Assembly: GCF_902652985.1 (NCBI RefSeq)
Contig: NC_047028.1
Coordinates: 25,606,001-25,670,000, forward strand
Source of the DNA: Pecten maximus
Taxonomy: Eukaryota
Direction of reading: 5' to 3'
Length of the DNA stretch: 64,000 nucleotides
Below, piece by piece: positions 1-64,000 of this stretch. How positions within the stretch are numbered: the first letter of the stretch is position 1; every line of letters starts with the position of its first letter. The notes beneath the pieces are model-generated. The model did no database searches, was not told where the DNA came from, and saw only the letters and a list, made by a program, of their open reading frames with translations. The translations under genes were made by a program, and so were the position numbers.

Positions 1-470
1 TGCTAATTTTAAACAGAAAAGAAAAATGACATACTTTATATTAAGCTATGTTGTTCTTATTAAATAAGTAACGGGTAATATGCGTCAAAATCTCTTACGT
101 AGAGCAGTATCAAAACAGCTTTCTATTTTGTTGACAAATCTTACAAAATGAAGGCCCTTTGTGACTGTTCCTGCCTATTGTAGGGGGGGGGGGGGGGGGG
201 GGGGGGAGGGAGTGTAGTTGTAAGTGGGACGTGTATTGTTTTGACGGAAACTTCCTCCTCAACACATTAAACAATGAGAGGAAACTGATACTTTGAAACA
301 CTGAATGCGTCACTTATGTAAACTGTAGTGGGAAGGAAAAATAGAAACACATCAACTATGATAATGTTAATGGTATATTTAAATGGTCATCAAAATTGAC
401 CTCTATTGATTTTAAAAATAAATATATATATATTTAGATATTTACATAATATCTTACAAAAAGTTGGAAA

Positions 471-1420
471 AAATGAATATTCTTTTAGATAACATCTTTG
501 TTAAAAGTGTTTAAACCTAAGCTCTATATCAATTAGACGGGGAACATAATAAAAAAAATGTGCTAAAATAACATTTCAAAATAATAAAATATGTAAATTC
601 TCTTACTTCGATACGACGTCTATTATTAACGTAGTCATACTCCCCCATAGAACATGTAAATGAAATGGTTTGGATTCCATTGTCATTGTATTTAATACCC
701 TACGTAACTGATGAAATAATAACATTTTTTAAAGAATTTTGATTTTACTGAAAAATATACCTTATCATGGTTACTGGTTATATTGTTGACGTTCACAGGG
801 ACATTTTTGTACGATAAAAGAATCACTTAAACCAAAGTCTAATTGTTTACAGGCATTGTGAAATGCTACAAGCGCCATTTTGAATAAAAACTCTGGACTG
901 TTTGTGTAGATTTAAAAAAAAAGTTATAGTTAAACATGCCAAAGCCAACACTTCATTTAAACACAAATAAATACTTACCGATCAAGCTGTTATAAAAATT
1001 TCAAAGAATCTTCTTTACACTGTTTTATGGTATATTGTTCAGGCTCTCTGTTTTAGCCAAGCTCCGATATTTTCTGTCACACCTAGCGCGTTCATTAAAA
1101 TTGGATATATATCGCAAGGTCTACGGCATTGGGTCGATATTCCATGCCAATGTTCCATGAAACTGGAACCAAGCCGTGATGACAGAGGCCTGACGCGGGA
1201 TAATATGTCAATATTAATCAATTCAATTCAGGCTTCTTTATAAGAGTTCAGTAACACAGAATCAGGAATGTTAAGATATATCACATCCTTATCCGAACTA
1301 TGTTAATTCAAATTTGGAAAAAAATAAATATTCTTTTAGATAACATCTTTATTAAAAGGGTTTCAACCAAAGCTCTTTATCAATTAGAAGGGGAACATAA
1401 TAATAAAAAAGGTTCTAAAA
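471..1420. repeat. ~100-bp direct repeat pair (471-570 and ~1322-1420)
   Basis: AATATTCTTTTAGATAACATCTTT..TATCAATTAGA.GGGGAACATAATAA..CTAAAATA is present twice. Confidence 0.75.
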
Positions 1421-4412
1421 TACCAGAAACTCGGGCACCCTGGAACCAAGCGTATTAAAAAATAAACATATTAATAAAACAAATAGAAAAATGATTAAAG
1501 GACTAAATAAATAAATAGATTAATAAATAAATAGATAGATGAATCAGTTTCTAGCTACAAACGACCACAGGAAAGAACAAATCGAACGAACCGATTTAAA
1601 AACCCAAAACTAGCAATAAGCACACCAAGGAAAATATACATCGTCATTTTTCTAAAAAAAAACAAAAACAAAACAGTGAAATACCAAAGCAAAAAGCAAA
1701 ACGACACCATTTCAGGTAAGGTATATCATGTAATCACCAAAATCAAATTTAGAACACTACTATCTTCCAACAATGCCATTTAATGGTAAACAGTTGGTCA
1801 AGACGACAAGCATTCAATGCATTATATATAATCAACTGTGTGTTTACAATGTTAATCTTTTTTATAGCTTACAGAGTGATTCTCAGTTCCTGTCGATGAT
1901 GTTTTGTACCGACGACTTTCATATTCAAATTTTCAACTTTTGATGTTTCATTACAGATGGTAAATGTTGATATGAAGTTCGCTAAATACTCTATCTATGT
2001 CTGCAGTGGTATTGTATCATAATAACAGAACGTAATTATCAATAACAATGCATATATACAAAACATGGTTAAGAGTCTCAAGCGTTTTGCATGTTGCCAA
2101 ATTCCTTTTTGTATATACGACATTTATCTTATAATACTTTATTACATGAAATTTAAGAAAAACGGAAGGAACAAATTGTTTAAAAAAGATATTTATAAAA
2201 AAAAACCAAAACAAACAAACAAATAATAGAAATAAAATAACAAATTAGTAAAAAATACTGTTCTTGCAACATGAAAAGTAAAACTGAATGCACATCAAAT
2301 ATATGGGAAGGCGTCAGAAAAAAATTCTAGTGACCTTTCTAGCAAACGAATTGAGCTAAACAAATCAGTGTGATGGACGAATTTCCCCAAATATCATAAT
2401 GTGGCAGCACCTTACATGATCTAATACATAAATAGCTCCGGTTGATCCCATTGGAGGCCCCTATGCCTACCTGTCCTATACAGGTAGGCTTGCGCTACGC
2501 CGACGATGGCTTGACAATACTGGTGCCATTGATTTTCTGGATAAAGGACAAAATCAATGACACGGCCATGTTTATGCGTTCTTTTATTCTCCTAGCAAGC
2601 TGATATCGATTGTCGGATTGGTATTACAATTATATACAGGCTAATTCAGATGTTGTCGCAACTCTAGGGCACATTCTATGTACCGTGTTGTTTTGGGCCA
2701 ATTAGAAATTGTTTTCTACCAAAACAGAATGGCAGTCTGGTAGATGTATGTGGCATGTCATGATTTGTGTAGTATATCCCATCTGACAGACTTATAATTC
2801 TAATGTGTGATAGCCGAGTTGATTACAGTGACACGGTAATAAGGTGTTGAAAATATAGAGACTTTATCTATCAAGCCTTTTGTAAGGTGGCCTTTCGTGA
2901 CATGCAATATGAACAAGCCATGCATATCGTATCGCACACGTTTTCGTGCACGTTTCATAAAAAATAAACGTGTCACGTGATTTCCTTGTAAAAGGCTATC
3001 CTCCGGACCAGAATTTGCATGCAGAATAGAAAAAATAATAACAGGATGTACATTATATATATATATATATGCTAGATGATCAATATTATCAACATTAAAC
3101 TGATGTCATGAAAATATCGAGACGTTTAACGATATGACGCCCTAAATAAAATGATTAACCTTTTGAAAATCAATGTAATTCTCAAAATTGTTTTCGTTAT
3201 TGTTTCTTAATGAATGTAATCCTCGAAGGTCTCATAGTCTCATACGCATGAATGGATTGTACAAAATTGACATAAATATATGAGAGTCTTTTACATTTTG
3301 ATTCTTCAAAGCTAACCTAAATTAATCTGCATCATGCAGCACGTACTTCTAGGACTGGATCAGTGGTCAAAAGAAATGTAAAAATATAATCGTTCTCGAT
3401 GTCATCGTCTCATTGGGATATGCCTTGTAGTTCCGTATGAGATTGTATACATTCGGTACTTGTTAACATGCCTGGCGGTTCCACTCTCACTACCCTGGTT
3501 CTTAACTTGAGAACGTCAAATTACATGAATTCGACCAAGAATGCGTTTATGAAGCTTAGGACGATATCACTTCCTTCTAGATCACCTGATATTAACCTCT
3601 TTGTATTGTTCTCCGAATTAGTCATTGTTGTTCAATGTTGGTCTCATTTCATCAGTTTAGAGTCAGATGCAGGAGCTCATGTCTGCATATCTCCTTTAGC
3701 GCCCTTCACATTTTTTTCACTTAGACCTAGATAAGATAAATACAACTAAGATGTCTGTAGGTAAATTTGACCTAAAAAATATTGACCTTAAATTGACCTG
3801 AATTTGACCTGAATTGATCTGAAGACATTTTGCCTGTGCATGGGGGCTTAAATTGTATTAATTGTATTAGTCTCTAGAGAGTGTCATTATACAGGTGGTG
3901 GTTTAAGTGAAAAGGACACAGTGTGTAATACAATGAATGCATAAGTATGTAAGTGTTTAAACACAGTGACCAAATTAGAACACAAGATCGATAAAATCGA
4001 ACATAATATGAACAAGGTGGAAAATCGGGTAGAAATGTTCCGTAATGTTAAAGATTCTCACCACGTGTAGAACACAACTGTATGTAATAAGACACCTCTA
4101 GAAGTGGACATGATAACGGCATACAAAAGTACTAATGTACTGAAAATACTTTTTGTGATTATATCTTAAGAGTTGGAAATGACGTCATTATGGTATCTAC
4201 TTAATTGTTATGATGACGTAATGTTGACTGTCGTTATTAGTAGATATGTAACTTAAGCCTGATAATGATGCTCATTTGTTGTTGCTTGGGTAAGTCACAT
4301 TTCGTCAACTGATCTGGATGAAACTAAGGAAGAAATGTGATTTTGTGTGTGAACTATCTCCCCTTAACTGATATCAAATCGTTCTGTGTCTTGCAAATTT
4401 TCGTGATAGGTG

Positions 4413-4755
4413 ATTTAGTTTGGAAATATTTTACAAGCATATTGGAACGACATTGAAATTTTGTTTATCTGAAGAGATATGTAAACAAATACGACTAGTT
4501 ATAAAACATTGGGGTTGACTGTATGTGAATCAAATGCTGGTCACAGTCTATTATCAGCTACTTATCGCCTTGTCAGGCATATTAATTCACGCACATAATT
4601 TAGTTTGGAGATGTTTTATAAGCATATATAGGAAATACTGTAAAATTGTGTTATCTGTAGAGATATGTAAACAAATACGACTAGTTATAAGACACTGGGG
4701 TTGACTGTATGTGAATTAAATGCTGGTCACAACCTATTATCAGCTACTTATCGCT
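4413..4755. repeat. Tandem duplication, ~185-bp period
   Basis: ATTTAGTTTGGA..AGAGATATGTAAACAAATACGACTAGTTATAA..CTATTATCAGCTACTTATCGC occurs twice. Confidence 0.85.
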
Positions 4756-5261
4756 GTACACTTTCGTAACTTTGAAGTACAAGGGCATATATACAGCCAA
4801 CGGTCCATATACCGGTACAATGCACTTTACACATGTATATAGTGCAAGTATATACATCCATTAGGCAATTTATGCATAATCAAGGGTCAGAGAAAATTTA
4901 TATAAGAGAAATGTTGGATGACGCTTTGTCTACGCATGAAAGTCAATATAGTTTATATATACAATTTTTCAATATGGATGCCATTTTATCTGATATTCAT
5001 CCGTTTGTCGCTATAAGTAAGTATATAATTTGTACGAAGTTCATGCATAGCCGGAATTACGATTCTGACGCATAACAGATGTATTATCTGTGTAATCATA
5101 TCTACAATCGATGTAGCTTACTCTGCTTACAGTACAAAGACCGATTTGGTTAATTAATTAATTTATTTTCACAAATAACCGACTTAATCGTATTTATCAG
5201 TATTAACTAAAGCCTTATACTCTTCTCTTTTAACAATATTCCCCCGTTCTTCCTTTTGGTA

Positions 5262-5553
5262 GCTGCGATAGCTCAGTCGGTTAGATCGTCGACCTAAGTC
5301 GATCTGGTAAGGTTAAGTCTTGAGATTCGACGTTCTCTAACCCTGGCGGTTTTTGTTTCTCGGGAAGCTAAGAAACGGCCTGGGTTGTGCTGTCATGGTC
5401 ACGACACTTTGGCAAGACACTTTACCTTAATAACTGTTGAAAGCGTGCGACGGGTCTCGTATATGTTGTTTAGTGAGGTATTCACCAATTGCTACAGGGA
5501 GACACACCTTGAAATTGACCCTGGCTGTTCACGAAGCGATAAACCCAACAAGC
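5262..5553 (+). mobile_element. tRNA-derived SINE, single-head diverged copy of the 19063 family
   Basis: GCGATAGCTCAGTCGG head, TTGGCAAGACACTTTACC core and CCTGGCTGTTCACGAAGCGATAAACCC tail align to 19597-19883. Confidence 0.8.
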
Positions 5554-7071
5554 AGTTCCGTTTTTCGTCGACACGGATGATTTTTCGCACATTTGGATCG
5601 GATACACTTATGACAGGATGTGCTAATAACAGGATATGCGTTCGGATGTGACGTTTTGAAATAAACATGTCAATTATTAATGAGATGACAGGAAAGCATG
5701 ACTAATTATTCAATTATGTTTTGTGTTGTTGGTTAAACAATCCTCGATAATTCGGTGTTTATCGATTTTTTTCAAACATTTCAGCTGTGACTACATACTT
5801 TGAAACATAAAATATTTACAGTCTGTGTGACATTTCCATCTGATGTTTGTAAACAAAATTGTGGTGTATTAGACGGCATACTACAATTTGCAGTGATTTG
5901 GTTAGTGGAGGAATAAAGCCAAAGTTGTTCCGGGTAAACAAACATGTCGGTCATTTTCTGTATAAATAAAAGGAGCTTTCCGGATGTATTGGCATTTTAG
6001 TTATATGCGCCACTAATAAATAATATATGAATAAATTATATTTATGAATTACGACATTACATTTATTACCAATAACGAGATTGCCACACAATCACCATAT
6101 GTATCTAGATATGAAATTACGAAGTTGGCAATGTCGTCTGCTAACGACGATGATCTGACCGACGAGACATGGAATATGTTTCGAACAACATGTCCTGACG
6201 GGGCAGTTTTTATTAATGAATTCCGAATGTTCCTCTGAAAAGAGCGTAAATCAAACCGATAGAAATTATTTCCATGGAAACACTTTAGCATCTCGATGAA
6301 ATCCACTGAACAATGCCTCATCGCTTCTAACAAAATAAAAGACTGGCTGTTATGGGAATTTAACTTAATGGCGTCTTTGCTATGGCTGGCGGTAAGTTCA
6401 AATGCTTTTTTTTGTTTGTTTTTGATGTAAACATAATCATTGAACTGTTTCCAGATGCTAGAATACATTCGATAGAATGTCACCCGTTATTCGCAGATAT
6501 CTTCTTTCATGGTTTCAAGCTTTAAAGAAAAAATGATGGCATACAATATCGTTAGATAGTTACATTTAACTGATTTAATACAGCTTTGTGGAGAAATTTT
6601 AGCGATCAAACTAAATATAATGTTATGACAGTCATAATACAGTTAGTGGATATATTATATCATACTTATTCGTGTAACGTGTTTCATACACGCTGACTGA
6701 CGTAGATTATTTTTGTATTATGATTACGTTACCAATGTCAAAGTTTATTGAAACATATTCTTAGAGATATTTATGTCTCCGTTTAAAATATATATAGTTT
6801 ACCATGAACCTTGTTCCCTCGTCACGGTTTTGTCCCCTGTAACAGGAAAATTACTTAAGGCCATTAACTTATTTTTTTTCTGTCCATCGGTGTATACATC
6901 ATTGACCTTATTTGTATAAGTGAGGAAGTTATATACAAGGAAGGACAAATTCAAGTACATACTACTTATACTAGGATAATGATTATCACAACACATTTTT
7001 CATGCTTCTTATAGGCCGGTGTCTGTACATTGACGAGTTGCTTTTCTGGTTAGATATTACATTTGGACAAC

Positions 7072-7152
7072 ATGGACGATTTAGTTATCGATGGCATAGG
7101 GACTATTGAAGTTACAACCACAGACATACCTGATGCCCACGAGGATACAATG
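7072..7152 (+). CDS. Alternative (duplicated) first coding exon of the PDZ/beta-trefoil gene, MDDLVIDGIGTIEVTTTDIPDAHEDTM
   Basis: Start context GACAACATGG is identical to that at 10551. Exactly 81 nt, followed by a phase-0 GTAAGT donor. Aligns without gaps to MASFTIAGLDVDDVTTTLIPEAGTDKS (10551-10631). Confidence 0.75.
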
Positions 7153-7473
7153 GTAAGTATATTATATCGTAATTTCTGTTGATACTTGGAATAATTATCG
7201 ACATATAGTCCTTGTTAAGACGAGAAGGTTATCGAATCTGTCTCGGGAGAATTACAAACCAAAGCCTACAAATGTCGTGCATTATACTTTCCTCTGTTCG
7301 GCCTTTAACATGTTGGTAGTCGGTAACGACTGGTTATTCTTTCATCAGTCTCAGATTTGTCGCTCATTTTGCCTGTTGAATATTTTTCTGTACTCAAGTC
7401 GACAATTTAATAAAATATTAGAACAACTGGACCCTGTGTAAATGAAATAATGAGATTGGAGAAAAAATGGTCA

Positions 7474-7593
7474 TCCCCTACCTTGAGGACGTGACAAGAG
7501 AAATCTCTAACCCTCGAGTTGGTTTTCTTGATAGTCTAACCTCGGTTAAACCCGTCGGGTTGAGGTTTCTCTGGCACACCCTCAAAGTAGGGA
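7474..7593. mobile_element. Degenerate palindromic MITE-like element
   Basis: TCCCCTACCTTGAGG...AGAGAAATCTC pairs with GAGGTTTCTCT...CCTCAAAGTAGGGA. Confidence 0.55.
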
Positions 7594-9009
7594 AAGCTTA
7601 AAATGTCAGCACAATGTGATCGGGTGTGGTAGATATATTGGTTGTGTTGTGTATCAGTGTAATTCTGCTATACTAACGCCTGGCAGAGGCCATATCTAAC
7701 AGGGACGTGAAACCCTTAAACCGATTACATCTGTTTATTTTATACTTAGTACTAGATACTGCATTTCCGCCCAGTGCAATACGGCGAATTCACGTGACCA
7801 ATAACAAACTGCCGGACGGAAAATGCATCTCACCATATCAAACCGGCGGTCCAAAAATGCTATCGCAGCTTTCGGAATTCCTCGTGGGTGTTTAGTTAGA
7901 TGACCATAAGGATATCGTCCGAGGTGTTCCGATTTACAACTCAGCAGACGACCACTTCCTTTGTAAACACCAGCCAGAATGTCAGAGGGGGAACGTGTGT
8001 TGAACTCGTTAGCGGGCATCGTGGATATCATGGAGTTGTTTTGAAACCTTATGCGCAAGAGATTAGTTATATTTTTTTTAATAATCTGTTTTCGATGACT
8101 TTAATGTTGACATTACCATTTTTTCTGTTTAACAAAAAATATGTGAAAAAAAGAACGCGCAAAACTAGCAGAAGAGGAGTTTGTATTTGTAACCTTGATT
8201 ATTATACATATTAAATATTTATCACCAACATTTGTAGTTGTTGTTATATTAAAATTTTGAATCAAGCATTCAGTGTAGAAGTCTACGATGAGCAGAATAC
8301 AAACATGGTAAAAATCTAAATCACATGTCATATTAGTCCTCGATCAATATCAGATCTATAAAACATGGTAAAATCTATATCACATATCATGTCAACCCTC
8401 GACTAATATCAGACTCCTGGCTAAAGCCCTATGTCTGATATTGGGTCCTCTGGATTATTTGGCATGTGGTTTATATTTTACCTTGTAATATTCTGTAGGT
8501 ATATCACATTTATGATTTATTATAAACAGCAAAATGGGTTTACGATAAAGCGACACACGAGTTTATACCACAAACATGATAAATATTTGTTTACGGGTTC
8601 TAAAACACTGTTTACCGTCCTGTGGGTGGACGTGACGCGGTAACATATGTATCCCAGTAGGACCTACCGAATGCAATGTTATTGTTTTGCATTGATTTAT
8701 GTATTAACAATTCATGGATGCGAACACTTTTTTTTGTAATTGACATAAAGTCTTAGCTGTATGATATATTGTTAAGCAATACTACGCCTGATCATATTTT
8801 CCAACGGTAATTTTTTTTACAGCTATAGCCGCCAAAGTGATAAATGATAGTTGAGTTATACGTTTGAACAACTATGACATTATATTTTACATATGCTTTG
8901 GTGTTAGTCTAGTAGAACATATCTTAAGCATTTTTGAAAATAGATCGACAAGAACTGGTTGTGGCTTCGATTGAAGGCAGTCGAATCATGTAGAGAAATG
9001 CGTAATGGA

Positions 9010-9115
9010 ATACCGGGAGCAAACATACGTGGTTGGGCAACTGACCCCATATCTTATAACTTCCAATAGGCGAATCGAACCCCGGCCGTTGAGGTGAAAG
9101 ACAATTGTGATAAAA
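9010..9115 (-). mobile_element. Second tRNA-derived SINE family fragment
   Basis: The minus strand reads CAATTGTCTTTCACCTCAACGGCCGGGTTCGATTCGCC (B-box)...GGGGTCAGTTGCCCAACCACG, similar to 15536-15625 (+). Confidence 0.55.
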
Positions 9116-10017
9116 ATGTGTCACCTTGCAACTACCGATAGTCCCATTAAGATCACAAACATTCACAATGCAAGAAATTGAATCAAAAGTTAAGTAGTTC
9201 CTGTGAGCTATTCATCTAATGATTTCAAATTGTCAATGGAATATATAAAAAGTGTAACAACAGGAATAACATTATGAAGAAAATATTAGCAATTAATTAT
9301 TTTTATATTGGATAATTTTAAACGCAGCGATGATATTTTTCAAAACACCCACGTGTATCATAATGATGATTCATACTAAAATAAATGAGTTATAACTAAC
9401 ATTTTAAGCGTTCTAATCAAGTCTATATCATAATAAGATGAGAAAACAGGAAAACACATCTTTTTATCAGAAACTTTTGGACCCGGATGATACTTACATA
9501 ATTATGAGTAACGAATAAAATTGTACGGAAATGAAATCTTAGTTATCTTGTTACATGGTTTTTTACGTGTTCAGTAAAAACAAAGCTTAATATATTTATT
9601 CCTTCGGATTAAATTCCTTTCATTTAGCTGCGGCATTTAATTTAAAGTTAACATTTAATTCTAATTAATTAAAACCTTAACTTTATATATTCAAATTTCT
9701 TAGATTACTGCATTATACTTAATTATATGTTTAGAATATTTTTCGATTAACGTAAATTGTAGATGTCTAATCAGACACATTGAAATGTTATTGTTTTCGT
9801 TCACTTTTCTATTTTTTTTTTCAATTAAAGAGGGAGAAAAAATGAATTGTCATATTTTTGTTTATCCCAATGTGACTTGTAACAGTTATATAAACAGGTA
9901 TAAAATGATAATTTATATTGAAGTGTTTACACTCTTAGCGATGTATCTTGAAATCTGTTAATTATGTTGTTTTTTTTTCTCTTTTTTTTTTTTAAAACTC
10001 GCAAATGGTAAATATCA

Positions 10018-10115
10018 GCATTGAACTGATTTCAGTTCGCAGTTATTGGCTGATAATGCCTTTGTCCAGCTGACATCATCATCCCATAAATACCAACTAA
10101 AAGCAGTTCAATGCT
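10018..10115. mobile_element. Short element with terminal inverted repeats
   Basis: 12-bp inverted termini AGCATTGAACTG ... CAGTTCAATGCT. Confidence 0.5.
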
Positions 10116-10550
10116 TAAATGTTGTATATATGGAATTGCATTATCATATCAAAGTGCCTCGTTGCACTTGATATCAATACGTTTGGCCACACGCAATAAT
10201 AACAAGTCTTTGGAAGCAAATTATCTAAGTACATCTTGAAAAAAATAGCAGTTTGGTGGAGTCTTATAGTCGTTATTCGCCATTTGAATCATAACTCAAT
10301 AAACATTGAATGATATTATTTACTTTTAGAGAATCCTTAACTCATTATGTCAGCGAATGACAATCATTATTGAAAATTTAAATACTATTTTGCTTTATCA
10401 TCATGTGATCGCAATGTTCCCTTAGCTATCCGGCCAGACCACTTTGAGCAAAGTACTCACGCCAAATAAGATGTAGACACGTTTATAACAGCACATCATT
10501 CTAGCAGGTTAGTGTCATCACATATACAAAGTTTAGTTTTGAAAGACAAC

Positions 10551-13500
10551 ATGGCTAGTTTTACCATTGCTGGTTTAGATGTTGACGACGTTACAACTAC
10601 TTTGATACCAGAAGCTGGAACTGACAAATCAGTAAGTACATTAACAGTGAAAAATCAATTATATTTCAACCTTCTTTAACCTTATTTTTGATAAACAGGT
10701 TTCATGATTAATAGTTATTTACAATAACGACATAGCAATGATTGTCTTGTCTTGATTTACATTTAATTGAAAAAAAAATGTAGGTAGATGTCTATTTTGA
10801 TATAGATTCTATACATTTTTTTTCATAATACAAATTAATGTTCACGTCACTATCTTGATATCATGACTGACCTTAACGTACGATATAATGTCTTATCTTG
10901 AGTCAAATGATATATATATGTATCTAAACAGCTGATAGGATATACTTGTTTGAATATAAGTATGTTTAATATTCTAAAATTTGAATTAACCAATATAGAA
11001 AATTTATGATATACTCCTAGAAGGTAAAGAGAACGTGTGCACAGAAAGAGTTTTGCAAGAAGTACTGCGATGGTATCTTGTATACAACTAAAGGCGTGCC
11101 ATTCGTTAGCGTTGACCAATATTATCAAAACAAAATATACGAAATAGATTAAAAGAAAGCAGTTATCTTTCTATATATAATCATATAAATGTACCACTCA
11201 TGATAATTATGAATATCTTTCAATTTTGAAAGTGAAATGCAATGGTGATTTTATAATTTTATTATTTTTGATCAAAATATTCAAATACCTTATCAAATAA
11301 CGGAAACATGTACATGTATTTGTATGTCAGGAGACTCATCAATATACTTCATATACCTAATCGGTTTTATCTAACATACCAGCACACTGATACTATGAGT
11401 ATTACACTCATTTTATATAACACTTCGCCGTAAGTTCAATGTTGTTACATCAATACACTCTGGTTCATTGATTCAGTTCCAATGATATATTTGAATGACG
11501 ATTTCCGTGACAATAGGCGATATCATCAACAAACTGTTTGTCACTGTGAATCATATGTATATAGTATCGTTCTACGCTCATGTTAGCGTATGCCCCAGAA
11601 GTAGTGCGTAAAATTGTACCTGCTTCCCGTTGCATGTTGTAGAAAGGCGTTTGGAATTTTATTTTTTCTCTTCTTTGTAAGCAACTTTCTAATATCTCTC
11701 GTCACTACCTAACGTTNNNNNNNNNNNNNNNNNNNNNNNNNNNNNNNNNNNNNNNNNNNNNNNNNNNNNNNNNNNNNNNNNNNNNNNNNNNNNNNNNNNN
11801 NNNNNNNNNNNNNNNNNNNNNNNNNNNNNNNNNNNNNNNNNNNNNNNNNNNNNNTTGCAGTGAAATAATATTAATGAATTATTATTACATATCTATTTAA
11901 TATATTTACGTCATCTCTGACAAATAAACTAGCCAAGATACCCCACAGCTAGTTTGCCGTTAAAAGAACTGAAGAGAATTTATTGTACTGACAGTACATG
12001 AAATGTCAGATAGATTCTAACAAAACCTGTAATTAAACAGGACTTTTACATTTTTCAACTCCGAAGAGTCAAATCAGCCGACGAAAACCTATCGCGGTCA
12101 ACATACCAGTAATATCATGGTGTATTAATGAATTATTATTACATATCTTCTAAATAATTTTACGTCATCTCTGACAAATAACTAGCAAAGATACCACAGC
12201 TATTTTGCCGTTAAAAGAACTGAAGAATGACAACAGAGCCAGTGATATGTGTTGTTAATGTCATTTATTATTATTAACCAAAATGTACTTCAGATCGATC
12301 ACTAAAGTAACTTAAACAATTGTAAAGGTATAACTCTGTTTAACAATGAGGGAGCGAAACTCTGTATCACGATTGAGTCAGCAAAAGTTACAGTCTGAAT
12401 AGTCACATGGTTGTACCCTTGCCTTGCTATAGAACTGCTTGAATGGATAATATCAACATGACACCATCTCTGTTCTGTGCAAGACATCTATAGTTTTCAA
12501 GAGTACCAACCAAGCTCTCTTAATATCTGCACTTTTAGTTTGTAGCTGTTTTGTTAATTTTTAGATATCCATTACAGACAAGCTGGACTTGTGGCAGTTC
12601 ATTATGATCTTTCTGTTGTCTTTTTGTATCCAAATATTTTCAGATTTATTCGTTTTTCGCAGATATCTTCTTTCAGGAGTTCGGTTTTTCTAAGGTAAGG
12701 GTAAGGTGGAATATTTTCCTATTGAACCTTGTCATTACACAGAAAGATGCTCATAAATATAATTTTCAATCTGACGATCACTGCATTTTTCATTTTTTGC
12801 TTCATTGCGAAATATTTCAATTTCTACTCAAGTTGGACTCAATGAAACTACCAAACTTAATCTGTTTCATTTGCTCATGAATTTGACCAGATTAACACTG
12901 ATCAGTGCTTATGAATACATGGTTAAAATCCTTCCGCGGAACGATTTTACTTTTTCTACATTGTTGTTATAAATAAAATATGGAATAATTATTACAATTT
13001 TCAAATTTATAATGTATTCTTGTATTTTATGAAAGACCAGATATGCTAAATGCTTCTATTTTGACAAAATAATGCTGTTTTTAATCCTAATATTGCGGAC
13101 TATTTTACTCGATCGACTAGACATGCACAATCCGGAACTCCTCGGGCTTTTCCAGATTTGGACTTGCCCAAGCTTCGAGACATTAATATCTAGACCTACT
13201 TTTTTATTCGAAAAAAAAAACCAATTGAAATATAAGGATTGAATCTTGATTTGGTCGATTTCATGGGGTCATGAATTGAGTTGCTTTTGAGACAAATTCT
13301 ACATGAACTGCTTCGCAGTTCATTAAATTTGTCTCAAGAGCAACTCAATTCATGACCCCATGAAATCGACCAAATCAAGATTCAATCCTTAAATAAATCA
13401 TCGACAACTCCTTTCTACATACTAGTCATATCCCCTTGTTAAGTTTTAATTGATTAAACATTGAAGTTGTTAGCAAATATCATCTTTTGTTTGTGGTGGC

Positions 13501-16500
13501 TAAGACGCAATATATATAATAAAACATCTATGTCAGGAAATATCGGTAACCTAGTCACGTGATGTTGTATATACGCAGACTTTACAAGCACGCCACTTGT
13601 ATATACCATGGCAAAATAAACATCACTATCCAACGTGTACACAGTATGGATGTACCAGACGGATTATTTTGTGTCTCGCGTCACACCGCTCATGATGAAA
13701 CTGATATTGGACATATAAAACCATACCATGTAAGTGTTCATAAATATATACTCTTTATGCTTGCACACGTATTACTTTGCTAATGTAAAGTGATGGTAAT
13801 TTTGACAAAGTTTATTTAGATATGTTGATTGCTAACATTTTTTTTCAGAAATAGTGTTTATTCTTTGAAATCTTTCTGTTTTTTCATTTGAATATTGAGA
13901 TTAATAAATTACAATTACAAACACGCCATTTCGATTTTTTTATATCGTTTAATTAGCAAAATATATATATTACATAACACTGAAAATGCATTATCACACA
14001 TATAGATGCAGTCAAACCTGCCTTAGTTGACCACCTGAATTAAGCAACTCCCTCTCAAATGTGACCACATTTTCCCTCTCAATGTTATTTACTATACTAG
14101 TAACCTGATCCTGGATTAAGAGACCATATCTGTCATATATTCCAACTTCAAATGCTTGACTCGCGATCTACGGTTTAAAGTTTAAACTAAACGGACAGTG
14201 CGAAAACGTGGACTTTATAAACATCCACAGGGAAAAAAGAACACAATAATTGATTGTGAAAGAGTTTATTCAAGATGGATACATATGGCACAGCGACAAA
14301 AATACAAGTCATGTGAGAAACATACGGATATAATGGATACTATTTCTTTTATTAATGACTTTAAGATAATTCCCGTAGATAAACTGTATTTTATAGAACA
14401 TATTAGGTTTTAAGTATACGTTAGTAATTTAAAAACTGTGACAAATCACATGTCTTCATCGTTGCCCGCTGATCCTGGACATAATTACGAATGCTCTGAC
14501 AGTGAAAGTTATCATGAGTACTTAAACTTTAAACTATGTTTGAACAACCTGGTATATATATTGCTTGAGATTGTATTTCAGTATCTCCTCAATTCAGACA
14601 TTACAAAACAAATAAACAGACACTGTTAGGCAGTGCAGTCACAAAGGGGAACATGTAACCATAGGGACGTCATCTGAATGTTCAACAATGTACAACAATG
14701 TATATAATAGGCAAAGGGAGCAACATTGACCCGCATTCTGAAAATATATATTTTCGCTTACGTGCTCAATCTTGTGCCTATATAGATGCCAAGTTTCCCT
14801 TTATTTTGTTGTGTATTGACGCTGGAATCCAGACCAGTAAATTGATAAATGTACGCAAAACCGCACCAAAATATGTGTGACCTACTTATTCTTTCGAAAA
14901 ATAAAGTTCAGTAGTTCATGGTTAGAAATTACCAGTGTTTCTACTATCAATTCACCATTGACTGTATATATATAAATTCAGACAAGTATGTTGTGATGTT
15001 ATGATCTTACAGTATGTTTCATCAATATTACATTGAGGAAGTCCTAAGCCGTGTCAGGAAATCATAAAGTACTGTTACTTCCGCAAACAATCAATCGGCT
15101 TTAGGACACCATCCTTTGTGTTGTGTCATCTTTTGTTCCGAGTATTTGACCGATAATATCTGGAAAAACAAACAGTCTAATATTAATAATTTACATAATA
15201 GATTCAGAACGAGTGTTAGGATTACATATCCTTCTCCAGACAACAGACAGCATGCCTTTAATGTGGCGTATCGGCGGGCTGTCACGTGATGTTAGTTTAG
15301 ATACGTCAGACCAGATTACGTTTACTTCCGTTTGGTTTTAAATGAAAAACGTGCATGAACTGTAAGAAGACAGTATTAAAGAAAAAAAATGAATAAATTA
15401 AATAAATAATAAAAAAAAAATGTTTGCCAACTTCATTCGTTTTGCATAATGGTATCTTACTCTTAATTTGTTTTGAAAATTGCTTGTTGACTTTTGCACA
15501 TTGATTTAAAAATGTCAGAACGGGATATGGCAATCAGCTGGCTTCGTGGTAACGCAATTGCCTTTCAACTAGGCGGTCGAAGTTCGATTACCCGAAAAAG
15601 TAATGGGACACCTGCCAAACCATGTTCATGTTAATGTGCATTTGTTGTAAAATGAATAAAGTTTATATTCAAAGGTGCTTCAAATATATGTAAGGATGAG
15701 TTAATATTAATTACTGCTTAGTTGTTGAGATTTATATTTACGTTTAAAATGGATATACGAGGGAAACAAACGCAAGTTGATACTATTGAAATGTACCTGA
15801 TGTTGATCATTGTAGCTTGATTTATATATGTTTACCATAATAGTATACAATGCATGATACAAATCATATAAACACCTACATGAATAATGAATAAAGACAA
15901 TGACATCACTTTATGCCATGTCTGCATTCATATTACAAGGACATTCCCGGATATTGATAAAATACCTGGAAAAAAACAAACAGTAGATTTAGAAATATGT
16001 TATCCGTTTAAAATTCTTTCTTAGATTTTGTCCATTTCATGATTGAATAGCATTGTTTTTTCTTTAAATGACTTGTCGGTAGTTTCTGTTCTGCCTTCTC
16101 TTTTGTTATTTCCTTTTCAATGAACAACATTTCAGACGTGACAGAATCCTACAATATTTTGTAACCAAGGTATGTCCCATATTGATGATGTTACTTAACC
16201 AAGATTTGGCCTATATTTGCATGGAGACTGTAGTCGGAGAAGCAGAAGACGCTATCTCTTCCGGGACAACTGGTCTTCTCCTTTTACGTTTACAAGGATG
16301 TACATTCAAATAGTTACTTTTGTTTGTATTTTGCCGTCTTGTGTCGTTGCTTTGAGCAGGGATAACGACTTTGTTCCAATATCAGTGTTCTCTTATTTTT
16401 TTCTAAGGTGCAACCCGTTGCAGATGCAATCCCCCAACGCTCTGAGCTAAGAGTTAAGCATGCGCAACAGGACCACCCGGAGGGGGATCAGTTAGGAGGA

Positions 16501-19500
16501 GCACTCGTTACATATAAACATGACCAGGGATATTTCATCCATCGATTTGAGGAATTTGGCTTATACAAAAAATCTCTTTTAAGAGACTCTCTTCATTTGA
16601 AGTAAATATAACATTAATAGAATATATATGTATGTATATGAAGTTGGAAGAACTTGTTTTAAATCTAAAGAATTATCAGTATAGCGCGAAAAATGTAGTG
16701 TAAAGTTTGCTATTGCTTTGCCAAATAATAAATAACAATGTTTGAAATCAATATAGCGGCAATAAAAGATGTTATTATTTTCCCGTAATTGTAATCTACA
16801 TTTCGAAACAGTCATGAATGTAATTTATATATATATCTATAACATAATTCCTTAATGATAAAACACCTCTAAACTCTATATACCAATTCATTAAGCATTC
16901 CAAGCAAAGGAGAAGAGTGTGACTTTGTAATTTTTTTTTAACATTACAGGCAAAACGATCAGCTGGTCGAGCTCAATGAACATGATGTGAACACACTAGA
17001 CCACGACACAGCGGTGAAGCTGTTTCTGAACTTAGAAATTGGACAAGATAACACGATTGTAAGCCTTGCTCGAAAAACGTGCATGAAAAACCTTATAGCA
17101 GGTTTATCAATCAAAATCAAGTAATGTCACTAAAACTGTTCTTAAGCTGTTCTATGTAACAATTAATAAGCAGTAAATATTTAAGCCCAGTTGGCAATAG
17201 TCGCAGAAAATCTAATTGCCAATATGGAATAAATATTAGTAAATGTTATTGTCAATGAAGCTGACGACGGTCAAACTCCTGGAACACCTGGTATTTCCCC
17301 CATTAAACTCATTCGGGATCTCCATAAAGATTAATATTTTTTGTCATATTGTGTTCTCATTCTTTTTTAAGAAACAAAGTTAGAAATAAGGGCTTTGTTT
17401 TTATTTCCGTATGCATTGGTTGATTTTTATGAAACTCACAAAAGAAGTATTTCCAAATTCCAACTCGACAGGTATTGTGAATTAGTGATAATAATAAAAC
17501 ACTTGGAATGCAAAATGCCTACGCCGAAGCCTTGTTATGCCATATCACCAGAGCAAATCATTACGTCAAAACAGACCACTCAGTAAGGGTTAATATTTTA
17601 ATATTATTTATGTCTAAATCTTCATCACGATAACAAAGTCACGACTTAGCTATGTTTTTGGCTACCTATAATGTGTCGTAAGTATATATCAAGAACAACA
17701 GAGAAGGACTGTTTCCAGTAAATGTCATTTTATTAAATGACGAATAACATGTCAGCCATGCTGCCTAAACATATTTACAACATAAACAGTATCTTGATAT
17801 TATATACAACATAAACAATACCTTAATATTATATAGCCAAAAAGGTGGAGCACAAAATACGCCACAGGACTGTAATGATGTACGTCATTTCAGGCCCGTG
17901 CCAAATATGATATTGTGTTGTTCATATTTATGAATGTACTACGTCCTCTATGTACGCGTTCCGGTCTAATTTCAACCACCCGGAAAATGTCAATTGATAT
18001 ATATTACCATTTTAAATACAATGCAATTGATACATTTTGATGCATCGGTCGGCATCATGCTAAAGTTTCACGGAAATATATATCGTCCAAAAAGACCCTA
18101 TAATGTCACTGAAAAACTATACAGTTCACATGTAAGTCACTAGGTTCCCTACAGAAGTGTTAACGCAGTTAAAGACAATTTCCTTTTTGTTCTCACGCTT
18201 GAGCTTAAACATCATGTAAATATGTTTTCAGCTGGCTGCCAATTACCAAGTTTCTACAGATTCACTACGGAAAATAACATTCACATTATATGGCTTCACA
18301 ACAGGTAAGTAAAAATACAACGACGACGACGACGTCTGATTTAACGTAGACCATCACACAGTCCCCTTACCTACGCAATCTACATTTTTGTTTATTTTAA
18401 TTTAGTTTTAACACATAAGCCATTGACATTACGTGTGGTTAATTTTCGCGATCGATCCACCCATTTGTAGTTAGAGCTTACTCCAATTGGTATCCAACAA
18501 ATAAGCGTGGGTGAAATTTTCGCGATCAAAAGGACTTGGCGTAAATTTCCCCCTCGCGTAAATTTCTACTTTTACAGTAGATTATAATTTGAACGGTTGT
18601 CCTTTGTCGTACATTGTAAATATAGATATTTATTCTACAGAAAAACCCGAAGAGGAGGAGGAGAAGCCGATGGATATGATACGGGTAGAGAATGTTACAC
18701 TAACGTCAATGCATTTAAGTAGTAAAGCCAAAGATGAGGTGACTATTGCAACAAAGAAGAAGCCACATTTGTACCTAAATAAAGACCTTTCATTTACATC
18801 ACCCGGAATTCCTGAAAAAGATAAAACAGGTAAGATGATCTGTTTGGCGAAAGCTAGGACTAGGTTGGCGTTCTATATTAATGACCTGCTGTATACGTTA
18901 TCATTCTCTTAACGTACGGCGTGATTTATATTGGTAACCGTTAAGGAACAATGTTATATTATCCGTTTTCCGTTTCAATACTTCTCGTATTTCGTGTTTG
19001 TATTAGGATATATTGCTCACGGGTTTTCGTCTGCGCTGGTCTATTTTATCCATTAGTTTGGAGGGGCCGCGATAGCTCAGTCGGTCGGAGTGTCGGCAAT
19101 GTAACCTCAGGTGAGGGGGCCGCGATAGCTCAGTCGGTCGGAGTGTCGGCAATGTAACCTCAGGTGAGGGGGCCGCGATAGCTCAGTCGGTCGGAGTGTC
19201 GGCAATGTAACCTCAGGTGAGGGGGCCGCGATAGCTCAGTCGGTCGGAGTGTCGGCAATGTAACCTCAGGTGAGGGGGCCGCGATAGCTCAGTCGGTCGG
19301 AGTGTCGGCCATGTAACCTCAGGTGAGGGGGCCGCGATAGCTCAGTCGGTCGGAGTGTCGGCAATGTAACCTCAGGTGAGGGGGCCGCGATAGCTCAGTC
19401 GGTCGGAGTGTCGGCCATGTAACCTCAGGTGAGGGGGCCGCGATAGCTCAGTCGGTCGGAGTGTCGGCAATGTAACCTCAGGTGAGGGGGCCGCGATAGC

Positions 19501-22500
19501 TCAGTCGGTCGGAGTGTCGGCAATGTAACCTCAGGTAAGGGGGCCGCGATAGCTCAGTCGGTCGGAGTGTCGGCAATGTAACCTCAGGTGAGGGGGCCGC
19601 GATAGCTAAGTCGGTCGGAGTGTCGGCCATGTAACCTCAGGTGAATGTTCGAGGGCGTGGTTCGACGCTCCTTTCCTGTGTCGGTTTTTATAATTCCCGG
19701 AAAGCTAAAAAAAAAAAAAAAGGGTCGGTCTGGGCTGTCGTTGTTGTGTTCCTGGGCAATACACTTTACCCTAATCGCTCTGGGTGGCATGCGACGGACC
19801 TCGCGTTCAGTGAGGTAGTCACCACCTACTACAATGAGACAACGCCTCAAATGCCCCTGGCTGTTCACGGGGCGATAAACCCAGCATACAAACAAACTTC
19901 ATACCTCATACCTTCAGAGTACAAACTGCCCTGAATAGATAAAACTTTGTTAAGTTTCATAAATATGTTGTCGAACGATCTCCACTTTTCTTAATAATCC
20001 AAAATGTTCATCTTTTCTTAAACGGTGCCTTTTACTTGTGTAATAAATGTCACCAATACATTTTTATTTCCTCTCGCCTTTAGTTTTTGGACTGTTCAAA
20101 AAGGGTTGATAAATTTTCGAAACATTCGGAATTCATTGTCAGGTTCCTGAAATCGAAAATATTGCAATATATATAATATATAGTTTAGGTAGTTGATGAT
20201 ACTCCCACTCTCAGTCACGAATAAGTGTGCAATACATTTTCATATAGTTTTCTTGCTGATATCCACTTCTGAATGTTGCTATAATAGAAGAAGAATATAA
20301 TGCTTTTTCTTAATAATAAACCGTTCCTGTTTATTTTTTCAAGTACATTTCATAAGACATCGCTCGCGGAAGTTTGTTAACATGGCAGTAATTAGAAACA
20401 CAACTTTTCAACGAAAGGATACTGGCTTCCTGGCTGTCGATGAAAGAGAAAATGTGGTACGTATGCGGTATGCAAAATTGTTATTTTATCGTTTGCTTTT
20501 TATAATAGGAAGGGCGATATGAACGAACAATGATTTTATAAAAACAGTTGGCGAGGAAATGGCTAAAATTTCAACAACTTTGCCGATCCAAACCAACTAT
20601 ATATTTTTTAATCAGGAAATATTTTATCCGTGTCAAAATAGGAAACAAAATCTTCTTTGATTATCACATTGTTGATTATTTTGTAACAAGTGCCCGTTTG
20701 TATTTGAAGAATTGCTATATATGCACTACCTCATCAACATCATTAACAGTTTAATATTGCATGTGTACGTCTTGTTTAATTATTCTGGTTACTAGTTACA
20801 CAAGATAGCAAGTAAAGGGTTTAAAAATGTTGATTCTTCTTAGAGAACATCCCGTAGAAATTACCCATTAAACAGCAACATGAACCTCAAAAATATTATC
20901 AAACCTGCTTTTCAATCAATGTAAGTTGTTATATTCTAACAAACAATTTATTCACAAACACTTTTCTTTGATATCTCATAAAATGGTGTAATTTGATGAA
21001 ATCGATCACAGAACAGATAGTATCATCATTTCCCAACTTATTTACAGACGCTGCTGCCCAACTCTCATCCTAATGTGAACTTCGACGCAAGTTTCAACAA
21101 TTGGGGTAATTGGTATATCGAGTCCAAACGCTGTGGTAATTATTGTTTATGATTTATTAACATCGTTTAGCATTTATTAAATCTACTGAAATGTCAAATT
21201 AAAGAAAAAGAAATAAAAAAACAATAAACTACTCGCTAGCGTTCATGAACGAGGGCTTTGACCGGCATATCATAAAGTTTCGAATCTTGTCAAACAATGG
21301 TATACATCGTTATCCGGATAAAGACATTGGCCTCAAACTTTTGTCCCTGTAGTCGGTGCCATAACCTCCATTTTATACATATCGATTGTTTAGAGGAACA
21401 ACATGGGGTGTCTAGAAGTAAAGGGTTGTATTTAAAAATATAGCAATTTTTGGATTTTAATAAATTACAATTACGAGTGAGCTTTTCTTATATAATTTGC
21501 ACTTTATATCAATGGAAATTGTCTAATTCTTTTGAATCGCCAATTATTATAACAGAACTAGACCATTTCAATAGATATAATTTAAATATTCTATAAAAAA
21601 ATTCAATCTTAAATTGGATAAATTTGAGATACACCCCTTTACTTATTTCTCAGAAAAGGAAAATATCAACAAATGTATAACCAACTGTTTCTAAAGGTTT
21701 CTTAAAGAAACTGTCGATAACACCTTGACTTGGAATCATATCAATTGAGCGATCGGGATCAAAGGGGTTTGTGACAGAAATTATATTTCATATCTTCAGT
21801 TTATTTTTGAGTATCATCATTCATTACTGATTATTTTTCGGTGTAATAAACAATATATGGCCCTGGAGGCATGGTAATATGAAAGTTTGTTTACCCTCAG
21901 CTCTCTTATTTCCCTCGGGCAAGCCCTCGGGAAAAATGATACCTTCGGGTAAACAAACCTTCATATTACCCTGCACCCAGGGCCATAAATGCATAATATC
22001 AAGGTTCATTTTTCTAAGTATATGCGTTGGCAGTAGTGTTATTGCAATTTCTCATATAAATGGTTTTAGTTGTACATACATTGAAGGTAGCAAGGGTCAA
22101 ATACTTGAGAAAAACTTTTACAATATCTAACGATCAATAACGTCTAGGTAATAATTGGGTGTTAGAAAGTACATATAAATATAAACGCAAAGGCAAGTTC
22201 CAGAACTCGCAGACTTTAACGTACATATCACTATACGTCTTATTTATAAAACATTATTACGTATTACGATAATTTGTTGCATAATCGAATGATATTGAAT
22301 TTTATTCATCAAAATAATATCTTAATTGACTGTCTGTTTCTTGACATTTTAGATTTATGGCTAATTTTTTTATCACATGTTATGCTATCATCTTAACATG
22401 TCGACGATTACATGACAATAAGTTTAAGATGTCAAATCGACATAAATTATGTCGACAAATGTATATCAATCATAACATGTAGAGGTCCATTGACGTAAAC

Positions 22501-23186
22501 TGGTATTAATCACAAGTAGAGGTCCAATGACTTCTCCGTATTATGTTAATAAATTAATAATCAGAAGCTGTTTCATTGTCTAATATAACACATTACACGC
22601 GTAAGTTTTGCGTCATAACGCGTAAGGTTCGAGTAATAATGTGAAACTTAAGCTATAAATTTTCATTATTTAATCTCTCCAACGGTTCTCCAAAAACGGC
22701 AAAATACAAGATTAGCTTCATTGTCATCAGATAAAATTGAAACTGACGAAAGTCCGCTAAAGATGGTCATGTGACCAATGAAGATAATTGTATGTGCTTC
22801 TTAAATAGTACATATTAATATAAATTCAGTGTCCTTAAACGAAACTTCGTAAAAATGTTTTCAGGAATGTTTCATGTCCTATCTTTTTAATTATGGCACA
22901 TTTCGCGTAGGCAAACAAAAATAAGTAATTCAAATTACAGTATGTTGAATATGCCACTAGCAATGCCCTAGATTGTTATACATTTTTTGTTCACGGTTTG
23001 AACAGAGCAAGAATTATATGACGTTTCTGTACGATAGTATATATATATATATATGAGATATATATAATTTTGTTTGTATTTCTAGGCTGTTTTCTTGCTG
23101 AACGCAACAGAAGGCTGGTTACCATACCAAAAGACATGGATGGTCAGTTTATCATCAAAGCTGTCGACTGCCGGCATTGTCTCTAG
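10551..23186 (+). CDS. PDZ-domain + beta-trefoil (IL-1/FGF-like) protein with no signal peptide, 336 aa, 9 coding exons
   Basis: Exons 10551-10631, 16408-16601, 16950-17058, 18232-18304, 18641-18829, 20344-20456, 20858-20920, 21048-21135, 23086-23186. All are GT-AG with phases 0,2,0,1,1,0,0,1, total 1011 nt, ending TAG. PDZ signature: GYFIHRF...LHLKQNDQLVELNEHDVNTLDHDTAVKLF. Linker EKPEEEEEKP. Three trefoil-like repeats: VTIATKKKPHLYLNKD..HFIRH / TTFQRKDTGFLAVDE..CFSIN / WYIESKRCGCFLAERN..QFIIKA. AATAAA at 23456. The exon model is strong; the fold call is inference. Confidence 0.8.
11717..11854. other. Assembly gap (138 N)
   Basis: Run of N. Confidence 1.
13233..13391. mobile_element. Near-perfect 159-bp palindromic MITE-like element
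   Basis: TAAGGATTGAATCTTGATTTGGTCGATTTCATGGGGTCATGAATTGAGTTGC... is mirrored by ...GCAACTCAATTCATGACCCCATGAAATCGACCAAATCAAGATTCAATCCTTA. Centre TGAACTGC-TTC-GCAGTTCA. Confidence 0.85.
15536..15625 (+). mobile_element. Second tRNA-derived SINE family fragment
   Basis: GTGGTAACGCAATTGCCTTTCAACTAGGCGGTCGAAGTTCGATTACCC..GGGACACCTGCCAAACCATG, similar to 9010-9115 (-). Confidence 0.55.
19063..19644 (+). repeat. 53-bp tandem repeat x11 (SINE head)
   Basis: Unit GGGGGCCGCGATAGCTCAGTCGGTCGGAGTGTCGGCAATGTAACCTCAGGTGA. GATAGCT starts at 19071, 19124, ... 19601 (period 53); copies are near-identical. Confidence 0.97.
19063..19897 (+). mobile_element. tRNA-derived SINE with 5' head tandemly amplified 11 times
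   Basis: A-box TAGCTCAGTCGG in each head unit, then B-box GGTTCGACGCTCC after the last unit. CORE-like GTGTTCCTGGGCAATACACTTTACCC; 3' end CTGGCTGTTCACGGGGCGATAAACCC..CAAACAAAC. Homologous to 5262-5553. Confidence 0.85.
21856..21987. mobile_element. Palindromic MITE-like element
   Basis: TATGGCCCTGG..GGTAATATGAAAGTTTGTTTACCC pairs with GGGTAAACAAACCTTCATATTACC..CCAGGGCCATA; centre CCCTCGGGCAAGCCCTCGGG. Confidence 0.75.
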
Positions 23187-24038
23187 ATATATACATTACG
23201 TCATTACGGAATGCTGTTTCGTGAAACAAACTAATCCAATCCTGACTGTTTTATGCTGATAATGACCAAAAGGGATATATATATATTTATATTATTGATA
23301 TAAGATATGACTAGTTAATGTGTTTGCTTTTTACTTTAAATTTTCATATTGATATTAGAAGATAAAGTTTACTTACTTACTTGGCTGCTGACAGGATATG
23401 CTATTGCCTAAATGTAATACGAGCAATGATAACTAATCATAAACATTATTTTGCAAATAAAATTACCTTCAATGCTTGAAATATGAACCATTTCATATGT
23501 TTTTCACTTCACCTTAATTGTGACCAATGTTCACAATCAAATAAGTCTAAAGCAATTAAGTTTACATAGACTGATTTGATACGCCTGTGACCGATTAAAA
23601 TTTTTTTTAAGTGTCACTTTGTTGATTTGATACTGTTCATCCTTCTTTACACCGAATTAACATATGGTCAAATCATGTCACCAAAGTCGCGTTGAAAAAT
23701 GGATGGTTAACCACTGTGATGGATAAACTTGATCGAAGTAAGACACAAATTCTTGTTATACTTACATCCACTACATCATGTCAAGATTGATAGCCATTAA
23801 ATATTGCTGTACAATACAGGTTAAAATGTCTGATATATTTTTGTATATTTCCTCATCATTGGGCTTGCTATTTAATGGCATTTGATTGCAGTTTTCTGAG
23901 AACAGGGTGCATATCCTTTTCCCCAGACTAGAATCATTGAAAGAATCCTCCCCTACCTCAAGGCTGTGATAACGAATCTCCAACTCTACGGATAATATTC
24001 TTGTTGTCTGGCCTGTGGCTCTGTCAAGTATACGATTG

Positions 24039-24715
24039 AATTGTTGACATATGACGTCACTGTAATGTTGTAGTGACGTAATTGAATGTTGACATGTGAC
24101 GTCACTGTAATGTTATAGTGATGTAATTGAATTAATATCACGTGACGTTACTGTTATGTTGTCGTGACGTGATTGTATTGTTTATATGCTACGTTATTGT
24201 AATGTTGACATGACGCGATTGTATTGCTGACGTGTGACGTTACTCAAAGGTTGACGTGATACGAGTAAATTGCTGACATATGACATTACTGTAATTTTGT
24301 CGTGACGTGATTGTATTGTTGACATGTGACGTTACTGTAAAGTTGTAGTGACGTAATTGAATTGTTGACATGTGACGTCACTGTAATGTTATAGTGACGT
24401 AATTAAATTGTTGACATATGACGTCACTGTAATGTTAAAGTGACGTAATTGAATTGTTGACATGTGACGTTACTGTTATCCTGATGTGATGTGTTTGAGT
24501 TGTTGACATGTGACGTTACTGTAATGTTGTCGTAACGTGATTGGATTGTTGACATGTGACGTTACTTTAAAGTTGTAGTGACATAATTGAATTATTGACA
24601 TGTGACGTCACTGTAATGTTGTCGTGACTTGATTGGATTAATGATACGTGACGTTACTGTTATGTTGACATGATACGAGTAAATTGTTACTGTAATGCTG
24701 TAGTGAGGTGATTCA
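24039..24715. repeat. 46-bp minisatellite (~14 copies) rich in CRE/ATF motifs
   Basis: Unit ATTGTTGACATGTGACGTCACTGTAATGTTATAGTGACGTAATTGA; period 46 (24361 to 24407). Confidence 0.9.
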
Positions 24716-26288
24716 CATGTTTGAGCAAAATGTGAATGACCGGAGAAAATGTGAATGAAGGGGGATAATGTGATGCTATGTTACCATACCGTGAAACACA
24801 GCCCAAGAATCCATCATTTCAGTAAACGTTCCGAACTTCCTTTCTATGTTTTTTTTCTGTCTTTTGCATCTTAATTATTATTCTTGAGGTTAGCTTTTGA
24901 CAAATCAATAAGACACTGTGTATGTACGTGTTTCTAATATCATATTTCCTCAATCAAAGGAAGAGGACGTGGCCTGATTGTGACATACCACAACGACTAA
25001 CCCTGTGATAAATCAAAACAGGCTTACACAAACTGAAAGTTTTTTATGTTCCTGAAGATGATGACCAAGTGTAATATAGAAACGAAATGAGGATTAAACA
25101 CAATAGCAAAGGCGAATGTAGTCTTCTGTTATTTCTATTTATCAATCAATACTCAACCGTAATGAAGGTATATTATTATTTATTTTCACCAAGCAAAATC
25201 TGCAGTAAATGATGCGTTTTGAAAGCTTTCATTAACTAGATGTTATTGTCATTAATACGATATTTTTTAACATCAACTTTATCAAGATCTGTCGGTCATC
25301 AACTTTATCAAGATCTGTCGGTCAGCATCTTTACCAAGGTCAGTCGGACATCAACAATCTCAAATGAAAGAGATCACAGTTACATTTGAACCAGGTACTG
25401 GTTCTGGTTATTTGCAGGGGAATCGATTTAAATTATTGTTCTTTTTGTAAATAACCATTATACTGAGGACTCTGTCTAAACCAGACTCCACTGGTTCTAT
25501 ATTCTGCCGGTTTGTACAGATTGTTGGATGTAGATGATAATATTTATCAATAATGGACCTTTGTTGAGGTTAATATGGTGTTGTATCGAAATGGTAGAAT
25601 AAAAAAGTAACTGAAGGAGATTTTTTTATAATAAATTTAAAAATCGAACTAAATCAGTAAATCTTTAAGAGATTGTTTAATTTGTTGCTTAAACGTACTG
25701 TGTGTACTGTGATTTTTGAAATCTGAAATATCAAATGCGCACAATTTCCCTTCACCATCCCCCTGGAAATTTAAGCAGTTTTCTCAAAATGTTTCCATAC
25801 TCCGCTAGGCTTTTGTTCAGCTAAAGTGTGATCATAACGGTATGCGTGTCTTGTACATTACACGGTCCAAAGACACGTTAATCCTTGTATATTTACTTTT
25901 TCACATTTCCTAGAAGAGCAGCAGTATTACGTGGACTCTGATGGATGCTTCTTCACCTTTTTGGGTGAAAAATGTACAGCAGTTTTCAGTGTCCCGATCA
26001 ATTATTATAGAAATATCACATACTTTTCTCAATAAATGTGTTCGGCCAACAAAAAAAAGTGTGTTGGTTGAAATGTTTACTGGATTCATTTATAAGTCTC
26101 TTGTCGAGTTGAAATGCTGTCCGTTCAAAGCTGTTGTCTATCAACGATGCCGTTGGAGTAAACAAATAACAAGATGGAGTTTATTGTCCCACAGAGAAAC
26201 GTACGTTACTTCTCAGTTTTAATAGCTTCATTCATTAATTGACACATACACAACCGGAAGAAACGGTCGGTTGTTCAACCGATGTTGT

Positions 26289-28726
26289 TTAACCGAGGAT
26301 ACCGTCTGGGTCTTGAGTGACTGACGCAGGGGAGACTGTTGTTGTGACTAATAAAACAATTTCAAGCATATACATTCAATTACATATCAAATACTTTTAA
26401 TCTCTATTGTAAAAAAAAGAACCCCCCCCCTATGAAACCCCCAAAAAACAACCCCCCCCCCCCAAAAAAAAACCCCACACATAACTATTGACATAACACG
26501 AAACAGTTCAATGAGAGATTACTACTGGATATTGTCCGAGATTGCAACGCTTAAAACTTGTGTACACTGAGGTGGTAAACAGTTAAGAAGTCGATTCGGC
26601 CAATATTTGTTTACAATGTGCAATGATAAATGTCTAAATGTCTAGTATCACATTGTTTCTATCCATTGTTAAAAATGAATTATCTTCTAGAGAATGCCTA
26701 GTTGAGCTCTTTGCAATCACAATATTATCTACAATATAATGACTAACATAAAAACGATATACATGTACAAACCTTTGTCACAAAGGACTTTTGACGATTC
26801 ATCGCTGATCAACCTCATCGCTGTTATAAAATCATTTCCACAAGACCGCAGGGCAGGCGAGCTGAACAGGCAGGTGGCAGACATTTTAGCCGACCTGATG
26901 GGAAACATGATCTTATCTTAATATTTGCCGAGATATAGGAGCACACTTACTTCACAGTTTGTTTTATTGTATCACATTTCAAAATGCTTTTTCATATTTC
27001 AAGAATGTATTGCTACTGTTTGCGTTTTATTTACATAGGAATTGAATATACTGATGCATTCGATAATGAATTATGTATAATGTTTAACAGAAGTGATTTG
27101 CCGTGCACCTTTGCTGTTCAGTGCAAACTATATAATGGGACACTAAATTGAAAGCTTTTGAAAGCTTTGGTGGCGTTAAATTTAAGTGAATACTAAATAC
27201 AAGGTCGCTTTAAAGTGTAATAAATCCATTAATCTTTGTAAATATTGATTGATATAGGCATTCATATGTATATATTCCAAAGCTGGACTAAATTACACAT
27301 ACTTGCATATGCTATTGTAGATAAAGTTATATTCATGCTTGTAAATACATTGCGATTCAGGTATTCATATCATCTAAAAGGCGACTTCCACTATGATCAT
27401 GTCAGGGTATCGGGCCGATCATCACTGCGCCATTGAAACGTTCTTTATTAAGAACGCCGATGTGGCTTTTTCAGGCTCTCTAACCCTAACATGCAGTGGA
27501 TGACTTTCTGAACAGTGAAGAAAGGGAGTTCTATAAAGGGGGCATTGAGGCCCTTAAACACACACAAAAGTGTATCGATACTTAAGGGGATTATGTTGAA
27601 AAATAATACAATATGTCCGGCAAAATTCAAATTCTTCAATATGAGGATCGCAGCTTATCAATCAGCCCTTGTATATATATATGCTTGCATGTATTTATAT
27701 CGTTATTTACACTTTTTATTAAAGGAAATATTTTTAACAGTGTACCAGTTATAAAATTATTACGTTTTGCAAATAAAATGAAAATAAATAGGAAAGTTCT
27801 GCACCTGCACAATACATCTTCTATCGATACACCTGCGATAATCAGATTTGTTACCATAGCTTGTGTCTGGTTGACACATCCAGTTTGTATCTGTGCGAAG
27901 TCGATTCGATTTAGACAGCTATAACCACTTATCAAAGCTGCAAGAAGTAAAGAGCAATCTCAACAACATTTCTTTTAAAACAAATCTTATTTCAAAACTA
28001 GTTGTGTCTTGCTATCTCTTCAATGTAGTACACTTAAAACTTATTTTCACAAATACTCTTACAAACAATGTTTATAAACCCATATGGTAAAATACAAAGT
28101 AAATTTTGTTCAAATAACTTAATGGAAAGTTACGTCATGACAAAGAAATTTTTAAACGGAACATTCTTTTAGCTAAGGTAACCATAAAATAGATCTTTGG
28201 TAGTAACGCTAACAGAAAGCCTATCCAGATGTTCCTCTCGGTAATATACAGAAATACTTATTACTTTTGGTGATACACTTCGTTCCTAACTTGTCATTCG
28301 ATTTACAACTAAATGAAGGACATGGTAATTGTTGTGAAAACGTAATTGTCATTTGATATCAGTTTTTGTCGTTTATGCTTTGTTATTTTTAGGAATATAA
28401 GTAAATTAGTCTTCATAATAAATGTGAACATTAAATTGGTTACTGAATTGGCACAAAACCACGATCCACTCTGATGAATAAATTTAACATCGGAGCATAT
28501 ATCAGAAAATCATTTAAATACTTTATAAAGTTCATTGTTCGTTCTTTTGAAAAGCAGAACGATATAATTTAAACAACAGTTGAGTAGCTAGGCGAAATGT
28601 ATATGAATACTTTATAGACACATGTCTCTGTCTCTGTCTATCTCTCTGTCTCTCGCTGTGTCTCTCACTGTGTGTCTGTGTGTGTGTCTGTCTTTGTGTT
28701 TGTGTGAGTGTGCAAGGTGTCCGTCC

Positions 28727-28764
<38 letters not shown>

Positions 28765-30473
28765 ACTGTTTTCAAAAACAGTTCGTCGTTAATAAAAGCA
28801 TACATGACAGCTTAGCTGCATTACTGAACAAGACTGGCTAGCTGAAAATATAAACCATTACCTGACTTATGCATACAGGTAGTTTCCATCAAATGAGTCA
28901 GATCTGCATTGCTCAAAACGCTTGGGCTGCTGTAGTCTCCCTGGATACATTTCATCACGGTATCATAACAGCCAACAAACCGTCCGATTTGACTTCAATA
29001 TGAAATACACTCTTAAAATCACATCAATTGAACAGTTTGTTGTAATCCAAATACATGACTAAATGCAACTGATTATTATTAATTTCATTTCCCCCAGTTA
29101 ATTATCTAAATTCTAAATCTAAATCATCAAATGAGAACTTGACCTTGAATGACATTGCAGATGTCGTCGATGAAGCAGAAGAAACACCTGGTCTAGTTGC
29201 TTTAAATACTTGTATTTATTCAATTGTACTGTTTCCATATAAACCTATGTTATTTTCATATGTTGCTTTATAAAGCGACGATTATTAATAAGTAGTATAT
29301 TCCTGTTATGCAAAGAAGTTTAATGATTGTTATATATTGACTTTTACCTGCAGACTTTTGAAACATTAGAAAGTACTAGTAAAAACTGCAGTTAGAATTT
29401 TACATTTCTGGATAATATGTTGTATCATATAAATTATCTATTTTTTAACTGTCAACAAATGTTCAAAGTTGTAGTGGGACATATGATAGCGTATTACAAT
29501 GCTATATTTTCAACAAATAAAAAAAAATCATTTAAGTTTTTGTAATTATTCTTGTATCAAGGGTTTTCTAACCAAGAGAAGCAAGACACTGTTGCCTGAA
29601 AGAAAATATATCCTTTATTTTGTAAATCATTTCAAAATAGATAAAAGATTGATAACATAATCAAAATAATTAACATTTTGCTATCCTATTACTGGACAGT
29701 TTCATTTTTGTAGTTTACGGTTAAAGTTTCCTTTTGTCATGGCCAGTTATTAATGTCTAGGCCTGCCATTATGTGTTCCATCTCTGTATTTGTAAAAATA
29801 AAATACATGGGGAATTGAAGAGGTTAATGAAAATAGATAAGATATCGGGAACGTTTAATGTTCACTATTAGTAACTTACGGACATAATCGATTCATAACG
29901 TGCTCTGAATACAACTCTTGTGCCGGTGGAATAGGATTCAAATCAGTAGCATTAATCCCAAACGCTGACAGACAGGTGTAGTACTGTGATAGACATTGTG
30001 AAGAATCCGCGGCGGAAGTGACGTAAACGAGACATACCATAACGATTAACCCTGAAATTAAACAGAAGTACAAACCTTCACATACTGAAGCTCATTACGG
30101 CACTGAAGATCGTAACTAGACATTATGTGAATTGACTAATACTGTTACCGTAAAGTATATATATACATATAGGAGTAACAATAGAATCGCCAAGTTGATC
30201 CCCTAAAAGCGTACCAATAGTGTGAAACCAGGAACAGAAAGGTTCTAAAACCATCAAAAGAACGGCGAAAATATTTCAACTCATCGATTTATCATCAAAT
30301 GTATTAGGAATTTGTTAGATATTTTCAAAACAAATATGACGAAATGATAATGAAACTCAAATCGTAATACTAACACTGTCCTGAATTTAAAGATAGGTTT
30401 GTTCACATTGGCATAATCAATAGGTTGTTTAATAGATAAACAGAATTATCCATTACTTACCAAACGTATTCAT
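26289..30473 (-). CDS. Secreted cysteine-rich protein (209 aa, 12 Cys in two six-Cys modules, possibly DUF19/T20D4.11-like), 6 coding exons
   Basis: Exons 30473-30461, 30051-29880, 28992-28862, 27937-27805, 26894-26773, 26347-26289. Phases 1,2,1,2,1 are consistent; total 630 nt. Signal-peptide-like start MNTFGLIVMVCLVYVTSA; ends VTTTVSPASVTQDPDGILG*. AATAAA on the minus strand at 26185-26180. The family call is inference from Cys spacing. Confidence 0.8.
27455..27674 (+). mobile_element. Mariner-type transposon 3' remnant
   Basis: EFYKGGIEALK..KCIDT.GDYVEK* is the typical mariner transposase C-terminus. It is followed by a TIR-like TCAATCAGCCCTTGTA. Confidence 0.7.
28624..28763. repeat. Compound microsatellite (TC/TG/TCTG)
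   Basis: Runs of TGTCTC, TGTG and (TCTG)n. Confidence 0.9.
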
Positions 30474-30553
30474 TTCGAAGCTATATTTTCTTCGCTGATA
30501 ATTTCTGTCTTGGTTGGTCTTTCACCTTATCGGAACTGATCCAAAGGTAACTG

Positions 30554-30720
30554 TGTTCTCTTTATATTAGCATTTTATCTCAAGATTAGATAACCAGTCA
30601 ATAGCACAATTACTGTAAAAATAGAATTTGCTTTCGATCCCTATATAGGGTAAATACTATAGCACACATTTTGTCGAGCAAGCCTTTCTTGTTAAATTGA
30701 TAACCAAAATTTTACCACAG
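30554..30720 (-). promoter_or_regulatory. Putative proximal promoter/5' region of the secreted-protein gene, duplicated at 32663-32817
   Basis: Lies 80-245 bp upstream of ATG 30473 and contains the palindrome CCCTATATAGGG (TATA/CArG-like). Shares the 23-bp core GCATTTTATCTCAAGATTAGATA with the copy starting at 32663. Confidence 0.45.
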
Positions 30721-30919
30721 GCCGAGACGAATGTAAATTTTCATGAATCCATTTGAGAATAATATATGTGTCTTATAGCAGTGGCGTGGTTATCGAATCG
30801 TGAATTTAGACATTTATATAGCGTTTGATTTTCCTCAAGGCTGTTTCATGGCTTCATTAAACGTGAAAATGTTCTTATCTTTGTATCTTGCATTTCGAGA
30901 AGCTAGCTGACATGTCTCC

Positions 30920-32625
30920 TTCCAAACACGTCAAGTCTTGTAATTTCTATGCATGGGCAGTACGATGAGGAAATGCACCTACAGGGCATTCCTAGGGGCT
31001 GAAAATGAAGGGGTTACAGATGGAGCATCGGGGAACCAGTGCAGTTGAGTTGTTTAGTCAACAGTTCCTGATACATGTATCAGAGACTTCAGGTATTGAC
31101 ATTGGCTTCATTTATTCCCATTGATAAGTATTGGAGACACAGTGGATGCATTGGACTCTAAATCAATCAAGGCTATGGTTTGGGGGTCTGAATGTATGAA
31201 ATTGATTATTCTTCTGGATATAAATCAATAGTTGATTACAACCAAGATCAAGGGCCTATTTAAGGCGTCTTTGTGTTGAAACAAAAAGTAACTCAGAAGG
31301 AAATTGAACCAATAGAGGTTTCGATATAACCGATTTATGCTGCAATATTTACAGAGTGGCATGCTAGAGGACAGGCAATATGAACATATATGTCTATTGT
31401 CAGTTTGGCAGCAAAATCATTTAAAGGAATGGAGTAAGAAAATGGCGACGAGCAAAATTCCGTGCACGTCAAGCACGCTAGCCTGATAGGTCAAGGGCAT
31501 TGGCTGTTGGGGGAATGATATGTTTGACAACTGGTATACCAAAGGTACTTTCTCACAAGATAAAAACTCTGGTGTCAGATATGGCTGTGTTACTTTAAAG
31601 GGTTATGTCAAAGGTCAAATGTGGTTATTATCACAAATACTTACAGTTTGCGATATCTTGTTTTAGAGGTTAAACAATTTGGTTCAGGACATCAGAGGTC
31701 ACGTTAACATGAGCAGTCCGAGAAACAAAACAATATGGTTAAGTAAGGCCAGAATAGTAAATTTATGCATGTTTTTGTTAATGTGGCTAGATTAATTTTC
31801 GATCTCAAACGGCTCCATACCGTAAATAATATGATTATTCAGGTCCCAGATATCTAGGAATGTCTGAAAATTTGTGTTCTGCTTTACAAAATCATGATAT
31901 TCTGGTGTCAAAATAACAGCATGATTTGGATGGTGGACAGATTATAGCCCACTTGTAAAAGTAACCAATTTCAAACCTTTGGGTTTCACTGGTAGATTTA
32001 GATCATAAAACACTGTGGGTTGGAGAATAATCCAGAACCATCATATCCAGAACATGACGTTGTAAATGATTTCACAGCTGAGTCCTCTACCTCAGTCCAT
32101 CATTCGATTGAGTGTTGACAATGGTACAAAGGCACTGAAAGAGGGGTTTGGGGGAAGGGGGAGGGGGGCAAAAAAACTAAAGAGGGTGAAGATTAATACG
32201 GTGACAAATGCTTACGTACTTTTGAACATTATCTTGATGACCTTCTCTTTGGAAGTGGGGCAAAGGATAATGCCTGTATAGAAGTTATGAACTCTTTTGA
32301 TAATATATGTCAAGATAAGGTTTACCAGTGAGAAGACTGAAGGTCTAGTCACTTATTTATCTATTTTTTTCTTCTTTTAGCATTAAAGACAATATTTAGC
32401 AAGTTGTTAAGGTACTTGGAGTCCAGATTCAGTTTATTTCAAAAGACTTGGTTCAAAAGAGTACAATTCAATTTAATGACTCCAGAGTCTATTAGGAAAG
32501 TTCAATTCACAACTATGACAGGTGCTAGAGCCTTTTCTGGGAGAATGTACCGGCTGTTATATGGGGCTTCAAAACAAAACCACGTTATTCGTTTGAAAAA
32601 CAGAGTAATATATGGGTGTTGTTAA
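30920..32625 (+). mobile_element. Decayed DIRS/Ngaro-type (tyrosine-recombinase class) retrotransposon gag-RT relic
   Basis: Frameshifted motifs in the expected order: gag-like IYAAIFTE..YMSIV..DEQ/FRARQAR (~31330-31490); GRFR..SYPE..VNDF (~31990-32075); EHYLDDLLFG (32224); EKTEG (~32330); QSLLGKF..ARAFSGRMY..NHVIRL (~32480-32600). Boundaries are approximate. Confidence 0.7.
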
Positions 32626-32996
32626 AATTCGTCTAGATCTTTTAAGATACATTAAGATTACATGTTCTCTGCATATTGGCATTTTATCTCAAGATTAGAT
32701 AGCCGGTAAATAGTACGTTACTGCAAACATAGAAATTTAATCCTTATATAGTGTAAATAAAGCAACAGTTGTGTACGCTTCTCTTATTCAGTTGTTGATA
32801 ACCATAATTTCTCATAGTCCAAGGCACTACTTTCTTAATTCTTGTTTGTGATTTGTATACATATATTTAGCAGATTTTGATTTAGTTTACACTGTCTTGT
32901 CCTGAGACGTTATTTTCTGGAGTCATCAATATTGAATGTTGTGTATATATAGAGCATATGTTCGAACATGGTATTTCATTTTGTAGTTGTGTTGAA

Positions 32997-33039
<43 letters not shown>
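32997..33039. repeat. Poly-G tract (43 nt); a second of 24 nt at 183-206
   Basis: Seen directly in the sequence. Confidence 0.9.
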
Positions 33040-33040
<1 letters not shown>

Positions 33041-34076
33041 GTAATACCAATGTATGTTCAAGAAAACGTAATCATTAAAGCTTCGAAAGTTTCATGAAAT
33101 ATTTGTTTTGTTCATGCTGGAGCTAACAGCTGACTTTAATATGCCATAAACGTCCATACTTCTTTACCATATATATACTTAGTTCTTTTGTTCGATAATT
33201 GTGTATATTTCTGGTGGCCAGGCTCCATATGTATCGCTAAACATTATGGTTGAATACATGAAATAATTATGATGATGGAAAATTTCGGATCAATAAAAAA
33301 AATATCTAGAGAAGACTCGATTGCGTTATGGTAGCTTATATAATGAACAGGTGATGTCCGACGTATACGCTTTTGGTAGTATATGATATACGAATATTGT
33401 TACGGTTCATTTCAGCTGTAAGATATAAGTATGTACTTGAAACCAGTAACAGACCTATATATAGAATTATTTAAAGACTACATTAAAATAAAGGCAGCAC
33501 ATCACAAATTAAGTCAGATGAGTATTTTATTTTGTACAAAAATGCATTATGAAGCAATGAGATAACATTATGAATAATGTAAAAAATATTTTCTGTAGAT
33601 ATGCGGTGATACAATGTTCTATTTCCATCAGACGAAATGGAGTTGAATAAATGCATACATTCGCCTTGTGTTACTTATGATATCACAAACTCTCTTACTA
33701 AACATTTTCTGTCACAACAACATAAACATACCAACATTTGACAACCTTACTAATTATAATGCTTACAACCATCACACAACACATCAATACTTTGTAACAC
33801 AAGCTATTTTCTGCAATAACGCACACAGTAAATTCTAAACCATTTACTCAGTCAATATTTAGCCATTTATATGTCACATCTATTAGGTAAATTTAATAGC
33901 ATACCAACTCTCACTTTTCCTTTCGAAATTAATAATTTCATACAAACACTAGCATCCTGAGATTATTTCAATACATTGTTTTGAAATTATATACATCATT
34001 ATATTTTCACTGTTGGCACTTGAGAATTTTCAGTTACATATTAATAGAAAATGTCTTAAATAGTTATATTTTTTTT

Positions 34077-37000
34077 CTACTTTGTTTTTGTTTTTCTTCT
34101 GTAGTAGAGAACCTGGCACGTCAAAATAATGTTGAGTATGATAACTTGTATGAATGTCAAAATCATAATCCAGTCTTTTGTAAGAACAATCGACGTTGTT
34201 AATCGTCCACAACTTTGGAATATACACAAAAACGTTGACGCTGCTGACAGTTGTCCTGCACTTTTGTTTTTGTGATTCGTGTATATCTGTATAATCTGAA
34301 AAATGAAAATAATATTATTATTAAAAGACACTATTTATTGCCTACTAAAATCACAAACCTCTGCTGCAAACTATTTCAACTAATCCTTTTGATGCACTAT
34401 CAAATTTTACTTCAGCTTTGTCTACGTTATATAATTCTAAAGATGATAAATATTTGTTTATCAATGAGTTAACAAAAATCTAATAAAGTGTTTATACATA
34501 CAATGTACATGTATTTGCATTTTCGAGCAAAATTTAGCATACTGTTGTAGGTTTATGATTTTGTACGCGTTTTAGTGATAATCTTATTTTGATAAAAATA
34601 TTGCGTTGAATTATTGTTGTTCTATCTGTTTATTGTTTTATAAATGATGTATTTTGGAGATGTCATCCTATCATTACACTGATGTGGTTTTCATTATACA
34701 TGGCAACTGATTGTGCCAATTGAAAACGTAGTTTATTGATGCAAAACAACCTTAACATAACAATAATGAAGACACGTTATGCTACATTAAAATCAACAAA
34801 AATCTTTATGATACCGCCCTATCATAAAACATAAAAAAATAAATAAAATAAAATAATAAAAAAAAAACAATTTGCAAAAATAGACCCATTACAATTCCCT
34901 TATCTATTTAAATTCTTTAACTTAAGTTTGTCCATATTGAAAACAATATTTGATATACGGAAACAAAACTCGTTCTTCCTAAAATTATGTAATGCTTTCA
35001 CAGGTAAACTTTAAGCTGAAGAATTTCCTTAAGTTATAAATATTGATGAAACATTGGCCTGATATTGAATAATGCATTCGCCGAGTAAATACTATTTTCT
35101 ACCAATTTTCAAAGAATAGTTAACCTTACCCGGCTCGCACTAGCTGCTGGAAGACCGATGATATTGATGAATAAGATGACATCGCTAGGAATGACGGGAA
35201 GGATGAGGACGATCATCACAACGATGTAGAAAATCATAAAGGAAAGTGACGCTAGGGGGCGTTTGTTGTAGCGTAGCAAAAGGCACACCAAAATCACATT
35301 CTGAAGCATGAACACTAAATTCTCTCCCCACGAACTGAAAAAAGATAATTCAGTAACATGTATTGTAAAACTTTCTAGATAATGTAGAATAAATATATTT
35401 TGACTAAAGTAAACATGACTATATATCGCTTTATTTTCGCGACAGATTTATTCTCAAGAGATTATCTGTAAGCGAAGTTAAATCTCCCACGTTTCATTAA
35501 GAGACATGTAATTACGTTTTGTTATTTTTTAAAATCTCAATTTGTACACCGTTTTAAAGCTCCATTGACCTTAAAGAATCAATGTGATTGTTATATCAGA
35601 AGAAACAAACGGATACTACTTACTTGATTGGGTATTCCTTCGATAGTGAGTATGCTACACTTGAAGAGGACGCTTCCAGCATCAGCAGCATGCTGAGGAA
35701 ACTGACTCCAGAAGCATTTCGCCGACGAAGTATTTTGAATATTTGAGGAATTTGACCTAGAAATGACAATGATATTCATCTTATCTCTAATCTCTGAGGA
35801 CATAAACTACTAACGCAGACGTTAAACACTGAAATGAATCTGGATAGAATGCCTCTCGTTTAAAATGGAACAACAATTTGTCATCAATTACCAAGAAAAG
35901 TATTTGTAATGAATACTACCCTGACTTAATAATGAAATACTAAACTTAAACAACAGTTTATTTTACAAAATGCTATTTGTTTCTGGTTTCCGTAATTTTT
36001 ATTTTTGGATGGTGCTTGTATACATTATATACTCACTTATAGTTGCACTGCCGATGAGGAAATACCCCAGTGCTTTTGTAAACAGGATAAACCAGCATGA
36101 ACCTATAAATAAACAAATATATCAATAAATACATATCATAAACATATCTATTGGAATATGAAAGAAATTCGTCCCGATAATCCTTTTTTAAACGACTATC
36201 TATTCACATAAGAAGAGAAAACGATTTTTTTTCAGATCTAGCATTACAACTTAACAGCAATGATACATTTATATATAATTAATCTTACTTTGATTCTTTT
36301 TAGCTAAATAGTTTGCTAAGTATTATTTCCTCAAGGATTTGATTTTATTGTTATCGTTAAATGTTTTTTTTTTTTTTTCATTTTAACTGTCGAAATGTGT
36401 TCATGCTATTGCTTGGTTTTGTTACATATCAGTGTGGGTTTAGACATTGTGTACACATACTGAGTACAGATAGAGCATAGGTCAACAACTTATCACAATA
36501 GTCACGTGATTCAAGCCACGTAGACGTATTCGTAACCGGAAGTCGAATTAGATTTCTCCCGTCACATTTGTTATCATTTTGTATGTAAACGTTATTTGTC
36601 TAGTCTCTCTATTCACTAGTAGAACATACGTTAATCTAAGGTTTAAACAATATTATTTCAATGATTTTCAAATCGACCACACGACGATATTTAATCATTT
36701 ATCATTCAATGAGTTAAAATGAATACATTGCATACATATTGCATTGTTTTATCTCATTATTGCTCTCTCTGTCTAATGAATGCAAATAGCGTGAAGGTGC
36801 ATAATGAAACACCAATTGCAGCTTTTTACTTATTCTAAATATAATGTTTGAATTCTCCTCTTCATTTGCCTATCAATGTTAATGACGTAAATAAACATTA
36901 TACTTGAAGCATGCATCGAAACTAAAGCCATCCAAATGAAAAGTAAAACTTCATGGAATAAAGTTCACCAGATTGTATACGGATATCATTTTTCCTCTTT

Positions 37001-37183
37001 GTCTGAGACAAAAACAAGACCATTACCAAGATTTGCGAACACGTATCATCAGTTATTTTCCTTTCTGTGCTGGTTCTTACCTTGCATTGATGGACGTCTC
37101 TGTAAAATCTCGCTGTAGCAGTATTCCGGGGTCTCAACATAACCCATTGACTTAAGTGTCGTTTCTCTGTAAAGGATGCTCAT
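34077..37183 (-). CDS. MPDU1: MPDU1-like (mannose-P-dolichol utilization defect 1 / Lec35) PQ-loop membrane protein, 241 aa, 5 coding exons
   Basis: Exons 37183-37081, 36102-36037, 35756-35624, 35334-35130, 34295-34077; total 726 nt. Motifs PEYCYSE, TKALGY, QIPQIFKI..ASGVS, YPINSWGE, GQLSAAS..GRLTTSI and QVLYY match MPDU1 (PEKCYD, SKGLG, KLPQVFKI, FPFSSWGE, GQLSA, QLLFY). Divergent, so possibly a paralogue. Confidence 0.88.
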
Positions 37184-39554
37184 TATAACTGTATATTTCC
37201 ACACAACGATAGCTGAATGGTCAAGTGGTGTATATGTAACAAGAGTTTATGATACAATGAAGTCTCTTCTCGGTATATATACTATATTTATCAGATGAGG
37301 TGATCATTGCACATGGATAATCATATCTATCTGTCTGATGTGTTATCTGTTGTTCGTCAGAGACACACAAGGCTGTCTGTAACAGTGTACTTATGACTAC
37401 GTCAGCTTAATTATTTATTGTAATCAACAAACATAATCGGTAATTAACAATACAAAAATGCTAAAAATTATTTTTTGACACACAATTACTACCATTGCAT
37501 ATAAATCACACAGATGTTTTTTTATAGCGAAATCCAAGTCATATGAAACTCAGTTTTCTTGGTTGCTGTGATTGATTTAAGCTAATGATGAGATGAATCA
37601 TGGTGATGTACTCGTTGACCATCCCAGTTGTATCATACGTGATACAAGGGTATCAATAGACTGACTCAGGTACTTGGACACATGTACATCAATTGACAGG
37701 TCATGTGTATATTTGTTTTTGTTTGTTATTTACAATAGAATGGAGGATTGGTCCGGGTTACTCGTTATTAGGGATATGTTTACTGTCTACAATAGACGAT
37801 CTTGTTGATAATGTGGCAATAACAAAGTACTTGACAACAAAACATCAATATCGTTTACTTGTTCGTAATATATTTATAAAGTGATAGTAAATTCCATAAA
37901 TTCTGTATGGAATTCAATGCTTACGGAAGCAATACCATTGCTTGTTGACACAGCATGCCACATTGAAATTCGGATAAATAATAGTGGCGCCTATTCATAA
38001 TATAGACACGTACATCAAGATATTTTTGATTAAAATTTTAATAAAAAAATATTGATATAGTTGTCTCATGGCGTCAATGCAGACTTTATCTGAACATCTG
38101 TTTAGAGTTTTTTTCTGACTTCTCTTTTTGTTCTCAACAATATTGGCCCAAAGCATCAATGAAGCGGGAAGAATTTAAAAAATGACAAAATAAAGAAATT
38201 AATAAAGAAAAACTAGCTGCATGGTGACTTTCTATGCTAGCATCCGTCTTATATCACTCCTTTAATATTATTGTGTGTGTGGTTTTTTTTTTTTTTTTTA
38301 CATGTCTTAAAACATCTGTTGTCATTACCTAAGGGAATACATACAAGTCAGTGACGTTTGGAGTTATTTGCTGTTGTTCCAGAAGCATCAACATGAGAAT
38401 TCTGTGAAAAGAAAACCTTGACTACTTAAAAATAAGTTCAAATCCAGATTTAGTAACAACAACGGAAAATCAAGCATAATGCTTAGGGGAACCGGGACAG
38501 GTGTCCGGAATGTTTTTGTTTCATGGACTATATTAGCTCTGAATGCAGATTATGTTACATCTTCAAATAGCATGCGCTGCATTTTGAATCGAAGAGATTC
38601 ATTTGAAGCAGGGTAATGTCATCAAAGTTATCCGTATGGTGAAGTTCTTTATCGATTATTAGGCTCATAGTGTATCTATTTTCTCAAGTCAGATGTAAAT
38701 GTGCTGTTGGCTTGTGTGTATTTTCTCCCATTACCCTGCCTGCCAAGTTTAAAGTATTATGAATTATGATACGGGTTCAGAGCATGTGCTATTATTTATG
38801 GTCTTTTTGAATATTCCATATTTCAGCAAATATTCCATATTTAAAAAAGAAACGTCGATTATGGAAACATTCCACGTCCAGAGGAGACTAAATAACTATT
38901 GTATTAATTAACTGATGGCGCAAAATCGTGTCTTGGGTGTCCGCCAGAAATCAATATTTATCATTAAAAGCGCCATTTTTAGAATGATTGCTAGGTACAA
39001 ATACGTCAACACTGCTTGGTTGGACGTGTGAGGTTAAAAGTTCCGGAACATTAAAGAATAATTGTCATCAACCTAATGCATTCTTAATGTTTGAATAGCG
39101 GTTATATCTTTGATATCTTTACTATAATTGTTACGAATGTAACGCATTGTCATATACAATTGCAAGCTTTTTTAATTAGTCTTTTTGCTAAAATTACGAC
39201 AAACTGTCGTACAACAAATTAATGTAAGCCTTAACGAATTACATCTTAAATAGATCTTGAGCAGCATTTTTTTTCATACACAGTGACGGCATTGGGTTGA
39301 CGCTAAGACATGATATGTCGTCAACACAAATCAAATTGCTGACAAGGATAAAATGGAATACCGGTATTTGTTACATTGTACCTCTAAACAGATTCCAATG
39401 GTGTTTGCTCTTGTAGAGTACAGGTTAGTAGCATTACCGTGGCCTCTTAGCTGGAATCTGTTCCGGTAAACCGCATGCAATATCAACAAAAACTACCGAC
39501 ATAAGTTTTTGTATGAAGGCCATTGAAAAAGCACAGGAGGCCAGGTAAGGGGTG

Positions 39555-39600
39555 TCTTCTGCTTCATCGACAACACGCGTCATACAAATCTAGGTCAAAT
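39555..39600. repeat. Dispersed repeat, also at ~29139-29182 and ~57520-57563 in the opposite orientation
   Basis: GATGTCGTCGATGAAGCAGAAGA is identical at 29160 and 57541. A near reverse complement, TCTTCTGCTTCATCGACAACA, occurs here, followed by AAATCTAGGTCAAAT matching the 57520 copy. Confidence 0.6.
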
Positions 39601-41380
39601 CGGGGATAAGTCTCAACTCAAAAATGAGAAGTAGACTACTTTTAAAATGCTGTGCCTATTTCTTTGTTCTAAATGGTTGTCTTGTAGTTTTCTTGTTTCT
39701 AAACACTTACACATTTTCTGTATCGTTCTGTTTCTGTCTGACGGATGTTTCATAATAATTTAAAATTAATTCAATATGTCTTATCTACTTTAAACGAATA
39801 AGATTTGTAGGGGAAATAATATCGCGTATTCCCTGGTGTAGAGATAATCCACGAACTTAAATCCCGAAGAAAGATTTACCGCACAAAATAAGTTATGCAT
39901 TCTTTCTGAATATATATATATACATTACGCATACAAATTGTTAAACACGTCGGTCATTATCATAAATATGGTAGGTGGATTTCCAATTATTACCGGAATT
40001 ATGTCAGTTTGAACAATGTTCATTGTTATATACACTAATTTTATTTACACGCCTTTTTGATCCCGGCTTGATTTTCACTATTGATGTAGTTATGAGCTAA
40101 CTATAAGTTTGGAACAAAGGGCACATGTTATCATTTTTACCAATAGTGATCGTTTCTGATGATTTTGTTCTACGTTCTATTTATCCAAGAATCCAATTTT
40201 GAAAATGAGAAAATGTGATTTTCTTACATCTGCATTTGTGTATATGTATATAACCAAATGACGGCAAAGATATCACTCTGCAGTTTGCCGATGTATTCCG
40301 CTACCACAGAATGGATATTGTAGCGTAATAGAGGTAAGGGGAGGAACTCCAGTCTAAACTCCTTATATAGAGCAGACATTGCACTTAGGGGATGTCTCAT
40401 AGTTAAAATACTATAACGAACAGCTGCCCAAGTAATAGTTATACGTTTACGTCACAAGTGCCGAGTCAAGTTTCAAACTAGTTACTCAATGATTCGTGTT
40501 TTATTCCTATATATGAGCATGGCTACTTGGATAGCTATCAATATGTTATACATCGTGGCGTTATTGCTACATTTACAGAAATTGCAAGTTTCTGAAGGCT
40601 AGTTGCCTCTTTCAAAATTTTCAAAGCTCTTTAAACCAATCTCTTAGCCGGTTCAGTAGCTTCCTGCATGCTACGTTTGTTTAGCAGAGAATGATGGGAT
40701 TTCAGGTTACCTGACCTTTGCTATATGCATACATTATACTCCAGACACGTTTTATCGGGTCGCGTGCATGTTGAATAAAGTATGTGTAGATAACATTACC
40801 AGCCTTTGAGCTATAAATATAAAGTAGACAGACAGACAAATCATATGTGTATATTCATAAGTGGATTGACTGGATATAGCAAGAGCACGTCTGCGTGTAC
40901 GTGTGACACCGTGCGTGTACGTGTGACACCGCGTTTATACAAAGGTTAACCCTAGTTCACTGCCAAGGCTGCGGAAACTTGACCAAGAAATGCAATGCAG
41001 CTTTTATATATACATACATGTAAGATTAATGTTTAGCTAGAAGGAGGGAAACTCAATTGAAATGTCCAGTTCGACTTTTGTGATGTGCAAAAACAATTTT
41101 CTATAGAGCGCACTCTATAAAGAGTTACAGAAGTATCAAACATTCTATTGCTTTACATTAACTCGGAAATATCAGATATTATCAATTTGAAAAGGAAATA
41201 TATTTTGATAAATGCATATATCGTCACTAGCAAAAATATGTATATAATAATATCATATGATTAGATCGATGCCTTACAACTTTGAATTCAGTACAATTTC
41301 AATTCAGATGCAAATGAATGATGAATGCGCTTGTAAGCAAAGGGAACGACGAAATTGCATTTAACAGCAAATAAACATAT

Positions 41381-41947
41381 TCTGCTATATTGACGAACAT
41401 TTTCTGCTTCACTGACGAGCATCTTCTGCTACATTGATGAGTATCTTCTGCTACATTGACGAGTACCTTCTGCTTAACTGACGAGTGTCTTCTGCTACAT
41501 TGACGAGCGTCTTCTGCTACACTGACGAGCGTCTTTCGCTATACTGACGAGCGTCTTCTGCTGCACTGACGAACGTTTTCTGTTACATTGAGGTGCGTCT
41601 TCTGCTGTACTGACGAGCGTCTTCTGCTGCACTGACAAGCGTCTTTTGTTACATTAACGAGCGTCTTCTGTTATATTTACGAGCGTCTTTTGCTACATTG
41701 CCAGGAGTCCTCTGTTACACTGACGAGCGTCTTCTGTTACACTGACGAGTGTCTTCTACACTGATAGGCGTCTATTGCTACATTAACGAGCGTCTTCTGC
41801 TACATTGACGAGTGTCTTCTGCTACATTGACGAGCTTCTTCTGTTACACTGACGAGTGTTTTCTACACTGATAGACGTCTTTTGCTACATTAACGAGCGT
41901 CCTCTGCTACACTGAAAAACTTTTTCTGCTACACTGACAAGCGCTTT
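41381..41947. repeat. 22-bp minisatellite (~25 copies)
   Basis: Unit CTGCTACATTGACGAGCGTCTT; period 22 (41479 to 41501). Confidence 0.92.
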
Positions 41948-44900
41948 CAACGTCCTCAAAATGATACCAATGCTGGCGACAACCGAACTTGGAGAAAATA
42001 GGCGAACATCGAACACAGTCTACGCACAAGAAAAGTGTACATTTTCCAAAAATGGCAACGATACAAGAACTGCTGTAGTAAATCTACTTCATAGTATGTG
42101 TCAAATATAATATTTTATTCAGTGTGTGGTCATTTTATGTCCTCTGCTTTGTGTACGACATTATAAATTTTGTAATAGATGCCAAATACAATCAATATAG
42201 ATCGATATGAATGATTTTTCATTTTCATATATATTAGTAAAATAGAGAAAGGTCACAATATAGATCAACAGAAGTTATATATACTAACGAAAGATCCGAT
42301 AAAAATCTTACATACATGTACAATGGGTCCATTCATGTTATAGCAGAGTATTGCAAGGTCAATATAGAGAACACAATGTGTTATATATAACATTACCGGG
42401 AGATCCGATAATAATATCTTATCAATATCAGGTATGTTTTATGTACAAAGGTTATCCACCATTGCATAGGTAACAGAAACGGATCGAGGGTTATATATTG
42501 CTATGATAATTGAGAAAAGATGTATCCATTTGTTGGTATATTGGTCAATATATCCAACAAACTGAAATATTGGCTCCGCGATACTAATTTAAACATTACT
42601 CCATTCAACAAAAGTGCAAGTTTATCAATTACAACCACATGGACAATATGTTGATCTTAAGGTGCTACTACACGGTCTGGAAATAAAGACCTGATTTTCA
42701 TAAAAAAAAATCGACATAATTGTTTGCTTTGTTGACAAAAAAATAAGAAACAAATAAAAAACATTATAGTTTCCATCCTGCTTATCTTGATATCTAGACT
42801 TATTGGAGTAGCAAGCAACTAGAAAAACAAAACAAAAAACGACATTTTCAAAATCAGCAAGAAAAAAGAAAATGCAAAAATCTATTGTATGTTTGTAGTG
42901 GGGACAGAAAGAACCCTATTTTAGTTGAGAAACTTTACCTACATATAAAAAATTGATTTTTGGAATCGTTTTTATTTCTGACTTTTGATTGGAAATTATT
43001 TTCTTTGGAGATTTTACACGCGTTACTTATCCCATTGATAGGATCAATAAAGAATGACATTCGGGACACATTGGTGTTATTGCTATATATTTTTCTGCAC
43101 AGTGAATGCATTCCCTAATTTTTGTGTTAGGAAGTTATACTACACTGTATGTGTGATTGTTGGTAGAACCTGAATATATGTCATCAAAGAATACGCCGAA
43201 ATATGTGTATTTAATCACCCAGTAATCATAAAAGTTCGTTACCTTCTTGGCCATCAACCAAATGCTATTAATTCACTCAAATCTGAAGCCTTTTAGACAA
43301 ACATTAAAGGGATTCGATATAAGTTCTCGGATTCATCGTCTACATAATTATCTTATGAATAAATAAATAAAAAATAATCAAGCGATGCATAGACAAAAGA
43401 ACATTAAGCAACCAATTATTTTGTCACTAAAATCAACAAGTTTCTTTGTTGCCTGCAAGAGAAGAATTAAAAGTATGAAATAATGCTTACATATACCGTA
43501 AATACATTTTTTTTCATTCACTGATTAGACACCAGACATTGATATCAGTACATGTCAACATACAAACACTACACATAAGTAAACTTAGATAATTACATGT
43601 GATAGCGTCGTGAAGTGAATGGTACCTCTGGACGAACAGACATATAATCATTCCTTATATGGCGAGGTCATGTGACTTGTAAATAAGTCTTTTTTGTTAA
43701 ACAGATATGTTCCCAAGGCTATTTAATCATTCAGTTTACCTCGCCGCTTGATTTGTAAGGCCAGACTCCTAACCTTAGACCTTAGTCCCGTTATCGAACG
43801 CTGTCTGGGTTTATTACACGGCTAGACTAAATCGTACGAATGTTATCATGCATCCACTTACTTCGACATGACAAACAAATGGTTAACCAATATGTCCTGT
43901 ATAGACGTTTACGCATTTTCATTTTTATTTCAACCATTTATTCTTTGACTGTATGAATGTCTTTTTTTCACGTGCAGTTCTGTTACAAATACAATTTGGA
44001 GGACATGAACTTTTTTCAGAAACATAAGATTAACCAGAAAATCTTCATTTGCTATCTAAATATTGGAACGATTCCGCTCCATAGCGATCCGTCGAATGAC
44101 GTATTAGTCCCTGTTGCCAATGTAATGTATACAGATGCAAATACATTATTCTTTGCAAACATATTTGAATTTTTTTAGTCAACTGTGTAAACCAAGTAAT
44201 ACACATGTTGGATCAACCTCAAACAAAGTATATTAGTGTTTTACTGGTATCTTTCTACAAGAATAATGTAACTTTGTCATACTTGTACATCAACTTAAAT
44301 AACATACAGATATATTGTTGATATGGCATGTCATATATCGGACGCATATTTGTGTAGACATGCGGAAAATAGAATTAAGAAACCAAAAATTACCATTAGA
44401 GAAAACTAACGATCTGTTTCAAAGTGATTACATCATTAAATTATACTACATCGAACCACAATTATTTATTGGATTCCAGGTGTTTTAAACTGATTTGGAA
44501 GAATGATTATTAATCACAGATAATCGATTTTAGAAAATTGTGTCGCTTCAACTAAGGAGTTAAAGACAGGTTGACCTTATTGCTTACCCGTACATCACAA
44601 ATAAACTTGACCTTGTGCTCGCTGGTATAGATTAATTTCGCTTATCGTTTTTATAGCATATGTTAGGCAAGTTTTCGTCTGGAGTACCTAACAACTTGTA
44701 TTAATTGCCTACTAAGACTGTTTTTTTATCACATTACAGTAGGTTTCTATTTTTACGGAAGTTTCAAGCAAAATGTGTATAAACATGTTATTAGGCAATA
44801 GTCACATGTGGTTTGTTGTGACATAATGAAATTGCAAACTGAAAGGTATATGTAGCGAGGAAATCGTTTCGTTATCTTCATTAAACCTTGAAATATTAGA

Positions 44901-46914
44901 TTTCCAGGCATAAAAGTGAATCTAGAAGCAGATACAGTATTTGCATTTAAGAAGTAAACAAAACTATATCATACATTTGTTTTGTCCTTCTTTGACCGGA
45001 TGTTCTAAATGGGTAAACTGCATATTGGCCAAAACAAATAAATATAGAAATAACATAATATACGTAATTGCCGCCATATCCCAATTTGATGTGGCACACG
45101 TGTCTAGCGTGTCTATGACTTGAAATAAAGACGGCTATTAATATAGATTTAACCAAAACATGATTATGTTGGTAATTCTTTCATATTCTTGGCAGTAAAC
45201 ATCTATCAATACGGTATGGTCTTAATACAGCCAATTCTGCTCTAATTATGACTTCAATCGATATTCCAATATACAATGCTTTTTATGTACGCAGTTCTTA
45301 CGCTACAGAATTACCAAGAACAATTTGAATCAAAAAGTTCATGGATAAATTTTATTTTTAAATTTTCATTCAATAATCCCAAAAATGATGTTGCTGTTTG
45401 TAAAGTTGAGTTGGATTCCCTACAGGAGCGTGGTAGAAATATGTCACGGAAAAGATTAAATGAAAGAAAAGTGATGTATTTATTCATGTGAATTGAGATA
45501 AAAATATGACAAATAGCTTCATCACTGAACGTAAACAGTGAGTTCTATGGTGACTTTTGCCGTCATGGCTTGTATAGGGCATTGGATTCAAATAAAATTC
45601 ACCGCAATATATCACACTGAAAAAAGATATGAAATTAATATAGATTTATTTCTTAAGAACCTCCTAAACATGACAATGGCGATATCTAACAAATACAAAA
45701 AAACTGACATCCAAAGCACCTAGTCACGTGCAGCTACGGTATAGATACATGAACAATTTGACGCACAACTTGCAGCTAATCACAATTATATCTGTATCTA
45801 CATGATGTGATCACCATGGTTAGCCACGTTAGTTACAAACTGATGCGTACAATGTCTTTGTCATACAAGTACATATTTTTAATTTTAACAATAATTAATC
45901 ACCGAATACATGTTGATTTTTATTGGTAAACGATGGAACTATTCATTTACAGATTTGGAATTTTGATTAACAATTTACCCTTCGGCATGTAGGAATAAAT
46001 ACACCTTAGCCTGTACAAATATATATTATGTGAATTTAAAAATCTGTAGAAATATTCGGATACTTTCCGTTCCTTGTAATTTCTAGTTTACACAACACGC
46101 ATGCGTTAGATTTCGTTGTGTCTACGTGTGATTAGCTATTACCGAGTAATATTTTACATTGTAGTTGCTCATTAGGGATGCGATGTTTATTTACTGTGAA
46201 ATGTCAGGCTAACGTTATTTATTTATTTCAGATATATCATATATTAGCATATCTTTTCGTAATCAAATGCAATCATTACACAATAGCTGCGGAACTGCAT
46301 TACCCGTTGACGACAAAAAATGTCACTATTAGACATTCACTGCGGGACTATAACATCCGTTTGCAATATCCAAATACACCAATTACATATTCGTTGCTGA
46401 ACTATACAATCCGTTGACAATATCCAGATGTAGTCTTTACACATTTTCTTCGGAATATACAAGTACATTTTCTCGTTAGCTATGAAACTTTGTCATAAGT
46501 TGCAACAATTCAAATAACAACGCAATGCGAGGTAAAGTATTGGTAGTGGCTTAGATATGCTAATTGGGATTTTTGGCTAACCACCAAAGCAAGAAACAGC
46601 AAACGAATTATGGTACATTGAATACACTCGTCATGTTTGGCAGTGTCACATTATCTATGATGTTCTTACATATCGCTAAATACTAATACGAATGTCGAGT
46701 TTCCATGACAACACAAATACAACATGAAGACGAATTAAATAGTTTGTCATACTATCTCGCAAAAATAGTAATAGTTTATGTATCAGAATATCTCTAAATC
46801 GTCCTGTATAAAAACTATCTTGATATTTCGTTCTGATGTTTTTTGTTGAAATAATTTGTACACTTGGTTGATATGAAAATTACGGATATGCTATTTTGAT
46901 GACTGCTAACATTA

Positions 46915-49900
46915 TCATTTTATGTGTTTAGTATATACATAAACTCCAACTCCTAGTGAAGACATGACGGACAACATTCCCATGAACGTCAGAAAGCCCC
47001 CAACACTAGGAGAGTTTCGTTCCCAAAATGTCGTCTCGAAGGGTCTCGGTTGTATCATCTGTAAATAAATCAAATTGGTATGTTGCTTACAGGGTATTTC
47101 ATAATATATAACTCTCTTTTTAAACCAATATTGTTGCATAAAAGTAAGCCATGTTTTAAGAAAAGAAATCTACATGCAAGTACATAGAAAATGGCAGAAT
47201 CCTTTATTCTCTACAATCCATTAATTTTATCTGTATCAAAAACGATCTGATATCTATCAATATTATGATTCTTTAATGATACGTCAACGCTTTCATTTTA
47301 TATTTCTCGTTTGATTTTCAGAGTTGTAAAATTGAATTCTCAAAGGAAATGGTCTGTTAAAGAAACACACAATAAAACGTATGCTATGTTTGACTTAAAC
47401 ATGTTTGTAAACGTATTGTTCTGCAAAAATTTACCTCGAGGAGACTACCTAGATGTAAGGGCATTGTTAGGAAATGCATTATATCACGGAAACAGTTTTA
47501 ACATTTACTTAATGAATCGAATACCATAAATCAAAGGGAGTGGCCGTATGATTGGAGAAATAATTATTTCACAATTTTAACACAGGAAATTCAAATGTAA
47601 CTCTTTAAGATACCTTATGTTCAGGTTCCGTGACCCAAATCTGGTCCTCACGAATTTTGCCGAGGCGATTAAGTATCTAAAATAAAGGGAGATAACTCGT
47701 TTTATAGTACGCTTCGACAATAAGTAGATTCAAATACAAGTCATTAAAATATGCCTTCCCCTGTAGAGGAAGTAGGATGCAAATACACAATCCAAACAAA
47801 ACACCAGCATAATCGTTAGCCTTGTATTATTTTGGCGAAACTTATTGCAAATAAATATGTTGATGTTTTATATTGATGGTATAATATTGTTGTTTTTTCT
47901 TGATTTGTATTTTGAGCGTTGGCTGATCTGAACTATAATAGAATTTTGAAACATTGTCATGTCAACAGCTTGAAATAAATATTTGCAGTCATAGGGTATG
48001 CATATCTTCTATATTGATAGGTTATTCAAATATTTGTTTATGAATAAGAAATCAAGTGAATAACAAATCAATATACATAAAACAACTCAAATTCTTTTAA
48101 GTCACATATTTATGTGGTGTTAACTAAATGTGAGCCATATAGGTGTACAATTGTAACTGATCTGTTTATTGTTTTTAAGTTTCGATCACCGTATGCTAAC
48201 AGTTACGTTTATTTCAGTTTTGAACAAAAACGTTTTACCCATACCCCATAAAAATATCACATTACAGAGCCTTTTACGAAGGAGGGTAAGAGAGAAAAAA
48301 AATCATTGTTTGTATGTTTATGTAGCAAACATTACTTCATAAATAATAGTTACCTCCCTTGCAGAGCGCTCTCCAGCTTGTATAGCGCCGTCCATGTACC
48401 CAGACCAAGCTGTAGCAGTTTCTGTTCCAGCAAAGTGGATTCTGTCGAACGGTCGCCGCATCTCCCTTAATTAAAAGTAATATAAAATAGTTAAAGGAAT
48501 ATTCATGGGATGTGTAGGCATAAGAAAAATTGACATTGCATATTTTATAAACTGATAACCTTCAATAGAAAATGCAATAGAAAATGTATGAAACCATTTT
48601 TTTCTGCATAAATATGAATAATCATTCCTCTGCTCTTTGCAGGTTGTTAGCTTATGTTTAACTGTATAATTATGTTACTTCACTTTTAAAGACAATCAAA
48701 AAGTGAATCGAAACTTATACAGATTGTTTGTTAATTATCGTATTGTTTTTTCTCATATTGAAAATGCTTATGTTACCCTTAAGATCCCGGATACAATACA
48801 ATTAAACAAAACTCAAGTCTTCTTGTACTAATTTGTATTAGATCTATAAAGGTACATGTTGACGTGTGCCAAGTTCTAAGACTTGCAGTGAACTGACTTG
48901 ATATACAAATTTACTCAATATACAATTAACCACACAAAGAAATCCCTAAGCAATTATTAAATAAAAATAGGCATTAACTATCGTTATCTGTCATCTACAA
49001 TGGTCACAAAGCTATGAAATTTATCACACTGGCGGCTGCACCGGGATAGCCTTGGCAGTATCTTAATTGTAAAGATAACCGCAACATCAACGAAATTGAA
49101 CTTGACCTGAAGGGTCAATATTTTACTTTTAAGAGCTTAAAATAACTGAACTGAAAAAAAATACTTACTGTCCAAACTTGGTGAGGAAACCTGGAGGCAT
49201 CATGACGGTATAGCATCCTCCGGACCATTGTTCAGCCAGCCAATTATATTCCTCGTAATGAACGGGCTAGAAAAAAAGAACAAACACGACGATGCGTAAT
49301 AGAATAAAACTAAAACTATAACTGTTATAATTATAGTCCAATGACAAAAGTGCCAAGAAAATAAGACATGCATATTTTTAATTTTACGTGTCATTTGTTT
49401 CATCGCCGTATCCACCCACGAAAAGCTATGTTTAATCCAGACAATGTCACGTTCTCAAAATGGAGAACATGGTAGTAATGCAGTCATGTATAAACAGATA
49501 GCAAGACCAAGGCATCAATTTAGTTGTATAAAGTGACGGTTTTTTATTATGATTATCAAACTCGGATTAGCTAATTTTCAAATTAAAAAAAATACGATAT
49601 TTAGCGAATATCATCATCATCATCATCATCCTGGAAGTTGTTACACGCCGCGGTGTGTAAACTAAAACAAGCGTAGTTATGAGATGCATCTTTGGTGCAG
49701 TTTTAGCGAATCTGACAAATTAAAGATTTCCTTAAAATATATAAAAATATATCTCAAATAAGCAGATATTGCATCATACTTGTACTTACGTGTAGTGCCT
49801 CGTCTGTTTGGAAAACCTTTGAGTACATTTCACATATTCTGTTTTTCCTCTCTTCGGCAGTCAGGTTACATAATTTTCTGGCTTTATCAGCAAGAATAAA

Positions 49901-52900
49901 CCTAGATCAAAGGAAATGTGTTCAGGATTTGTTGCAAATTAACAGATTGAGCTGTTTGTTACAATATGCATATAACACAAGGAATCTTTAAGATTAATGG
50001 AAAGAGTAGGCCTATTACCCCCTCCCCCCTCGGGCAATCACAATTACAAACACATATCTATCAAGATGTAACAAAATTTCCTCAAATGTGGAATTATAAT
50101 TATTGTAGATACTAATTTCGAGCTCAACGTGTAAAAAATGATGTTAGATAAAATATATTCGACTTGGCAAAATGTTATATGAAAACACCAGTAAAGGGAT
50201 ATAACTCTGAATTCGCAAATTGACATATAAGTGTTTATTTTTGTTGCGTATACCCTCTTCAAGATCGGTACAACTGACTACATTTTCGAATTAAAATCAT
50301 TCGAAATAACAATAATATATATTATATCATAGTAATAACAACAGCGGGTCTTACGACATGAGAGCGGGCTTTCCTCCTTCCGGTTTGACGTCATCCAGGG
50401 TGTAATTGATTATAGAGTCATCATCGTCAATCATCGCTGAACCACAGTAGCCTGTTGAGAAAAAAAAATTACGAGATAATCTTTTGAGAAATAGACGATG
50501 ATATTGGTAATCTTAAATCTGCATCTTGTAAAAAAATCGAATATGATCCTGTAAATGAAATCATGGAAGATAGGATTTTTCACAACTGCGACATCTTTGT
50601 GTTTAGGTCGCAATGGCGTATTCGGTCGCAGCTACAGCGATATCTTAAGACGTTATTTGGTACCATAAACGTAAAAGAACGCAACAAAAGAAGCATTCCC
50701 CCGTCGTTACTTAAGGTTTCACTATCAAATAACTGTTGACTTCCGCCAAATGTGTTGAAAAGTATTTTACAGCTTGTTTGTAAGGTATCATTTGTTGACA
50801 AGAATGACCGTATATTGATAGTTATCTTAATAATATTCATGACTTTGCTGATACGATCATATTCTGACGTTACAACACATCACCTTAGAGTGTTTATGGT
50901 TGGATACCTCTTAGCAATAGCAAAAGCAGAAAATTATTTGGTTCCAGAGGAATTTCAGCTATAAGGCGGTCGTACGATGGAAACTTTTGAAAAAAATTAC
51001 TTGGATATTCAATCGTTAAAACTTAAAACCGAAGTGTACCTAAGTTCTGTTCATATATGAATTCGATAATATAATCTTTGTGGACATCTTACCTCGCTCC
51101 CTCCAGAAGGGTTTCGTATAGTAGGTGAAGGTTTTGATCACTGATCCCATTGGGACTCTCTGTATCATCTGATTACGGAGAGTTGGCAAAGGAGGGTCAA
51201 AGGTTATTTTACTTTGCAATGGTAATGGCACAGCGCTTATCACATAGCCTGCCTGCAAAGAAGCCATTGAAAACATTTTCTGTGAATGCAGTTGAAATGT
51301 AATGTATTTAATAAAATCTATATCATCCGCCAAATTTCCAACTTACCAAGATAGATAAAATAGGATAAATATAAGGTAAATAAATTATCTTTCCTGATTC
51401 GATAATTTACAGGCATCAACACGATGCATATCTGAGCTATCCCGTGCCGACAGTAAGCTTAACATATATCTCAATTCGCCTTGGGTTCGTTATATGGTCC
51501 GTAATTCCATCGATTGGCATTTTATTGTGCAATGTATGTTGCTAACGTTTATGTACATTGAGTAAAGCACAGACATGCAACAGAAATTCAATATTCACAG
51601 CTCGACATGTAGTCGTAGGTTTGGCTATGGTTTAAGATAGAGAAATCAAAAGTGTCATGAAAACAAAATGACACAATCGAACTGTCTCATTAAATCAAAC
51701 ATTTTATGCTATGGTTTTCGTTAAAAAGGAAAGAAAAAGGGGAAAGAGTCATTTTAACAGCTATTAAAAACCTAAAAACTTTTCTTTTTCTAAGTACATA
51801 CCTGATATTTGTTGCCGTGTACATCAATGACCTTCACTGTGCTTTTCTCCTGTTGTATTTGGCAAACTGGTTTTGACAGCAACACTCTGTCTAAAAGTTT
51901 CAAACAAAATAAAGGTAATATTTGGGAAACATACAAATTGGCATGCAAGATGTACCTTATATAATGTACTTCAAAGAACACGTAGAACAGTTTATAACCC
52001 TGATTATCCTATCTCTTCGAGGTGAACTATATGTTTGAATATCCACATGTCTAAGTAGATTCAATTACAAACGTGTTAAACATGTGAGCACACACAGACG
52101 TGTTTTGATATCTATTAAAACCCTGATTGACAGTCGAACCAATCACCATTTCGAAATAAAAATGTTCGAAATTATACGGACAACTAATACAAGATGAAGT
52201 GGCGTTTGATTGGCTTTGTACAATGCACGGATGACGTCCTCATGATATCTTTAGAATCAACTCATTTTATTTTAGCATCGGGCAATTGTAGTAAATGTTT
52301 TATTATATAACTGCTATACAAACCCTTTCCAAGTTTCCTAGCTATATGTTGGCTAATTTGTTGTGAACCGCCAACGAATTTTCTCTCCTGTTAGCGTCGT
52401 TCATAGAAAAGTAATGAAGGAAAACTTAACACAATGAATATATATACCTCTGATAATGCATAATAATATCAATAACACATATCATTAGACCTTGGTTTAG
52501 GAAAGACTTATATGAATATTTAAAAAAAATACGATTTTGTATCTATAGTAGTAACATAAGTAGTTAGGTATCTAACAATAGAGAAATGTGTCTTTTGTAG
52601 GTTAACATTATGCAAATATTGATTTTACCACAACTGCACAAACAATTGAAAATACATAATTAATGACAGTTGCTACATCTCCGACAGTGATTGATTATGT
52701 TAGGTTGAAAACAAGAATAATTGCTGTATATTCTATACAATACCAAGAGTAATATTTTTGGGGTAATCAAATTTCACTATATTCGCAATCATTGAATATA
52801 ACGCGTAATGTAGACCTAGTGAATATTTATAGGCACAAACAAATGTATAGAAGTGATAACTGCCTAATGTTTTCAAGGCGTATTTGCGCGAACTATTATA

Positions 52901-55900
52901 CCTGTGAACGAAGTCAGACTAGGAAAACCACGAAGTTTTACCGACGTTAAATCTAAAAATATGCAGTAACCTATTACCAACCTCCAAAATTCAGCTTTTT
53001 ATCTAATCATTTAAATGTTGTGTCAATAAATAATCATTTTCATAACAAATGAAATCTAGCGCGTGATCCGCCTTTATGATTTGTATGTAAATGTAACATT
53101 CGGCCCTGTAGGTGGCCACCATCAAGACTTTTTTTCATTTGTTAGCCTTAATTAGAAATATTTCGATAACGTTGTTGCAACTATGTGCTTAGTGCTGAAA
53201 AGTAGTGTTTAAGCTGTGTATCACCTTTAAAGAGCAGAATTAAAAACATTGCTTTGTTATGACCGTACCTGTCCGCCATTGGACGTAGAAAATATTCTGT
53301 GCGTACCTCCGCATTGTCTGACATACCAAAGAAACCATAGCAACGAACATTCGTACGGTTCTGACGTCACATTTAGGTTAACGAATCCCGTTGTGAATCT
53401 TTTCACAGCACTACAAGAAAGCAGACTCGTTTATGCGACTATTTGTTGTAGTTCTGTTACTTTCAATATTTGGCTATAGAATGCTTCATGTATATTGCAA
53501 AAGCCATCAGTTCAGAGAAGATTCTTTCGTTAGCAAATAATATAATACAAATCTATATATGTATTATATTGTCGCTTCAACTCTATTGGAAATGATTTAA
53601 TATAACATTTATGTCACATAATGCAAATATAGGTTGTATAGAGAATCGCTTGTGTCGTTTGCAGAAGCATTCAGTTTACAAAAGACGCCATCGTGGCACT
53701 ACAGGAAGGTTCAACATTCAAAAAAAGCTGAGTCAATACATCCCCTGACTTCTAGTTGTATGCGCTGCTTTCAAGAATGAAAATATTTACTAGTTCTAAA
53801 TTGCAGAACTTCATAATGCCCATAGGCTGTTAATCAACACATTTACCCCTTTTATGTCATTTTAAATCATGCCAATATGATATAACAAAGACGAGATTGT
53901 GACGGACCGACATTCCTCAAGACGTAATTTGTCTACCCCTAAATATTTCAATATCTAGAAAAGAGTGAAAGCCACAATGTCTAACATGCAAGAACCGTAC
54001 GTCTTTAAATCATTTGGGTTTAAAGCAAAAAAGAAATATGCAATCATTACCGTTATGCTATCGACAACAATAGCCCAAGGATAACTTTCACCGAAGCAAT
54101 CTAAGTGACATTCCAAGTTCCTGACTTTTATCAATTTGCTTATTTTGATACAATTTATTGACTCAGTGCCACTCTTGACAGAGTGAACATCTAACTACAT
54201 AACATATGGTAAATACAAAACGTGAAATGCTGCGATAAAGATAGAGACTTACTCTGTCCATGCGTATTTATTGAGAAATTCCTGGACTGTCATATTGTCC
54301 CACTCCTCTGCGTGTGGGGAATTCCATGGCGCTGCCTCAGGTACCTACAGTAGAATGATTTATATGAATAAAACCTATCAAAACAAATTTTATACACAAC
54401 GATATCGATATTTTCTTCTTATGAACTAATTTGATAAACAAAGATATAATTCTTTCACGGGAAAACAATTGTATAGCAATATTAATATCCGGAATTACCT
54501 CACTTCCCATCTCATCTATCACACGGAAAACCTGGAGAAGATCCAAATGGGCGATGAAGCCTCCCATTGGCGGGAAAGAGCTTTTAAATCGCCTGCTGCT
54601 TCCCTTTCGAACCAAGAAATCACAACGTATGATAATCCTGAATAAACTGTTTACGGCACGGTGAGAGTTTGAACAAAGTAAAAAAGGCATTTCATCATTT
54701 ATTTTTGCAATATTTTTTCAAATATAAATCTTCGTTATATCACAGCTAAATAGAGAATATATGACGTGCTAATACAGTTACAGATATATTTTCCCTGGCA
54801 TATTTTTGTGACTATCTTCTTTCGTATTATTTTTCTTCAACATTGCTTTAAAAAACTGTAAATGTAGAAATCGGTCATTTGTTTACGAAATTTAATCTAA
54901 TTTACAAATTTGATGAAATCCAAACATATAAATATATAAATATTCAAAAACAGGATTGATATTAAACATTGTTAATAGATGAGAAGATCGAGGACAACGA
55001 CAAAACTAACCTTTCTGTAAATGACAAGATCTTCAACTTCATTAGTTAGGTAGGTCTTGACTCCGAATTCGTCCGCCATACGTAACAACAGGTTTTGTGT
55101 AGGACCAACATAGGCCCCTCCCACATCCACGTAATTAATGATGTCATTCTGAAAAAAATATTGCGAAAATTCATACATACAAAAATGAACATGTGAGTAT
55201 CTTTATAAATAAGCAATAATTGTATACTTGCATTGTATTGCTATTCTTTTCGATACATCTGCGACATACCCTCCAATACTGATTAATAAGCATTTGTTAG
55301 GAACCCATTAGTGTAAAATAAATGTTAATATTTTGATTCGCGCTCCATGATAACTATATCCTGCGGAGCAGTTCATGTTGGATCTGTCTCAAGAGCAACT
55401 CTATTCATCACCCAATGAAATCGACCAAAGCATTATTCAATCCTTGTTTTTCAGTTAACACGTGGTAAACACGATTATGCAGCATATCTACCAGTAAAAC
55501 AATAATAAAAATAGTATGATTTAATTAAAAAAAAAAAAAAAAAAATTGCGGTAGAATTTAAATTTGTTAATAAAAAGGCTTCGCCAGCTGCGCAGACGCA
55601 TCACTCTTATTAAAAATTTCATTTAAATTTATTTAAATTCTAATAATCTTGATTACACAATGCCTATCATGTAGATCCAAATATCTTACAGAACAGTCCC
55701 ATCCACTTCCTCCAAAGACCTGATAACCTCACGTGTATGTTATATATGACTCAAAACTATTCATACAGAATAAGATATCCCCTAATAGGCCTAACGTACG
55801 TATGAATTAGGTTACAGTACAGGTTCGGTAGAAGCGGGTGGTTTACTGTATGCATGTATTTGATGTCAATCTGGTGAAATTCATGGACAAATAAAAACAT

Positions 55901-58900
55901 TAAATTATTTTCATTGTGTCCAACTTGAGTGAAATTGAAATATTTGTCATTGAATAATATTTATATTTACAAAATATATATCAAGCGTATAAATGGACGA
56001 TATTGAGTTACAAATGATGAAGAATTTAACCTTCTTATGCCTTTATTCACGCAAAGTTAAATTGACAAAGGATGCCGAGCATCTTTTGTTAGTTTGGGTG
56101 AATACCGATAATCTGTTTTATCAGATAACCCGTTCTTGCAAATAAACACAGTTCAACGACAGAAGAATGATATCCAATACAATGACTAATACAATTAAGA
56201 CCAATAACCAGAAGTGTTAATCGATTGTGAGTAAGAATTACGTTTTTGCTGTTTACACGTCGATATTCGCTTGAGGAATACGAACGTGAAGTCATTAATG
56301 TCTTTTCAACAAGATTGGTTCATTGCGCACAGCATGCATTGAGAGTACAGGTTACAAACAAGCGCGTTAATCATGGCACGACAGGGGAAGACAGTTTAAA
56401 ATAAGACAGAGCTCTTCAACTGGATAAAATACGTGTCAGGCGCAGACTTTTACTTAGAATGATGCTCCGTTGTTATCGATTTCGACGCAGAAACGATAGA
56501 GCTCTTGTACCGACATATGCTTCTCCTATACGGCCGATTTCCGCTCCATGAAATGTGTGGAAGGTTTAGCCGCATCTTTCCCTGACAGGTACATAAATTG
56601 GAAAATACAGATTAATGTTTAGCAATAAACACGAAGTGTGTATAAACCGTTCAGACAGAATGTTCAACACAAGCGTTTGTGTGATAGCAGTTTCGAGGAT
56701 GCATCCACACTTTATATTCCCAACGTGTATAACAGTTTGTATTAATACGCGAACTTGGTACCACATGTAATTCATTCATCTTTATGATAATATGCTGCAT
56801 ACCAAAATAACTAATAAGAGCAACTAATGAAACGGTGAACGTGATTATAGTCATTATCACGTGATCAATCTAATAGATATATATATTAATATTATTCGAT
56901 CCTGGATTGATAAAGAGTCATCCATGAACCACGAGATAACTTTGCGATTTTAACCGACGCCTTAATTCAACAGTATTGTACGGTCCTTTTGTGATATGAG
57001 ACTGTAATGGATAATATTTGGTTGAGGTGTCTTTTCAGGTTCTTCATCTATTTTTAAAATGATTCCATTTTTATTGGCTGTAATTTTACTGTTTTATTTA
57101 AGATTTTGAGAAGATTATGCTATTCTAGAAACAATATACCCGTTCCATACTTACGTGTTTAGTATACGTCCGACCACCAACACGATCCCTTGCTTCCAGT
57201 ACCAAGACGTCCAATCCTTGTTCATGAAGAAGCTTTGCAGCCGCCAGACCTAGAAAAAAAATGGAATCAACATGTCAATGACATCTGACGACGGACAATG
57301 GAAGAATGAAATCCATTAATCATTCTTCAAATCGTTTTGTTAAATATTCTACATTCAAAAGAGCATTGTTGATATACACTAGTTGATATAGACTAGTTCT
57401 CAATTTAAATCATGTAACTCGTTATATTTTGTTTGTGTTTTGCTGTCGTGATATCGGTTGTGAGTTGAGTTGTTATGTCTGATCCTCTTTTGCTTTTGAT
57501 GATGCAACCTAACGCAGATTTGACCTAGATTTGCATTGCGGATGTCGTCGATGAAGCAGAAGAGGTTGGCCCTTACGAAGCACATGGTCGTATGCTTATT
57601 GTACATTTTCAAGTTCTGTTTTTTCATCGTTTTGTGGATTTGAGTAAGAATGACAGTTTAAAAGATAACGTTTAGAGACATTAATATAAGTATAGCGAAG
57701 CAATTATGTGTTCATTATGTATACCATTTGTTCCTTAATCGGTTTCGTACCAGAATCTGCTGTATTCATAATGGAACGCGCTGTATTAGCAAAACCGAGC
57801 CGATTCTGTAGATCGTTTTTCAAATGTACCACTTGGATCCAGGACGGCGGAACTGTGATTTCATTTGTCATGCAAATGCACTTTTTGTTAAAAAAACTGG
57901 ACTCAAACTCCATTTGTGATTTGATTTTATAAATAATATATATGTTTGAAGAAATTATTCAGGTATTGATTTTACCATTATGATGTAGAAAAAGGGGGGG
58001 TAATCGGTTTTATGTTTAAAGCGAGCGACTGCCGCCATCTTGGGAACTCGCTTGATATACATTTGCGTTCCATTATATGATACTGTACCTATTTGGTACA
58101 ACTGATACAAACACAATAAAGGAACACACGGATATTACAGGAATGAACGATAAGGCTCAACTACTTTGACTATTAACACATAAATACATGAAGTAATACG
58201 GAATTAAACACTTTCAGATTTGATTAAAAAAGTAATACACTTATTTCATTGAATCTTGTGATATATATATCGTTATAGATATCAAAAGAACTGTTATGGA
58301 TTTTAATAGGCTGACAAAGCAAAGCTTTTATTAATTTCCATATAGATGATCCGATCGTATTTAAAATACGTAGAATTTAGCAAAAAATGAAAGATAAACA
58401 GACATACTCTGTTACTAGCTTGTAACAATATTAAAACCTTGACACATATGAACATTTAGTGAATCCCACAGCTTATCTACCAGTCAGCAATTATCTTCAT
58501 TAGATGCAGTTCTATGACTTATTCAGTTTATCTGTTACTCTGTATATGCAAATATGCACAACCAGTTTGTCTGATAGACCTTTTAACAACGACTGTCTGT
58601 TCCATCCAGACAGGGGTACATGCAGACAACATCGGCTGTTATGATGTAATCCTAACAGCTATTGATGAAGTCACTATCCTCATTTCAGTATGAAGTGTTT
58701 TCCATAGATGGACCTAGACAGACAATTTCCTTTCGCTGGAAGCCTAGCTCACTTACCGACACCAAAACGTCAATAACATTGCCAGATATTGTCAATAGAT
58801 ATATTTTTAGAATTTAAAAACAATAATGCAAATTGATGGGGTAAATAGTAAACGAAACATCAACAAGAGAAATAAAATCAATATTAATTGTGTTTTTGCA

Positions 58901-61900
58901 TTTCGACATTTCAGTAAAAGGTGTACAGTACTGTAAATGAACGGAACGCAATTAGAGAAAGTGTGAGAGGAAATAGATCTACCGACACAGCGTACAAATC
59001 GATGTCAGTGCCTTGTGATGAAGTGATATCAGACCTCCAGACTTAACGAGACAGGCTTAATTAGTAGTTCACCACCAATAGATCAGGATTTAGATTACTT
59101 CTCAGTCGCGTCTCCACAAAACTCTTAAATATTAAAACACAATCATGTTGTTGTCAATATCCTACATTCCCCAACCCTCACGCCAAAGATTTCCCCCTAA
59201 TTTCGAGCTTTTCTGATTATTAGACCACGGAAACGGGCTTTCGCTACACATACGTTCGAATTGTTTATTTGATAACGATTTAAGGTGAATGAGTCACACA
59301 ATGTTAGATTGTATATACAGTATTTGGTAGTTTATTGGGTTATGTGTTTTAGATTACCTGGCAGCTTCTGCCTGTGAACGTCTGGATTTCTGTCCTGTCT
59401 GGCATTTCTTTTTCTTTCTTTTTTTTATTAAAGCGAATTGGTTCGCAAAAAATTATACATGCATTGTAGACGTCTTAGCAATATAATGGCAATTAAATAG
59501 ATGATGGAGACAATCAGGGACTAATTGATATTTTTTTTAGTCAGAGATGTCTTTGGAGACATCAGGCTATCCAGAGGTGTCTTTGTCGACACTAGACTAA
59601 CCAGAGGTGTCTTTGTCGACACCAGGCTAACCAAAGGTGTCTTTGTAGACACCAGGCTAACCAAAGGTGTCTTTGAAGACATAAAGCTACCCAGATGTGC
59701 CTTGGAGACATCAGGCTAATCGGAGGTGTCTTTGGAAACATCTTGCTTACCAGGTTGTCTTTTGGGGCATCAGGTTAACCAGAGTCGTCTTTTGAGACAC
59801 AGGGATACCAGAGGTGTCTTTCGAGACAGCAGACTAATCAGAGGTGTCTTTGTCGACACTAGACTAACCAGAGGTGTCTTTGTCGACACCAGGCTAACCA
59901 AATGTGTCTTTGGAGACATAAAGCTACCAGATGTGTCTTGGAGACATCAGGCTAATTAGATGTGTCTTTGGAGACACGAGGCTAACCGGAGGTGTCTTTG
60001 GAAACATCTGGCTAATCAGGATGTCTTTTAAGGCATCAGGCTAACTGGATGTGTCTTTGGAAACATCTGGCTAACCATGATGTCTTTTAAGGCATCAGGT
60101 TAACCAGATTCGTCTTTTGAGACACAAGGATACCAGAGGTGTCTTTCGAGACATCAGGCTAACGCGTGTATCAAAAAAGACAACAGACTAATCAGAGGTG
60201 TCTTTGGAGATACCAGGCTGACCAAGGTGTTTTTGTAGTCGCCCAGCTAATCAGAGGTGTCTTTAGAGATATCAGGCTAACGCGTGTATCACGAAAGACA
60301 ACAGACTAATCAGATGTCTCTAGTGAGACAAGTCTCATGTGTTTAGATATCACAAGAGGTTTACAATGAGGCATAATAGAAGGTGATTTGGGAGACCCGG
60401 TATAGCCAGTTGGTTCTAAGGAGTCCCTGCTATGACCAGAAACGACTATGTGGGGGCATCACACTAACCAGAAATGTCTCAAATGTCTCTGGAGTCACAG
60501 AGTTATCAATGGTTTTTCTTATAATCAACCTTTAAAATCTTAGAAAAAGAAGTTTGTAACCAGCCGAGCCAGCTTTAGATGTTATGTGACCATAGACAAC
60601 TAATATCGTTAAATTGCTATATCTTAACTTTGTCTGAAATTTAAGGTTCCTGTGGGAATGAAATGCTAGTCCCGCAAAAAAAGGTTAGCTTGCTATTGGT
60701 GATATGATCATCTTTGGATGATTGTGAGATTATATATCATAATAAGAGAAGTATAGCAATTTCACATTAATACAGATCCGTATATATAAAAAAATAAGTT
60801 CAACAACTTAAATTGGTGAGTCCAACCTACACGTAGGGTAGCAGATTTAAGCAATAAACTCACACATATAAGCTACAATAGAGGAACATTCTATTTAGAA
60901 AGTAACTGAATAATTAAAAAATATCTGCCTATCTACCGGGTTGTTCTAAGGCAGGCGAGCGGAGCTGTTATGTTAAACTAGCACTTGCATGGGATCTGCG
61001 ATAAATAATCATGTTTAGTTCAAAGTATGCCGCAGAACGTTTCTGACATGAGATTGGCACAAAAAATGCGTTCAGCTGCCGTTGTAGACACGTCAATGCA
61101 CAACATGTTTATATATACATATATCGACATTGAGTATGCTAAGAAATAATGCTGGTTTGGTCGAAGTGGACACCTGATGTTAGGCATAAATGTACATAAG
61201 ACATGATTAATGAAGCAAATGTGACAAATGTAGACACATGTAATTGTCATTTTTAGGATAATCGTTTCCCTTCAAGATATAGATATACGATTGCATTGTA
61301 AAGAACAGAAACAACAAAGGCAGATTTGCATAACAATAAAAAGGTTGCATGTAATATAGGAATTACTTCATCGATCATACACGCCATACATATTCATGTG
61401 TTAGCTGTATTATAGGAATTATATAACAAAAATACCCTCCAGGTTCCACACGATGTTAAACAAGAAGAAAATAGCAGCGAAAGGAGTCATTATAATGCAA
61501 CAATACATCCTCGCCAACTGTCACACAGTGCGGTATAGGACACTTTAAAACATCAAACTTCGATCGATGAACAATAACTCTCGCATCTGAATATGTTCAT
61601 AATAGTGCTGTGAACACAGAAATACCTTATCAGTGTTACTAAGAATGTTTGTTACGACAGCTTTCAGGAGAAATGCTACCTCTATTATCAATGATAAGCT
61701 GTTATGTGACAGCTGTGATGGATAAATATATGAGTCAATTTGCCATCAGCCTTGGTTTATAACAGGCATTTAATTATCGAAACTGATTATTAGTCTGTGT
61801 TGTGAAGATTTTATTGAATAGAGCGTGTGACTTAGAGTTGAATGGACATGAATTCTTATTGAGTCAAGTCTATAGCATAGAACTCACATGTTTAGTGTCG

Positions 61901-62679
61901 ATTTTCTCTGTTACCATTGATTAGTACATATCAACAAAATTGCAAAGTTATTTCAGTCTCAAGCACTCTTTTTCACTTTGAAGATATGAGGTATTTTGCA
62001 AATCTTGTAGACACACTAGGCAAGTAATAAGCTGATAGCAATCGCTATTCAGCACTTACATGTATCAAGCTACCCAACTCATATATACATATCTACTTGG
62101 AAAGCAGCATTTGCAAGCATACGTGTAAACATTAAATCTAAAAAACTAAACACTTTGCACTAGACTAAATATTTGATAAAATCAAAGCATGAAAAATATG
62201 TTCTTCTTTTTACTTAATAATTTTTTGAGTTATATTCAACATGCTATCCTACGTACGTACCTAGGTGATATTTCTTTTATCTAACAACTATTGCATCCGG
62301 TACCAAGGGTTTATGATAATATAATAATTCTATAAATGAAATCAACTGGACTTTTGAACGAAATGACCGCAAACTATGTAAATGTAAAGCAGGTGATTCT
62401 ACAACGGCGAAAATTGTTATGAAATCTGCCTAACCTTCAGTTAACATCGTAAAATCAGATATGAATGTAAATATCCTTAAGAATGCGTCTTCCCGGACAA
62501 GCTAAGATTTGGTAAAGGAAGTGAAATATTTGTTATATACATATATATATGAAAATAGATTATCGAACGGTTAGGATGCCAAAAATATGAAAATAACTTA
62601 GACATATTCTCAAGCATTCAAAATCCTTACCGCTCAAGCCAGCACCAATGACGATAACATCCCGCCTTTTGTCAGCCAT
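46915..62679 (-). CDS. MAO: Flavin-containing amine oxidase (monoamine oxidase A/B-like), 519 aa, 15 coding exons
   Basis: Exons 62679-62631, 57249-57155, 55148-55011, 54603-54499, 54344-54253, 53410-53269, 52387-52324, 51890-51802, 51252-51093, 50451-50355, 49901-49790, 49266-49169, 48465-48354, 47676-47614, 47058-46915; total 1560 nt. Motifs: [50 protein letters not shown] (covalent FAD Cys), [17 protein letters not shown], and a C-terminal hydrophobic tail anchor. Confidence 0.96.
55361..55445. mobile_element. Diverged right arm of the 13233 palindromic family (MAO intron)
   Basis: GCAGTTCAT..TGTCTCAAGAGCAACTCTATTCATCACCCAATGAAATCGACCAAA..ATTCAATCCTT matches 13315-13390. Confidence 0.7.
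59541..60320. repeat. 30-bp minisatellite (~26 copies) in the first coding intron of MAO
   Basis: Unit CCAGAGGTGTCTTTGTCGACACCAGGCTAA; period 30 (59571 to 59601), with re-duplicated variant blocks. Confidence 0.92.
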
Positions 62680-64000
62680 GTTGGATAGGTATCGTCTGCT
62701 AGTCGCAAAAATGAAAATACAAAAATATATTATTCATCAGTCGTGAAACCTTAAAAAATCTGGACGAAGATTTAACAGCGTTCAATGCATTGGCCCTGTA
62801 AATAGTGCTTGTGTAACACAATTATACACATGTGCGAACGCGGTCGATATATAAACAAACACGTTCACAGAACAGTTGGCTTATTCAGTAACGGGCAGTG
62901 CTGAACGCTAGCTAGCAGCACCAGCCGGTGTCCAAACCAATCTTTGAGAATTCACTAAGGGTTTACACATCCGTCGGCTGCCTTCACTGAGGAGACGTGT
63001 CTATGTAGTTCAACAAAAAAGACAATGCACGTGTGCTTGCTAACGAATACACAGCTAAATCTTTTCCTACTCCAGGATTATAAAACACAGAGGTCCCGTT
63101 CGTATCTATCACCTATCGATTATTCCGTGAATACTCCCATCACTCTCAGGCTATTAAGAGGGTCACCACAACGAAATCCCCATCAACTCTGCGCTTGAAC
63201 ATACATAATTTCGTCACGTGCTAAGATATGACCGTCTGCTCGCGAGCTCTCGCGCGCGCCGTAGCTGTAGAGTAACGAGAACGTTGCTAGGCATCTGCTT
63301 TAAGATGGTAATTTGTCTATCAAAATCATTGAAGTTTCAATAATTGATAAAGGTTTTATATTCACACAATACCGATAACATCTTAAAGAAGCAGCCTTAC
63401 CCTACTTTGTGTTCAGGCTACTGAGTGCGCGAATAACTTGCGGAAATATCGTTGTCGGTTGTTTTGTTAAAAATAGCGATCATCAAGGTCAGATCCCGGA
63501 ATGTTTCAACAGAGTGCTATGTACGTTTTGAATAATCGGGGAAAAAATCAAAAGTTGGGCATCACGCAAGTTAGATATATATTTAGTAGTAATAGCAGAC
63601 AGTCAGGGTTAACGTTCAGATTACTTGCTCTGTGCGCACGGCCTTGACCAGCCACTGTACACAAGAGGATTTCACATGATCAATACATCAATCAAGATAC
63701 CTCTATCGCCATTAATTAGTATTTGATATTCTTTGAGTAATTGACATTATATCGTTGTGTAAAAGAATCAATACTAGTTTTGATGACAAATGAATGGGGA
63801 TAATTCAAACACAAATGCTATCAGTACATCCTAATATTAAGATAAATACTTAAGCAATATCTGAATTCATCACTTAGATCTTAGACTTATTAAGAAGCCT
63901 CATGTTCTCAATGAGTCTGTCGTTGTTGCGTTTTTTTTAATCAGTTGACCAGTGATATACCGTATGTGACTTAGCGGGCTGAAGTTAGCAGCGGATTCGT

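What the first reader, a model, noticed from the sequence alone, without database searches (positions are those of the whole stretch)
7072..10631. Two duplicated, mutually exclusive 27-codon first exons that differ at a putative caspase site
Seen: exon A MDDLVIDGIGTIEVTTTDIPDAHEDTM (7072-7152) and exon B MASFTIAGLDVDDVTTTLIPEAGTDKS (10551-10631). They have the same length, the same GACAACATGG start context and the same phase-0 GTAAGT donor, and share M..x.I.G....VTTT.IP[DE]A..D. None of the AGs in the ~50 nt before exon B's ATG gives a phase-0 entry, so A apparently cannot splice into B in frame. Either can join 16408. Exon A has LVID|G, which resembles the FEAD|G caspase-1 site in human pro-IL-1beta (established). 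Exon B has Ala at that Asp, but carries LDVD further along. The shared exon 2 adds PVAD|A. Inference: alternative promoters make two pro-cytokine isoforms with different proteolytic processing. Protein-level conservation despite DNA divergence suggests both are under selection.
Basis: partly seen in the sequence, partly recalled or inferred. Interest (0 to 1): 0.8.

Follow-up and report, generated by a model that had tools for sequence, protein, structure and literature searches.

The report
Alternative start exons of scallop IL-1-like gene
A scallop gene for a probable ancient-type interleukin-1 relative (PDZ domain plus beta-trefoil) can begin its protein with any one of three small alternative exons; two are old duplicates that differ at a conserved Asp/Ala position, the database annotation already holds all three forms, and the proposed link to caspase cutting is untested.

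Summary
Exon A (7072-7152) and exon B (10551-10631) are 27-codon ATG-to-GTAAGT units with the same GACAACATGG context. They are true paralogues: similarity sits at codon positions 1 and 2, while position 3 is at chance level.

The window is Pecten maximus LOC117342090. All three join 16408.

- **RNA evidence:** contigs from three studies show the 7152->16408 junction directly. They also show that A is not a first exon: a non-coding leader (<=6145-6391) splices into 7015. B had no contig cover in the four runs laid, so its use rests on the RefSeq model and on conservation.
- **Conservation:** A-, B- and C-type N-termini recur in Ylistrum balloti. A and C types also occur in Mizuhopecten and Argopecten, where C is an in-frame cassette after A.
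- **Protein:** weak but consistent hits suggest a PDZ domain plus a beta-trefoil, the architecture of the IL-1anc family published in 2026. Both structure predictions failed.
- **Asp/Ala difference:** Asp7-Gly8 is conserved in A types and Ala7-Gly8 in B types. Cleavage there is speculation, and the site is not where IL-1anc or IL-1beta maturation occurs.

The finding is moderately interesting and largely already annotated. Elsewhere in this scan it appears only in first-reader note s1-793012, on this same window.

The parts
6145..6391 (+). Non-coding leader exon. Its 5' end is not defined because the contig starts at 6145. Donor is GCG|GTAAGT. It carries a 35-codon uORF (ATG 6131, stop 6236-6238).
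   Evidence: an X2 contig joins 6145-6390/1 to 7014/5 (GT..AG, skipping 623 nt). Sequence.
7015..7152 (+). Exon A. Acceptor is CTTCTTATAG|G at 7013-7014, followed by a 57-nt 5'UTR part. CDS 7072-7152 (27 codons) ends at a phase-0 GTAAGT donor. This is RefSeq isoform X2 (XP_033759972.1).
   Evidence: contigs in X2, X11 and X6 cover 7010/7014-7154 and continue with letters equal to 16410-16439.
7750..8045 (+). Alternative exon joined to exon A's donor in one run. It reads Tyr and then a stop, so it is unproductive.
   Evidence: X1 contig, with loose letters equal to the end of exon A; acceptor TACTTAG|T at 7748-7749.
10551..10631 (+). Exon B coding part (27 codons), with the same GACAACATGG context and a phase-0 GTAAGT donor. 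Its 5' boundary is unknown; candidate acceptors end at 10504 and 10507. This is RefSeq isoform X3 (XP_033759973.1).
   Evidence: No contig cover in four runs.
11717..11854 (.). Assembly gap or mask (138 N) in the intron between B and C. It was not filled or looked up.
13646..13729 (+). Exon C coding part (28 codons, MDVPDGLFCVSRHTAHDETDIGHIKPYH), with a phase-0 GTAAGT donor. This is RefSeq isoform X1 (XP_033759971.1).
   Evidence: Orthologues in three other scallops have z-scores of 9-10.
16408..16601 (+). Common exon 2. It holds the invariant Asp33 (PVAD|A) and the start of the PDZ-like domain, and ends in phase 2.
   Evidence: The loose-end letters map uniquely to 16410.
16950..17058 (+). 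Exon 3 (PDZ-like domain, QNDQLVELN...).
18232..18304 (+). Exon 4 (end of the PDZ-like domain and the linker).
18641..18829 (+). Exon 5 (acidic linker and start of the beta-trefoil).
20344..20456 (+). Exon 6 (beta-trefoil).
21048..21135 (+). Exon 7 (beta-trefoil; holds the NWYIES stretch).
23086..23186 (+). Exon 8 (end of the beta-trefoil, stop TAG at 23184-23186).
6490..6509 (+). One of the only two copies in the genome of the 20-mer TTCGCAGATATCTTCTTTCA. The other copy is at 12656-12675. It lies in the intron after the leader exon.
12656..12675 (+). Second copy of the same 20-mer, about 970 nt upstream of exon C. It is flanked by TTTTCAG| and AAG|GTAAGG, so it could be a mini-exon. This is unexplained.

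Best explanation
The stretch is the 5' part of Pecten maximus LOC117342090. This is a single-copy, scallop-restricted gene for a ~315-aa protein without a signal peptide. The protein most likely has a divergent PDZ domain followed by a beta-trefoil, which is the 'IL-1anc' architecture. The mRNA carries exactly one of three small ATG-bearing exons: A, B or C. Each ends in a phase-0 GTAAGT donor that splices to the common acceptor at 16408. The three protein isoforms therefore differ only in a 27-28-residue acidic N-terminal extension in front of the PDZ domain. A and B are paralogues from a tandem exon duplication that predates the Pecten-Ylistrum split, and both are kept by purifying selection. 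C is a third, equally conserved exon with no detectable similarity to A or B. Shown: the sequences, the A-B homology, the A->16408 junction, the leader->A junction, the cross-species conservation, and the single copy of the gene body. Inferred: B and C are used in vivo, from RefSeq models in two species plus conservation. Exclusivity in Pecten is enforced by the reading frame, because A spliced into B's or C's best acceptor runs into a stop. The variable N-termini tune regulation, localisation or processing of the protein. The most consistent difference between A and B is Asp7-Gly8 in A types versus Ala7-Gly8 in B types.
For: - **Sequences and context:**
- **Exon map:** RefSeq isoforms X1, X2 and X3 differ only in exon C, A or B and map exon by exon onto the window at 100% identity.
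- **A junctions:** spliced contigs from three studies join 7152 to 16408, and one joins 6391 to 7015.
- **A-B homology:** codon-position identity is 18/15/9 of 27, and the shuffle z-scores are 4.8 in Pecten and 7.2 in Ylistrum.
- **Orthologous N-termini:** A types in four genera, B types in two, and C types in four have z-scores of 9-10. Pecten-Ylistrum identity is 52% for A, 41% for B and 39% for C, against 53% for the gene body.
- **Single-copy body:**
- **Frame analysis of acceptors:**
- **Domains:** PDZ is sub-threshold but consistent in Pfam and PDB. The Fascin beta-trefoil matches 4 of 4 orthologues, with best E 6.7e-4. All 12 PDB profile hits are FGF1, with best E 0.1. The Atlas's nearest clusters are echinoderm PDZ proteins (0.91) and chordate IL-1 PF00340 (0.89) for the whole protein, and ten beta-trefoil families for the C-terminal part alone.
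- **Family definition:** IL-1anc, with three Pecten maximus members, is defined in PMC13736523.
Against: - **Exon B:** no RNA contig covered it in the four runs laid, and no short transcript-derived ORFs were found. Its use rests on annotation and conservation. Exon C lay outside the stretch that was laid.
- **Transcript starts:** it is unknown whether B and C have their own promoters or share A's leader.
- **Exclusivity is not universal:** in Mizuhopecten (X1) and Argopecten the C-type exon is an in-frame cassette after A.
- **Domain calls:** every domain assignment is below the curated thresholds. Pfam IL1 gives no hit. Both AlphaFold2 runs failed, with pLDDT 28.7 and 35.9, and Foldseek found nothing significant.
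- **Published list:** I could not check whether this locus is one of the paper's PmaxIL-1.1-1.3, because its Supplementary Table 2 is not held.
Confidence: 0.75

Rival explanations
1. Separate promoters drive A and B, giving two pro-cytokine isoforms that differ in caspase processing: A is cut at LVID|G and B is not cut there. Both may also be cut at PVAD|A in exon 2.
For: P1 Asp followed by Gly is conserved in all A types: LVID|G, LMTD|G, YEID|G and LEID|G. It is also conserved in all C types: DVPD|G, DMPD|G, DVTD|G and DTTD|G. Both B types have Ala at that place (FTIA-G, FEIA-G). Asp33 in exon 2 is invariant. One sea-urchin IL-1anc is cut by caspases at a DEPD motif. From my own knowledge, human pro-IL-1beta has a second, N-terminal Asp-Gly caspase-1 site. 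A TATAA-like word lies 63 nt upstream of B's ATG.
Against: There are no cleavage data. Cutting after residue 7 would remove only seven residues and leave the PDZ domain attached, unlike the mapped IL-1anc site in the PDZ-trefoil linker. The linker Asp of Pecten is not conserved. The residue after Asp33 is Glu in Mizuhopecten, which I expect to be a poor fit for caspases (own knowledge). A is demonstrably not promoter-proximal, since it is spliced from a leader exon. Short Asp-Gly motifs are common in acidic peptides.
Confidence: 0.13
2. The protein is not a cytokine. It is a cytoplasmic PDZ + fascin/FGF-like beta-trefoil scaffold, and the alternative N-termini set partner binding or localisation rather than maturation.
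For: The only family hits for the trefoil are Fascin and FGF1, not IL-1. The C-terminal part alone resembles many beta-trefoil families equally. Pfam IL1 gives no hit. In sea-urchin IL-1anc the region upstream of the PDZ domain steers localisation.
Against: PDZ + C-terminal trefoil in under 500 aa without a signal peptide is exactly the published IL-1anc architecture, and bivalves are said to hold several such genes. The whole-protein Atlas search puts IL-1 clusters second and third. I-E-S/I-K-S, with Ile and Ser invariant, sits where the (F/L)ES motif is expected.
Confidence: 0.22
3. Only exon A is functional. B (and perhaps C) are decaying duplicate exons that gene prediction picked up.
For: Only A was seen in RNA contigs. 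No transcript-derived short ORFs were found.
Against: B keeps its ATG, its 27-codon length, an open frame and a phase-0 consensus donor. It has a 41%-identical orthologue (z 9.9) predicted independently in Ylistrum, while the gene body is only 53% identical. A-B third positions are randomised while positions 1 and 2 are kept. Contigs drop rare variants, so they cannot show absence (tool note).
Confidence: 0.06
4. The N gap at 11717-11854 hides a second gene body, so that A and B belong to two tandem paralogous genes.
For: The true size of the gap is unknown.
Against: A is spliced directly to 16408 in three studies. RefSeq joins A, B and C to the same exon 2. Neither exon peptides nor a family profile find a second copy of any body exon in the 918-Mb assembly.
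Confidence: 0.02

Closest known systems
IL-1anc family (Fontenla-Iglesias et al., Nat Ecol Evol 2026, PMC13736523): N-terminal PDZ + C-terminal IL-1 beta-trefoil. It has no signal peptide, occurs throughout Eumetazoa, and has three genes in Pecten maximus.
   Same: The size is similar (315 aa). There is no hydrophobic N-terminus. A PDZ-like domain is followed by a beta-trefoil-like domain, and an I-E-S/I-K-S triplet sits where the (F/L)ES motif is expected. The part upstream of the PDZ domain is encoded by a poorly conserved first coding exon. Pfam IL1 does not detect the protein, as the paper reports for invertebrate members.
   Different: Membership could not be confirmed by structure or by accession. 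The paper's text does not describe three conserved alternative N-terminal exons. The one mapped caspase site in that family lies in the PDZ-trefoil linker, not at the extreme N-terminus.
Tandemly duplicated, mutually exclusive exons (general class, e.g. in ion-channel, tropomyosin and Dscam genes; own knowledge).
   Same: A and B have equal length, equal phase and homologous sequence. They have the same donor consensus and share a downstream acceptor. Joint inclusion would break the reading frame.
   Different: Here the duplicated exon carries the start codon and part of the 5'UTR, so the variants are alternative N-termini. The choice may be made by promoter use, by splicing, or by both. C is not detectably homologous, and in two other scallops C is a cassette exon rather than an exclusive one.
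Vertebrate pro-IL-1beta and pro-IL-18 maturation by caspase-1.
   Same: The protein is a leaderless beta-trefoil protein with Asp-(Gly/Ala) motifs in its N-terminal part.
   Different: No cleavage has been shown. The motifs lie before a PDZ domain, not directly before the trefoil. The variable exon is far shorter than a pro-domain.

Membership tests
IL-1anc (PMC13736523) | N-terminal PDZ domain | tested here: inconclusive
   Pfam PF00595 gives E 0.12-0.2, below the 23.2-bit cut-off. A profile against PDB finds five PDZ chains (MAGI-1, MAGI-2, NHERF3, PDZK1) at E 0.08-0.5, all on residues 91-132. The hits are consistent but sub-threshold.
IL-1anc (PMC13736523) | C-terminal IL-1-type beta-trefoil (12 strands) | tested here: inconclusive
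   The Fascin beta-trefoil matches 4 of 4 orthologues, best E 6.7e-4, below cut-off. All 12 PDB hits are FGF1, best E 0.1. The Atlas search of the C-terminal part gives ten out of ten beta-trefoil families at 0.85-0.86. AlphaFold2 failed twice, with pLDDT 28.7 and 35.9. Foldseek found nothing at E <= 1. A trefoil fold is likely, but the IL-1 subtype is not shown.
IL-1anc (PMC13736523) | (F/L)ES motif in beta-strand 9 | tested here: inconclusive
   Residues 277-279 are I-E-S in Pecten and Argopecten and I-K-S in Ylistrum and Mizuhopecten, with Ile277 and Ser279 invariant. The strand number rests on a low-confidence model.
IL-1anc (PMC13736523) | Under 500 aa and no signal peptide | tested here: met
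   The isoforms are 315-316 aa. All three N-termini are acidic and have no hydrophobic run. This was judged by inspection, since no signal-peptide predictor was available.
IL-1anc (PMC13736523) | Listed among PmaxIL-1.1-1.3; conserved intron phases in the trefoil | not testable with these tools
   Supplementary Table 2 and Extended Data Fig. 7 are not held. The intron phases here are 2, 0 and 1 across the PDZ-like domain and linker (after exons 2-4) and 1, 0 and 1 in the trefoil (after exons 5-7).
Pfam IL1 (PF00340) | Match to the IL1 profile | tested here: not met
   There is no hit at E <= 10 in the proteins or in the genome (where the control genomes also gave nothing). The paper says sequence methods miss the invertebrate members.
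Mutually exclusive duplicated exons | Homologous exons of equal length and phase | tested here: met
   This holds for A and B: 81 nt each, phase 0, z 4.8-7.2 and a coding pattern of identity. It does not hold for C against A or B (z <= 2).
Mutually exclusive duplicated exons | Each variant joins the same flanking exon, and the variants do not occur together in a productive mRNA | tested here: inconclusive
   A->16408 is shown by RNA contigs. B->16408 and C->16408 rest only on RefSeq models. A spliced into B's acceptors (exon starts 10505 or 10508) or C's best acceptor (exon start 13645) meets a stop. An open in-frame entry into C exists at 13589, and A+C forms occur in two other scallops.
Caspase-processed pro-cytokine | Cleavage after Asp that frees the trefoil domain | not testable with these tools
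   Only motifs can be read. Asp7-Gly8 is conserved in A and C types, Ala7 in B types, and Asp33 is invariant. Both positions lie upstream of the PDZ domain.

The most novel reading that the evidence does not exclude
Scallops encode, in one IL-1anc gene, a genetically fixed pair of pro-forms. One is cleavable (Asp7-Gly8 in A types; DxxD-Gly in C types) and one is non-cleavable (Ala7-Gly8 in B types). The cell chooses between them by exon choice, so splicing or promoter use would decide whether this ancient IL-1 relative can be trimmed or activated by caspases during infection.
Probability: 0.12. Interest if true: 0.75.

Novelty: new member of a known kind. Interest (0 to 1): 0.4.

Why it matters
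If this locus really is an IL-1anc gene, it shows that an invertebrate IL-1 relative diversifies the stretch in front of its PDZ domain through conserved alternative exons. In sea urchins that same stretch steers localisation. The natural Asp/Ala pair is a ready-made experiment for asking whether N-terminal processing matters in ancestral IL-1 biology. On present evidence, however, this is an ordinary case of alternative 5' coding exons. RefSeq already lists all three forms, and the gene family was described in 2026.

Tried and rejected
- **Exon-by-exon searches:** I searched my own exon calls one at a time (Pfam; whole-library phmmer with exon 5; own-genome searches). The full-length sequences used afterwards are database proteins returned by the tools.
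- **My first exon model was wrong in three places:** I missed exons 4 and 7, considered a wrong donor for exon 3, and read exon 8 in the wrong frame. The RefSeq proteins corrected this.
- **Second gene body:** none was found in the window or the genome.
- **Larger duplication unit around A, B and C:** no colinear intron similarity appeared beyond the exon and about 10 nt either side. The upstream similarity in the MAFFT alignment is not supported by BLAST.
- **C as a diverged copy of A or B:** not significant.
- **Structure:** the full-length and the trefoil-only AlphaFold2 runs both failed. Foldseek on the poor model gave nothing usable, and the IL-33 chains at E 1.7-4.5 are not evidence.
- **Pfam IL1 in the genome:** nothing, and the control genomes were also silent.
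- **Short transcript-derived ORFs that would show B+exon 2:** none.
- **N gap:** not filled or looked up.

Full report
**Observation**

The two mini-ORFs are exactly as described. Window 7072-7152 translates to MDDLVIDGIGTIEVTTTDIPDAHEDTM, and 10551-10631 to MASFTIAGLDVDDVTTTLIPEAGTDKS. Both are preceded by GACAACATGG and followed in phase 0 by GTAAGT. Among 49 ATG-to-consensus-donor mini-ORFs on both strands of the window, these are the only two of 81 nt. Their 11/27 identity stands far above the next equal-length pair, which shares 10%. BLASTP gives E 1e-4 for the pair, and a shuffle test gives z 4.8.

At the DNA level 42 of 81 positions agree, split 18, 15 and 9 of 27 over codon positions 1, 2 and 3. 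Positions 1 and 2 lie far above the compositional expectation (p 3e-7), while position 3 is at chance (p 0.32). That is the signature of an old duplication kept as coding sequence.

**What the locus is**

The assembly has 918,306,378 bases in 3,983 contigs. A whole-library phmmer search with one exon peptide returned a 322-aa scallop transcript product, P0004. With that database protein I retrieved the family.

The family includes Pecten maximus LOC117342090, an 'uncharacterized protein' with isoforms X1 (XP_033759971.1), X2 (XP_033759972.1) and X3 (XP_033759973.1). These map back onto the window exon by exon at 100% identity.

All three continue into the same exons:

| Exon | Window coordinates |
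|---|---|
| 2 | 16408-16601 |
| 3 | 16950-17058 |
| 4 | 18232-18304 |
| 5 | 18641-18829 |
| 6 | 20344-20456 |
| 7 | 21048-21135 |
| 8 | 23086-23186 |

With an 81-nt first coding exon these add up to 948 nt, or 315 codons plus the stop.

**RNA evidence**

I could lay reads once, on at most 6,000 letters, and chose 5800-11700 so that A and B were both covered.

- **A joins exon 2.** In three runs from three studies, contigs cover 7010/7014-7154 and then continue with GCAACCCGTTGCAGATGCAATCCCCCAACG. That string occurs once in the window, at 16410. The two-letter overlap arises because exon 2 itself begins with GT. The junction 7152->16408 is therefore shown directly.
- **A is not a first exon.** One of these contigs also joins 6145-6391 to 7015 across a GT..AG intron. 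A non-coding leader exon with a GTAAGT donor precedes A, so the promoter of the A form lies at or before 6145.
- **An unproductive form exists.** A fourth run holds a contig that joins A's donor to an acceptor at 7750 (7750-8045). It reads Tyr and then a stop.
- **B was not seen.** Exon B had no contig cover in any of the four runs. The tool warns that contigs drop rare variants, so this does not show absence, but I have no direct RNA evidence for B.
- **C was not covered.** Exon C and 16408 lay outside the stretch that was laid.

A search for short transcript-derived ORFs that contain exon 2 found none.

**Conservation**

Ylistrum balloti LOC132553698 has three isoforms with the same layout:

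| Type | Ylistrum N-terminus |
|---|---|
| A | MCDLMTDGIGASEVITADIPDTSSAIN |
| B | MAEFEIAGLGVHENRTVFIPDTSNETL |
| C | MDMPDGLYGGARCSGYDTVDAKYKLYQ |

Mizuhopecten yessoensis LOC110440943 has an A-type start (MDDYEIDGVGVSETSTTEVEVANGNEA). In its isoform X1, a C-type segment follows as an in-frame 33-residue cassette after A. The Argopecten irradians model likewise runs from an A-type start into an extended C-type exon.

Shuffle z-scores are 9-10 for each orthologous set and 4.8-7.2 for A against B within a species. They are at most 2 for C against A or B. Between Pecten and Ylistrum, identity is 14/27 for A, 11/27 for B and 11/28 for C, against 152/288 for the rest of the protein. The small exons therefore evolve at roughly the rate of the body, not neutrally.

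The A/B duplication predates the split of Pecten and Ylistrum. The strict 'one of three' rule holds for the Pecten and Ylistrum models but is not universal in scallops.

**No hidden paralogue**

Exon peptides and a family profile find every body exon once in the genome, and only at this locus. A splices across the gap region straight to 16408. I did not try to fill the N run at 11717-11854.

**How exclusivity may work**

In Pecten, reading from A's frame into the candidate acceptors before B (exon starts 10505 or 10508), or into the best acceptor before C (exon start 13645), meets a stop within 16-18 codons. Double inclusion would therefore give a truncated, probably unstable message. One open in-frame entry into C exists at 13589, behind a poor pyrimidine tract.

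Beyond the exon and about ten flanking bases there is no colinear similarity between the A, B and C neighbourhoods. No docking or selector arrangement is evident. Whether exon choice is made by promoters, by splicing from the shared leader, or by both remains open.

**What the protein is**

No curated threshold is reached, but the weak hits agree with one another.

- **Residues ~35-150:** PDZ in Pfam (E 0.12-0.2) and in PDB chains of MAGI-1, MAGI-2, NHERF3 and PDZK1 (E 0.08-0.5).
- **Residues ~160-315:** the Fascin beta-trefoil matches all four orthologues (best E 6.7e-4), and all twelve PDB hits are FGF1 (best E 0.1).
- **Protein-language-model Atlas:** for the whole protein it places an echinoderm 'PDZ domain-containing protein' cluster first (0.91) and two chordate IL-1 clusters next (0.89). 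For the C-terminal part alone all ten best named clusters are beta-trefoil families. The tool calls scores under 0.9 leads only.
- **Failed tests:** both AlphaFold2 runs failed (pLDDT 28.7 and 35.9). Foldseek on the poor model found nothing at E <= 1.

The architecture matches a family published in September 2026. That family, IL-1anc, has an N-terminal PDZ domain plus a C-terminal IL-1 trefoil, no signal peptide, and an (F/L)ES motif in strand 9. It is found throughout Eumetazoa and has three members in Pecten maximus (PMC13736523). In the scallop proteins I-E-S or I-K-S, with Ile and Ser invariant, sits at 277-279. The paper's accession table is not held, so I cannot say whether this locus is PmaxIL-1.2 or 1.3. 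PmaxIL-1.1 has its trefoil at residues 126-290, which does not fit. I rate IL-1anc membership at about 0.7.

**The caspase idea**

| Type | Pecten | Ylistrum | Mizuhopecten | Argopecten |
|---|---|---|---|---|
| A | LVID-G | LMTD-G | YEID-G | LEID-G |
| B | FTIA-G | FEIA-G | not annotated | not annotated |
| C | DVPD-G | DMPD-G | DTTD-G | DVTD-G |

Asp33 in the shared exon 2 is invariant: PVAD-A in Pecten, PGTD-G in Ylistrum, SAVD-E in Mizuhopecten and VVED-G in Argopecten. These are caspase-like motifs, and one sea-urchin IL-1anc is cut by human caspase-1 and a sea-urchin caspase at a DEPD motif.

Several points weigh against the idea. That mapped site lies in the PDZ-trefoil linker and frees the trefoil. 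The scallop motifs lie before the PDZ domain, and cutting at residue 7 would remove only seven residues. The linker Asp of Pecten is not conserved. Nothing here tests cleavage.

The same paper shows that the region upstream of the PDZ domain can steer localisation in sea-urchin proteins. The scallop N-termini are acidic and carry no basic cluster. I therefore treat differential processing as an open hypothesis, at about 0.1-0.15, and not as the explanation.

**Verdict**

RefSeq already lists the three isoforms and the gene family was described in 2026, so the new elements are modest. They are that A and B are ancient paralogous exons, that an Asp/Ala switch is fixed between them, and that exon C changes between alternative start exon and cassette among scallops. 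Elsewhere in this scan the locus appears only in first-reader note s1-793012, on this same window.

Noticed in passing
window 6490-6509 and 12656-12675: The 20-mer TTCGCAGATATCTTCTTTCA occurs exactly twice in the 918-Mb genome. Both copies are on the + strand in this gene's 5' region: one about 100 nt after the leader exon's donor, the other about 970 nt before exon C. The second copy is flanked by TTTTCAG| and AAG|GTAAGG and could be a ~50-nt mini-exon (12644-12693). Its function is unknown.
   Followed up: partly
window 7750-8045: In one run, exon A's donor is spliced to an acceptor at 7750. The reading frame stops after one codon, so this is an unproductive or alternative 3' form.
   Followed up: partly
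window 13230-13394: A near-perfect inverted repeat (69-nt arms, 97% complementary, 27-nt loop) lies about 250 nt upstream of exon C. It may be a MITE-like insertion or a strong RNA hairpin in the intron.
   Followed up: no
window 11869-12226: A tandem duplication of about 254 nt (92-97% identity) lies directly after the N gap.
   Followed up: no
window 6131-6238: The leader exon region carries a 35-codon upstream ORF (MSSANDDDLTDETW...). Its ATG lies 14 nt before the first base covered by the RNA contig.
   Followed up: no
window 8657-8710 and 10093-10122: Short pieces match RNA contigs that run on into unrelated sequence on both sides, or match high-depth 31-mers. They are probably fragments of dispersed repeats inside the A-B intron. 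The matching contigs of three runs carry an extra T after 8671.
   Followed up: no
P0013/P0014 (Mizuhopecten yessoensis) and P0006 (Argopecten irradians): In these scallops the C-type segment lacks its own use as a start and is included in frame after the A-type exon. The same exon is therefore a cassette in some species and an alternative start exon in Pecten and Ylistrum.
   Followed up: partly

Follow-up and report, generated by a model that had tools for sequence, protein, structure and literature searches.

IL-1 was long regarded as a vertebrate invention. The description of a family named IL-1anc ('ancestral IL-1'), which combines a PDZ domain with a trefoil, shifts its origin to the base of the Eumetazoa (Fontenla-Iglesias et al., Nat Ecol Evol 2026, PMC13736523; preprint July 2025, PMC12338702). 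Members are defined by an N-terminal PDZ domain, an IL-1 trefoil and no signal peptide. Such proteins are reported from all over the Eumetazoa; for Pecten maximus, three genes are listed (PmaxIL-1.1-1.3) and IL-1anc is placed on chromosome 14. Their length is below 500 aa, an (F/L)ES motif lies in strand 9, and the trefoil is encoded on three to five exons with conserved intron phases. The family diverges fast, and no structure-validated invertebrate member has sequence similarity to IL-1 (PMC13736523). The same article counts teleost nIL-1F as a member; in lumpfish, this is a leaderless protein of 352 aa with a PDZ and an IL-1 domain (PMC7144542). Both sources confirm the teleost architecture that the first-pass annotation of the present locus had cited. 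Since bivalves are farmed, knowledge of an inflammatory cytokine axis in them would also have practical value for aquaculture.

The locus described here, LOC117342090 of Pecten maximus, lies in a window (the whole stretch of DNA that was analysed) of 64,000 nucleotides on contig C14, which is chromosome 14 by inference. It is a multi-exon gene on the plus strand, with GT-AG ends and phase consistency at every junction. RefSeq labels its products 'uncharacterized protein' and nothing more, as had been anticipated. LOC117342090 is quite probably a member of the published IL-1anc family. The first-pass annotation, which had proposed an ancestral-type IL-1 cytokine in a lineage thought to lack IL-1, is therefore right in kind and largely right, although its claim to novelty does not hold: the PDZ plus trefoil IL-1 design was published in 2025-26, Pecten maximus included. 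Because the point is already in print for this species, the locus adds little to it. The features in the window are as follows.

7072..7152, plus strand: exon 1a, alternative first exon of isoform X2, 27 codons, starts MDDLVIDG; donor GTAAGT
10551..10631, plus strand: exon 1b, alternative first exon of isoform X3, 27 codons; donor GTAAGT; junction to 16408 from RefSeq only
11717..11854: assembly gap of 138 N, intronic, between exons 1b and 1c; touches no exon
13646..13729, plus strand: exon 1c, alternative first exon of isoform X1, 28 codons, starts MDVPDG
16408..16601, plus strand: exon 2, common; start of the PDZ-like domain; ends in phase 2
16950..17058, plus strand: exon 3, common; PDZ-like strand ('QNDQLVELN...') with helix B; ends in phase 0
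18232..18304, plus strand: exon 4, common; end of the PDZ-like domain, conserved in orthologues; ends in phase 1
18641..18829, plus strand: exon 5, common; acidic linker (EKPEEEEEKP) and trefoil-like start; ends in phase 1
19063..19644: tandem array, 53 bp x 11, non-coding, in intron 5 (Tandem Repeats Finder, 98% matches)
20344..20456, plus strand: exon 6, common; trefoil-like, HFIRH ... TGFLAVDERENV; ends in phase 0
20858..20920, plus strand: putative extra exon, '...CFSIN'; AG/GT ends, phase-compatible; probably no exon
21048..21135, plus strand: exon 7, common; trefoil-like, NVNFDASF...NWYIESKRC, X3 residues 254-283; ends in phase 1; orthologue profile E 4.8e-9
23086..23186, plus strand: exon 8, common; last trefoil-like strands (CFLAE...QFIIKAV) and stop, X3 residues 284-315; orthologue profile E 1.7e-10

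Each isoform has eight coding exons, one of three mutually exclusive first exons and seven common ones, and all three RefSeq isoforms (X1-X3, 315-316 aa) can be rebuilt exactly from exons in the window. Splicing exon 1b to exons 2-8 gives a protein of 315 aa identical to XP_033759973.1 (isoform X3), while exon 1a with the common exons gives exactly XP_033759972.1 (isoform X2) and exon 1c gives exactly XP_033759971.1 (isoform X1). The gene outlined in the first-pass annotation is real, and it is spliced in RNA contigs. A longer form of exon 3, stretched to 17101 and followed by a 51-nt exon at 17240-17290, was rejected: it has no RNA coverage, and contigs, RefSeq and orthologues all join 17058 to 18232.

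The nine exons and 336 aa of the first-pass annotation exceed the RefSeq isoforms by one exon and 21 residues. Isoform X3 with one additional 63-nt phase-0/0 exon at 20858-20920, which ends in 'CFSIN', gives exactly these numbers, and we infer that this was the earlier model, whose exons were not listed. The extra exon occurs neither in RefSeq X1-X3 nor in any of the four scallop orthologues (from Argopecten, Ylistrum and Mizuhopecten). RNA contigs stop 700-717 nt past exon 5, a distance that, if this exon is left out, leads to an A4T8 run near 23597; these end points are a weak hint against the exon. Judged from these comparisons, it is probably spurious. Of the three pseudo-repeats proposed for the C-terminal half, the motifs HLYLN/HFIRH, TGFLAV and IESKRCGCFLAE/QFIIK are present in the protein, whereas CFSIN is not expected there. 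Since CFSIN sits in the probably spurious exon, the 'F-x-hydrophobic' part of the second pseudo-repeat is doubtful; the real sequence at this place is NVNFDASF.

LOC117342090 is transcribed, being present in RNA contigs from four studies. Single contigs (1151-1408 nt; four runs, one per study) carry the joints 16601>16950, 17058>18232 and 18304>18641 and then enter the exon at 20344. The three GT..AG joints are found in 4/4 runs, and the contig sequence past 18829 equals 20344-20373 in 4/4 runs, with one synonymous difference. By crossing these joints into 20344, single contigs link the PDZ exons with the trefoil exons at the RNA level, as the proposed model required. The RNA contig support covers exons 2-6.

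At the 5' end, the last 30 bases of exon 1a directly abut 16407/16408 in contigs of three runs, and exon 1c (13700-13729) directly abuts 16408 in contigs of two runs. The joint of exon 1b to 16408 is not among the contig loose ends listed. Isoform X1, which begins with exon 1c, does not span the assembly gap. In the other isoforms, the continuity of the coding sequence does not depend on the gap at 11717-11854, within which an unseen exon may lie.

The product begins with a short variable N-terminus, followed by a divergent PDZ-like region (residues ~36-152), an acidic linker (~153-183) and a compact trefoil-like domain that extends to the C-terminus. The PDZ-like motif and the acidic linker quoted in the initial description are both present in the spliced protein. 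Over the N-terminal ~60 residues (starting positions 1-50), the 10-residue Kyte-Doolittle mean reaches a maximum of 1.35 across all isoforms and orthologues, and the 19-residue mean reaches at most 1.54 anywhere in the seven isoforms and orthologues. By hydrophobicity alone, the product is therefore predicted to be without a signal peptide, as had been claimed, and without a membrane segment.

Three weak, sub-threshold tests agree that the front half resembles a PDZ domain. Firstly, Pfam PDZ matches in exon 3 have E values of 0.12-0.2 (scores of 12.5-13.2 bits, cut-off 23.2), and Pfam searches with single exons gave nothing except PDZ (E 0.19). Secondly, five of the seven matches of the orthologue profile to PDB sequences are PDZ domains (E 0.08-2.4), with the right register over a strand, helix B and the last strand; the match to the MAGI-1 PDZ domain (3bpu_A, E 0.083) falls in exon 3. 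Thirdly, every named nearest cluster among the Atlas neighbours of residues 30-152 is a PDZ family. The GLGF loop of PDZ domains reads QLGGAL here, and exon 2 encodes the best-conserved portion of the protein.

The protein appears to be confined to scallops as far as sequence searches reach. Word-indexed protein searches at E up to 10 returned four scallop clusters only, and no homologue outside Pectinidae was found by sequence search. When exon 5 was compared with 1.84 billion representatives by phmmer, a single true relative, assigned to Argopecten irradians, came up beside four low-complexity matches. In the Pecten genome, no paralogue was found with exon 5, exon 2 or the orthologue profile, and exon 5 is single-copy. 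Among the four scallops, identity is 65% in the PDZ region and 49% in the trefoil region, which indicates fast evolution. The exon 1c type is kept in other scallops: it is matched by the orthologue profile, and a similar segment is found in the Argopecten, Ylistrum and Mizuhopecten proteins. D164 (KPMD) in the Pecten linker is missing in Ylistrum and Mizuhopecten, and no conserved caspase-type Asp was seen in the linker.

The chromosomal setting was compared with the published one. ESD-type esterase matches in the genome number two, both on C14 at 0.72-0.74 Mb, and one of the four GRIP-domain matches is on C14 at 21.7 Mb. These matches agree with the ancestral IL-1/GCC2/ESD linkage group given in PMC13736523, in the sense of a shared chromosome and not of microsynteny. 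A search of the genome for TIR domains gave 93 matches, the nearest on C14 at 19.8 and 38.7 Mb; thus, no TIR gene lies within 5 Mb of LOC117342090, and no IL-1R-like neighbour was found.

The LOC number and XP accessions of this gene occur in none of the papers searched, the search having covered text outside supplementary tables. The trefoil of PmaxIL-1.1, at residues 126-290, does not fit the LOC117342090 protein, and PF13180, one of the two PDZ screening models named in PMC13736523, has no match on contig C14. It is possible, though on balance unlikely, that the locus is not among the published PmaxIL-1 genes and represents a further, scallop-restricted PDZ-trefoil paralogue with three N-terminal pro-peptides, missed because its PDZ domain falls below HMM thresholds. 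If true, differing Asp-containing sites (e.g., DETD in exon 1c) would enable the isoforms to differ in how a single cytokine domain is processed or localised.

In the trefoil-like half, the beta-trefoil family Fascin of Pfam (PF06268) is matched by all four proteins, from Pecten, Ylistrum, Mizuhopecten and Argopecten, in one register and below threshold (14.5-20.2 bits against a cut-off of 23.1), as a single domain and not as four in tandem. The alignment places residues ~234-295 (exons 6-8) on profile positions 35-96 of 108, with a best E of 6.7e-4 at 20.2 bits; the trefoil-like regions of these four proteins are pairwise 43-61% identical. For residues 165-315, the two top-ranked Atlas clusters are unnamed bacterial hypothetical proteins, and the family-bearing ones among the matches listed (Fascin, FGF/FRG1, RicinB_lectin_2, CCL2-like, inhibitors I48/I66) are all of trefoil fold. 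FGF1 (PDB 3bb2) is the sole solved trefoil matched by the orthologue profile (E 0.73), and the protein has no PF00167 match. AlphaFold2 gave a mean pLDDT of 30.6 on both a 4-row and an 11-row alignment. The domain is compact, about 120-150 residues, and is encoded by four exons. These consistent but weak signals suggest that the back half is beta-trefoil-like, a candidate for a 12-strand fold.

None of the eight proteins scanned is matched by the Pfam IL1 profile (PF00340), even with E values of up to 10 allowed. Its search of the six-frame genome was also empty, as it was in control genomes, where this is expected for bacteria. By sequence and language-model features, the nearest family is Fascin, not IL-1. 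For the ancestral-type IL-1 assignment, the predicted layout, which equals the published IL-1anc definition, and the chromosomal setting speak in favour; the silence of PF00340, the nearness to Fascin and the lack of a TIR gene within 5 Mb speak against.

Finer features of the trefoil exons can be read in more than one way. The (F/L)ES-like position reads I-E-S in the Pecten and Argopecten proteins but I-K-S in those of Ylistrum and Mizuhopecten; an alternative alignment sets NWYIES on NWYIST of IL-1beta, which would be strand 10 rather than strand 9. FGFs contain the stretch WYVALKRTGQY, which NWYIESKRCGCF appears to resemble at least as well as it does the IL-1 pattern FES..P.WY. The trefoil introns are of phases 1, 0 and 1, those of the PDZ region of phases 2 and 0, followed by a phase-1 intron at the boundary of PDZ and linker. 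The 113-nt exon is flanked by phase-1 and phase-0 introns, with I-E-S 24 residues past the phase-0 intron. In human IL1B, the trefoil intron phases are 1 and 0, with FES about 29 residues later; FGF genes may share these phases. Judged by human IL1B, the phase-1/0 introns and the I-E-S spacing of LOC117342090 would represent the arrangement that PMC13736523 calls conserved.

An unlikely alternative is that the protein joins PDZ and beta-trefoil without being a cytokine, namely an intracellular scaffold whose fascin, FRG1, FGF-homologous-factor or lectin-type trefoil binds actin, sugar or protein, and whose likeness to IL-1anc is due to convergence or is that of a sister family. No trefoil family other than Fascin reaches the Pfam listing, which Fascin does in 4/4 orthologues; FGF1 is the only solved trefoil matched, PF00340 is silent, and the Atlas neighbours listed for residues 165-315 include no IL-1 cluster. 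The compact trefoil-like domain, the PDZ domain, typical of intracellular scaffolds, and the lack of a signal peptide would also suit such a protein. Fascins, however, have four tandem trefoils and no PDZ, and the lack of IL-1 sequence similarity applies equally to structure-validated invertebrate IL-1anc proteins (PMC13736523). Contig C14 is probably the chromosome named in that article, and the faster evolution of the trefoil relative to the PDZ domain is more in keeping with an immune-selected ligand than with a module of the cytoskeleton.

It is very improbable that the C-terminal half is another all-beta fold with a three-fold pattern by chance. In favour of this reading, the three putative repeats do not align significantly with each other in hhalign (profile-profile E 0.19-0.29), all trefoil matches of this half are sub-threshold, the Atlas scores of 0.86-0.88 are in a range sometimes reached by shuffled proteins, and one repeat motif was drawn from the probably spurious exon 20858-20920. 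Against it, the Fascin match keeps one register across four proteins that are 43-61% identical in the trefoil-like region, the best ten family-bearing Atlas neighbours belong to one clan, and even in true trefoils the internal repeats usually fail to reach significance at the sequence level.

On the preferred reading, in which LOC117342090 belongs to the IL-1anc family, a mode of action can be proposed by analogy with that family. The pro-form would be made in the cytosol, where its PDZ part would serve as pro-domain or anchor. On an immune signal, a caspase or some other protease would cleave it within the linker or the N-terminal region, and the product would leave the cell by a non-classical route. 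The freed trefoil domain may then act on an Ig-TIR (IL-1R-like) receptor. To the study of this family, the locus contributes a verified gene model, evidence from RNA that PDZ and trefoil are joined, and three alternative N-termini. It also brings a caution: by sequence, the domain is nearer to fascin- and FGF-type trefoils than to vertebrate IL-1.

Among the known systems, the C-terminal half has its best sequence match in Fascin (PF06268), and the register agrees across four species. Fascins differ in having four tandem domains and no PDZ, whereas the scallop protein has a single domain behind a PDZ and a match below the cut-off. FGF (FGF1, PDB 3bb2; profile E 0.73) has a compact trefoil, as is predicted for the scallop protein, whose WY-x-x-x-KR-x-G stretch resembles FGF; the scallop protein lacks a PF00167 match, and FGFs lack a PDZ.

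Classical IL-1beta and IL-1alpha are leaderless pro-forms with a C-terminal trefoil, as is predicted for the scallop protein, and human IL1B has trefoil introns of phase 1 and then 0, like the scallop gene. They contain no PDZ, and the scallop protein has neither a PF00340 match nor a conserved caspase-type Asp. Teleost nIL-1F, at about 350 aa, is one leaderless protein with a PDZ and an IL-1 domain. The IL-1 domain of the fish protein is recognised by InterPro, while the scallop protein matches no IL-1 model.

The closest known system is IL-1anc. LOC117342090 differs from the published description in a PDZ domain below Pfam thresholds, in the motif I-E-S or I-K-S, in a short trefoil, and in three alternative first exons, which are not discussed in the available text of PMC13736523. 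They have in common a PDZ domain, a linker and a C-terminal trefoil-like half, no signal peptide, a length below 500 aa, a trefoil spread over several exons (four here), fast divergence, a putative (F/L)ES-like motif near the C-terminus, the same species and probably the same chromosome (chromosome 14, C14).

The window is AT-rich animal DNA (C14:25606001-25670000 in a genome of 918,306,378 bases and 3983 contigs). Its plus strand carries, from 10551 to 23186, short open stretches bounded by AG and GT that can be chained in phase. Exon searches found a single copy each of exon 2 and exon 5 in the Pecten maximus genome. With exon 5 as the starting point, phmmer returned one true relative among 1.84 billion representative proteins, P0004 from Argopecten irradians (322 aa). 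This protein, used as query, led to P0006, 'uncharacterized protein LOC117342090 isoform X3 [Pecten maximus]' (315 aa), which eight exons of the window reproduce letter for letter. Two further isoforms were obtained by cluster look-up, giving accessions XP_033759971-3. There are three first coding exons, not two; they are mutually exclusive, each is spliced to 16408, and together with the seven common exons they match the three isoforms exactly.

First coding exons of LOC117342090
7072-7152, plus strand: exon 1a, isoform X2; 27 codons, GTAAGT donor, RNA contig support
10551-10631, plus strand: exon 1b, isoform X3; 27 codons, GTAAGT donor, RefSeq support only
13646-13729, plus strand: exon 1c, isoform X1; 28 codons, GTAAGT donor, RNA contig support

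Exons 1a and 1b are alike; exon 1c is of the type kept in other scallops and contains DETD. The first-pass annotation had proposed nine exons and 336 aa, against eight coding exons and 315-316 aa in the actual isoforms. In size, the surplus (one exon, 21 residues) corresponds to a phase-0/0 stretch at 20858-20920 with AG/GT ends, finishing in 'CFSIN', which is found neither in any RefSeq isoform nor in the proteins of Argopecten, Ylistrum and Mizuhopecten. Apart from this exon the proposed gene is real. In our own first model, an extension of exon 3 and a 51-nt exon at 17240-17290 were ruled out by RNA reads. The sole assembly gap in the window (11717-11854) falls within an intron, clear of every exon, and for that reason the frame across it is not at issue; it might conceivably hide an exon.

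The only other gene that could be named in the window encodes a flavin amine oxidase. A stretch at 35112-35447 on the minus strand has the look of a multi-pass membrane protein, with no match in Pfam.

Other features of the window
19063-19644: tandem array in intron 5, 53-bp unit x 11.0, 98% identity, followed by a poly-A/T-rich element
24035-24476: tandem array, 46-bp x 9.6, 80% matches, ~850 bp downstream of the stop codon
51043-51342, minus strand: exon of the flavin amine oxidase gene (Pfam Amino_oxidase, E 1.4e-11)
54975-55202, minus strand: probably also flavin amine oxidase gene

In a 31-mer search with 13187-23186, RNA-type runs contained about one tenth of its words, roughly the exon content. 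Logan contigs from four runs, each of a different study, were aligned to 16300-18950, a region clear of the tandem array in intron 5. Every run includes one contig (1151-1408 nt) with the joints 16601>16950, 17058>18232 and 18304>18641, all GT..AG, which runs on into letters identical to 20344-20373 except for one synonymous change. At the upstream end, three runs have contigs that extend into exon 1a and two have contigs that extend into exon 1c. The contigs thus link PDZ and trefoil exons in all four runs, a connection on which the first-pass annotation had made its reading depend.

In all four studies the contigs differ from the assembly at 17012, 18670-18671 and 20366. One difference, A113V, restores the residue of the other three scallops, another changes the acidic linker (M163T in two runs, M163A in two), and the third is synonymous. 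The gene's coding sequence is thus polymorphic, Ala113 of the reference individual being the rarer variant. Short RNA contigs at 17749-17864 (intron 3) and 18440-18579 (intron 4) stem from different transcripts of higher abundance, or from repeats; on either side their overhangs are foreign to LOC117342090, and they are probably repeat-derived.

By sequence comparison, residues ~36-152 behave as a divergent PDZ domain. A profile of four orthologues matches five solved PDZ domains (E 0.08-2.4), in an alignment that covers the GD-x-I-x-x-VN strand, helix B and the last strand. The Pfam PDZ match is under the cut-off (E 0.12-0.2); when seven exons were run singly, the only Pfam signal was a weak PDZ one, in exon 3. 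The named language-model neighbours of this half are all PDZ families. These weak but agreeing signals support the PDZ domain first proposed. All isoforms and orthologues lack any hydrophobic N-terminal or transmembrane stretch, which supports the claim that there is no signal peptide.

For the back half, every family signal comes from the beta-trefoil clan. The Pfam IL1 model, suggested at first pass, has zero matches in the proteins scanned or the P. maximus genome. Pfam Fascin finds a match under its cut-off of 23.1 bits in each of the four species, always in the same register: residues ~234-295 align with positions 35-96 of the 108 in the profile, and the top match scores 20.2 bits (E 6.7e-4). 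An FGF1 match has E 0.73, and the family-bearing neighbours in the Atlas, a language-model cluster comparison, are Fascin, FGF/FRG1, RicinB_lectin_2, CCL2-like and trefoil-type protease inhibitors (scores 0.86-0.88, to be taken as leads only). Such matches would suit a PDZ-trefoil scaffold akin to fascin or FGF that is not a cytokine, a reading we consider unlikely. In the trefoil part, the introns are of phases 1, 0 and 1, with an I-E-S motif 24 residues past the phase-0 intron. Such an arrangement would fit that of human IL1B, and FGF genes may have the same phases.

The three pseudo-repeats described at first pass stand in part. The second 'F-x-hydrophobic' element, CFSIN, appears to come from the surplus exon and is absent from RefSeq and the orthologues. 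NVNFDASF is the real sequence in its place, so that the three-fold pattern persists in loose form (HLYLN ... VHFIRH; TGFLAV ... NFDASF; CGCFLAE ... QFIIKAV), one that is not significant by profile-profile alignment (E 0.19-0.29). AlphaFold2 reached a mean pLDDT of 30.6 on both alignments, whose homologues come from four scallop species only. A fold other than the trefoil in the C-terminal half is considered very improbable.

LOC117342090 is transcribed from alternative first exons and encodes a leaderless protein of PDZ-trefoil-like architecture that diverges fast (identity among four scallops: PDZ 65%, trefoil 49%, linker 38%, N-terminus 29%). It is probably a member of IL-1anc, the 'ancestral IL-1' family of leaderless PDZ and IL-1 trefoil proteins, as the published definition has it (Fontenla-Iglesias et al., Nat Ecol Evol 2026, PMC13736523). 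In the available text of that paper, the family ranges from cnidarians to fishes and includes lumpfish nIL-1F, each bivalve examined has multiple genes, and PmaxIL-1.1-1.3 of P. maximus are modelled. The first-pass interpretation matches this family in the same species and on the same chromosome; such a reading is already published and is not new. Its description of nIL-1F as a PDZ and IL-1 protein is confirmed by the lumpfish paper (PMC7144542). None of the paper texts searched mentions LOC117342090 or XP_033759971-3.

By analogy with IL-1anc, the protein would be a cytosolic pro-form, from which a caspase or another protease might cut off the PDZ-bearing part; the trefoil, released by a non-classical route, could then act on an Ig-TIR receptor. 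Within the family, the available text of PMC13736523 reports cleavage in one sea-urchin member only and ligand-receptor contact in none. The sole Asp at a caspase-like position in the scallop linker (KPMD) is not kept in Ylistrum and Mizuhopecten, and the 5 Mb to either side of LOC117342090 contain no TIR-domain gene.

The same text assigns IL-1anc to chromosome 14 of P. maximus and to a linkage group shared with cnidarians and vertebrates, and infers an ancestral locus with linkage to GCC2 and ESD (PMC13736523). The LOC117342090 window is on C14. The only two genome matches to the ESD-type esterase (PF00756), 22 kb apart, are at G000:C14:716602-738954, and one of four GRIP-domain matches is at G000:C14:21675041-21675136 (21.7 Mb). 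Both esterase matches and a GRIP exon on the gene's chromosome, megabases off, are in line with the published linkage group. The trefoil of PmaxIL-1.1, given there as residues 126-290, does not fit the LOC117342090 protein. As to gene structure, PMC13736523 describes two conserved central introns in IL-1anc, which the scallop phases of 1, 0 and 1 would fit.
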